A DNA stretch of 63,060 bases, the filler included, from Reticulomyxa filosa (taxonomy: Eukaryota; Protista; Foraminifera), in the NCBI GenBank assembly GCA_000512085.1. It is 21 parts of 21 records of this genome, joined end to end, with 100 filler letters (N's around TTAATTAATTAA, not from the genome) between each part and the next. Parts side by side here need not be neighbours in the genome. Positions count along the whole stretch, not along the records: positions 10,584 to 13,183 come from ASPP01003566.1; 20 more parts are not named here. The stretch is one strand, 5' to 3'. Positions 1 through 63,060 of this stretch are shown here, one piece after another. Made by a program: the position numbers and the translations under genes. Numbering within the stretch: the stretch's first letter is position 1; each line of letters starts with the position of its first letter. The notes beneath the pieces were generated by a model. It did no database searches. It saw only the letters and a program-made list of their open reading frames with translations, and had not been told where the DNA came from.

Positions 1-3000
1 GACCTTCTACAGTGGGATTTCTGTTATACGTTGGTTCGTTAGTTGATGATATTTGTGTATATCGAAATGTAGGTCCTACAGTAGGTGAACCCATTTGCTC
101 CACGATTGGTGTTCGTGTTGGTCCTAATGTTGGCATTGATGTTGGCCTGACGATTGTTGATTCGGTTTGATCGAATGTCGGTGATTGAGTTGTACCAATC
201 GTTGGAATTAATGTCGGTTTGGTAATTGGTGATTCAGTATGATCGAGTGTTGGAGATCTTGTTTGGCTACGTGTCGGCGATATTAAACTCGGTACTCCTG
301 TGACTTCACGTGTTGGCATATATACTGTTCCTGCAATAGGCGAATCTGTTTGAACAACTATTGGAAATAGTGTTGGCGTTTGTATTGACGTCGGCTGTGC
401 TGCTGGTATTGGTGCTGCTGTAATGTCAGCTGTAGATCGAAACGTAGGCATGTTTGTAACGTCAATTGTTGGCCTTGGCGTCGGTGCGGTAATTGGTGAT
501 CTAGTTTGGTCGTGTGTTGGTCTTGGAGTCGGCTGTGCAACTGGTGTGTCTGTTCGTCCAGCGGTTGGATGTGATATGGGTCTTGTTGTTGGTACTTTGC
601 TTGTTCCAGCTGTAGGCATCGATGTTTGTTCTACAATGGGCGAGTCAGTTTGTGTAGCAATTGGTGATAATGTTGTTCCAATTGTTGGGGTTCGCGTGGA
701 TTCAACAGTCAGTGTTGGTGTCGGTGTCTGTGTTGGCTCTATAACCGGCGTTCCTGTTTGGCCAAATGTTGGTGATGCCGTGATGTCAACTGTTGAACCT
801 GATGTCGGTACTTTTGTTTCAAGTGTTGGTGATTGTGCTAACGTCGGCGTTTGGGTTAGATCAAAAGTTGGTGTTGATATCGGATATGAAGTGGGCGTTT
901 GGATTGACTTTGAGGTAGGTGTTTGAGTTGGCTTTGAAGTTGGTCCATGTGTCGAAATTCTTGTTTGTCTTGGCGTTGGATTCTCGGTTGTGGAAAGCTT
1001 GTCTTTTGTTGGTGCGTGGGTCTGGCTTGCATCATCAGCCGCTTTATTATTTTATGTAGTGTATTGATTTTGCACAGTCAATACACTTTTTTGGATTTTT
1101 TCTTTCGTCTCTCATCTTTTTTATCATATCTAGCTAGCATCACACAAACAAATAACAAATAAAATACCTTTGCACACGGATGTTGCAACTCGAGGTATCA
1201 AGTACTCAAGATCCTCAAATATTGGCTCGAGAAAGATGTTGGAAACATAATTTGGATTGGTTGTGTTGAACAAACATTTGAAAGGCTGGTCATCGCCTTG
1301 TTGGTTATGCTTTTCAATCATGGGTTCGGTCATGATAACTAAGACTACATCAATGCCATTTTCGAGTAACCAGTCGTTTCTGATTCCATCACAATCTTCC
1401 AAAGAAAATTCTATTTCTGTTGCCATCACGAAGACAACTTTTCGGCCAGGTGTGGTTACGTTCATTAATTCAATGGCTCCCATTACAATCGCCACGTCGA
1501 TATTGGTTGGCAACGCGCGCGAACTCAAGTATTGCGAGCGCCCAATCTTACGAACGATTTGATCAACAGATAGCTCCTCTTCAATAGGAATAATCGAGGT
1601 GACATTGGAATCAAACTCCAAATAAGTAAACTTGGGTAATATCGGAGATTGCAAAGTCAAATATCGATAAGTTTGTTGTAAGAATCGTGTTTGCAGATAC
1701 CAATCATTTGCATGGTCTCCAAAGTATGAGAACGACGCATCTACCACAAAGGCCATTGCGGAAATGTCACAATCAATACGTTTCGTCGGGGAAGCAGTTG
1801 GATTCAAAGAAGAAATCATTGTCGGTGTGCGTGTCAATGTTTTGCTTGGTTGTTTCGATGGCAACAGCGAAGGTCCGTTTGTGTGCGATGACACTGTCGG
1901 AGATCCAGTAGGTTCACAAGTTTTTTTTTGAATCGTCTCGACTGAGCCAAATGGAATCAAGGCCTGTTCTAGCGCATAACTTGAACATAAGCTACATCTT
2001 GTGGAAACCACAGAATGAATTGAAACTTCCCACCATTCAATTCCTTTGCATTTCACGCCAAGAGATGAACATTCTTCCAAGCATTCTTCAAAAAAGCACG
2101 TTGTGTTTGCTGCTGTTGCACAATAACTGTGCGACTGTAGACAGGAGCTATTTGATATGGGACTGCTCCAGCATATTTGAGATGTCGGCGACCAAGTAGG
2201 GAATATGCTTGTGAGTCCGAACGAGAAGGTGCGTTGCTTGGCTGGACACTGGGCACCTCTGTTTGTCGTCGAGTAGGTCCATTGGTTGGTTCGAAGGTTG
2301 ACACTCCGTACTTTCGATAATCGGCTGAGTCGTTGGAGGCAATGTTGTGGGACCTAAGGTCGGAATTTGCGTGGTGCATGATCCCTTGCTTGTTACACTG
2401 ACGGCAGACGAAGGATCCGTGTCAATATACACTTTATCTGCAGATGTGCACAGGTCACAAAATACAAACGCTCGGAACTCAAAGGAAACGTTCCAAAATT
2501 CGATGCCTTGGCAATGATGATTTTGCGCACACGCGTTGAGACAGCGAGTGTAAGTGCAATTATCCTCTGCAAGATTCTGACAATAGGGCGACTTGGTGTC
2601 TGTACACTTGGTATTCCATTCTCTTTCTCCCCAACAATATGCTGCAGTTGGAGTTGGAGTCGGAGAGGTGGTGTCAGGTTGGGAACTGGGAGTCGGAGGA
2701 AGAGTTGTCGATGTGTCATTGCCGCAGTCGGGGATCTCACATTCGCCATAATAATCAATCACCACTCCAAAGCACTCGGCGAGACAAGGATTTGGATAAG
2801 TAAAGCCGTCTTGTCCACACACTTTGTCCCACGTTGGACTACAGCAGCATGTCAATGAGGTCGGTGGATTGCTTGGCGCTATCGAGGGGCTGTTTGTATG
2901 AACTGCAGCCGGGATCTGTGTTGGATTGTGTGTTGGGTCCCATATTGGGCTTTCCGTCGGATGATGGGTTGGAACTTCACTTAGAATCAGCGACGGACCT

Positions 3001-6000
3001 TCAGTTGGAGTACGTGTTGGACCAAGACTCGGAGTTTGGCTGGGCGAATCTGTTGTGACATATTCGGTTGGAAATTTGGAAGGACTTCGAGTTAGTTTTG
3101 TTGGGGAACGCGTTGGGTTGATAGTTGGCTCCAGTGTCGCTGCGATTGGTTCTTGCGTTGGCTTTTTACTTGGAGACAACGTTGCAAATGCTGCTGGATT
3201 AAAAGTAGGAGTATTACTGAGCGTGTGAGTAGGGATAGGGGTTGGAGAATTGCTTGGTTCTGTTGTGGAAAAGTTAAAAACAGCAGGAAGGTCCGTCGTT
3301 GGTAAATCGGTATATATTGTGGTTGGCACTGAGGGATGGGATGTCGGTTTGAATGTCGGTGTGGATGTTGGAATTGCGGACGGAGACCAGGTCGGTGTCG
3401 ATACGCCACCTATTTTGTTCAATGAAAAAAAAAAATTTGCATTGAAATGTCAAAGTGGTATCTGTCTAAAGTATTCACTTTCATTTATTCATCACAAAGT
3501 GTACACTTACGACAAATGTACCTGGCAAGCACAATCGTAGCAACAAAGAATGAATACTCTTTTTGCGATCCAAAGTCCCTTCCTCGTTTGCTAAATCTTT
3601 GTGCGTAAAGATGCTTGACAAATACTTGGAATTATGGGTGTCGAAGAAACAATACAAATTTTGCTTTGGAATGTCGTCATTCATGATGACAATGACCAAG
3701 TCAATTTCCAAAACACTTAGATAAGTGCTTTGGAGTTTTTTGCACCAGTTTGAATGTATCCGCCAGTTTTCATCGGTAATGGTCAACACAATGGTCTTTT
3801 GTCTTTCTGAGCCATTTACATACAACTGGAAATCAAACAAGTCTTCAATGGCTTGTTCCATTGCATTCAAAATGTCGTTTGCAACAAAGGGGTCATCGTT
3901 GTATAATTCCATCGATCGAATAATGTCAACAACAACATTTGCCTCCAACTTGCTACTCAAATTGTAATCGTTGATATCCAATTGGTGAAATTGCTTTCTG
4001 TCAAAATACTGCAAAATCTCTACATTCGGATTGGAGCCAGTCAAATATATTTCCCAATAAAGTTCTTCCAGCAAGAATTTTTGCTCCGAAAACGAGAAAA
4101 GAGTATTGGAGCCGGGACCTCCATGTTCGTCTTGAGGATACGCGGATGAGCTGCTGTCCACGACAAAGATCATGTCATCAACCCTACAGTTCGCCCGACC
4201 AATGGGACTGAACGTTGGGAGTTTGGTTGGGGAAGCAGTCGGATTGGTTGTTGGATCGGTGGGTGCCATCGACGGATTGGTGGTCGGGGTTGACGTTGGA
4301 GAGAATGTCGGTGTAAATGTCGGTGTTGCTGTTGGCATTGCTGATGGGGACACCGTTGGCATCGAGGTCGGCGCTATTGTTGGTACTGCAGATGGTGACA
4401 ATGTCGGGCTGGCAGACGGAGCAATGGTCGGACTCAGGGTTGGGGTTGTTGTGGGATTGTTTGAGGGCGAGAGAGTAGGCGCAGGAGTTGGAGACTCACT
4501 TGGAGCCGATGTTGGATTGGCGGTCGGAGAGAACGACGGAACTTGTGAGGGAGCTGCTGTTGGTGACACAGTCGGGCATACCTGCATTTGAATTCGGGAT
4601 TGAGGGTCATAGTAGACTCCAGGGTCATTTGCATTCGCATCTAAGCAGTTGCGAGAGCTATCGTAAAATGTCATATACAGTTGGTGCTGGTGTACGTCTA
4701 CACGAATACAAAGACAACACAGTCAAACATTAATATATGTACCGTTGGCGCAACAATAAACCATAATAGGGTGTATCACATGCGCCCCAACTTCCATAAG
4801 CGCCCCAACGCTTACACTTACACGGTCCGAGATCACACTCACTCACTTCTGTACTGCCACCTATAGATTTAAACAAAACATATTCATTTCATTAATAAAG
4901 ATACTTTTACACTTGCGTTAATTATATAAACATATACATGTTTTTTAAATACCAATGCAGCCAATAAAGTTTGAAATACGCGATGATGAACACATATCGT
5001 TGCTTACTGCGTACATGCAAAAAAAAAAAAAAAACCTCGTTGTCTTTGAAATAAAACATGTCAATAAATTGTATTTGCAAAAAATCTAGCGCAAAACTGA
5101 CCTGAAAGAGATGTTCGTGGACAAGACCGGGAACATGTTCTTGTGTGTGAGCGATGACCAACACCGCAAGTGTTGCGATCACAATTGCCCCAATCAGACC
5201 ATTGGCTCCAACACATGCAAAAATTTGGAATGGTGATTTGGCCTCCATAGAAACAAGATCTCCTGGATCCGTACATGGCAAAATAGCCTTGAGTTGATGG
5301 GGCATTTCCTTTGACCACCAACGACACATTGGTTACCGCATTGTCAAATTGGTCGAGGATCCACGTACTCTAAGACATAAATCATACAACACGTATAGCA
5401 CAATATCATCATCGCAACATATTGCATTTTTCGAGATTATGTTAAAAGAAGATAAATAATGATATCCTTACCGTTTGGGTTTGATTGATATGATTATAGG
5501 GCTCTCCACTCGTCGGCCAGCTTGTCAATTGGTGTATTGTACATTGATTCAAGAGACAATCGCAAGGCAGCTGTAATCGAACAAAATTAATTTTTTCATG
5601 AGACGACGGATCATGTTGGACTCGGTATGTGAATGTGGTTTCATCCAAAGTTGGACTGTAGTTTCTGGAGACAAAAGTCAGGTGCCAATTCAAAGCGCTT
5701 GGGTTCGTAGGAACTGAGCAGTGTGGCAGGTACTGTGAGATGGTGTTTGTCAATTTTTATCATTTGTTGCTCAGCAAAACAAACATTTTTTTTTTTTAAA
5801 AAAAAAGTATATTAATTTGTAACGTACATTTGGAGGTGTCTTGATATCATCACATTCCCACAACTTATTTGGTGTTGGACTGGAAGTCGGTTGGATTATT
5901 TGTTCAGGAACAGCTATGTTCGAATTGAAATTGTGTTTTTTTTTTAAAAATGGGGACAATCAGATTTGATTGTATAACAAACATACCGCAAGAAAAATCA

Positions 6001-7890
6001 ATGTCCCATTTCAGATTGTAGCCTAATGGATACGTTGGTATGGTGGATTGCGCGGAGCTAACACCACTGACGTACAGTAATGAGTCCACGTATTGTTGCA
6101 ACTCTGGGTCATACGTTGCAGAGTCAAACATGGACACTTGTCCAAATGAACCTGCTGTTCCCTTTGCCACCAATGAACGATGCATGATATTTTGAATGTC
6201 TCCATTGCTTCCTTGGATCACTAAGTCAAATAAATATTTTTCTTTTGGTTTCAATGTCAATAATTGGTTATAACTCGGCGATAATACAAATGAATAATTT
6301 TGACGTGTTACATTGCCTCCCCAAAAAAAAAAAAAAAAAAAATTGCTCCAATTTACTCTTGATAGTCTCTCAAAGAGAAATCGATACATAAGTAATTTCT
6401 TACATGTGTAACATGTGTCTTACCTCGTTGTGAAGATGATGTAAAAAGAAGTACTGGCGAAAGTGAGCTCATCACCGTGTTGGCACCAACAGATTTGGCT
6501 GTGGTGTTATCTTTCATTTCCCACACTAGCATTGTCAAAGTGACTTTATTGTTCACTTGAAACAATTCTACACTTATCGACGGTGTAAATATTTTTTCTG
6601 TGTCATACAGAGTGTTATTTGCCATAACGAGCAACAATCCAAGACGTACGTATCCGTTATTGGACAGGATGTTGCTATTGTATTGCACTGGATACAAGTT
6701 CACATCTGAATTGCAGCAGTCTGTTTCAATTTATAGAAATCCATTCCAATTCAATACAAACAACATCAAGCATTAAAAAAAAAAAAAAAATCATATACAT
6801 ATACATGTATATGTAAGTATGCAAATGTGTTATTTTCTCCAGCATTCCATTTTTGCGTAGCAGGACAAAAAAAACACAAAGACTTTTTCCAAGTTTGCCA
6901 AAAGTCCATCAAACATGCATGAGATACACGAGAAGAAAATTCTTTTTTTCCCTTTTGAAAAACAAAAAAAGGAAGAGATGAAGTGGAACAAAAAGAGGAA
7001 CAAAAGTAGATAACACCCACATAAGAACTAACTTATGCCACAGACGAGACTATACAACGTATCCTTCATTTCAATGTCCAATTGCGTGGTTTGGTTCATT
7101 TCGTCAATGTACTCGTCTTTGAATGCAAGCAAAGCACTGTTGGGATTCGTCGGGTCGTATTTTAAACACGACAAATATTCCAACCCATTCAAATTGTCAT
7201 TCAACGAGACCACGACATGACGTGAGCCTATCAATCAGCAATTTCGTATGCATTAAAAAATTAAAGCATTTATTCATTAATGTTTAAAAAAAAAAAATAC
7301 AACATACAATGTATGCATATATATACTTTTTTTTTTTTCATAACTGGGAAAGTACCAGTATGGATACAAACAAGGATCTTCAGAAGTGATGTCATGAAGA
7401 GGAAATTTGTCTGTGATATAGATAGTAACGAGCTCATGCGAAGGAATCCAATTGGAATATATCGGGACCATTGCCTCTTGAAATAACGTTTCTGATCAAA
7501 AGGGAGGGGGGGGGGAGCATTGTACAATACAAATATACTCATTTGTTCAAGTTTTTTCTCTGTCCTTGTCTTTTCACCCCCTTTTTTTTTTTCTAAAAAA
7601 AAAAAAACAACTAAACTTATTGAAAAATCATCATTGCCACGAATTGTCGTTTCAAACTTGTTGAAGTCAATGACATCCGACCCAAATGAAAAAATGACCT
7701 CTCCTTGATCGATAATAAGAGAATTGCGGACTTGAACATTTTTGGCTAAATGAATCGAATGGAAAGCTGCCAGATATGAGGTGTACTCGACCTTGTTTTG
7801 AATCCATTCTCTTAATCCGTGTAATAGGGCTGCATCGTTTGCTACTGATGGACTCACATCCACCATCCATACCACATCTACATCTCTCCC
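1..7890 (-). CDS. Giant multi-exon surface/secreted glycoprotein: vWA domains, TSP1 repeats, Kazal domain, PAN/apple-like Cys modules and long Pro/Thr/Ser mucin tracts (3'-partial; apparent frameshifts)
   Basis: vWA MIDAS-like motifs MVDVSPS (~7850), FVVDSSSS (~4150) and FVVDASFS (~1740). TSP1 WSQWSDWGNC..TCGVGHRSHTRTC (5130-5215) and a second WGAYGSWGAC (~4790). Kazal CSPTWDKVCGQDGFTYPNPCLAEC (~2770-2845). In-frame GT-AG introns at 1042-1167 and 3410-3521. The PT-rich exon 1-1041 stays open to the window edge. The 5' boundary is uncertain. Confidence 0.75.
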
Positions 7891-8199
7891 GTCGCAAACT
7901 GTATTTTATTGTTGTTGTTTTGGTGTGTTTTATTATCGTTGTTTTTGCCTCTTTCCCTCTTTTGTTCCTTCCTCCTCTTTTATAATGTAGTCCTGCTCTT
8001 TCTCTTTTCTTTTTGTTCAAATTACCTACGCAAGGCTGCAATGTACTCTGAAAGTTCATCGAACTGCAAGCACCATCCAGGAGGCAATAGTAAGTGAAGG
8101 AAACACAAGCAAACCGTCGAACAAACGTGTAAGTGCACGCGTCATGAAAGAGACAAAAAAAAAAACAAAACAAAATCAAGCAATATTTAAAGAAAAGCG

Positions 8200-9483
8200 A
8201 TTTCATCACTTAGTGATCTTACTTGCGTTCTGACATGCACTGTGAAAAAATGTTCGAAAACACTACAATTTGTGTGAATCGATAAAGCATGTCAAACAAC
8301 GCCATTTTCCTTTTCTTGGTGAACCGAGATTTCAAAAAGCGTTTGCAAGAGATTGCTTCCAAACGTACAAACTCTTTGCAAAGAGGAAAAAAAAAAAAAA
8401 GACCGCCTTCAACAATACAGATATCAGAGGTCGTGGGCTAGGTTTTGTTGAAGGTGCTTTTAAAATTAGTGAACCAAAGACCCTTGGGAGTTGATCGTGA
8501 CAACGTTTGCAGCTGCACGAAGGAATTATTCAACAATTCTTTATTCTATACTATTATTACAAGGAACAAAATAAACCAGTAAAACGTAATATAAAAAGTA
8601 CGTGTCAATTTTTTATCCAAAGTAGCCCATTTTGTTGTGAAAAAAAAAATAAAATAGCATACGTACAAAAGCATCGAAGTCCAATGATCACAAAAAAAAT
8701 GCTACTAAAGAAAAAAATAGATACAAGCGAGTCTTTCCTTTGCTAATAAGTGAAAAGATCGTTTTTTTTTTCAATATTTTCGTTTTCCAAATCAGTGACC
8801 TCTGTCATGGTCAGTTGCAAATTTTTGAGACTCCATCTTGCAAATAGGATGTAAGATTAAGTCCATCGTCCCTTGTGATTATGTGTGTCTGTATTGTCCG
8901 AAGAGGACGATAAAGACAAGGAGGTGAAGATGAAGAAGAGCTATTCCAATGAGGAAGCCTATATCCATCAATTCTTCCGAGTCCCTAAAAAAAATTCAAT
9001 TAATCAAAAATACTAATTAAAAGAAATAAAATAAATAAACAACAAAAAATGACAAATAAACATAAAAAAATAACTCACCCAAATAAGTTTGAAATGTTGT
9101 CCATCAATCAAAGGCGATTGCTTTCCCGTGTTATTTGTATGGATGTGGAAAAATAAACACACCAGAGGCGTCATATCTAATGGAGGGCTCTGTGCTCGTA
9201 AATAAACCTCCAATATTCGCTTCTTATTGCAATTTGACAGATGTTGCGTTTTGCTTTCCGGACAACAGAATGTTAGTACCGCGTTTCAAATCAATAGTGC
9301 ACAAAAGCCCAAACACAACATGCAACATATCAATACTGGACGCCTGTTAAAAATTGAAGTGTAGCGCAAAGTGCAGATGCTTCGTTGTGTTGCGTAGACA
9401 GCAGTGCTGATTTGTTGCTTCTTTGAACATGGTAAAGCATGCCATGCATTGTAAGATAGTGCTTGAACTGAGACATACACCAT
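8200..9483 (-). pseudogene. Disrupted exon-like sequence, possibly 5' exons of the surface-protein gene
   Basis: Higher-GC exon-like blocks separated by A/T-rich intron-like tracts, including a hydrophobic stretch (LICCMLCLGFCALLI). I could not find a continuous frame. Confidence 0.25.
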
Positions 9484-10483
9484 TTTTGGAAGATCTTTTC
9501 TTCATTAGAAAGATCAATTAATGCTAAAATCCAAGAGTTTTTGGTTTACAAAAAGAAATCAGTTAGATACAAAGCTACTCTAAGTCCTATTAACAAGTCA
9601 TTATGTCAAAAAAATGTCGATAAAAAGTGTAAATAAAGTTTAATAGATTTACAAAACTGTTAATAATCCCATAAATAATATTCATTTGATAAATTGCTTA
9701 AATATATTTTTCCAATACAAGTCAGATCGCTCACACATTACACCGAACATGGTAACTTAAAATTTATTTCTAAGTTTACTCTTAGAACAATATGTTTTTT
9801 TCCGTTTTTTGGAAAAAAAAAGCTTGCCGCTTTTCGACAATATGGAAAATTCATGTATTTTCCGTCATACCTCCAAAACCTTGAGCTGTTCTAGCTTTAT
9901 TAATGTAAGCCAGCAACACTGTCTAAAAATTTTTTCTTGTTTAGTTTCTTCTTTTTTTTCAAAACAGAACAAAAAGGAACGAAAAAATGAAAAGTGGAAT
10001 ATTTAATTGTAAGTAATAAAGATCTATACTTATTTGATGTTGACTTGCTCAATCATCACCAAGAAATCATATTGAAAAATAAGTGGTTTGAAAATCGTTG
10101 TCATTATACTTAAAAATCATCATTTAATAGATAAAATAATAATCGAAATTAGTGATAACTCAGCTTCATTTTGTTTCAATTGATTCGATGCAGAACTTAC
10201 AACATATTATGTATATGACACTCAATACTATCTAAAGTTGCGAGAAGTGTTGTCTGCCGAGACTAGAAACGTTTTCTAAAATATGAGTCTTTAAAAAAAA
10301 AACAATGAAAAAGTTTATTTATATTAAAAAAATGACAATGTGTGCATGTGTGTATGGGGTGAGTAAAGAATCCGTTTCAACAGCAATAGACGTTTATAAC
10401 TTAGTGAGTGGTCGCCACTGAAAAGTTGTTTCGAACATTACACAATAACAAGACTGAGAAAGTGCTTAACAGATGATTTTGCA

Positions 10484-10583
10484 NNNNNNNNNNNNNNNNN
10501 NNNNNNNNNNNNNNNNNNNNNNNNNNNTTAATTAATTAANNNNNNNNNNNNNNNNNNNNNNNNNNNNNNNNNNNNNNNNNNNN
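10484..10583. other. Artificial contig spacer (N-run + TTAATTAATTAA six-frame stop + N-run); first of 20
   Basis: The same 100-bp spacer also starts at 13184, 16486, 19313, 23384, 26508, 28762, 32424, 33751, 34851, 39960, 41369, 42654, 46246, 49003, 50456, 52138, 57210, 58667 and 59945. Confidence 0.98.
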
Positions 10584-13183
10584 TTCTTCTTCTTCTTCTT
10601 CTATTGTTGGATCTAATTTATCCCAAATCTGTCTGTCTTCAAATTGGAATTCTGTTTCAGTTGCAATTTGATTTCCTTGAAGAAACATCTTAAATCCTAG
10701 ATTTTCACAATATATCTGAAATGTTGATTTGATTTTTTGAGGATTTATTTGAATCCTTAATTCTGATAATTTATTAGAAATATTTTTTACATGAATGTCA
10801 ATCCATTTCTCATTGAATGCTTCATATACTTGAGCTCGTGAAATTTTGGCTCCAATCTGATGCCGTTTCAACAAGTCAGGTAATACTGTCAATATCAATC
10901 GAAGCAAGAATGGCTCTTCCACCATTTTATATAAATTTGGATATTTTTGCAATGTTTCTTCATATTGTTGTACTGTCCAACTCAAATATTCATTCATTTT
11001 ATTTTTCTTATTCATCTTTACAAATTTATCAATATATCCATGCATCTGCTCCTTTGAAAAAGGCCATAAATGAACTATTGGCATGGTTGATATTAAATTA
11101 TGTTTCACATCTAATCCAAATAAAACTTGTTTAATATCTTCTTCACTTAATACATGGCTTCGACATGTAACAATAAAATTTGCATTCCATTCATTTAAAT
11201 TGAAACGATCGTAAAAATATCGCTCATTATTATCCTTACTATAATTATCAAAAATTTCATCGAATCCATCTAAGATAAATACAAATGAAAGATTTTCACG
11301 AACTATATCCATTATTTCCTTGTTGACTTGTTTCATTTGTAAGGCTTGAGAAATGATTTGTTTTTATATATTTGATTATAACATTTTGGTAATGAAATAT
11401 AAACAGGAATAGATGTTATAGAACCATTTGTATATGCCTCCCATAATGTTTCTTCTAAATGACGACAAAATAAGCTTTTTCCTGATCCTGATTTTCCTTG
11501 TAATACAACTACTTTTTTTTCTTGTTCACTTTTTTTTTCTAAAAACTCCATCATATATTGCTGACAATCATATGTTTTAACCTTCTTACCATCATTACTA
11601 TCACTATATGGATAATTATTTGCTTGTAATGGAATATATGTTTCAAGGGCTTGTGACATAGCTATATCTTCTTCTAATTCTTGCTTTCTTGCTTCTTTTA
11701 ATATTGATATAACATCAGCACAACTTGCTGGATTTGATTCTCCCATAATATATTTTTTAAAATAATCAAATAAAATAACATAAATCGCTTTTCCTTTTAT
11801 TTTTGTTGGATTAAATTTACAAAGTTGATCATATACAAATTTAATTAATTGTAATGATATATCTTTTCCATTCTTAATTTGTTCTTCATTTAATCCTTTT
11901 AATTGTGGAGGTTTTAATATTCGAATTTCTGAATGTGATTTATAACGATCAGAAATCTTTTTAATATCTTTTTCATCAATCCATTCACAAATAATATCAT
12001 TAATATTAGTTAATGTTTTGTCACTTGCTTGTTTTAATTCTTGTTCTTGTATTGATGAAATATTTGGTTTCCATACTCGAATTAATTCATAAAATAAATG
12101 ACTTAATTTTGGATTTTCAATAACAGTATATCCTTCTAAAGTTGTAAAATTTTTTAATGTTGCTTGCATTTCAATATAAACATCATGTTTTGGAACATAT
12201 AATTTAATATTATGAAATCTGTGATGTGTTTTTGATTGTTTATCAAAAAAATCTTTATCTTCAGATACAATTAGATTAAATTGTTCTGCTTTTTTCATTA
12301 CTGCAACTGCAGTTTGTAATTTGGTTGAATTATCACATAAAATAGTAAATCTTCCAATATCAAATACTTGATTAAAATCACCACTATAATCAATTTGAAT
12401 CTTTTCTAATAATCTTTCATTTCCTTTTAAATTTGGAGGTTTTACAACTGTAATTTCATATTTTTGTAATTCTGTTATCAAATTCTTAATTTCAATACTA
12501 TTCATTGCATTTTCACTTCTTTCTCTTAAATTTTCTAAATTTGTTGCATGCTGTTTAATTTTATTTGCTTTTAATTCGTATGATAATCCAGATTTAATTG
12601 GATATGTACATTGATAATTATTATCTATTACAGGTATTGGATCACCACTTGCACAAATTGAATGTTCAGAATTATAAAAAGTTGCTTTTACAATTAAGTT
12701 CACTGTTTCTTTTTTACAATCTGGACAACAAAAATTTGTCTTATTTGAAATAAATGTAATGCTATCGAATCCAATATTAACCCATACTGGTAATTTTGCT
12801 TTTGATGCCAAACAAGTTTCATTATTGCAATATCCTTGTAAATTAATTCCTGGTTTTGTTTCTCCAATTTCTGTTTTTTCTTTTTCTTTTTCTAAACTTT
12901 TGAGCTTGTTTAATGTAGCTATTTGGACTTCATTACCAATTATTTCCTTTTTCAAATTTTACAATCATTTATTTATATGCATATATATATATGTATATAT
13001 ATATGTATACATATATGCATATATTTCACCTGCTCGTCATTTCGCAAATCTTTAATTTTGATTTCTGGTTCTAATTTAGCCTTTTTAAATGAAGAAAATT
13101 GAAAACTAAATAAAAATTGAAGGTAATTATCTAAGAAAAAAAGTATTGCTTTATTTTTTTTTTTTTTTTTTACCTCTTCCTCG
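10584..13183 (-). CDS. NLR-like STAND protein: Cys-rich Zn module + RelA/SpoT-like nucleotidyltransferase + NACHT NTPase (partial at both ends; 1-bp frameshift ~11365)
   Basis: Zn module: PGINLQGYC...C and CCPDC. RelA/SpoT-like motifs: LKGNERLLEK..DYSGD...FDIGR, KDFF..HRFHN and IEMQAT. Walker A GKSGSGKS (~11474-11497) and Walker B FILDGFDE, followed by IVTCR and EPFLLRL. ORFs 11333-12955 and 10536-11336 join via the alternative frame KQIISQALQMKQ. Confidence 0.85.
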
Positions 13184-13283
13184 NNNNNNNNNNNNNNNNN
13201 NNNNNNNNNNNNNNNNNNNNNNNNNNNTTAATTAATTAANNNNNNNNNNNNNNNNNNNNNNNNNNNNNNNNNNNNNNNNNNNN

Positions 13284-13324
<41 letters not shown>

Positions 13325-14132
13325 GAAACTTGGAACACAACGAGCCCAACAAGTGCCAGTGGAAACAATCCACTTTTAGTCGATATTCAAATCTGCCTGA
13401 CCCCACAACTGATCCTAAGCTCTCCTTCTGTTGATGTGACTCCATTGTCGACAACTACGACAACCACGACAACCACGACAGCGCCGACAGTAACACCGAC
13501 GCCAATGCAGAAGCATCAGCCCTCCTCGAATTTGTCCTGTCCGCGGATGCCATCGAGTGAATGTCCAAATTTGATTGCAACGAATCCTATTTGGACAGTG
13601 CCATGTTTAGCTCCTCTTGCCAATGAATCACTTTCGCATGTCTCTAGTCTCACTTCTGACACTGTCGCAAATTTTTCATTGTCGAGAACGTCATCTCTAC
13701 CCGCGACCCTCGCTTCCTTCGATACAAACACCGGTTTAAAGGTTTGCATTTTAATATGTACTTATTCTTTTCCCTCCTCCCCCCCCCCCCTGTCTATCTT
13801 ATACATACTTATATGCACTGCATAAATAGGAAGCAACAGATTCGTGGAGTGAACCGATACCTGCTCAAGGACCGGTTGAACTTTCGAAAAGCTTGTCGGA
13901 CACCAGTGACAGCAAATCCACAATGGGCTCACTGTCTACACCTTGGACTTCGGAACAGCGCAAAATTGGAGACTTCATTTATTATCAATTGAAATCCGAA
14001 TTTCCTGATCGTGCTGCCAAACTTACGGGAATGCTGTTGCATTTACCAAAGCAAGAGTTAAATCGATTGCTTTTGGACAAGGACGCTTTGAGAGCAAGAG
14101 TACTGCAATTTTTGCTATTGCTCAATCAATAA
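13284..14132 (+). CDS. C-terminal part of a protein ending in an MLLE (PABC) domain after a S/T/P-rich linker
   Basis: KIGDFIYYQLKSEFPDRAAKLTGMLLHL resembles the MLLE signature (LGE.LY..I....P..A.KITGMLLE). In-frame intron at 13742-13829; TAA stop ends at 14132. Confidence 0.75.
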
Positions 14133-14470
14133 AACATTTTTTACGTTATTGTTAAGCAACATTTCACTATTCGTCTGTTTTTATTATTATTATTTTTTTT
14201 TCGGAGTTCGTTTTGTGTTTACGCTTTTTGTTTTTTTATTTCTCCAGTGTTTTGTGGTTCATACTTTTTGTGTATCTTTCGGGATAAGCATATTTCTTTT
14301 TTCGATGTTGTACTTTTTTTTTTTTTGGTTTTCAATTTATACTTTATTTCAAAATCTGGAAAAAAGATGTATTCAACAAAGGAAGGCGTCCACTTTTTAA
14401 AAAAAAAAATTGCTAACGAACGATGCAATGTATTCACTAAGTAAATGAACGGATAGTGAGAAGTGCCACA

Positions 14471-15997
14471 TTATACTGCTCCCCTTTTTTTTTTTTTTGA
14501 GTGACATAAAGATTTGAACTTTTTGAAAAGACACAAATTACGAAAATGATTGCTACTATTATTGCAAAAAAAAAAAAAAATTAAAATGTTGGGCTGAACA
14601 ACAACCCCATCTTGGATCAGTTTTTGAATATGACGGGTGTCATATCCCAAAACACGCTCCAACACCTCCAGCGAGTGTTCTCCAAGGACCGGCGGCGGAA
14701 GTCGGATTTGATTGATGGGGAGACGTTGTGTATGGCCTTTGGGCGTGTACTGAACAGGATTGGTAAGCAAGGAAACTTTCCCCGCCGAAGAATGTTCCAC
14801 GGATTGAACCAATTGGAAGTCCCTGGACTGAACGTGTTCACTATCTAAAATCTGTTGAACGTTTTGAATAGGTCCATGAGGTATATTAAAATGACTAAAT
14901 CGATCGAGCCATTCGGCGAGTGTGCGTTGTTGAAAGCATTGTGTCAAAATCCGAAGCAGTTCCTCTCGATGTTGAACACGTAATTGATTGGTTTGAAACT
15001 TGTGTTGTGTCAACAACGTGTCTTGCAGATCCATAATTTCACAAAGTGTTGCAAATGACGCATCGTTCGTCGCCGCGACACACAAGTATTGGTTTTGGTT
15101 TTTGGTTGGAAATATTTGATACGGCACTATGGATGCATGCGCGGTGCCATAGCGCTTGCTAACAGTTTTGCCAATCAAATAATTGGATGCAATATTTACC
15201 AATGAAGCAATTTCGCAATCCAATAAATTTATATCAATTTTCATTCCATTTCGTTGTCGTAATTGTTTATTATTATTATTATTGTTTTGCTCTTGTTGTG
15301 CACGCACTTGCACTTGAGCCGCCCTTGCGTTATCCCGACTACGCAAAGCCGCTAAAATTGCGCCATGTGCATACAAGCCAGTGATGACATCAATCAAAGC
15401 AACGCCGGTTTTGCAAGGGGAACCATCGGCTTCTCCGGTGATGTCCATTAAACCGCCAATGGCCTGGACGATGACATCGTAGCCACCGTAATGGACATAA
15501 GGCCCTTCATTGCCAAATGCAGTGATGCTGCAATAAATAATGTCCGGATTGATGTTGTCATTACTAATGTCCTCATAACCCAGGTTCAATTTGTCTAGCG
15601 ATCCCGGCATGAAGTTGTCCACCCAGATATCGCATTGCTTACTCAAGTCGTAAATAACCTTTTTTCCGGCCTCGCTTTTGATGTCCAATGCCAACGACTT
15701 CTTGTTACGATTGCAACTCAGGAAATATGCCGACTCTTTCCCTTTTTCCGTGAACGGGGGACCCCAACTTCGAGTCTCGTCGCCTGTCTTTGGGTGCTCG
15801 ATTTTTATTATCTCCGCTCCCATGTCCCCCAATAATTGGGTGCAATATGGCGCTGCTAACACTCTCGACATGTCCAGCACACGCACTCCTGAAAGAGGCA
15901 AGCTGTCCGCAATCCCTGAGGCTAGTCGAACCATTTTTACACTTTTCAATCGACGCACTTTCTCAACACGAAGGCTCAGACGAACAATTGCTTTCAT
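14471..15997 (-). CDS. Class III CoA-transferase (CaiB/BaiF; succinate-hydroxymethylglutarate CoA-transferase-like) with probable mitochondrial presequence
   Basis: PLSGVRVLDMSRVLAAPYCTQLLGDMGAEIIKIEHP, NRNKKS, GYD and PPPVLGEHS motifs. Arg/Lys-rich N-terminus and a Q/N insert. The extreme 3' end is uncertain because of a homopolymer. Confidence 0.93.
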   Translation of the reverse strand: MKAIVRLSLRVEKVRRLKSVKMVRLASGIADSLPLSGVRVLDMSRVLAAPYCTQLLGDMGAEIIKIEHPKTGDETRSWGPPFTEKGKESAYFLSCNRNKKSLALDIKSEAGKKVIYDLSKQCDIWVDNFMPGSLDKLNLGYEDISNDNINPDIIYCSITAFGNEGPYVHYGGYDVIVQAIGGLMDITGEADGSPCKTGVALIDVITGLYAHGAILAALRSRDNARAAQVQVRAQQEQNNNNNNKQLRQRNGMKIDINLLDCEIASLVNIASNYLIGKTVSKRYGTAHASIVPYQIFPTKNQNQYLCVAATNDASFATLCEIMDLQDTLLTQHKFQTNQLRVQHREELLRILTQCFQQRTLAEWLDRFSHFNIPHGPIQNVQQILDSEHVQSRDFQLVQSVEHSSAGKVSLLTNPVQYTPKGHTQRLPINQIRLPPPVLGEHSLEVLERVLGYDTRHIQKLIQDGVVVQPNILIFFFFCNNSSNHFRNLCLFKKFKSLCHSKKKKRGAV

Positions 15998-16445
15998 CTT
16001 TGTTCTATTCTTATTAAAGGAAACCCCACAGAACTTTGAGACTTTAAAAAAAAAAAAAAAGTTTCAGAAGTTGGTTTGCGTTTTTAATACCAAACCTTTT
16101 GAAGGTGTAACCATTGAGATAACTTTTAAATCTTCACTTTTCAATAAACAATTCAATTTCGAACTTAATGCTTGCACCGAACCACTGTCTTTAACTTACT
16201 GTTTTCTTTCTTTTCAGCTATGGCTAAACTACTCAATGGATATAAAAGTTGAGCAAAAACGACTTATTAATTTTATAAGCGACAAAGAAAAGCAAATTAA
16301 GAAAAATGAGAAATTATCAGTTGACGGCAATGTGATATAACATTTCGAAAGAAGCAATGCAATGAAAGCAATCGTTAAATAATAAGTACATTAAGACAAT
16401 CAAAAACACTAAGCCCTCTCATGTATACAGCTGAGAGTAGAGCCC

Positions 16446-16485
<40 letters not shown>

Positions 16486-16585
16486 NNNNNNNNNNNNNNN
16501 NNNNNNNNNNNNNNNNNNNNNNNNNNNNNTTAATTAATTAANNNNNNNNNNNNNNNNNNNNNNNNNNNNNNNNNNNNNNNNNNNN

Positions 16586-17569
16586 GAATTACTTTGTCAA
16601 ATTAACTTTGTTTGATTTTGTGGTAAACTTTTCGAAACTTGACCAAGGAACCTTCCAAAAATTTTTTGTCTTCGTCTCCTTCCATAGACAAATTCTGCAA
16701 GTCTCGTAAAAATTTATAATACACCTTCAACCTTTCAAAAGGATTATACAAATACCTTTGGTGTATATATAGCACATACATACAACACCGCATTATGCTA
16801 CAAACGTATATTACAAATGGGTTGTTTTATATACCATCCGCTCCAACAATTCAACAGTGTTGTGCAAACGACAAAAAATTAAAATGAACCATTAACCTCA
16901 AGGTGTAATAATTTTTAAAAAAATATTCTTCTTCTTTTATGTACACATATACATATACGTATATATATATATATTTTTTTTTTTTTTAAACCAAGGCAAC
17001 ATATACAGCATTGGAGCTTCAATGTGCTTTTGCACTCTTTCACTTTCTAATCGCATAGTGACAAAACAACGAAATTCCATTGATTTCCATTCCGCAAACA
17101 CTCGTAACACGTTGTCAAATTTACCCAAGTAGTCATCGTACATTTGTACAAAGTTGCTGTATTTGTAAAAGTCTGGCACTATGTTCAATTCGTCGTTGAT
17201 CACCGCTAAGAAGTTCATGTGAAATTGTAACAAGTGCTCCAAAAATAAATACACAAACTGCACCTGCACATTAATCCATTTGTTTAGATTCTTTACTTTT
17301 ACATTATTTTTTTTTTTTTTGGAAACGTAAACCACTTAACATGTTGCGCTCTAAGACCAAGCCTAGCACTATTTTCATGCAGTGGCCTAAAAACGTATTT
17401 CACAAGCACCTCCAACATATTCACGTACTCATCTTCTGATTTCAAGAGCTGCGTTTGTGTTGGAGTACTGTTTGAGATTTATGACAGAGGAAAAAAACAC
17501 ATTACTTACGTCATGATTGCACTTTTCTCGAAGAAGCTTTACTTTTTCACTTGTATCAGCTGAGGACAT
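16586..17569 (-). CDS. Dbl-homology (RhoGEF) domain protein, multi-exon, 3'-partial
   Basis: LLKSEDEYVNMLEVLVKYVFRPL (DH CR1), HLLQFHMNFL, MYDDYL and YLYNPFERLKVY (CR3-like). Exons are separated by introns. Confidence 0.7.
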
Positions 17570-18467
17570 CTTTCACAATTCACAAAATGAAATAGCCTTT
17601 TTTTTTTAACAAAATTTTGAAAAGTGGTTAGTGTTTTGTTGTTAAACTGACGAGTGCATTCTTTGAACATGCCAAATTTGATATCTGAAAATTATCTTTA
17701 AAAAGTTTTACAAATCTCTATTGATTAATAAGTTATTCGGAACAAAATTAACTTCAAAATGGAATTATAAAACATTTTATGTAAATTCTTCATAACTTGC
17801 CTATATTATTTTACATATAGTATATTTCTGATATAAATAATGAACATCGATATCATACAGTATGATATATATTTGTATATTTTGGAAAATATTTATTTCA
17901 TTTGATTGATAAACATAAAATATATTAAATGTTGTCACACGCATAGTATATTACATATACATATAAATAAAACAACATTAAATTTATATTTTATTTCAAA
18001 TATTTCAAACAAGTGCATACATAATATATAAAGTCAAATTGTTTATTTATAAAAATAAAATTATAAAAATTTCAAATACGAATTAATTTAATATTTATTT
18101 GTGAATTTAGCACAAGTTTATAACTTTGAAATTTGATATTTGAATAATATTATATTTTGTACATTATTATAACTAATTATCACGCAGTAAATACAATAAT
18201 ATAATTTCAATTCTTCATCATTATAACCGCTGTAAATATTTATATTATTCTTTAAACTACTATATTGTAATTACAATGTTATACATTATGTTAATTTGTA
18301 CGTAATTAAGAACACATTCAATATTGTTTTTGTTTGTTTCCAGTTTTTTTTACTTGTATAATATGCGACTTCAAATCTGTTGTAATGGCGACGATTAGTT
18401 ATTAGCAAATAACACTAAGCAACTAAATGATTTGTTGTTTGTGTTTTCACTCGATTCAATGCTTATA

Positions 18468-18600
18468 CAGTGGATTGCAGAAAAAACTGCAATACATAAG
18501 TAGCACCTTATGAAGAGAATCAATTTTCTCCATGAACAATAAACATTTAACCTTAATTTTTAAAAATATTTACAAATATTATAGTTTTTAAATATAAAAT
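18468..18600 (+). mobile_element. Tc1/mariner-like terminal repeat, copy A
   Basis: TA|CAGTGGATTGCAGAAAAAACTGC...GAAGAGAATCAATTTTCTCCATGAA...TAGTTTTTAAATAT; homologous to copies at 26316, 49243 and 50670. Confidence 0.65.
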
Positions 18601-19412
18601 ATTTTTTTCATGTGTTTGATTCGTTTTTATTAATTTTCGTTGTTATTTTAAGGCTGACTCTTTGAAATTATTTTATTTCAGCGATAAATAAAAAGCTAAA
18701 GTTAAAAGATATTTTATTAATGCGGAATTTGAATTTAAAATGTACTCAAGGACGATTTTAATTTATGTAAGAAATGATATTTTTTTTTTTATGAAGCAAA
18801 GATAAAATTGTGTGGAAGTGATTGGAACAAATAACTTTAAAAATTATCAAACTAAGCCTTAAAAGTTAATGCCAAAAAATCAAAGTTTTTTAAATGCATT
18901 ATCATAATTTGGCTTGCTTTAACTCAAAAATTTAGTCATGTCTCAAGATAAATAACAAAGTCAATTATACAATTCATGAAAAAATATCAAAAAACGAATA
19001 CTGAGCATAGTCTAATTGCTTAGATTATAGAAATAACAGTTGGATTTAACATATTTATGTCAAAAACTCAAAACGAAAATAAAAAATTAAAACTTTAAAT
19101 ATAATAAAATTGCAAAACTAAAATAATACATAAAAAAAATCAAATTTTACTTGTCGAATTTTTTAAAAACTACAAAATATACAAGGCTTGTTCTTTTTTA
19201 AAAAGTATTTACGTGACTTGAAGATTCCTAAAAAAGAAATAAAGATTTAAAAATTACTTCTTGACAATACATATTCGATTTAAATGCATTCTTTGAAAAA
19301 ACATTTAAAAAANNNNNNNNNNNNNNNNNNNNNNNNNNNNNNNNNNNNNNNNNNNNTTAATTAATTAANNNNNNNNNNNNNNNNNNNNNNNNNNNNNNNN
19401 NNNNNNNNNNNN

Positions 19413-20103
19413 GGCATCGACGTCATCTCAAGTGCCCAATGACGACAATTGCAAAGAAGTGGATTAAAATCGATTAGAAGGTAGGTAGTATTTGCGGCCT
19501 TGTTTTTATTTGCATTCAATACAATAATTTTGTCATTGTTGGGTATGTTGAGCTGAAGCTTTGTCTCGACTACGGATAAATGAACATTGCTTCGACACAG
19601 AATGATGTGTCGCGTTCGTATTTATGGTGGCGAGTCTGTTCATATATTTTGCAAATGGGATGATCCTTGGGAACGCAAGTCGTCACTCCCACAATGCGTA
19701 CAAACTCTCAATACACGTCTCGCTCTTGCGTTAATAAAAATGAATGAAGGTCATTATTTTCTTGGCTTACATGTCGTCCTGGAAAAGATTCACCAATTTG
19801 AGTTTGACTGATTGAACATTACACTCCCAATATTGTAGATGGACCGGGATTGTTTCAAATCTAACTTCTTCATGTGTCTTTCGCATTTGCACTATTCGCT
19901 GTTGTTGCTTAATTTATCATGGAAGATTCACTCATCAATTTTCTGGATATCGTTTGCACGTCGACTTTTTTTTTTTTTTGCAGTTTTTGTAATGCATTCA
20001 TTCTTTCCAAAACAGCAGTATTAATATTTTTATACGTGTCTTGTTTTTGTTCTTTTTCATTTGCGGATTCCACCACCTGCACCGCCTGTGGACTTTGTGA
20101 CAA
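19413..20103 (-). pseudogene. Decayed ORF with Cys knuckle-like motifs (possible retroelement gag/ORF1 remnant)
   Basis: RRVLRVCTHCGSDD and NYCIECK spaced like tandem zinc knuckles; several stops and frameshifts. Confidence 0.25.
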
Positions 20104-22580
20104 ACAATAAATTAATTCAAATTGTTTAGAAAAAAAAGATAAAAAAAATAATCAATGTTCTTTTAACTTTAATCTTCTTTTGAAGGTATTCGAATCAATA
20201 AAGCAAACCATTTCCTGCCAATCTTACTTAACGACGATAATCATTTTTTTTTTTACATTGAAAAAAGCAATCAAACTGCAATAATATTTTCCACCAAATC
20301 AAACACGAAAAGTCATAACAAATTTTATTTTGAAAATGTTTCCATGTGTCTTTGGTGTGTCGGTATTGGGAGATCACATACAGCATAACCATGAAAGGCG
20401 TTGACGGGCATTTGATCAAATTAGGGTGCATTAATGAGTTAGAGTATATTGAATGAAAGTATTGCGAATGATGATAATTCATTGCCGCTTGTGTTTTGTT
20501 TTATAAATATCATTCATAACAACTCATAGTTTCTATAAAACGAATATCAACACTTCTAATGGATTTCTTGTGTCAGCTCTCTTTCATTCACATTGTCTCC
20601 TTCATTCTCTTGGTATGTTCATATTTCTTGCAAGATTCATTACTAGTGTTTCTTTCTTTTTCTTTTTCCATTCCCTTAATCTACTCTTTCTTGTTCTTTT
20701 TTCTCTTCCTGTTCCTATTTCTTTCATTCCAAACATAAGGTAAATCAACCTACAATGAAATAATCCATATCCACATTGTTTTGGTTAAAACACATCACAA
20801 CAACTGAAAATATGATAAAAGTAGCACATACCTTCAAATAAAGCTGTCTTTCCTTGCGTTTGGTGGAGCCACATACTTTGAATACTTTTTTTTCCCGTTG
20901 TTCTGATTTTGGTAATATGCATTCTCTGTTTTGAATTCGAGCAATAGCAGGATTGCATGCCACGACGGAATTCTCCACAGAACATGCATTTACTTCTACA
21001 TTTATCACACAACTCTAATACATCTCAATTTCCTCGATTATATATATTATATTGATTGATTTGTGAAATTGCACAAATAATCACTTTTGAGCTGTTGTTA
21101 TGGCAGACCAAGAAAACACCAAAAATTGGGACAACCATACAATTGCGCTGCATTCTGCCAATGTATTAAATCGTATTGTCTTTGTTATTGATTATAAATC
21201 GTGATACCAGCTATATGTTAAGATTGGCAATGTAAATATACAGAAATAATACATCAATTAGGGATTATTGAAGAAAAATTGATGTACTTACTTTAGTAAA
21301 TACTTGTTACGAATTTATTTCGATTTATCTATCTCTGGATAATTTTGGACAATGTAGTTGGATGGTGCTGCTGTTTTCACTAATGATAGTTGCTTTTTTT
21401 AGTCGATGTTGGTTCCAGGAAAATCTTGATATTGAGCACATTGTTTATGTTTTGAAATTCGTTCAGATGGGATTGCAAGTATATCCATAGAAACCATCCC
21501 AAACAATGATATGTGTGTATTCATTTATACTAATTGTTCCAGTTGTCGACGTCTGCAATAAGTGATAGATAAAACAGCAGCTAAATTAAATACATATAAT
21601 AAAAAATATAATATTATTTGTTGGATTATGTCCATTGAGTATTTTGCATTGTCCACTTCTTGCCAGTGTTCACTTCAATATCTTCACCACATCGACCTAA
21701 ATAAATAAAAGACGATCTCAAATTGAAACATTATATCGCCGCGAGTATGCCCTTTACCAAAATAGAATTTGGGACACTCAATATCCTTTTTCTCATTGTT
21801 TCTATCTGTCATTCATTTATATAATATTATACTTATATTTTCAGATTTGATTTTTTTTAACAAACACACAAAGAAAAAATAAATACTTAACTATCGCGCG
21901 GGATATCATTAATATCAAAATAAAAAAATAAAAATTTAGAATATAATTTTCTTTTCTTTCATTATTTTTTCTTTATTAAAAATGTTTGTTTTTTTTTTCT
22001 TTTTCTTTTTTTCCATTTTCTTTTTTTTATTATACCATTTTTTTTTTCTTTTCTACTTTTTTCTTTTTTTCCAACATTTTTCCTTTTCTTTTTATTATTA
22101 ACTTTTTTTCTTTTTCCTTTTTTCCACATCCCTTTTTTTAATTATTATTCCATTTTTTCTTATTACTACCTTTTTTTTATTTTTATTATTTCATTTTTTT
22201 CTTTCCCCCCCTATTACTCAATTACCCCCACTTTTCTCCAACTACCATTTAAAAAATAAATACCTATCCATTTTGCGCCGGACCTATGTGCACACAAACA
22301 AACAAAGTTATATTTTATAATTTTTTATACAATACAAAACATATTTATAACTTAGAAGTCGATCCAATCTCCAATTTTGATTTCTTTTTTTTCCTGGAAA
22401 ACACTTACAAACTTTTATGTTTTAGGGAGGGTGGGGACAAATAAATAGACTTATGTACATATATATATGTTTTTTTTCTTGGGGGAAACCTATTAAACCA
22501 CAAACACAAACACAACAACATTATATAACAAGATGATATACATATGTACATAAATAAATATAAATATCACATACAGTTCG

Positions 22581-22805
22581 TCCTTTTTGAGGATACGGGG
22601 GTAGTTTCAACCCCTTATTATTTTTTTTTTCTTTTGTGTGAAGGGATGGGATCAATATTTTAACGATCATTCGTGGACGGAGGAATCTATGTTACAACAA
22701 CACACAATCATTTAAACATATTTTAAAAAATATATATAGAACAAACCCTTATTTCTCCTTTCGGAGACGGGGTGGTTTCTACCCCGTATTCTTTTTTCTT
22801 TGTGT
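22581..22805 (+). repeat. Two diverged direct repeats, each containing a double GC-rich hairpin
   Basis: 22581-22640 reads TCCT-TTTTG-AGGA then GGGGT-AGTTTCA-ACCCC. 22754-22805 reads TCTCC-TTTC-GGAGA then CGGGGT-GGTTTCT-ACCCCG. Both are followed by T-rich ...CTTTGTGT. Confidence 0.7.
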
Positions 22806-25800
22806 CACGTTGTTTGGTTCTATTGTACACACACATAATATAGGTATATGTCACATAAATAAAACACAAAAGATATTACATTCTCTTGGTGCTTTGCAAT
22901 TGCCTGTATGCCACTCTCTTGCATCGCCGCGACCGCAATTGAACGTAGTATTCATTCATTGTGCGCGGTTTTCCATTTCATTAATCACTTGTACAATCAC
23001 CTAGCTCCTTGTTCATTCAATCTATGCAAGTAACACAAACAAATGATTTATATTATTATCACAACAACAACAACAAAAATACAAAATTACTTGACAAGGC
23101 CATATAGGCCACATTTTGATGTTGATGCTGCAATGAAAATATTGGACGTTATCAGCAAAACTCCAAATCGTCATCGAATTCCAATAACAATTTGCGCTGT
23201 ATATATGAGTGTTGGAGCAGGAGCTGGATCATGTATTGATTGAGGTGATTGTTGAAATGTGATAGTGTTTGTTGGTGGCATAAGTGCATTTGTAGACCAT
23301 GCCTTGGCGAAGTAGCTCGATGTACAAAAAAGAATGGTCATCACCACTGACTCACAATTCGATTGCTCGTCAGTTGTGTTTTCNNNNNNNNNNNNNNNNN
23401 NNNNNNNNNNNNNNNNNNNNNNNNNNNTTAATTAATTAANNNNNNNNNNNNNNNNNNNNNNNNNNNNNNNNNNNNNNNNNNNNATATATGCTTCAATGTT
23501 AATATTACCAAATGACACTAACCACATATTATTATTAAATTAAAACTTTTTGAACTTGCTTAAACATTTATAAAATACAACAATTATTTATTTCGATGTT
23601 ATGCCCTTTTTATTTAATATTTCTGGATATCGTAAATAATACAGTTTTTTATTGAAAGAAATTAGATTTAATCAAATACGTGCTATATCAATTCAAAAAA
23701 CCACAAAATAACATAAAATTTCTAAGTTATGAGCAAAGTTCTGAGTTGCCCTTTTTTGTTGTTGTTTGCTATTTTTTTTTGTTTTGGTTTGCGCTCTAAA
23801 TTCGTTTCTTTATTGATTCTGCAATAAAGTAAAGTTAAATGTTTGTCTATTTTCATATCTTTTTGACTTTTTTGTTTCGGACTTGGGCCAAAGAACAATA
23901 AGACAAAATATTTCATTGTTCTATTAATAATATTAAAAAAAAAAAATTTTTTGACAATAGACTGGATCTTTCGATACTTTCACTGCTGATGTTGCTAAAA
24001 CAGTTTTGTTTTCGCAATTTTTGATTTACTCCGAAATACGTTTCTTCGGAGTCGGACTATTATATGTTTTTTTTATAACATCTTATTTAGCTGAATGGGG
24101 AGGGTGGATGGAAATGCAAAAGGTCAATCTTAACAATTTGGCGGCGTAGCTTAACCTGCAAAGCCCTCTGAATTTATAGTGACCTTGGCTGCATTAGGGC
24201 CATTCATTTTTGTGGAGTTCTTCTGAACTTCTTGGGGTGGTTCATAGCGTCTATCCGCAAATCCTTGTCCTCCAATCTGCGATTGGAATTGAAATGTTGA
24301 GCATCACATCCGAACATTGTTTGTTTCAGGGGGGCTTTCCAAAACGAGGTGCAGTGGCAATTGAATCCAAGTCTGTATCTGTCAACACCTTGGGTAGTAT
24401 CTTCACTCCAGCCAATAGTTTCGTCACCTTTCGTTTTTGTGCAAACAATGCACGCAACCCCTCAATGTCTGGAAACATGCAAGTTATGCTGCACTTCATC
24501 GTCTTCTAATTTAACACCTGTTCTGTACTCGTCGTAATAAATCCATTCAAGTCTGCAGTTAGTTTTACATTGTGTAATCTAATTTCAAAAATTCAAGATC
24601 ATCCCCCCGCCCCAAAAGCACATTGTAACATTTTTTTTTGGAATAGCACCCTTTTTTTTGTTTGCCAAACTGTATTTTTTTACTTTTTTTTTTTCCATTA
24701 CTCTGTTTGTGTATGGATCTTTGCAATTCTGTTTTCAAAAAAAAACTTTTGTTTGTAATAAACATTGCTGATTTGTCGTTGAATAATTTTGATGAACATA
24801 TCCCACCAAAAAAGATATTCTTTGATTAAAACTAGCGTCATCATCGATATATGTACATATTTATTTATTAACCAGCTTATCAATTTTTTTTTTCTTCATT
24901 TGAAGAATTGCTTTAATAATTTCTCCAATCTGTTATTCAAATTCCATATATTAGTGCAGCCTTGCGCTTATTGTATTGAGATCATATGTTTTGGTACTTA
25001 ATTTGTTTATATGGTCACACGCAATTATAACGATATTAGATGTTGTTCTGTCTTCGTGTATTGTATATTTCGATATTACTGTATATGCGTTATTCAATAC
25101 AATACAATTTTAACAAAGTACATTACGTATACACATCATCCATTTGCGTTTTTTTTTTGTCTTTTTTTCATTCCCCTAGTTTGCATATTAAAAAAAAGAA
25201 AAAAAGACTATATTTCAATCAAACAAACAAAAAAAAAGAAATAGCTTTGCTTGTTGTTTCAGCTTAGACACAGTATTCATTGTTAAACTTTATATGTAAT
25301 TTTTTTGTTTGGTTGGTGTTTTTAAAAATAGTACTATTCAGAAGACATTGCACAAAACTTCACTTCCAACTTGTGACTTGTTGTCACACACATCCTCTTT
25401 TTTCTTCATCATTTTATCCATCTTTTTCATTTCATTGTGACAAGTTTGTTGTGATATCTACTTGAAACGCTCGTTCAATGATATACTTACTCCCTTTTTT
25501 GTTCTTTTTTCCTCCTTTTTTATTTTTTCTCAGTGCCGTCACAAAAAAAAAACATCGTTCATGATTATAAAAATGTCCCAAAATAGCTTTAAATATGATA
25601 TATTGTTGTCTTTTTTTATACAATATTCAATATTTCTAAAGAATATTAGTTGGCAACAATGACAACACAAAAGAAAGAAAAAAAGTTATTTCAATTGTGA
25701 TTTTGAATCTTTTCAATTTAACAGGATATTAAACAAACAAAAAAATCAATCCATAATTTCTTTTAACTTCTCTTTTGTTTGATGATATCATTCAAAAATG

Positions 25801-25919
25801 ACAACTTGAGTGAAAAGACACTTTTTTTTTCTTGAGATAGCGTTCAACCACATTATTTTTTTTCAAAACTGTTGATTCATTTCAAGCTTTATTCAATCTT
25901 TTTTTCTTTATGACTCTAT

Positions 25920-26315
25920 GTGAAGTCGATCTGTCTTGATATAGTTACTCAGACTTCAAGGTCACGTCATTCATTAATTAATCATTTCGTCTCAGAGGAA
26001 ATTAACGACTGCGTTTGTTTAGTTTGTCACCAAATTGCTTGCAATGCACTGGAATTGAATTGCCTTCAACACGTCAATATGGATGAAATGCTGATTGTTG
26101 GATAAATTTGTTTGCAGGATTTCTTAAAGAAAATTCAAATTCTTGTCAGATTCAATCACACACCGATTGCCAATTTATGAAAAACGAAATGATACAAAAA
26201 CGTATAAGTGAATTGGAAGTGATTTGTCCGCGGCAATACGAAATGGAACAAAAAGAAGCAGTAGATAATGATGAAACAATACAAATGTGCAAATTTAAAG
26301 GAAAGATAAAAGATA
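25920..26315 (+). pseudogene. RING-like/TRAF-type zinc-finger protein pseudogene truncated by a transposon end
   Basis: CLVCHQIACNALELNC..H..LIVG*ICL...C.IQSHTDC...LEVICPRQ...CKFKGKIKD, with an in-frame TAA and a frameshift. It ends at the TA where repeat copy B begins. Confidence 0.75.
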
Positions 26316-26460
26316 CATTATGTTGCAAAGAAAACTGAACGCCTAAAACGATATCTTATGATGATAATTGATTTTCTCCATGAAAAATCAACATTTAGAC
26401 CTAATTTTTTTTTTATTAAAAAAAATATTTACAAATCTTGTAGTTTTTAAATATGATATT
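26316..26460 (+). mobile_element. Tc1/mariner-like terminal repeat, copy B (second subfamily)
   Basis: TA|CATTATGTTGCAAAGAAAACTGAACGCCTAAAACGATATCTTATGATGATAATTGATTTTCTCCATGAAAAAT...; matches the reverse complement of 50673-50720. Confidence 0.7.
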
Positions 26461-27179
26461 GGTTTTTTAAATAACTTTTTTTTTGTTGGATGAAATCACC
26501 ATTCTTTNNNNNNNNNNNNNNNNNNNNNNNNNNNNNNNNNNNNNNNNNNNNTTAATTAATTAANNNNNNNNNNNNNNNNNNNNNNNNNNNNNNNNNNNNN
26601 NNNNNNNGCTTCTATTGTATCTACGAAGGGGAGGGGTGCCTTTTTTTTTCCCTCTTTGAAACAAGAGACCCCTTTTTTTTTTTTAAAAAAAAAAAGAATT
26701 ATTCATGTACGTAAAAACAAAAACGTACATATAAAAATAATAAAGCATATGGTAGTGATCCTCGAAGTACCATGACATTTATTAAAAACGGAGAACGTTA
26801 AACTTATCTTAAAAAAAAAAAAAAAACATTACGCATTCATATCCCCCTTCCCCCTCTGTTTTGATACTAAAAAAAAAACAACTCATAATTGTCCCTTTTT
26901 TGCTGTGTTTTCTTTCTCAGGATCTGTTGATTTTTTAGAAATGAATCTAACTGGTATGTTTTATACGTTTGAGAAAAAAAAAAAAGGATTTGAACTTTTT
27001 TCTTTTCGAAGAACTTTCTTTAAACTGTAAACACAACATTCAATATAAACAATAAAAGGTTTTGTAAAGGATGATGCTGCAATCCGAACCCAAGTATTTT
27101 TTTTTCTTATTTTCCAAATTACAATTGATGATTGATTTTTTTTGTTTGTTTGTTTGTCGCGATATAATTACATTTTTAG

Positions 27180-28761
<1,582 letters not shown>

Positions 28762-28863
28762 NNNNNNNNNNNNNNNNNNNNNNNNNNNNNNNNNNNNNNN
28801 NNNNNTTAATTAATTAANNNNNNNNNNNNNNNNNNNNNNNNNNNNNNNNNNNNNNNNNNNNTT

Positions 28864-28901
<38 letters not shown>

Positions 28902-28980
28902 TTCATTTGGATTAAATTTATGAAGAAAGAATAATGTTTTTTTTTAAAAAAAAAAAGGGGAGGAGGAAAGGAGACTTTTT

Positions 28981-30305
28981 TCAAATATGTAATGCTACAA
29001 AAAAATAGTGTGCCATCCTTAACAAAGGATAAGAATGTTGCGTTGTATCCGTATCGTTATCAGAGTCGATAGTCGAAACGACTGTGGTTGTGTCTGCACG
29101 CACATTTGCGCTACCCGACAACGGACATGTCCCGTCGCAAAACCATCGCTTTCGCGCCAGATCGTAGGTCATGTCGCACCTGTCATTGCTCGTCACATTG
29201 CACACAAACTGCACGCCCAAACAGCTGTATGCGTTGCTGTTGTCGCAGACAATTGTCGTATCCACGCCAAACATCCACCATTGCCATAGATCGTCGTGTT
29301 CCTCTTTCTCGTCATTTCAGACCGACCGTAAGCCAACGTACACTTTTTTTTTTTTTTTTTTTTTTTTTGATATTGATGTATACATAGACATGGATGTACG
29401 TATAACACATAACCGATTTAAAGTTGTATTCTACCCCTTCCCCCTTTTTTTTTTTGACAACACAAAATAAAGGAATGGATCTTGTTATAATCTTTTTTTT
29501 TTAAAAAAAAAAAAAAAAATGGTACATATATTTATTTGTGTAACACACAAACTGAGGGAAAGCTGTTGGAAGGCTTTGGACACCAAAATACATTGTCGAC
29601 ACAGTGTTGGTTATGTCCGCATTGGAAATGAAACTGTCTCATGTTTGCGACGTCAATGAACAATTGAGAACAATGTTCAGTCGAATTGAAAGAAGTGGAT
29701 GCTATCCCACTGCAGTTTACGTTTACGACACTGTGCGATTGATCCACGGAATGGCTGTCCTCCACAAAAGAAGAAGAAGAAGAAGAGGAAATTCGACTGT
29801 TCGAAAAATATCTGTTTTTTTTTGTCGTCACAACATCTCGACCACTTGTCTGACTTGGGGCTGGACGGATCGTTACGCTGGTCCACAACGGATGCGATAT
29901 GATTATCTGCGAATTGTAAAACGCAAATTTGTTGGCCGCTTCAATCATCACGCTTGGTGTCTCGTTGGTGTATACTTCCATGTCTTCACAACTTTGCTCT
30001 CCGTAACAATACAATGTCAGCACGCGGCTTTTGCCGCCATAGACTTTTGAACTACGACAAGATTGAGTTCCTCTACAATAAATCGAACACTCAGAGCTAT
30101 TCGACTTTGGACAGTATATCCTGTTTGACATACATTCTGAGTCGGACGCTTCTATCAAACAATCTGTCTGGTTGTCACACTTGGTTTCATTCTTAACGCT
30201 GTCACAAAACGTATTTGGAACAAAACCAAAAGTACTGCGACAAACAAGTCCTATTATCATTGGCCACACCAACAATACTCGCATTCTTTTCGTCACCGGG
30301 AACAT
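28981..30305 (-). CDS. Secreted/membrane Cys-rich repeat protein
   Basis: Signal-peptide-like N-terminus and repeated C..C.G..SC units. A downstream exon (~29030-29340) carries the same Cys pattern. Confidence 0.65.
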
Positions 30306-30734
30306 TGATATCCGGCTCGTTTTCTCCTACCCCTTTGTTGGGTGTCTTTCTTGTTCTTTGGGATATGAAAACGTTGAAAATTGATCCACTGGCTTCTAAA
30401 TATCTGGAGTCATATTATGTTGTGATTTACAAAAAACCAAAAACAATATTTATTTAGATTGACTAAGACGATGCTGTGACGAAAGCAAAATTATTTTGTT
30501 TGTATCTCCTGTCACCAATCAGTGCCCGTAAAGACAAGTCGATTATCAATTTACGTAAAATGCAATATAACGTATCATCGTGGTAGTATTTTGAAAAGAA
30601 GCAAGAAGGGAGAAGAGGAAAAAAAAAAACAACACAACAACAACTGTGCGGAACAAGTTTTCAACGGTATTAAGTTAAAAACAAGAAAAGAAAAACATAA
30701 TGCAACAAAAAACGATCCAAAGTTACGTGCAATG

Positions 30735-32400
30735 TCACAACTTTGCTTGTTTCATAGCCAAGTCCAACATAATTTCTTCCGAACCACCATAAATGGCGAA
30801 TGCTGTATTCATATATATATATTTTTTACAAACAAAACAAAAAACAAAAGATTTGACAAAAAAGTGCACGAAATTCTCTTCATTTCGATTGACTCTTTTT
30901 TTTTTTTTTTTTTCTCCCGCTCTTTCGACACTCAAGTACACACGATGGATAAAACATTGGATGCAGACAAAAACAAACAAAAAATTCAATTTCACACACA
31001 CACACCTCGGACATCTCTGTAAATTCGCTCCACTTTTCCTGCACGACCACCCCTAACGTAAGATCGACCGCCAAAGATTTGAGCAGCTTCCCTACAATAT
31101 TTTTCATTTTTTTTTTTTTTTTTGTTATGTTATTGTTTGTTTAATGTGGATGCAAAACGTCCCTCTCTCTAAGACTCCATTTATATCGCAAGACCCTGAT
31201 ATGTTTAGACAAAAACAAAAAAAAAGGTGTGAGGAAGAGAGAAGAGAGACACACCTTGCGCAATATTCCAATGTTTTGGTGGCTTGCACTTTCAATAAGC
31301 TGACATTACGAGGGATCGATTTATCTTTCATTCCATAAGGATCTTTGAGCATTTGAAAGCAAACCTTCTCAACAAATGCGTGTGCGGCCAATACTTGTCG
31401 AGCCATTTCTGCCAACTTATGACGAATGACTTGATGCTTAATCAAAGGTTTTCCAAAAGTATCTCTGGTTTTGGCATATCTGGCAGCTTCATCGACACAC
31501 ACCCGCGCAAAGCAAACGGCTTCCATAATAATGCCCATGCGTTCGGAATTAAAGTTATACATTATAATCATAAATCCTTGATTTTCCGCGCCAATAATCA
31601 TTGACTTATGCACACGGACGTTTCGGAATACCACATATGCCTATGTATCAGCATAACATAAAATCACATTACAATCAATAATTTCAAATTGTCACAACGT
31701 ATACCAAAAAAAAAAAACAATTTGTGGTTTGAATTATTATTCATTGTATTTTTGTTTAATTTGGTTGAGATCTGAATGATTGAGGAATCATTGACACTTC
31801 AGGGAAAAAAAAAAAAAAAAAAATGTACACAACTGTCGCAGACGTCGCGTGCCCCATCAATGGCAATCTCGATGTTACTACCCCTTCAGTTCTAGGAATA
31901 ATCATAAGTGATATGCCTTCCGTTCCTGGTTTGCCAGTTCTGACAGCAGTTATAAAATAATCTTTTTTTGTTTTGTTTTGTCTTTTGTGTTTAATTGTTA
32001 AATCTCCAAAAAAAAAAAAAAGACTAATTTCTTGTTGACAAAATGATGACAAAAAAAAAAAAAAAAAAGAACCTGCTTTCATTCCTCCACTTATCCTATC
32101 CAAATACACACATCCATACAGTGCGTGTTAGAAAAAACAGTTGGAGAAAGATTGCGCACACAAACAAAAATAAAACAAGTCAATTACCAGTATTTCTCTC
32201 CATTGACAATGTAATAATCACCATCACGTGTTGCTATCAGTCCGGTCCAACAAACACATCTAATAGGGCTCATTATTTTCCTTCTCACAAAAAAAAAAAG
32301 ATATTCTCCTTCTCTAACCAGTTGTCTTCAGATTACGGACGTCAGATCCTGCCGCGGGTTCACTGATTGCCAAACAAGCAAATTTTTTGGCAGTGATTAC
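30735..32400 (-). CDS. Acyl-CoA dehydrogenase, multi-exon, 5'-partial
   Basis: CLAISEPAAGSDV, YIVNGEKYW-ISGG, FNSERM, RDTFGKPLIKHQVIRHKLAEM, AAQIFGG and IYGGSEEIM motifs distributed over exons. Confidence 0.93.
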
Positions 32401-32523
32401 CTTTTTTTTTATTTATTTTCATTNNNNNNNNNNNNNNNNNNNNNNNNNNNNNNNNNNNNNNNNNNNNTTAATTAATTAANNNNNNNNNNNNNNNNNNNNN
32501 NNNNNNNNNNNNNNNNNNNNNNN

Positions 32524-33568
32524 GTTGCACACTAAAGCCGAATGATTTGTTATTATTCTTCGACAGCAAAATTGCCCGATAAGATGGCGCTACAAACAAA
32601 CAAGCCATAATCGATTGGTAATAGTAAATTGAAAAAAAAAAAAAAAAAAGAGTCCCTCCTTTTGCATCTCAAAAAAAAAGACAAAACAATAGTTTTCATT
32701 GTTGGAGTGAATGACAGGGATTTGAGACAACGGATCATCGTTGATTCCAGGGATATTCACCGGTGTGGAATTACGTCTTGACTGCTGAGTCGCGGCAGCG
32801 ATATTTTCGGAGCGAGCACTATTCGAACGGCTTTGTCGAGTTTTGATATCTTTTTTTATGTGATTAATGTTTCAAGTTGGTTAGTATTACTTAAATTGAT
32901 AAAAAAAAAAAAAAAAAAAAAAAGAAACCTTTTCGTATAGCCAGCTCTTCACTCGCATAAAAGGGATAACGGAGCGCAAACAGATTGGCCTCGATGGGAG
33001 CATTTGGGTTATCAACCAAGCGTGTTTTCAGTTTGGAAGCATCCAGTTGCATCGGAACAGATGCGTTCACGTCCATGGCGGTTCTCGGCTTCGCATCCGA
33101 CTCCGTCTTTTGTTTTTTGCTTGCTATGCACGCATCCGGAAGCTGTGCAAACTTGCTTGCAGGGATGCTTACATTGGGTATGAAGGATACGTTTTGATGG
33201 AGATAAGGATGAGTCATTACATTGGAATCGGAATTGGAATTGGAAATAAGATTGGAATTATTGGAATTATTGGAATTATTGAAATTATTGGAATTATTGA
33301 AATTATTGGAATTATTGAAATTATTGGAATTATTGGAATTATTGGAATTGGGAATGAAATTGAAATTAGGGTTGAAAATTTGGGAAAACGCTTTGGTTTC
33401 TGTTGGAGTTATACTTCGCTTACTGTCCAATGGGATCTTTGCACAATATGCACGCTGCATCAAAGTGGAGGCAGAAGCAGACGCAACGCTTTTACCAGTG
33501 GTAGCTGCTGTCATTATTGTCGACTCTTTTGTCACTTTGGATTGAGACTCGCTACCAAATCTATCCAT
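32524..33568 (-). CDS. Hypothetical low-complexity protein with (NNS/NNF)n tract, multi-exon, partial
   Basis: Open frame from MDRFGSES with a 9-bp tandem repeat at ~33255-33345; a GTTT donor near 32928 and a further exon at ~32690-32850. Confidence 0.55.
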
Positions 33569-33640
33569 TACGTCATGTAAACAAGAAAAACAGAAATAAA
33601 TGTTTCTATTATACACATATATACATACATATACATATAC

Positions 33641-33679
<39 letters not shown>

Positions 33680-33899
33680 CCTATGAATTGGAACAGCATT
33701 TTCTAACTTCTAGTTTCTTTTTCTTTTTCTTTTCTTTTTGTCTTTCTCAGNNNNNNNNNNNNNNNNNNNNNNNNNNNNNNNNNNNNNNNNNNNNTTAATT
33801 AATTAANNNNNNNNNNNNNNNNNNNNNNNNNNNNNNNNNNNNNNNNNNNNAAAAAAAAAAAAAAAAAAAAAAAAAAAGTGAGAGAAGCTTCGGAATTTA

Positions 33900-34542
33900 T
33901 TATTATTATTATTTTTTTTTTTTGGATTGATTGATTGACAGAAAAAGAGGGGGTAGAGGGCAACAACACAATGTGACAAGATTAGTCCACGCATTTCCCA
34001 AAAATTCCAAGCAACAAATGTTCGACTATGACGATGGTGAAGAGGACGAAGATGACGACGACAATAGCGATGATGATAATAATGATGATGACAATGATGG
34101 ACTACACCAATACCAGCCGTTTAAACAGTACGGAACTCATCATCCTGCACGTGGACAACAAGGTCGTGGCCGTGGAGGCCGTGGTGATCGCGGTCATGCA
34201 GGTCGAGGCTATGGCCGTGGCCGTGGACGCGGATATGGGAATGAACGTGGACGTGGACGTGGACGTGGACATGGTCGTGGGCGTGGTCGCGGTTATAATC
34301 ATGAGCACGGGCATGAACACCAGCATGAGCACCAGCATGAGCACGAACATGAGGAAGAGGAGGACAATTTTGAAAGTGAAGAAGATGATGATGATGAAAA
34401 TAATTTTGATTTTGATTTTGATAATCTTAACTTTGATGATATTGATTTTGATGACGATGATGACGATGATGACCAACCTTGGAAAAGTCGTGGACGCGGC
34501 GGTGGTCATATTCGCGGGCGTGGACGTGGTCACCTTCGCGGC

Positions 34543-34577
<35 letters not shown>

Positions 34578-34850
34578 CCATGACTACGAGTATGAGGATT
34601 ACCTGCCCCGTGGACGAGGAAGGGGAAGAGGAAGAGGAGGAACAGGAGGATGGAAAGGAGAAAGAGGAAGAGGAAGAGGAAGAGGAAGAGGGGGAAGAGG
34701 CAGTGGAAATGGACGGAGCCGTGAAGCAAAAAGCTTCAAACGACCGAGATACACGAAGTATTTAACAGACCAAGAGCTCGCTGAAGCCATCGAAAAAGGG
34801 TATGTCGTGATTGGCCAGTTGAGCATTTCCAGACACTCTCCGGACATTGC
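33900..34850 (+). CDS. RG/RGG- and D/E/H-rich N-terminus of a probable DIS3L2-like (RNase II/R family) exoribonuclease, partial
   Basis: After the RG repeats, YTKYLTDQELAEAIEKGYVVIGQLSISRH resembles the first cold-shock/OB segment of DIS3/DIS3L2. Only ~35 aa of folded domain lie before the contig break. Confidence 0.5.
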
Positions 34851-35719
34851 NNNNNNNNNNNNNNNNNNNNNNNNNNNNNNNNNNNNNNNNNNNNTTAATT
34901 AATTAANNNNNNNNNNNNNNNNNNNNNNNNNNNNNNNNNNNNNNNNNNNNAGTTTGTGTGTTTTTGGATACAGACTTATTTTGAATTTTAGTTGGGAGAT
35001 TTTGTACGACAGAGCAACAGCAAGAAAACTTGCAGAAAAAAAAAACATTGTACATCTTAAAAAATTTAACTGTAAAATAATTTTTTCAATTGTGTTGAGG
35101 ATGGTTTTTTCTTGCGCTATTCAAGGGTGCTTTATGCAGTTTGTGAGTTTGATTTTTGTTGCTTTGACACAATTATCGCTTTTTGTATTGTTCTTTGAAA
35201 TGCTAAAAAAAACAAAGAAAAAAATGAACTTTATCTGTCTATCACGCAAACATCAAACAGCACATTAACAATTTTTCTAAAAATGAGAAATGAATAGCAC
35301 GAGACGTTCTTGGATTTTTCAAAACTGGGTCATTTTTTGTGGTTTGTGGGTCATTTTTGAACCGATTATCATAAAAAAAGTACTTTTTTCTAAAAAAAAA
35401 ATTTCCAAAAGTCTTAAATGGGGGGGATGTTGTTCAAATTTTTTTATGCTGGCTTTTTTAATGCTTCTTTTTTGACAACAAATAATAAAGCTTCAGTGAC
35501 CTTTGCCCACAGAAAACAAAAGAGTAAGAGCATTAGAAGCAAATCATGGAAGTAAATAGTCTGTTGACGACATTAGGGACGTCAGCTCAACGACAGAAAA
35601 GGCAAATACAGAACGGAACGAAAAACCATAACTCAACGATCGAGCCAACAGTCAAAAAAGATCAAATTATTGGTTGGCAAGTATGTGGTCCACGTAGTCG
35701 AGCACGAGATTGGACAATT

Positions 35720-35960
35720 GGAAAAATATTAATGAAAAAAAGATATTCCTTCGCATCCACTGCCGAGAAGGAAACTTTGCTGGACGTTTACAAAAAATTG
35801 CATGTGTTGCTTTAGACAATGATAATCAATTGAAGAAAGCTTAGACATCCGGCGACTTCGATAGAAACTACGAATTGCTTGATGGCCAGATCATTACTGT
35901 TGGTGCTGAACGAGTCAAATGCCTAGAAATTGTGTTCAAATTAAACTTTACTAGATTTGA
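35720..35960 (+). pseudogene. Actin pseudogene fragment
   Basis: KILMKKRYSFASTAEKE and DRNYELLDGQIITVGAERVKCLEIVF versus actin KILTERGYSFTTTAERE and [26 protein letters not shown]; frameshifted. Confidence 0.85.
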
Positions 35961-36062
35961 AACATTAATTGCGAAAGGAAGCAACAAAAAAAGGTATGTT
36001 TGTGTGAAAAAAAAAGGAGTAATAATTTTTTTTTATCTTTAAAAAAAACAAAACTAAAAAAA

Positions 36063-36440
36063 TAGAGAAATTCAAGAACAAATCCGACAGCATGCTCGAT
36101 TATGCTACTTGTTTGGAATTGAACAAGTGATAGCATGTGTTAGCAAAATGGATTGTCCTTCAATCAACTACGCTCAAGATCGCTTTGAGGAAATCAAATC
36201 AACCAGTTGCATTTATAACATTAAAGGATTGGATGATGTGGCCACTGGACGTATTGAACAAGGAACAATTACTCCTTGATGTCTCTGTTCGTTTTTATCC
36301 AACGAACAACTGGTAAAGCATTTTTTATTGAAATGCGCCACAAAACAGTCGGCAAAGCCGAAGCTGGTGGCAATGTATGTGTGAACTTGAAAAAAGAAAA
36401 TATGCAACGCGCTGGTGATGTGATGTGCATTGCTGATCCT
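36063..36440 (+). pseudogene. EFL (elongation factor-like GTPase) pseudogene fragment with internal deletion
   Basis: EIQEQIRQHARLCYLFGIEQVIACVSKMD...YAQDRFEEIK is joined directly to IYNIKGLDDVATGRIEQG, then GKAFFIEMRHK...NV..N.KKENM.RAGDVM. These fit EFL (GEIQGQTRQH, GRVEQG, NMPRSGDVM) better than canonical EF1A. Confidence 0.8.
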
Positions 36441-39400
36441 AGTGCAGATCCTAGTATTCTCTTAAGAAGGGAAATTGTAAATGAATTTACTGATCCCTTT
36501 CAAAAAAAAAAAGGTGGTTGCATAACATGCTCGATGATCAATGCGAATTAAATAATGAGGTTTTGAACTGATTCACACATTCGATCGATGACGTTTAATG
36601 TGGTGTACTAATAATATAACCATGTCACCGTGTTCTTATGCAGAAAGAGTCTGATCTGCCGACCTGACCGGGGTGTTATGCGTTTTGTATCTGGCGAATA
36701 CGCATCTTTTTTCCAAATTTTTCTTTTGATATTATTATTTAACAAAGGTTCTTTTGCAATTTTGTGAATCATCAGTAATTTTTTGGAACTGAAAAAGAAG
36801 AAAGTTTTCTGTTAAAAAATTATATGTATTTTGACATAAAGCAGAGTACTTCAGCTATCAGAACAATCCTTCAAGAGCGACAACAAACAAAAAAATGTCA
36901 AGAAAATTACAAAGGAACAAATGATGCAACGGAGAAGAAGATTATCGTGCTGTCAGACGACGTGTTTACTTCAAGTAAATCTAAAAGTATAAATGAATTA
37001 GAACCACCAGCGAACAAATGAAAAACCAATTAAGGAAAGAAAGTGCAAACCAAAAAGTCAAACTGTTCAAAGTTGACTTTTTTTTGCCAATGATAGAGTT
37101 TTTATTATTCAATACTCTTAACCCTTTTTTTGCTAACCAAAAGATATATGTATTAAGCTACTTTTGTCAAATGAAGTATTCACATTATGAACAATTAGCC
37201 AATCAAACTTGTATACTTGCAAAATTTTCAAAAAATATTTTTTTGATGGGCTGTTCAAGTGAATTTTTAGTATAACGACCACGCTTACTGGGTTGCGTTC
37301 GCATGGGAAACAAAATTCTATTAATTCAAGACTAGCTGTTTTACCCTCAAAGGGAAGATGGTGTAATTGGAAGATTTTTGGAAGATGAAGATTTATATAG
37401 AAGTAAAGTAGTTTGACGAACTATTAAAAAGATATGGACAGTAATTGTGAATTCAATTACACAGTGAGAATATCACTAACTTGGGGACTAGCCCAAATAT
37501 TTGCACATCTCATCAACAACCAATCACAGCAATACAATTATAAACTCTCAGTTCGACATCACCAACGTGGTTATGTCGAAATTATATTAAAAAAATATAA
37601 TTTGTGGTCTAAGTTTCGCATTACTGCTTTTTATATCTGATATGTATTTTTTTTTGATTAATATGATTTCAAATGTTGTATTTTTCAATAGACAGATCCA
37701 ATTATGCGTCAAGTTTTCAATGCCAAAAATAACTGACTTTATCTACCAACGACTATGTCCAACGAACACATGTGCTCAGAAACAAATAAAATTTCAATTA
37801 TCATTGTAGTTACATTTGAATGTTTATATTATTGATACAATAATCATTAAATCACTAATTGTTACATTGTTGGCAATTGATAAAACAAACTTTTTTTGTT
37901 GATACTTTGATACTTGGTTATCTACAAGTTCGTGGTTTGGATTGTTTAGTTTGGAAAGACTCCGAACTTGTTATTGGAAACACACTGATCATAATGTACT
38001 TATTTTAATAATCACTTTTTTCAGCTTTGTGTAGTGCATTTGGTCAAGATTGTTCAAGGTGTCACAATGGACATTGAAAAAGAAAAATGAAAGGAAAAGA
38101 GTTGGATGGCTGTATAAATATTTTGGTACGTATATATACGTATTTGTTTCAAATAATTACTTATGATTTTTTAAAAAAAAAAAATTGAGACATTATTTGC
38201 CTTGTCTGACACTTTAAAAAAACACTTATAGTCAATGATTGTCGAAGGTATAATGAATATTCAAAAAGAATATCATGCATTGATGACAAAGGATTATATA
38301 TAGTTATGCTTTTTGTATTATATGATTTTAAGTATTCGTGTGCTTTTTTTTTTAGAAAGGAAAAGTAAAAACGCTGGATTAATTTTGTTTTGATTTTTTA
38401 TGTAAAAATGATTTGCATACGTGCTACAGATGACGCGAACAAACAGGAAAAAATGGCAATTGTTTGTTTCAAAACATTGGGAATTGATCGTTATTTTATA
38501 CGAGTGGAAAATGTATAATTATATGGTTTTTAACTTGCTACCTACTGCAGCGCTATTTGCAAAGGTCAAAGATAAATTTTGAAGGGAGGATAGAGCTTAT
38601 TTCTATTATTTATTACTTTTGGATTTTTTTGCTCGTTAATGTAAGTAATTATTTGAAATGAGATCGTAAAAAAAAATATCTAATAATGCAACATGATCCA
38701 ATTCAATCATAAAATATATTAGCTATTTTGTTGCAAAAAAATGGCAAACGAGAATATTCAATAATCGAATGTGAATGTGGTTTATTTTTTTAAAATTGTG
38801 GGTCATTTTTTATTTTTTTTGAACCTGTTTCCAAAAAATAAACCAGTTTCTATTTGACAAAGGGGGAACGTGGTTCCATTTTTAAAATTTTTTTATTTGT
38901 AATTGTCGTAGTTAGTTACGACTTTGGTTGGCAAGAAGCAAACACTTCATTCTTTGAATATTGGCGCAGTTTCCTTGCTTGGATGCAATGGAAATATTGT
39001 TAAAATCTTATTTTACTTCAGGACGTAATGAAAAAGAAAAAGAAATGTATCGAAAACATGACATCGTCCAATGTAAGTTATTATTATAGTATTAACGCGC
39101 TGCAAAGCGTCAGACCGCCAAATTCTTATCAGATGGTGTTGGATTGTCAGTCTTTTGTTCAACGTTCACAGGCTACGGCCACAAGACCAAAATCACTTTC
39201 ATTTGTTGCATTTAATATATGCTTTAAAAAACGATTATGTATGTCTGTTCTTGTCTTTTTTTTTTGTAGTGTAAACATAAATTATGTTTGATTTGAATCA
39301 ACAGCGACATCTTCGTGCAGACGACAAAGGTCAAGCTTTTTTGCACACTATTTTCCAGACCGTCGCTTGCACGTATTAAATGTATATTTCTTTGGAATTG

Positions 39401-41616
39401 CCTTGTTCTAATTATTGGACAAGTACGGTTTTGCTGCAGCTGGAAACTAGCGAACGCGTTATGAATAGCTGATTTTCGTAACATGCAAAAATATGACTCT
39501 ATTTTGACCACATTGATACTATCGATCATTTTTTATTTGAAATGTTATTTGAAAATACGCTTTTTCGCGTTTTGGAGTATTTACATTTATCAATGATGAT
39601 GAATGTTCATCAAAGACGTTGACTCAATTATAAAGTACAGCGGAATTAGAGAACAAGAATGCTCAAATAGACAGAAGCTATGTCGACAGTCAAAATGTAA
39701 CCCTTGTTTCTTTGTATTTTGTTTTCACAAAACATGGGTCTTATGTCAATTTTTTACGCTTGTGAAATACGCTGTTTTTTTCTATCATTTTTTCATAAGC
39801 GTATTCGCAAAGAAAGAAGTAATCTTCGCATGAAATAAGTCATTGTATTTCTTTCCATTTATAAGGAAATTATTACTCAATTGCTTGCAGAACAAATATT
39901 TACGAGATGCAAGTCTTTTTGATATGTGTTGAGTTGCTGTCGTTGCAACGCAAAACTAANNNNNNNNNNNNNNNNNNNNNNNNNNNNNNNNNNNNNNNNN
40001 NNNTTAATTAATTAANNNNNNNNNNNNNNNNNNNNNNNNNNNNNNNNNNNNNNNNNNNNTGAAAATAGATATTTTCATTAGATTGACTTATTGTGACAAT
40101 AATGCTATTCACTTTTGGAGATGATCACTATTATTATTATTGCTTATAATTTTTTTTTATTCGTAAAAGCATCAAAATACATTGGAAGACGCAGTCCAGA
40201 AAGGCAAATTAAAGTCTTGCACTTTAAAGTACTGAAAACGTTCACCAGAAGATGCAAACCAAACGTTTAATCAAATGGTTATTGGAATTGTCAAATACAA
40301 TTCCCAAAGACTAGTTCGATCCCAATTAATGAGTGCTCAAAAACGATCACCTTTAGACATTTTCACGTACATATACTTTTTATTTCAGGCAAACTACGTA
40401 TAAACCAAATTATCTTTTCAACCAAAAAAATACGTCATCACCACATAAAAAGTGGACGTTTGACACATTGAAATATTATGTAACAAATAATTTTGTTATG
40501 TGTCAATGAAAAATGAACATTGCGAGAATAACATGACCCACATCATGACGAGGTAAAATAAACATTTGATTTGCAGACTTGGATGTACGTTCTCTGGTTT
40601 CCACAAATGATAGAAACTGTACAAGCAAAAAAACGTCTATATTACAAATAACAAGGCAAAAAGAACTATATACGTCCCAAGTGGGTGATATTTCTAATTC
40701 TGTACAAAATTTGTTATGCGCAGATTTCGAAAAAGTATTAATGGGTATGGAAGGAAAGTTGCAATATATTAGATTCAAAAAAAGATATAATGATAATTGG
40801 TATTGTCAATATGCTAATATTCAATTACTATATCTGTGGAAATGTTATCAAACAGTAATCAATAAACAAACTATGCATTTATTATATTGTGTTTATTTTC
40901 TTATCAATAATCATGTTAAATAAATATAAAACAAGATATTGGATTGTAGAAGAGTGTGTATATTATGGAATGAAAAATGTAAAGACTATTTTCGTGTATT
41001 TGATTATGAACATAGAATAATAATGTTATTTGAAAATCACTGTCTCCAATTTGGTTAAATTTTTAATATATCCTTTTAGCAATTTTTTATTTTGATCAAT
41101 ATTTAAAATTTCATTAAAAAAATCCAACTAAATATGGTTGCATCAAATCACTTCCATTCCTTAAATGATGTGCATTCAATGGAACTGTTTTCATCTATCG
41201 ATTATTCAATCTCACAAAAATAGATTATAAAGTTTCAAATAAACTGAAACGAACACAATGATCTTTATGACCAACCACCAAATTCAACAAATTTAAAATA
41301 AAAAAAATAACGAATAAATAAATAAAAAAAAAAAGTAAAATTATGAGCCAGGCGGCACGAAGTGCCGCNNNNNNNNNNNNNNNNNNNNNNNNNNNNNNNN
41401 NNNNNNNNNNNNTTAATTAATTAANNNNNNNNNNNNNNNNNNNNNNNNNNNNNNNNNNNNNNNNNNNNTCCTCCTCCTCCCTCCCCTTCCCCTTCCCCTT
41501 CCCCTTCCCTTTTCGACAATGGAAGTAGTGCCGATGACAAAGACTTAGTTGGCCACGCGAATGTTTTGTTTGGTTTTGTTTGAAACGTTCACACAACTAA
41601 AGCGTGTGCGCGCAAG

Positions 41617-42635
41617 CTACCAAACGTACCGATGGAAGCTTGAATCTGACATTGATAGCACAGGGAACTCTTTTGCAACGGGTAGACCGCAGATCGCTGC
41701 GAATCTTTGTGTGATGCAGTCAATCAATGAACAAATAAATAAACAAATAGAATACATGAATGAATGAATGAATGAATGAATGAATGAATGAATGAATGAA
41801 TGAATGAATTGTAACATACAATGGCCACACGGCTAATGTCCAAAAAGGACTTTCCTGGAATGTAGTCTTCTTCCGCGTCGTGCACTTGTTTCAAATGGGC
41901 CAACGCGATGGTGTGTTTCTTGAAACACTTTTCGCAGTACGGACATTGGAATACGCCCTTTTCATGTTTATCTTTATCTCTTTTGTATGATCGAGACGAG
42001 CTTCAACGCATTAGCTCATTTAAAGAAATAAAGCAGAACCTCTCTCTCTCTCTCTCTCTTTCAAAAAACAAAACAAACAGCAAGTCTAAACTCTTGGATG
42101 CTCCAGTTGATAGTGCTCTTTCAATCGACTCTCATTGGTAAACGTGTTCCCACATTGAGGCGCATTGCATGCAAAGATTTGATCGTCAAAGCAGACTTTC
42201 GACTCGCAACTTGTCAGCTGCTTTTTTCGGCCCTTGTCACGTGCTGTGCTTTCGTCGAGACATGACGACAATGATGGTATCAGCTTGCTTCTATCTCTGT
42301 CCTCATCCCCCCATCATCATCATCATCATCACCATTTCCATCGTTATTCCATGTTCACACATTTAAAAAAAAAAAAAAAAAAACAACTTAACATACAATA
42401 ATGTTCCGACGGTAGGGCTGCTCAAAGGCATGGCAGCAAACACGTTGGACTGAACTGGAGGAAGGAATGACGAATTTGCAATCGTCGCCACTTTCTGTTT
42501 TTTGCACATGCTCGTCACATTGTCCGTGTCATCGTTGCCTCGTTCTCCCTCTTCTCTCTCGCTTTTGATCGTCTTCCGTTGACGTTTTTTCCCAGTCTTT
42601 TTGTTTGCATTTATCTCATACTTTGGAGATTGCAT
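41617..42635 (-). CDS. C2H2 zinc-finger protein, multi-exon, partial
   Basis: FACNAPQCGNTFTNESRLKEHYQLEH and FQCPYCEKCFKKHTIALAHLKQVH. Confidence 0.8.
41757..41809 (+). repeat. (TGAA)n microsatellite in an intron
   Basis: About 13 perfect tetranucleotide units. Confidence 0.95.
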
Positions 42636-42753
42636 ATTATTATTATTATTATTNNNNNNNNNNNNNNNNNNNNNNNNNNNNNNNNNNNNNNNNNNNNTTA
42701 ATTAATTAANNNNNNNNNNNNNNNNNNNNNNNNNNNNNNNNNNNNNNNNNNNN

Positions 42754-45075
42754 GTGGATGCTGTGGATGTTGTGGATGCCGTGGCTGTTGTGGATGCTGT
42801 GGCTGTTGTGGATGTTGAGAAAAACCGGCCTGTTGATTTGGATACTCGTGTCGAAACCAATGTTGCACTCTTCCAAACAATTGTTGCTTGTTCAGTGAAA
42901 CATGTCTGCGATTTTCATTGGAAACGCAAATATTCAGGCCATAATCAATATGCTCCTGTTGATTGGAATTGTCATAAGACGTCTGACCATAACTAAAGTC
43001 ACCAAAGCAAACACAAAGACAAGAAATATGTTTATTAAAAAAAAAAGTATTGAATTCTATATATTACAACATACCGTAAAAAATTATTATCTTGCCATGG
43101 TCTGGGTCTCTCCCCACTCCAATTTCTATTTCTGTCTCTATTCCGTTCTCTATTTTGGTCGTTGTATTGGTTTCTACTCCTATCTCTGTCTCTGCTTCTG
43201 TCTCTGTCATCATATCTATGTCTTTCTCTGCTGTCATCCCTCGTTCGATATGTATTGAACCTGTTTCTGTCACCGATATCTGTTTGATTGTAGTGGGATC
43301 GCTTGTCTGCAGAATAGGCAAATCGTGTATCGTTGGATGTAATACGAGACCTAGATTTTCTGGAGTACTCAGTAAACGGGGGATGAAGATTATGATGATG
43401 ATGATGATGATGATGAGAAGGAGGAGGGAGAACGGCAAAGTCAGGACTGCCGTAATGATTTTGAAAAGGAGAAAATGGAGGAGGTTGAAATACATGGCGA
43501 TGGAATGTGTTTCCTCCTTGATCTCGACCTTGAATGCTTTCAAATTCAGGAACTTGATCCTTGGTTCTGAAATCTTCATTTGTGTCGCCATTGCGCGAAT
43601 ATTTCCTTGCAATTCTCGTTTGAGAGTTTTGTTGTTGCATTTCGATTCTTATTTGTTTCACTTCCTCCGCAGACTTGTAAATCTGCAAAGGAATTACCCA
43701 TTTTTCCACTTCCGTGATCGGTTGATACTCTGCAGACTCCTCCTTTCTATTTGGAGTGCTTGCGTCTTCTTGTGTGGCCTCAGTCTTATCAACTGTTTCT
43801 GTTTTCTCAGTGAAGTTATTTTCGTTTTTCGATTGTTGTTGTTGTTGTTGCTGTTGTTGTTGTTGTTGTTGCATCTCTTCTTCCATTCCAACAGGTTTGT
43901 TTTGTTCTGTCAACATTTTCAATTCTTCCTTTGGTGGCTCTTGTGACTCTTTGTTTAGGTTTACATCTTTTTCTGTTTCTATTTCTGTTTGTTTTCCTAT
44001 TTCTTTTTCTATATCTTCTCCCTTTATTTCCTCTGTGTCACATTTCCAATCAATGTGCGAATTCACGTCGACTGGATTTTGCACCGTTTCGATGGACGCA
44101 GCAGGACATTGGCCTTCCTCGCCAATCACAGACTTGACTAAGGATTTATATATCGTCTCGACCTCGACTTCCGTTTCCGGCGTGTCAACTGGTTTTGGTG
44201 CGCTTTCTATTTCTATGTGTTATGATAGATAACAAAGTATCGTCATGTTCAACGTTCAATATTCAGTGTTTCGGCTCATATTAGAAAATAAAATGCAACA
44301 CAATGGCTCGTACTCACTTGGATCGGTGTCGCCATTGTTGTCATTGTCGTCTTTTTTCGAGTCGCTTTTGTAATAGCGCGCTTTTGGAATCGTTTCCAAG
44401 TCTTTCACCGATCGGAATGACGTCATCCTGTTTCGAATGGGATCATTTAGAGAGATGTATACATTACGATACCCTTTGCTCTCAAAGCACAAAACAACAA
44501 CTCAACGAGGAATATGTTTGGTAAATCTTTGAATTCAATTGCACATTAGGTCGGTTGATAGCCTGGTCACATTCGCTCACTTTGTGTTTGCTTCCACAGT
44601 TAAAACATTTCTATTCTCATCAAAAAAAAAACAAGGCTGTTCAATTGCTTTGCAGAAAAGGGGACAGAATACAGAAGTGCCGTGCTTGGCATTTACATAC
44701 ACCGAGGTTGCTCAAATTTTTTTTCATTGGTAACGGCAACAGGTTGTGCGGTTCGTAATGTAATCTCTCCGATTCTCTGGAGTCATCCTCATTTCCTTGG
44801 TTGTCAATACAAAAAAAATGCCTCGGCTGGGCTTGTCCAAACGAAGGAGATTGATATATTTGAACGTGCGGTACTCGTGAAACAATTGGTTGATATGGTA
44901 AGGCTGTCACTGGATAATGATAATCTGACGGTAGTATTTGCACATTTCCAAGTGGATTTGAATATGACGGAGATTGAGGAAAATATGAATACATGGATTT
45001 GTGAATTGATGCAAGCACAGAAATTGTCCCTGCAGAAAGTTCTTTGTAACAGTGAGCCACCCTATACGAATACAA
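42754..45075 (-). CDS. Hypothetical protein with Q, H and RD-rich low-complexity tracts; 5' half disrupted
   Basis: Long ORF 43035-44129 has poly-Q, poly-H and DRDRSRDR tracts. Upstream frames (44256-44492, 44641-45075) look coding but are separated by stops and frameshifts. Confidence 0.45.
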
Positions 45076-45955
45076 TCGTAACGATTGAAAGGTGAAAATT
45101 CATTTGTCATTTAGCTCAATTTTGATCGTTAAAAATGCTACTGAAAATTAAACAACAAGCACTTTAGAATCAATTTTTATCACAAAACAAAATCGAATAT
45201 CCGCTGTCGATCTTCTTTTTAATTTAAATTGCCGTCAAACAAGTCAATCCATAACACAAACCAAAAAAAATTTGGGCAACTTAAAAGCAACAATTCCACG
45301 TGGAAGCGGGAAAAAAACAAGGGAAAAACCGAATAAACAGAAAAAAAACAACAACAGAAAAAAAAGTGCCAAGCAAACCGGAAACATAATAGAAACATGT
45401 TCCACAACACCCAACAATCAACCAAAAAAGCAAAGAAAAACTTAGACAAATGCACAAAGGCTTCACAAAAACAAGACAAGGATTTTCCAGAATTCTTTTC
45501 GGTTCACTCCAAGTTGTGCCTCTCAAAACAGGGAGAGATTCTGGGGAAAAAAAACTAATCGCAAGAAAAGGAAAAGAGACAAGACAAACAACCGAAAACA
45601 AAGACAAGAAAACAACAAAAGAAACAACTGCCGTAGGTCCACAATTTGGTTTTGTTATTTTATTGTTTTGGTAATTGCTTGTTTCATGTTTGAACTCTCT
45701 TTTCTTTCTCTTCTCCCTCTTGGTTACACAACATGGTGAATTAAAAAAAAAGTAAATAATAAAAAAAATAATATAAAGAAAGAGCGAGGAAAAACACGTC
45801 ATCACAAATGTGAGGGAAAAAAAAAGCTTGGAATGAAAGAATGAATCAAATAAAAAAAAACAAATGAACGACAACAAAGAACAAAACAAACAAGAAAAAA
45901 AGCACCTGTCTACATTACCAAAAACAACCAAAAAACAAATGAGCAAAACTCAAAT

Positions 45956-46166
45956 TTACAACGTTGGATCAAACAACACTTTGCATGCTTCACCAGAGAA
46001 CAATGCCTCATAACCCTTTTTCCATTCGCTTAATGGCAAATGATGGGACACCACAAGTGAAGTTCGAATTTTTCCTTCGACGATCAATCGTTCTGCTTCT
46101 TTCCATGTGTGAAATATACGTCGACCGTGAATAGTACGTAATTGCAAACTTTTGAAAATTACATTC
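45956..46166 (-). CDS. tdh: Last exon of a Zn-dependent (MDR) L-threonine 3-dehydrogenase-like enzyme
   Basis: NVIFKSLQLRTIHGRRIFHTW....LI.....SLVVSHHLPLSEWKKGYEALFSGEACKVLF matches the C-terminus of bacterial Tdh. It is preceded by an A-rich intron ending in AG. Confidence 0.75.
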
Positions 46167-46345
46167 CTTTTTTTTTTTTTTTTTTTTTTTGAAGTGTAAA
46201 ATTAACCAATGGACGTTTTCTTGATATGCAAGCTAACAACAACAANNNNNNNNNNNNNNNNNNNNNNNNNNNNNNNNNNNNNNNNNNNNTTAATTAATTA
46301 ANNNNNNNNNNNNNNNNNNNNNNNNNNNNNNNNNNNNNNNNNNNN

Positions 46346-47269
46346 AAAAAAAAAAAAAAAAAAATATAATAACCATTCTTGTTTTTTTTCTTTACTCTTG
46401 GCAGCCACTTGGTCAATCATTTTTTTCATAAAGTCGATAGCTTCCAACAAACTCTCGCTGGAAAAATCGCTGCTCTCGTGCGTGATGGCGGTGTACATGT
46501 TTGCTAGCAACTGCAAGTACGTAGGGAGCTTTTGATAGGCTCTTCCAAATACGATTGCAACGACCGTCCACACAACTCCTCACTCACTTCCAAAAAGTCC
46601 ACAAACTTCTTGCTTTTCTTCTTTAGCTGGTCCAAACGTCCCACGCCTGTCTTTACGTTGTCGATATATTCACTGTACAGCTTCAGATACGGACCAAACT
46701 TTTTCATTTCTTCCCCGATTCCATCTCTGATCGCTGGAAGTCCCCCTTTTATACCTGCGCAACCCGCACAAACACATGTTATATCATATGCATAGGCATG
46801 TATGTATAGCATATGTGAATATGCATACGTATACGTATATATAATACATACGTACGCTATATATGTATATGTATATATAACCTAATTTAATTAAATCTTC
46901 CAAAAAAGATTGATTCGCATCGCCAATGGTTTTGAAAACTCCAAAAATTGATAAAATCTCTTTTTCACTTAAAACGGGGTTGTTCCTTTTCGCCATGATC
47001 GTCAAACGGTGCTGAAAGTGATGGTACCCGTTCTTTAAGTTTTCCACATATTGCCTCTCGCTGTCATAGAATGCAAATATCGCTTCCTCCATTGTTATCT
47101 CTCGCTCTTTGGGAACTATCTTCTCATCGCTCGCGTCTTCCACCTGCTTCACTTCTTCTGCAAACTCATTATCAAACTTCTCCTCTTTCACTTCCATGTC
47201 TGCACCTTCTGAGCTCATCATTTTGCCACTTAGAGGTGGCGGTGGTGGATATGAATCATAGCCGGACAT
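46346..47269 (-). CDS. Dbl-homology (RhoGEF) domain protein, 3'-partial, 1-bp frameshift ~46533
   Basis: FYDSERQYVENL, LSEKEILSIFG and GPYLKLYSEYIDN motifs; SLQSYLEEPI continues as QKLPTYLQLL in another frame. Intron at ~46755-46882. Confidence 0.85.
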
Positions 47270-48419
47270 TTCTCTTGGCTGACAAGATATTTTTTTTTCT
47301 TGTATTTATAATCCCTTGCAGAATGTGCGTGCTCTTGTTTTTCAACTAGTGCTGATACGTTGAAAAAAAAAAAAAAAAGTTGAATGTCAGAATGGACCGG
47401 AGAGGTCACCAAAAATATAGCCACTTGCAAACAATAGTTATTTTCATTTTCTCTTAAGAGGTCGTTGGGAAATAATAAACGACCCTTTTCAAACAAAAAT
47501 TGAGATATTGAATAGAAAAAATAAAAAAACAAAATAACTATGCTTGTGCTTGTTTTTACAAAATATATGCATTAATTTTTCTCCTCCTTTTTCCTTTCCT
47601 TTTAATCAAATGACTAAAAGCACTACAACGACAAATACGCTTTTTTTTCATTTGATTGAAAACACCGACTCGATTAGATACTCGGTAACTATGCCTCTCA
47701 TATAAGTCAGACCAACCAATTTACACAGTTTATCAACTACTTTTCACTCACTATGTCAATATCCACATCCTGCTCTTTCATTGCTGTCGATGAGTTTATT
47801 GTAAATGAACGAGCCACAAACACTTGCCACACAACACACAAAAACAAACTGCCTCCCTTTTTAAGTGGCTGCTTTTTGTACACTGTGTCTAGTGCTTTCT
47901 TTTTTAAAATAACCATGTTATATAACTTTTCGCTTAATAACTTTTAAAATTTTAACAAACGTGTTAAAACTGAGAGACTTAGTAACGGTCAGTTACAGTT
48001 TTTTAAGTAGAAAAACCCCTTTCAGAATACCTTTTCTTGGAAAAGGATAACATTATCCAAAAACGACAAGCAAAAAATGATGACAGCATATGTCAATTTT
48101 TGCAATGTTTCCTTTTGTAGTAGTATACGTTTGAGCCAACAAGCATAAAATTTTTTTTTTTTTCAGAAACAGCTTGGGCACTAAAAAAAAAACTTTTCAA
48201 ATACAAAAAAAAAATCTGTTGCGTTTATTGAAGCCAAAGTTAGTAAAACGATGTCCGGTATCAATAATGATCAAGTGCATGAATCAAGTTAAATCCGTTT
48301 GTATCTTTTTACAATTAGGAGGAGTGAAAAAATCCAAAAAACGTGCCAAAAAAAATAAATAAAAAAAAATAGTATATCTCTATATATGTGGTACATATAT
48401 ATGTATATAATATACAGAG

Positions 48420-48953
48420 GCAATATTCTGGGTAAAAGTAGTAATATTGTGGCTGTGTTGGGTGGTGAGTGTGATACTATTGATAACGTACACTCGACAA
48501 CTGCATTCGTATCGAATTTTCCATAAAAATTCGACAAGACATACAAACCGAATAACGATGTTAACACGCAAGTTGTCACAGCATGGTTCTCCAGTGCAAA
48601 CGCCAACAGGGAGACGTTCGCCTCGTCATGGACACAACAACAATAACAGCAAAAAGCAACTGCCCGATTTTGCGGACATGAAAACGATGGAAAAGCTGGA
48701 AGAAGCGTTGGCATTATCGCTGTCAAACGAAGAAAAAAAAAACAAAAGAAAAAGCAGAAACAGAAATAAAAACAAAGACACTAACGAAAATGCGAATGAG
48801 AATAAAACAGGAGAGAATAGTGAGAATAACAAAGACGGAAGAACAAGAACAAATACAGACAATGATAACCATGACAATAATAATAATAATAATAATAATA
48901 ATGATAATAATAATGATAATAATAACAATAATAATGATAGCAATAACGATAGC

Positions 48954-48994
<41 letters not shown>

Positions 48995-49002
48995 TAACAA
49001 CG
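48420..49002 (+). CDS. Asn-rich low-complexity protein fragment with (AAT)n tract
   Basis: Open frame to the contig end; no recognisable domain. Confidence 0.45.
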
Positions 49003-49102
49003 NNNNNNNNNNNNNNNNNNNNNNNNNNNNNNNNNNNNNNNNNNNNTTAATTAATTAANNNNNNNNNNNNNNNNNNNNNNNNNNNNNNNNNNNNNNNNNN
49101 NN

Positions 49103-49243
49103 ATGATATTTAAAAACTACACGATTTGTATATATTTTTTAAAAAATAAAAAAAAATTTTGATTTGATGTTGTTTTTTCATGGAGAAAATCGATTCTCTT
49201 CATATAGTGCCATTTAGGTATGTCAGTTTTTTGCAATCTGCTG
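49103..49243 (-). mobile_element. Tc1/mariner-like terminal repeat, copy C
   Basis: Reverse complement reads TA|CAGCAGATTGCAAAAAACTGACATACCTAAATGGCACTATATGAAGAGAATCGATTTTCTCCATGAAAA; runs into the contig end. Confidence 0.7.
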
Positions 49244-50555
49244 TACTCTAAACTAGTAACAACATTTTTATCATCTTTTTTTTCTGGAGTAAACTTTTGT
49301 TAGAAAAGGACAAAATTGGAGTGAAAACAGTGCTATCCACTTGCAAAAAATTTTTAGATTAGATACTAGTTCATTCTTCTGTGTTTGGCTTGAAAGACTT
49401 GGAAAAAAAGAAATTTCTATTTTGTGATTTTTTAAATATCAATTTACTTTTCTCTCATGTTAGCAATAGATAGAATGACATACTACATAATTTTAAAAAC
49501 CAAGGAATATTTGAATATGCATGATCTACTGCAAATTAAAAATTCTCTTTAAAAAAATCCTTATGCGAAGTCATTTTATTTTTTACAAAATATAATAAAT
49601 AATTTACAATAAATACAGCATGAGCCATAATTGTATGCAATCCAAATCAGATGAATATCTTATTTGACGAATTTCTTTTTTTCAGTTATTCAATTTCACT
49701 GAAAAGAATAAAACTATTCAATAAAGATGTTATGGTTCAAACAAAGGTCCGATTCATGTGCATAAAGTTTTATTTTGAATTTATGACAATTTTGTGAAAT
49801 GAAATAAAAAACAAATGAAGAAAAAAGAAAGAATGTTTTAAGTCATTTGCACTAATTTCTCGCGGTTTCATATTGTGCACAAAAGACTTTGTAGTATTGT
49901 CGTGGTACTGTCTACAATCATTGCACTTTCACTTATTTCATTTGATTTGTTTGGAGTTAGCAGTCAAACTTGTTCTATTTTCATTAGGTTGTTTTCAATG
50001 TCCCCATCGTTGTCATATTCCAAAGATTTGATTGAAAATTACAAATTATGCCAAAAAAATCAATACCAAAGGATATCACAAGTCCAAAGGAAAAATTTGC
50101 ATAAAATCGCTTCACAATTTATCTTGTTGAAAATCTTTAGATTTTCCTTTATTGTCGTTTCTGTTATCTTATCCCACATTTACTTTTTAATTAGTGGTGC
50201 ATTATTTCTTATATTGTTATTTTTATTATTATCATTTCGTTTTGTGTTGTCTTTTGCTTCGAATGTCATTGATACACTTCCTTATTGCTTCTGATTTTCG
50301 GATTCATTGCATGATATCTGGCCCAGATATAGTTGTATTATCCACGCATTTCATTTAAGTTAATTTTTTCCTTATTTACTTGCATTTATTATTGCAATTT
50401 TTAACTGTGAAAGGCTTTTTGTGGTATTTTCCTTGCCTGTATTCTTGTTGCTATTNNNNNNNNNNNNNNNNNNNNNNNNNNNNNNNNNNNNNNNNNNNNT
50501 TAATTAATTAANNNNNNNNNNNNNNNNNNNNNNNNNNNNNNNNNNNNNNNNNNNN

Positions 50556-50720
50556 TTAGTAGATATTTTTTTAAAAAAAAATTAGGTTTAAATCTTTATT
50601 TTTCATGGAGAAAATCGATTCTCTTCATATAGTGCCATTTAGGTGTGGCAGTTTTTTTTGCAATCTACTGTATCATCATAAGATATGTTTTAGGCGTTCA
50701 GTTTTCTTTGCAACCTACTG
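50556..50720 (-). mobile_element. Nested Tc1/mariner-like terminal repeats (copy D inside a B-type end)
   Basis: Reverse complement reads TA|CAGTAGGTTGCAAAGAAAACTGAACGCC...ATGATGA TA|CAGTAGATTGCAAAAAAAACTGCCACACCTAAATGGCACTATATGAAGAG. Confidence 0.72.
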
Positions 50721-51814
50721 TACGTTCAACAAGACAGTTTTGAAACTCTGAATTGTTTATTTTCATTTTCTTAGTTTGATTCAAAAGCTTTAACAGGAGC
50801 CATGAAAAGGAAGACAAGAATCAATTGTTAAGATGCACTCAAATATGTCTAATTTTTTCATGAAATCAACAAATTACAAACTAAAAAAGATACCAATTTA
50901 ATTTTACTTTTCTTTTTAAAGCCACTAGCGAAAGAGAAAAAAAAGGGGTCTTTGTTTTTATTGTTGAGTTCCATTCCTCTCATGAACAGATGCTTTTGTT
51001 TCTATAAGTTACATAAAAAATCTTTACCTTTTGTTTTGGAATGTAGAAAAACTTTTGATGTGAAACAAGTTTCGTCCAATTGAACGACATTCCTAGAGAA
51101 ACGGTGTTTAATACCTGGAGAATGATATATTTTTTTATCCTTACGATTGTTGAGATCCCTTTTAAAAGAATAATGTATTGGTTTTTTTTAGATTCGCACT
51201 TTTCCGAAGAAGCGAAAATATGTGGAAATTGTTCAATATAAATTAAAAATATATAATTTGATAATTGCATGATAAAAATTGTTATCAAAAATAATTAAAA
51301 GGAAAAATTACGTAGGTGAATATTTTATAAGCCAGTTCAATACTGCAAAAGTGATCTTTATTTATTGCTTCAAAAAGTTGTAATTAAATATATGAGTAAT
51401 GAAAATAATAACAATGAAATAAATAAATTAATGAAATGGGTTCTTTTTACAGACAATTACAATCACATAATTCACATTAGAAGAGATAAAGATAGTTATC
51501 GAGGAGCGCGTGTCTTGAAATATTCCTTTGCTTAACAAAGTAAAAGGCAAGTGGCATTTAATTTTAATCTAACTATATAATCTTGTTTTCATAAAAATGA
51601 AAAGGTATTTTTTTTCTGTGCTCGAAGGCTATTACGTTAATCAAAACGATTATCGATTTAAAAAGGAGCTGATCAAAGTTACATTTGAATAATTACAAAT
51701 CTGATGTTTAATTAGAAAAGAAATGCTTAAAAAATATGTTAATTAATGATTAAAAAATATTTAATTAATTCTCAAACTGTTCAACCAAATTTTTTTATTG
51801 TTAAAAAAACAATA

Positions 51815-52137
51815 TTATCCCCAAATACAAATAGAACCATTGCCTGAACCATAAAACAGATTAATATTGTTTTTTCTGTTTTTTAATTTTACAAATTTCA
51901 AGCACGTTATTCCACTATCTTTTTCATCGTCTCCTTTGATTATATATAATTCTTTTTATTTGATCGAACATCCCAAAAGCGAATTGTGTTATCAATTGAT
52001 CCAGAACATATTACATTTGAAGTACCACCAACTTCATTATTATCTACTATAAATGGTGAATATCCAACAGCACATACAAGATTTGTATGCTCGTTGAATA
52101 CTTGAATTTGTTTACCAGATCGAATATCCCACAAACG
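51815..52137 (-). CDS. WD40-repeat protein C-terminus (frameshift ~51955)
   Basis: RLWDIRSGKQIQVFNEHTNLV...CSGSIDNTIRFWDVRS, then GITCLKF...LFYGSGNGSICIWG* in a shifted frame. Confidence 0.88.
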
Positions 52138-52287
52138 NNNNNNNNNNNNNNNNNNNNNNNNNNNNNNNNNNNNNNNNNNNNTTAATTAATTAANNNNNNN
52201 NNNNNNNNNNNNNNNNNNNNNNNNNNNNNNNNNNNNNTAAGCAAAAAAAAAAAAAAAAATACATATTTGGGCCAATCAAAACTTAAG

Positions 52288-52795
52288 ACATGTGGATAGT
52301 AATGCGGTGTGGTGTGGAACTGGAGATGACTTTGGCTACTATGAGGATAACAAAACAGTGACAATGGAATGGCGACACGACAATAAACAAACACTCGAAC
52401 CAATCAAAGTACACGATAATAGCATTGAATTCGACTTTATGCATGAGACCAATGTTTGGGCGGAATGGAATGATATTGACATCTGTCGAGGTGTCAAAGG
52501 CATCCTTGTCAAGCCCAAATTTTTTCAAGAGTATTTTTGGAATGCAAGTGAGTATTTCATTGGTTGTTGGTGGGATGATGACAATTTCAATTCTTTCAAT
52601 TTTGAAAGACAAGGAATTGCACGAAAAGAGTTTCGAGTTAAACGATCTCCTCAATCTTCACGCAAACTGCTTGGGAGTTTGACACAAATCAATAACAAAC
52701 TTAAATCGAATACTAACTGCAAAAAAGCCTGGATGGCTAAACACCTTAATGTTTTTTCTCGATCAAGGAGACATCGAGCTACTTCTCCCAAATAA
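52288..52795 (+). CDS. Last exon of a hypothetical protein, weakly GT-A glycosyltransferase-like
   Basis: DIDICRGVKGILVKPKFF...WDDDNFNS...RQGI resembles the C-terminal half of some GT-A enzymes; preceded by an A-rich AG acceptor. Confidence 0.35.
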
Positions 52796-53113
52796 AACCA
52801 GTCAAATAATGCTTTCTCTTGTTAATTTAAAAAAAAAATCAACCAATCAAGACACTTTTTGTTCAAAGTTTCTGATTTGTTGAATAGAGAAAAAATTAAA
52901 ATAAAATGTAATAACAAGCAATTTTAAAGTGTACAAAAAGAATTCATTGCAATAAACTTTAATTGAAAAATCCATTATTGTGGACGTGTTTTATTACAAA
53001 AAAGATCAACTGATTCAAGCAAATGATAGCAAAAAAAAAAAAGAAAACACAAAAATTGCTCAATCTGGCAATCATTTGAAAAAAAATGTTAGGTATCCAT
53101 TTTTTTACAGTGA

Positions 53114-54927
53114 TTACCGATGGCAAGAACTATGCATTTGAATGTTTTTGATGCAGTCTACCATTCTCTGTGACTTGCTGAAATGGACCATTTTGTGACC
53201 TCCTAAGTTTTTCACTTCTTTGGTGTTTTCATGTCCGTCATCAATAAACACAAATCTTCCAATGTGCGGAATGGAAGGGGCTGCATTGTGAAACAATTGT
53301 CGATGATTAAAATCACGAAAAATATTATTTTAAATGTTCAAATTGTTGTTTCTGTTTTTCAGGAACTTTCTGAGAACAACAAAAAAAAAAGAATGAATGA
53401 TTGAAAAAGTTAAATAAGTTCTTTTCTTGCAAGATTTGGATTTGAACAAAAGTAGTGTGATTATTGAATTGATAGATTATTTGAAGAATTGATGCGATTA
53501 TCATTTTTTTTCCCAAGTTTGGCCAATACATTATCTGGGCTTGATACGACCGAAAGTGCGGAAATCCACCAAGATGATTTGATCAACTAATTCATCGGGT
53601 AGCAAATTATGAAAGTTGAATTTCTTTGAGATTTCCACGACCCAATAATCCTTCTCTTGGACATGCGGTTTGCATTAGTTTTATACGGTATCTGCAAGCA
53701 ATCCATTCCAAGAATATTGCTGCAAATCCAATCTTTCAACACTTGAGCCACTTTTTCATCACTGGCAAAGACTTCTTCACAATACAGCTTCATCAAATTG
53801 CGCAAACTTTTCACCACATTCAATTGGATTGGTTTCATCGTCTTCTCTTTAAAGTCTTTTAATTTTTTTTCCAATCATCTCTGACTTCATTATGAATCAC
53901 TATGTAAAAGCAGCGTTTTAATTCTTTGACTAATTTTCTAAATCATTTCCAGTTCCACAAAAAAAAAAAATAATACGTATACGTAAAAAAAACAATGTAT
54001 ATATAAATTATAAAAAACTCAAGAGTTGAGAATTCTTTGTAATACATAATTAAAATTTCTATGATTTCATTATCTTTTGTTGTTCGTGAGTGCAAAGTAA
54101 GACAATTTGTTGAATATTGATGTCATCACTTTCGCTGCCATCAGCATTGTTTGCATTGATGCTATTGCTGATGGACCTTTCGACAACACTTAGGTTCCGA
54201 ACTAACGACTGGAATCCCATAGGCTAGCATGGCGCTGTCCATATTTACAACAGCTTTGAGCTTGCTTTCGTGACCGTCCAACACTCGAATGGCGGTGCGA
54301 ATAACCTCTTGATTAAGCTTTTCTTTGCAGATAAATCTCTGGCCCATGACGTCGGAATCAAATCCTAAAAGCAGCAAGAAATTGATGACTCCTTCATATT
54401 CGAAAAGTCGTTCTTCCACTTTGTGATTGACCATATATAATGTATGATACATATTGTCGTCATTCAACAACTTCTTCGCGGCACTTCGCAGCGTGTTGAA
54501 CACATGTCTGTGGTCGTTCGAATGTGTCTTTTTTTTTTCATTTCATCGCCAGCCACATTGTCGTTACCACTTCAAATGCCTTTGTTCTGTGACAGCGCGC
54601 ATCATGTTGTAATTCGTCACGTGCTTGCTCGCGACTCGCACATCCCCGTTGTTGCTGTTGTAGTCTTCGAATAATGATATCAAATAACCCTTTCGTCCAT
54701 TTGACGATTGCGATATCATCGATTTGCATTTGTTTGGGTACGCACTGGCATTGCTCGGTCGTGATTGATGTTTATTATTATTACTATTATTGTTATTATG
54801 GTATCGCTTCAGTTCATCTGTCAGTCACTAAATCAAATATTCTTCATTATATTCTGATGTCGTTGTTACTGTTTTCATAATTGATTCAATCAATTCTAAT
54901 GTATATTTTCGATTTAACACTTTTCAT
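53114..54927 (-). pseudogene. Decayed PUB-domain + RasGEF (REM + CDC25) gene
   Basis: PUB: KLLNDDNMYHTLYMVNHKVEERLFEYEGVINFLLLLGF. REM: IQLNVVKSLRNLMKLYCEEVFASD. CDC25: LVDQIILVDFRTFGRIKPR*CIGQTWEKK, QFNNHTTFVQIQIL, PSIPHIG..FIDDG and HFSK. Stops, frameshifts and deletions throughout. Confidence 0.75.
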
Positions 54928-54955
54928 CTTTTCTGTTATAGAAGATTGTGCTAAG

Positions 54956-55541
54956 TAAATCTTTGTTGTTTGTTCTCAAGACACAAACATTACAAAGACC
55001 AAAATAAAAAAAATTGAACTACATCCCCCCCGTCGAACACTTTTGAAAGTTTTTTTTAAAATTTAATAACGTTTCGTACAATTAATAGCATTTATTTTTC
55101 ATTTTTTTAAAAAAATTGTTGATGCAATGCCTTTGATGGAAGAAGATAGCAAGCAGAAGTATTGGCATTATGCTCATCATGCTTTGGATCCACAAGATGA
55201 AAATACAATAGCAACACATACTCCAAATTCGAAAAAGCAATTTTGTGAATTATTATTGCTGTAATGACCTTTAATTGGTGGCAATTGAAGCATCACACAA
55301 TGATCTGTTCAATTCATTGTAATAGTTCTGCCTGTAACTACTTTTTTTTTCCTAAAGAACGAAAAATGATATTGTTTATCACCAAATATTTTTGAATTTT
55401 TTCGATTTGGGTTATTTTCTAATTTGTGGATCATTTTTTATTTTTTTTTTGGAAAAAAAAGTGTAGATGGGGGCTGTAGTTCAATTTTTTTTATTTTTGT
55501 GTTTGTAATGTTTGTGTTTTATTAACAAACAAAGAGTTTAT
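54956..55541. repeat. Imperfect ~90-bp inverted repeat pair (54956-55045 / 55455-55541)
   Basis: ACACAAACATTACAAA...AAAATAAAAAAAATTGAACTACATCCCCC versus GGGGGCTGTAGTTCAATTTTTTTTATTTT...TTTGTAATGTTTGTGT. Confidence 0.75.
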
Positions 55542-57439
55542 TGCATGCTTGCATAAAAATGGATGAGTTATTTGTCTTAATTTATTGAAAGTTAAAAACA
55601 ATGAAAAGACTATTGTTATTGAAGTAACAATAAAGAAAATATACAAAAGACAGCGTCAGCGGCTGATCAAGCTATTGATCAACACAAATCCAGCATGATG
55701 GTATTGATTTAGATTACAAAAACTGTTATTTAATGCCAAATGGATGGCCAGTTTGCTATCATATTCATGTATTTAGTAATATTACTTTTATTTACAGTAT
55801 TTGCAAAGAGAAAAATATTACTTTATGACACAAATGTATAACATCCAACATAAACAAAACAATAAAGCCGTTCAGTCTATCATATACACTATCTATCACT
55901 AGAAAAGAATAATTTGCCAAGTATTCTTTTCGGTAGCATGAACACAACAGCTGACAGTAGCTCAAGTTTGTATATATCAAGCGGGTTTATGTTTCTGATT
56001 GGCTGACAAAACATTGTTTCCGATCATTTTTTCAAACTATTTTTAAAAAATCTCTTTTTTTTGTTGTAAATACCAAATACCAAGGACAGAACATCCAAAA
56101 AAAAAGCGAAAAAAAATGGTACAAGAAAATATTGACTGTGAAAATCCATGCAGCAAGTACATATCAAATGCTTCACAAGAACAATTACATTAAGTCAATT
56201 TGAAACATTTGTATGATCATTTGTATTTGAAAAGGTGCAAGACAATGCCAACTCTGATCTCAAATAAGTCTGGTACTTGAGAAAGCACAACAACAATCCC
56301 GATCATTTCATGTATTCCTTTATCACTAAATTAAATATTTGTGTTATGTAATATGTGCAATTGCGGATGTTGGCCATTTATGGTGAATATATTGACGGTA
56401 ATGCTGTTGAATACACAAGTGAGGACTTAGTTTTGTTCGGAAATATTTTAGTCATGAAACACTCGAAACGAAGTAAGACCAATTAACAAAACGCACAACT
56501 TATTAAAGTGTCTCTGTCGACGCATCCACAATCCAATCGTAGCTAAAAAATATTAAATTGAGTTTTTTTAAATAAAAAAATGAAAATGAATATCAATGAG
56601 TATGAAATATAATTATATTTTTATAATTTAAGTTGATTTTTAAATTGATCATTTTCTATAAATTGTAGGCTAGTTTTCTTCAAATAAATAAAATAACATC
56701 TTTTAATAAATAACGATCTAACGATGGAGTTGTTGCATTATTAATTTATTTTCTCAAATCGAAATTATATAAAAGAATACATTAAAAAACATGCTCAATT
56801 TTTCTATTTTTACCTTTGAAAGATTTATTGACCACTTGCTTCATCCCTGAAGTGGGGAGTGGTTTCCTACGGCTGTGAAGTAACCAACTTTGTTTTTTTC
56901 AATGATGTTTTTCGGCGTCAGTTCTCTAGTTTAGCTCACATTATTGTAAAGTCCGTTTATTTTATATCATTTTTTGTCTGAAATAATTTTTACTTTCTTC
57001 GTATTTGGTATTGAAAGTAATTTTGCTGAATGTACTTTTATCGTCTTTCTTTTTTTTAACGTTTTGACTAGATGCAACTTTTTTTTGTCCAATTGAACTC
57101 ACAAACGTATTGAACACGCCAGGGTTTAACGATGCCGAAGAGAAAATCAAAAATATATGGAAGGAACGAGCTTTGCTGTGGCATGAAAAAATTGTAAAAC
57201 TATTTCTTGNNNNNNNNNNNNNNNNNNNNNNNNNNNNNNNNNNNNNNNNNNNNTTAATTAATTAANNNNNNNNNNNNNNNNNNNNNNNNNNNNNNNNNNN
57301 NNNNNNNNNCGAATGTTTCTTTCTTTACACCGGTTAAACGGCGAAATTGGTCTGAATTTTACCCTTTGATAGCTTCGTATTTCATAACTTCCTATATTAG
57401 TTACTAAATACTTTTTAATCTATTTCTTTTAGTTTCGAA

Positions 57440-58647
57440 AGAAGTCTATTAGTCATTCAACAGAGTTAAAAGACAAATTAAAGCTGCAGCTAAATGAGGC
57501 ATTTAATGAAGATATTTCAATAGTAATAGCAGAACAACGGCATTTGTTCATCACTAAATTATTAGATAGGGTTTCAGAGGCGGTTAAGTCTAAAAGCCGA
57601 TTGGCCGATGACATTTTAGATAGGATTTTCCTTAACAATATTTTTGGCTTACCAATATTTTTTCTGATCATGTATTGTATGTTTACCTTCAGTATTGTGA
57701 TTGGAGGTATCTTTCAGGATTTTTTTGAATTGTTTGCTGAGGCTATTTTTATGGATGTGCCTAGGCTATTTTGCAAAATTTTAGAATACCAAATTGGTTG
57801 GACTTCTTAATTGTCGATGGTATTGGCGGGGAAATAAGAACTGTATAATCCTTTATTCCAGTTATAGGTGGTTTATATTTGATTCTATCGATTTTGGAAG
57901 ATTCCTCAAGGCGCAGTTTTAATCGATAGGTTTATGAGGAAATTAGGGTTGCCGGGTAAAGCATTCTTACCTTTGTTAGTAGGTTTTGGATGCAATGTTC
58001 CTGCAATTATGTCTGCTCGCATACTGGAACGAGAAAAAGATAGAATTATGGTTATAATGATGACTCCTTTTATGTCTTGTGGAGCAAGACTTTCGGTATA
58101 TGCAATGTTCTGCGCTGCTTTTTTCCCTAAAAATGGTCAGAATGTGGTGTTCTTACTTTATATAGTAGGAATACTGACTGGATGGATACTAAAAAGAATA
58201 TTAAACTCACAATTACCAGATAGCTTTATTTTAGAATTACCGAATTATCATCTACCAAGTATAAAGAGTGTATGGATTAAGACTTTAACACGCTTGAATG
58301 CATTTATATTTGGAGCTGGTAAGCTGATCATTATAATTTTCGTGTTGATGCAATCCTTAAATAGTATTGGTATGGATTTGAGCTTTAATAATCAGAGTAA
58401 TGGAAAGTCAATCTTGGCTATCTTCAGTAAAAAAATTCATCCAGTATTTAAACCATTGGGGTTAGAGAATGATAATTGGCCAGCTACAGTTGGGATAATT
58501 TCAGGGATTTTTGCAAAGGAGGTGATTGTTGGAGCTTTAAACTCCATATACCTATCAATCAATGCTGAAACAGTGGGAATATATAATCCAAAACCATTAG
58601 CTAAAATTAAAGAGGGTATTTATTCAATAGACTTCTTTCGAAACTAA
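57440..58647 (+). pseudogene. feoB: Bacterial-type ferrous iron transporter FeoB, membrane domain, frameshifted
   Basis: LDRIFLNNIFGLPIF, FIPVIGGLYLILSILEDS, GLPGKAFLPLLVGFGCNVPAIMSAR, PFMSCGARL, FILELPNYHLP and GIFAKEVIVG. Intronless, lacks host-like homopolymers, and is disrupted at 57780-57930. Confidence 0.9.
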
Positions 58648-59422
58648 AAGAAATAGATTAAAAAGTNNNNNNNNNNNNNNNNNNNNNNNNNNNNNNNNNN
58701 NNNNNNNNNNTTAATTAATTAANNNNNNNNNNNNNNNNNNNNNNNNNNNNNNNNNNNNNNNNNNNNTTTTTTTTTTTTTTTGATGTCATTATGTATGTTT
58801 ATGTGTTATATGTTATCTATTTTGTGTATGTGCTGTGTACTACGCGAGATAGGAATTAGAACAACAATTATTTGGTGAAACGTTAAGTTTTTGTATTACT
58901 TAATTTTTGCAGTAACCAGATGCAAAAGAAAAAAAAAAAAAAAAAGGGGGGGAGTTTTTTTTAAATGGGGGAATCTTCATTGTACTTCTTTTTTTTTTTT
59001 TTTCTTTTTTTTTCAGATTTGTCCAATTGAAGAGTTGACAAAAAATGTTACGTTGTGTTTTCTTTGCTCACATACCTTGCAATCAAACCCAATTGACAAA
59101 TACTGCCCTTATGCAATAATAAACAACCCATGACCTCTTCTTTATTCTTATGTCAAGTGTTTGCCTTTTTTGGGCTGCAAGAACATTGCTTATTTGTTTC
59201 TTTTTATTGTTGTTATTGCCGTGATTTATTTGATTTATTATTTTTTTTTTTTTGGAAGAAGGCATTTCAAATGACGACCTTGCAATGGGTCCGTCGAAAG
59301 GCTTTTTTTCTAACATTAATTATTCGTTTGTTTGTCTTACCTGTTGGAATGCCCGTTTGTTGCATGCACACACTCAAAAAAAAAAAGAACATGATGTTAA
59401 TGTTGACAATATCGTTGGTTGA

Positions 59423-59932
59423 TGTGACAGCACTTTTGACAAGCACAGAAGTTCATCTGGCCAAGACAGCAAAGATCAACCAAAGGACAAAGAAAATGAT
59501 GTCGAAAAAGACAAAGAAAAAGATGGAAACAAAGACGGAAACAAAGATGGAAACAAAGATGGAAACAAAGATGAAAATAAAGAGGAAAATAAAGAGGAAA
59601 ACAAAGATGAAAACAAAACACGGAGTCGGAGCCATAACAAAGACAAAGATAGGGACAGAGACAAGGAAAAAGATACTGATAGAACCAAAGATAGGGAGAG
59701 AGACAAACAAAGAGAAAAAGATAAAGAAAGACAACGAATCAGAGACAGAGATAGAGATAGAGAAAAAGATCGAGATCGAGATCGAGACCGCGACAGAGAT
59801 AGAGATAGAGAACGACGACGAAAAAGAGATCACTCAAAAAGCAGAAGTCGCAGCCAGCGAAGACATGGACACCAAAGCAGAAGCAAAGATAAAAAAGACC
59901 GAGAAAGCCGGCATGCTGGTAGAACCAGATAA
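59423..59932 (+). CDS. RD/RS-rich C-terminal tail of an SR-related protein (frame absent from the ORF track)
   Basis: Frame reads KDGNKDGN...RSRSHNKDKDRDRD...RDRDRDRERRRKRDHSKSRSRS* and is bounded upstream by TGA 59420-59422. Small exon-like blocks lie upstream. Confidence 0.55.
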   Translation, partial: CDSTFDKHRSSSGQDSKDQPKDKENDVEKDKEKDGNKDGNKDGNKDGNKDENKEENKEENKDENKTRSRSHNKDKDRDRDKEKDTDRTKDRERDKQREKDKERQRIRDRDRDREKDRDRDRDRDRDRDRERRRKRDHSKSRSRSQRRHGHQSRSKDKKDRESRHAGRTR

Positions 59933-61592
59933 TAAAAAAAATTTNNNNNNNNNNNNNNNNNNNNNNNNNNNNNNNNNNNNNNNNNNNNTTAATTAATTAA
60001 NNNNNNNNNNNNNNNNNNNNNNNNNNNNNNNNNNNNNNNNNNNNCCATAGGCATTCAGCCATGTATGATAAGGGCTTGCCCTACATTCTGGAGACAGATT
60101 GTTGTCAAAATTACCAAAATTAGGCTACGTAGCGCTTGATTGGTCCCTGAAGTACAACAATCTCTTAAGTGAATGTTATTTTTTTGTATGAAGAGAGTAG
60201 CCACAAATTGCAAAAAATCTTTTGAGTGGACGTCCGAACAATCATACTTCAATTTTGAAACATTTTTCACAAATTTAATGCAATATTGTTTGAGAGTATA
60301 TGAAACGTTAAAAGTAGTTTTGAAAGTTGAAGTATTATTCATTATAACGTACTTAAGTCCCTGATTGAAAATAATATGTATTCATCAACACAATCCGCAC
60401 TAAACCCCATTTGTAACATTTCTTTTATTTTTTCTCTAAAAAGAAAAAAATTCAATCAAAAATTTGCATGTTTTTATTTTTTTATTAAAAATTTTTTTTT
60501 GTGGTTAAGATATTTTTTTGTCATTGTCCTCTAAAATAAGCGGTTTACTTCCTTCTCAAAGACCTTTTTTGATTTATATATTAATCAACCGTAGATAATT
60601 TGAAAATGTCAAAACAAGATGATCTAAGCAAACAAAAAGCAAGCAATACGATGTCAATCAAAGACAATACCATATAGAGTTATATTTTTTGTTAATTTAC
60701 ATTTCATGTCTATGAAAGCTTAGCAAACATCAATATGAAATTATTTAGATAAAAATTATTTTCAAGCGTTTGTGATTATATCAAACAATTTAATATAATT
60801 ACGTATAATGACAAAACAAAAAAATAAATATCAAAGATATAATTAAAATAACTATGAATCAAAATTTTTTTTAAACGTTATATCACATGCAGCAAACACT
60901 TATGCACATATATGAATATATTCAAATTGTTTAGCAAACAACTACATGTTATATTCTTTAATATTATAATAATAATTTTCAATCCTAAAAATGTTGTTGT
61001 AAATCGTGTTTTTCTTTATTTTTAAAAAAGAAATTACTTTTTGTATCACATCAATGTAATAATAACAAATTTGCTGAATGTATTGTCACACTCTTATCGA
61101 AATGTAGTACGTTAGTACTAGCCATTATCAGAAATCCAAGTGAACCTTAGCACTCCCTTTATTCTAGTCCACCTAGTCTTTTAGTTTTTACTTTTGACCA
61201 TTATTTTCTCGTTATTTAACAAATTTCACTTTGTTGAAAGTTTGCTCAGGAGAGCTAATCAACCTTTCGTATTACACTTTGCGCAGTTCTTTTCAGCGGC
61301 AGACATTTCACAAACATAGTCTGGCTGGTGTATGATTCGATATTATCGGATACATGTCCATGTTTATTTTTTTTTTGCCAAAATATTTTTTTCAAAAATA
61401 ATTGTCATGTCTACGTTGAAATAGAGAACACAGGTAGTATGATTGAACTTACTAATTGAAGTTTTTGTTTCCACAAATCACTAAAACTTATGTTGGCTCA
61501 TGATCATAGTGTTAAAACAAAAGAAAAAAATGGAAGAGACACCCTCAACCAAAGCACCAATAAAAATGTCGATAATTTTTTTAAAATTTTTG

Positions 61593-62970
61593 TTAAAGTT
61601 CCGTTGCGACATCTAAATACAACGCCATAACATCATTTTTTAATCCAGGAGGAATTCTAACTAAGGATCCGTAAACAGCTGAGTCAGATCCCTACACAAG
61701 ATATTTCGAAGGAATGTTCCATCAACGCATACACATACATATAGATACATTTTAGAAATGAAACAAACAAAAAAAATAACTTTGTATTTGGAAGGATCGT
61801 TTCGCACTTCTGCCACAGATTCGGTAATATCTTGCACAAATTTGTCAGCCTTGTGCATATTGTTGCGTGTGACGCAAATGTGAGCACAATCAGGGTATTG
61901 ACAATTGTTCAATGCCCAACCTCTGACACTCATTGCCCCACTCACATGGAAAATGTTAATATTTGAATCCGCTGATTCAAAGGCCAAAATTGACATTTTT
62001 GGATCACCCATCAATTTAATACCTTTTGTTTCCTCGATTCTAGAGTATTTAATATAGTTTGCATTTTTTTAAAAAAAATATTATCCTCATTTTTGTTTAA
62101 AAAAAAAAAGATTTACCCTTTGCGCATTTTCTTCACTGCAGCCATAACCTTATTCGCAGTGTCACGATATCCATCTTGCCCAACGCACATCAAAGCAGCC
62201 CACGTAGCAGCAATTAAGCCACCTGGGCGAGATCCAGCCAAGGTACTTGTTGCATAGATTCCACCAGACCAGTCAGTGGCAAAAAAGTACTTGTTTTTAT
62301 TTGAAAAAGACAAAAGATAAGATCACACACCAAAAAAAAAAAAATGTACAACTAAAGAAATCCAAAGTTTTTTCTTTCTCTTTCCACTCTCCCCCCTTTT
62401 TTTTTTTTCGAACAAAAAAAAAGAAAATCGAACTGCATGTCTTCTAAGTTGTAGGCTTCGAAACAAGACAACGGAAGTGCCTTTCACTGAATAACCGTAC
62501 TTGTGTGTATCTGCAGACATACTGGTCACGCCAGGTAATGAAAAGTCAAATAACGGAATATCATAACTATACAATAATTTTTATTGATTTGTAAAAAGAA
62601 AAAGATATGAAATATGCAATCCACACAAACGACATGGAAAGTGTCTTTGTGACAAACAAAACAAAGATTGAACAAAGCGAAACTTGAGTCTTTGCAAGGT
62701 GGGTAACATAAAGGATCCCAAGCAACAATCGACGTGCAAGCCAATGTTGTGTTGAACGGCGAGTTTGGACAATTCGGAAATGGGATCGATCACTCCTTGG
62801 ACGTAGCAAGGCGATGAGCCAACAATGGCAATGGTGTTTTTTGTAATGTATTTTTTCACTTCGCTGGCATCGACTGCGAACGTCTTCGGATTGACAGGGA
62901 CCAGCACTGGGGTGATTTCAAACATTTCACATCCTTTTAAAAACGCGGCATGAGCACTTGTTGGCAATAC
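61593..62970 (-). CDS. SGPL1: Sphingosine-1-phosphate lyase (PLP-dependent), multi-exon, 5'-partial
   Basis: [43 protein letters not shown] (PLP Lys), [18 protein letters not shown] and RGWALN motifs. Four GT-AG introns; TAA at 61593-61595. Confidence 0.95.
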
Positions 62971-63060
62971 TCTTTTTATTTATTTATTTTTTTTTTTAAA
63001 AAAAAGAATCATTGAACTTTAAAAAAATTTGTAATAAAAAAAAAAAAAAAAAAAAAAGAA

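Follow-up and report, generated by a model that had tools for sequence, protein, structure and literature searches.

Can alarmone-type chemistry serve as a signal for cell death or arrest in the eukaryotic cytoplasm? Bacteria are known to use toxic enzymes of the RelA/SpoT type as weapons and against phages, and a gene of the foraminiferan Reticulomyxa filosa, RFI_03874, raises this question for eukaryotes, with a RelA/SpoT-type (RSH) domain that is followed by a NACHT NTPase. It is the sole gene on a whole contig of 2,600 bp and lies on the minus strand, at positions 10,584-13,183 of the window (the entire stretch of 63,060 nucleotides, along which all positions are counted).

Layout of the locus and its gene family

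The domain order of RFI_03874 is Cys4 beta-sandwich, RSH synthetase-like domain, helical linker and NACHT NTPase, after which the contig ends. The following features were assigned.

13030..13080, minus strand: upstream exon, 5' partial, encoding AKLEPEIKIKDLRNDEQ, matching the N-terminal end of model P0001 as deposited
12947..13029, minus strand: GT..AG intron of 83 nt with many TA/CA simple repeats, over which P0001 joins ...NDEQ to EIIGNE
12539..12874, minus strand: N-terminal all-beta domain with the Cys4 site, ORF aa 28-139
11966..12538, minus strand: RSH synthetase-like domain, aa 140-330, with Tas1 as its nearest relative (Pfam, PDB profile search, model, Foldseek/VIA, residue census, dN/dS)
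11546..11965, minus strand: helical linker between RSH and NACHT, aa 331-470, conserved in paralogues and collinear with the metagenomic protein P0100
11366..11545, minus strand: first half of the NACHT NTPase, frame 1 (Pfam NACHT 18.3 bits, aa 482-521)
11361..11365, minus strand: frame break, a one-base shift in an A5 run on the coding strand, read through in paralogues P0007 and P0008
10584..11360, minus strand: second half of NACHT and the helical domain after it, frame 2, aligning in order with the corresponding regions of P0066 and P0100

The deposited NCBI model, P0001, is RFI_03874 itself and the best match to the ORF (100% identical). Both ends of the gene are absent from the contig: the frame of the upstream exon runs on without a stop, and without an ATG, as far as the edge of the contig, and at the other side frame 2 is open to the contig end, where a final poly-Glu stretch corresponds to a (GAA)6 repeat at the edge. 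Scans with PADLOC and NCBIfam yielded P-loop noise and nothing of use for either the RSH or the NACHT part. Plus-strand ORFs of 43-105 aa, being antisense to conserved coding sequence, were rejected as genes.

The N-terminal all-beta domain, overlooked like the upstream intron in the first-pass annotation, is a separate unit ahead of the RSH domain and folds confidently in the model. It has a conserved Cys4 site made up of Cx4C (12812-12829) and CPxC (12716-12727); it matched no Pfam family and nothing clearly in the PDB, with generic fold matches only. The helical linker, for which the Pfam scan gave no match, contains the conserved motif ALETYIPLQAN.

The NACHT part begins in one frame and continues in another, with its motifs distributed as follows.

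11474-11497, minus strand, frame 1: Walker A, GKSGSGKS
11378-11407, minus strand, frame 1: PVYISLPKCY
11256-11285, minus strand, frame 2: Walker B, FVFILDGFDE
11154-11174, minus strand, frame 2: sensor-1-like IVTCRSH (TxR sensor motif)
11055-11069, minus strand, frame 2: LWPFS

The RSH and NACHT motifs quoted in the first-pass annotation were all recovered on the minus strand, those of the RSH domain and Walker A in the ORF 11333-12955 and Walker B in the second frame. Walker A, Walker B (hhhhDGhDE) and the TxR sensor are all present, split over the two frames. When searched apart, the two halves score 18.3 and 13.0 bits against Pfam NACHT (PF05729; cut-off 26.7), compared with 31-45 bits in intact paralogues. 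The identification of the domain as NACHT holds in intact paralogues, with scores reaching 43-45 bits; the frame break between Walker A and Walker B had been missed. Frame 1 past the A5 run ends at a stop (11333-11335), P0007 and P0008 span the break uninterrupted (..LPKCYxxxxxxxIISQAxQ..), and the NCBI model hides the break by treating this region as intronic, with SIP spliced to EIMDIV.

Judged from the sequence, the break may have arisen in assembly, or the gene may have been inactivated very recently. If it were real, RFI_03874 would be a pseudogene and no full-length protein would be made from the locus; the separation of Walker A and Walker B by frame, with a stop after the first, and the annotators' invented intron, which deletes conserved NACHT residues, agree with this. 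We nevertheless regard a pseudogene as fairly unlikely, as the break is the only one in about 2.4 kb of coding sequence and lies within a homopolymer, where sequencing errors classically occur. Furthermore, synonymous divergence from the paralogues is saturated and dN/dS is low, and therefore any inactivation would have to be very recent.

RFI_03874 is, by all indications of sequence, one copy of an expanded R. filosa family of the STAND/NLR type. The suspicion that a C-terminal sensor had been cut off by the contig end was correct: the contig stops ahead of any C-terminal repeats, and a count of paralogues and their repeats gave at least 60 annotated members (61 R. filosa relatives in the sequence search) and WD40 arrays. 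Intact paralogues consist of the Cys4 beta-sandwich, RSH, linker, NACHT, a helical domain, a short pentapeptide-like stretch and about 12-14 WD40 repeats. In P0066 (1,734 aa), RSH and 14 WD40 stretches lie within a single gene, with NACHT visible in the alignment with P0100; a WD40 array is also present in P0064, and in L001 and L002 the same domain order is spread over adjacent ORFs. The RSH-linker-NACHT fusion also exists beyond R. filosa, in the collinear metagenomic protein P0100 (E 8e-48 to 2e-50).

Fold and nearest relatives of the RSH domain

The proposal that this domain is of RelA/SpoT type is borne out beyond chance by Pfam matches and by motifs conserved in 36 aligned relatives. Pfam RelA_SpoT (PF04607) matches the whole ORF with an E-value of 4e-4 (21.0 bits) and the RSH domain alone with 8e-5 (23.3 bits, under the gathering cut-off of 27 bits). 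All 32 of the 32 relatives scanned match it at E <= 0.1 (best 8.4e-7), and PF04607 is already assigned to paralogues P0007, P0008 and P0044 in the source database. Tas1 was the only match in a profile search of PDB sequences (E 0.0014); RelQ/SAS1, RelP/SAS2 and the long RelA/Rel/SpoT enzymes were not matched when PDB sequences were searched with the R. filosa family.

The structural comparison that had been suggested as a possible refutation points the same way. In the model of the RSH domain (pLDDT 84, with the G-loop as the least confident part at 62-65), the best 50 Foldseek matches are all RSH synthetases. The modelled fold is that of an RSH synthetase and is separable from other Pol-beta-type nucleotidyltransferases, a cGAS/CD-NTase match being obtained at lower Z; as modelled, the domain is of the RelA/SpoT synthetase fold. 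Tas1 is the top match in both Foldseek and VIA and has the highest identity (20-21%), with a Z margin above SAS1 that lies within the stated tie range. A feature search of the ESM Atlas gave a weak lead: most of the clusters were unnamed, and a single RelA_SpoT cluster came at rank 11.

By both sequence and fold matches, the RSH domain is closest to toxin domains of the Tas1/Apk1 type rather than to housekeeping synthetases. Its toxin-linked nearest relatives are Tas1, the eCIS-linked P0094 and P0106, and the MuF fusion P0099. This kinship counts against another reading of an active domain, namely that its product is no toxin but a diffusible second messenger for separate downstream proteins, as with cGAS or TIR. 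Alarmones act as signals in bacteria and plastids, cGAS/CD-NTase enzymes have this fold too, although at lower Z, and an NLR allows either effector logic. In view of the toxin relatives, and since we know of no receptor for such a nucleotide in R. filosa, a messenger function seems quite improbable.

Catalytic residues and the acceptor loop

The RSH motifs lie as follows.

12401-12442, minus strand, in ORF 11333-12955: basic strand-helix K172..K185 (K..ERLLEK)
12350-12364, minus strand: F-D199-I-G-R (FDIGR), with the Mg-binding Asp
12209-12265, minus strand, in ORF 11333-12955: G-loop, KDFF..HHRFHN, with H244-H245-R246
12158-12172, minus strand: E262-M-Q264-A-T (EMQAT), with the catalytic Glu/Gln
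12071-12100, minus strand: H286..Y289..W295, in the RSH domain

Basic residues for the donor ATP, the Mg-binding Asp and the catalytic Glu/Gln are present in canonical order, in a motif register that was checked against distant RSH kin and against Tas1. Conservation of the Asp and Glu across paralogues, on which the first reading had been staked, is nearly complete: Asp199 is kept in 35/36 aligned relatives, Glu262 in 33/33 and Gln264 in 34/34. Each of K172, K177, R181, K185, D199, G201, R202, E262, Q264, H286 and Y289 is found in at least 32 of 36 relatives. Constraint within the protein is strongest in the RSH domain, with a dN/dS of 0.08-0.09 compared with 0.17-0.33 in the other domains.

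Canonical synthetases carry an ExQxRT motif and, in the housekeeping enzymes, a GYxSxH G-loop. RFI_03874 reads EMQATL at the position of the former and H-H-R-F in the loop, where distant and Tas1-like kin read G-Y-R-D. Position 245 is His in RFI_03874 and in 27/35 relatives and Tyr in 8/35, has switched between the two at least three times on the family tree, and is Tyr in the distant kin P0100, P0092 and P0098. The base-stacking Tyr is reported to be conserved across all characterised synthetases, and a Y128F form was used for the structures of FaRel2 (PMC11782079). Replacement of the G-loop Tyr and His by His and Asn had been taken to suggest an acceptor other than GDP/GTP. The change of Tyr to His is correct in register, but that of His to Asn is moot, because the Tas1-like nearest relatives also lack this His. 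Since position 245 has switched repeatedly, the loop is weak evidence for a changed acceptor.

The same loop has a bearing on whether the domain is an enzyme at all. It might be a non-catalytic module for nucleotide binding or scaffolding, with a regulatory or oligomerisation role, in a family that signals otherwise; loss of the Tyr in RFI_03874 and most paralogues, absence of the Arg of ExQxRT and the sub-threshold Pfam score would then find an explanation. Against this, almost no variation is seen at the basic residues of the donor site, the Mg-binding Asp or the catalytic Glu/Gln, a dN/dS lower than in any other domain suits an enzyme more than a scaffold, and the Tyr persists in eight paralogues and the three distant kin. 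We therefore give a non-catalytic role little credence.

A putative NACHT-controlled pyrophosphokinase

Taken together, the locus is probably best explained as encoding an NLR-type receptor in which sensor-triggered oligomerisation of NACHT switches on a toxic pyrophosphokinase. On the pattern of other NLRs, binding of a ligand by the WD40 array would release the NACHT module, which would then exchange nucleotide and oligomerise, and thereby cluster or unmask the N-terminal RSH domains. These would move pyrophosphate from ATP onto the 3'-OH of an acceptor, and this transfer would arrest growth or cause the death of that part of the syncytium which is affected. Toxic RSH enzymes are known to synthesise (p)ppApp or to pyrophosphorylate tRNA, with roles in defence (PMC11782079; PMC12691689). 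For R. filosa, adenine nucleotides are a serious candidate for the acceptor, with a chance approaching even, and would lead, as with Tas1, to (p)ppApp and a depletion of ATP. The CCA ends of tRNA, as used by CapRel and FaRel2, are a distinctly less likely choice, another acceptor or no catalysis at all is about as likely as these, and guanine nucleotides seem the least likely.

The same domain order, RelA_SpoT-NACHT-WD40, was already catalogued in fungi (Dyrka et al. 2014, PMC4986451; PMC12258605); the first-pass annotation had mentioned RelA_SpoT domains as N-terminal effectors of fungal NLRs. The fungal class, known like the R. filosa family from sequence alone, is rare, with less than 1% of annotated N-termini and 17 NLRs in a survey of Sordariales (PMC4986451; PMC12258605), whereas the R. 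filosa family has its dozens of members. Unlike the fungal NLRs, the latter has an additional Cys4 beta-sandwich ahead of RSH, and its RSH domain is divergent, under the Pfam cut-off and nearest to Tas1. Of 85 proteins from an exhaustive profile search, 20 were looked up by name and none of these was a named fungal protein, and the likeness to fungi is one of architecture. To our knowledge, surveys of fungal genomes are the only place where eukaryotic RSH-NLR fusions have been listed, and none has been studied experimentally. Among the papers searched, none paired Reticulomyxa with NACHT.

The fungal parallel suggests yet another role for the family, the recognition of self and non-self at the fusion of reticulopodial networks, in the manner of fungal heterokaryon incompatibility, instead of pathogen defence. 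The R. filosa cell is large, has many nuclei and forms networks, and the family is large and paralogous. The tripartite architecture is also that of fungal NWD/HET-type NLRs, including RelA_SpoT-NACHT-WD40 (PMC4986451). However, homogenisation of the repeats at the DNA level, as is typical of fungal het genes, was not seen in the WD40 array of L002, where Tandem Repeats Finder found nothing. Recognition as the role in place of defence seems rather unlikely, and the two roles are compatible with each other. More broadly, and tentatively, Foraminifera may possess a large NLR-type surveillance system in which a toxin-type pyrophosphokinase, acting through (p)ppApp or tRNA, gives the signal for death or arrest and by which infected or foreign parts of the syncytium are sealed off. 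If this is true, immune modules common to bacteria and eukaryotes would reach a third eukaryotic supergroup, in a rhizarian family of dozens of genes. The family offers a tractable test case, with a small domain, toxicity assays and natural His/Tyr variants of the acceptor loop.

Among bacterial systems, CapRel(SJ46), FaRel2 and PhRel2 (toxSAS) are tRNA-pyrophosphorylating RSH toxins of anti-phage defence. CapRel(SJ46) is a small protein in which a C-terminal pseudo-zinc-finger is both antitoxin and sensor. In the R. filosa family, by contrast, a helical linker and NACHT follow the RSH domain and the presumed switch is the NACHT-WD40 module; the Cys-rich domain is N-terminal and a beta-sandwich, and a pseudo-zinc finger of the CapRel type is absent. 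RelQ/SAS1, RelP/SAS2 and RelA/Rel/SpoT are housekeeping (p)ppGpp synthetases, the small ones being tetrameric via C-terminal helices. Tas1/Apk1 of Pseudomonas aeruginosa (PDB 6OX6) is a type VI-secreted interbacterial toxin that synthesises (p)ppApp and is restrained by the immunity protein Tis1. Unlike this secreted toxin, the R. filosa RSH domain is internal to a eukaryotic NACHT-WD40 protein, and its contig holds no other gene. In other protists, a Tas1-like domain is fused to TPR repeats.

The RelA/SpoT-type domain and its acceptor loop

Positions 10584-13183 form one complete contig, 2,600 bp long, of the foraminiferan Reticulomyxa filosa, and the best database match of this piece is RFI_03874 (P0001, 747 aa, partial), which is 100% identical. 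The first-pass annotation had seen here a RelA/SpoT-homologue (RSH) synthetase-like domain ahead of a NACHT domain. Motifs and Pfam matches confirm the observation, and fold and conservation support the reading as an RSH domain. The start codon of the minus-strand gene could not be placed within the contig.

Features of the RFI_03874 gene
13030-13080 (-): short upstream exon, joined across an intron to the main open frame
12947-13029 (-): GT..AG intron of 83 nt, between the upstream exon and the 540-codon frame
11336-12955 (-): main open frame (frame 1), 540 codons
12539-12874 (-): N-terminal all-beta Cys4 domain, residues 28-139, predicted fold
11361-11365 (-): frame break, an A5 run inside which the reading frame changes
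10584-11360 (-): second open frame (frame 2), shifted by one base, running to the contig end

Every motif quoted in the annotation is found where it was placed. Pfam RelA_SpoT matches residues 177-264 of the open frame (E 4e-4) and also the isolated domain (E 8e-5, 23.3 bits, with a gathering score of 27). It is also matched by all 32 relatives, scanned separately (best E 8.4e-7), while any other Pfam family is matched by at most four of them. Because the match recurs in the frame, the isolated domain and each relative, the motifs are not due to chance. By sequence, the sole match of the family profile among solved proteins is Tas1, the type VI (p)ppApp synthetase toxin of Pseudomonas (E 0.0014); the alignment covers the Asp motif as well as the basic strand-helix, with a weaker match over the C-terminal H..YE.W helix. 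The AlphaFold model of residues 140-330, made from 32 input sequences, has a mean pLDDT of 84. Compared with the PDB by Foldseek, it has only RSH synthetases among its top 50 matches: Tas1 comes first (E 4.5e-7, TM 0.58), and the rest are SAS1/RelQ, RelP, Rel and a synthetase exported by Streptomyces.

The catalytic set is conserved among 36 aligned relatives. The basic donor-site residues K172, K177, R181 and K185 occur in 33, 35, 32 and 34 of them, the Mg-binding Asp199 in 35, G201 in 35, R202 in 34, H286 in 34 and Y289 in 35; Glu262 is present in 33 of 33 and Gln264 in 34 of 34. In comparisons of this copy with two paralogous loci, the lowest non-synonymous divergence is that of the RSH domain (pN 0.10-0.155, dN/dS 0.08-0.09, against 0.17-0.33 for the N-terminal domain, linker and NACHT start); as dS is saturated, these ratios are rough, but the ranking of the domains is clear. 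The RSH interpretation, which the annotation had staked on a fold match and on retention of the Asp and Glu across paralogues, is thus supported on both counts.

Confidence in the model is lowest in the acceptor loop (G-loop; pLDDT 62-65). The register of this loop follows from an alignment of distant relatives with the family profile: their G-Y-R-D corresponds to T-H-[H/Y]-R-F in the R. filosa family, which places the base-stacking Tyr at position 245. This position is His in 27 relatives in total as well as in this copy, and Tyr in eight. A maximum-likelihood tree with 34 family members has seven changes of state, at least three of them forced by well-supported branches, and the two states show no more clustering on it than shuffled labels do. 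The Tyr-to-His replacement reported in the annotation therefore stands for this copy, but the other acceptor that it was said to suggest is not proven, as the state switches among paralogues. We take the switching to mean that His and Tyr, both aromatic, are nearly equivalent for stacking. Housekeeping RSH enzymes carry a GYxSxH loop, and the His-to-Asn replacement also reported was scored against it; this point loses its force, since the nearest relatives are likewise without that His. The G-loop Tyr is described as conserved in all characterised synthetases irrespective of the acceptor, and the FaRel2 structures used a Y128F form (PMC11782079).

NACHT, frame break and flanking domains

Walker A, Walker B and TxR motifs are all found in the NACHT domain of this copy. 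Its two halves, split by the frame break, score 18.3 and 13.0 bits, under the Pfam cut-off, compared with 31-45 bits in intact paralogues. Across the break, frame 1 reads PVYISLPKCYNQIYKNKSFLKPYK and then a stop, and frame 2 reads KQIISQALQMKQVNKEIMDIVRENLSFVFILDGFDE; the equivalent stretch is unbroken in the paralogues P0007 and P0008. Since the roughly 2.4 kb of coding sequence contain no other break and synonymous divergence from the paralogues is saturated, it is either a sequencing error in the homopolymer or a lesion of very recent date. In the NCBI model of RFI_03874 an intron takes the place of the region, so that SIP is joined to EIMDIV (11337-11410, minus strand, compared with P0001) and the conserved NACHT residues PVYISLPKCY..IISQALQ are lost. 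The terminal exon of this model is short and out of frame (IQTDLG), though the frame is open to the contig end (10584-10700, minus strand).

The contig stops within the post-NACHT helical domain, at a (GAA)6 repeat. As the annotation had it, the sensor is cut off there, and paralogues carry WD40 repeats at this place. In the single gene of P0066 (ETO36350.1, 1,734 aa), the RSH domain at 142-329 is followed by 14 WD40 stretches, and NACHT is recognised through alignment with the metagenomic protein P0100. The paralogous loci L001 and L002 have the same domain order, spread over adjacent ORFs. Between the helical domain and the WD40 array, paralogues contain a short pentapeptide-repeat-like stretch (..LEGTNLKNANLNQVSFYQAFLNNANFTNAS..), located at:

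L001 ~4283-5300
L002 ~10346-11000
P0065 984-1009 (Pfam Pentapeptide, E 1.8e-5)

In L002, a 1,692-aa gene without Pfam match lies on the opposite strand upstream of P0008 (871-6041, minus strand).

The N-terminal domain (residues 28-139) is predicted to be all-beta (pLDDT 90) and has a conserved Cx4C...CPxC site. No Pfam family was found for it, nor any convincing solved relative in structure comparison. Its shape matches unnamed eukaryotic ESM Atlas clusters (TM 0.70-0.75 over 103-107 residues) from sponges, rotifers and Mucoromycota, in some of which it is joined to a ubiquitin, RING or ADP-ribosyltransferase domain. The domain may thus represent a type of adaptor that is widespread in eukaryotes and so far undescribed.

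The intron is filled by a TA/CA-rich microsatellite (12964-13024), a run of 18 T bases lies close to the plus strand's 3' edge (13154-13171), and the other edge is (TTC)6 (10584-10601), the coding-strand (GAA)6 that encodes poly-Glu. These simple repeats are the probable reason for the break of the assembly at this place.

Family size and distant relatives

A word-based search retrieved 63 proteins. Sixty-one belong to R. filosa, and many of these are fragmentary and sit on short contigs; the remaining two are metagenomic (P0044, 59% identity; P0053, 36%). A profile search run exhaustively over 1.84 billion representatives gave 85 proteins at E <=0.001 and 42 at <=1e-10, the traceable ones among the 42 being R. 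filosa family members and the others looking like short fragments. P0100 combines ankyrin repeats with an RSH domain and NACHT, and its alignment to P0066 is collinear from the RSH domain over linker and NACHT into the helical domain (26-27% identity, E 8e-48 to 2e-50). It follows that the RSH-NACHT cassette predates the R. filosa family. The P0100 gene is intron-less and encodes 1,170 aa (locus L003, 2745-6257; ENA sample ERZ25070786); its GC content is about 50-53%, that of the contig's first 3 kb 36-38%.

Five further proteins fuse a Tas1-like RSH domain to TPR_10/TPR_12 repeats (P0091, P0103, P0123, P0124 from the stramenopile Triparma laevis, and P0128); NACHT was not detected in them by Pfam at the thresholds used. 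The cryptophyte Guillardia theta contributes another profile match, P0115, in which Pfam identifies no domain. A wider eukaryotic set of RSH proteins fused to repeat domains is suggested. Distant matches also include bacterial or phage-type polymorphic-toxin contexts, namely eCIS-core proteins, a MuF fusion with two RSH domains, and DUF285 proteins. Two large members of this group have two RSH-like copies each: P0094 (3,127 aa), which also contains an eCIS core domain and, at its C-terminus, a calpain-type protease, and P0099 (2,115 aa), the MuF fusion, with a phage Mu F-like head-morphogenesis domain. No named fungal protein occurs among the profile-search matches whose names were looked up.

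Proposed mechanism and comparison with known systems

Firmly observed are which domains are present and in what order, that the catalytic residues are conserved, and that constraint is strongest on the RSH domain; a function of the family can be inferred. Going by what is established for STAND/NLR proteins, a ligand bound to the WD40 array would release the NACHT module, which would oligomerise. The N-terminal RSH domains would then be switched on by proximity or unmasking and, by the chemistry of toxic RSH enzymes (PMC11782079, PMC12691689), could move pyrophosphate from ATP onto an acceptor, leading to growth arrest or local death. The affinity to Tas1 puts adenine nucleotides first among the candidate acceptors, with depletion of ATP as the likeliest result; the alternatives are guanine nucleotides and tRNA CCA ends. 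In the syncytial R. filosa, candidate roles are either anti-pathogen immunity or fusion incompatibility.

RelA_SpoT as N-terminal NLR domain, including the RelA_SpoT-NACHT-WD40 combination, was described in 2014 as a rare class in fungi, with a proposed, untested ppGpp-related role (PMC4986451), and is still counted as a minor canonical class (PMC12258605). Among the papers searched, none connects Reticulomyxa to NACHT and none deals with RSH-NACHT proteins from organisms other than fungi. As weak PF04607 marks already stand on a few paralogues in the public database, the combination in R. filosa is detectable yet so far undescribed. Four points set this family apart from the fungal proteins: its place in Rhizaria, its large size, the additional Cys4 beta-sandwich, and an RSH domain that has diverged, resembles Tas1 and varies between His and Tyr in the acceptor loop.
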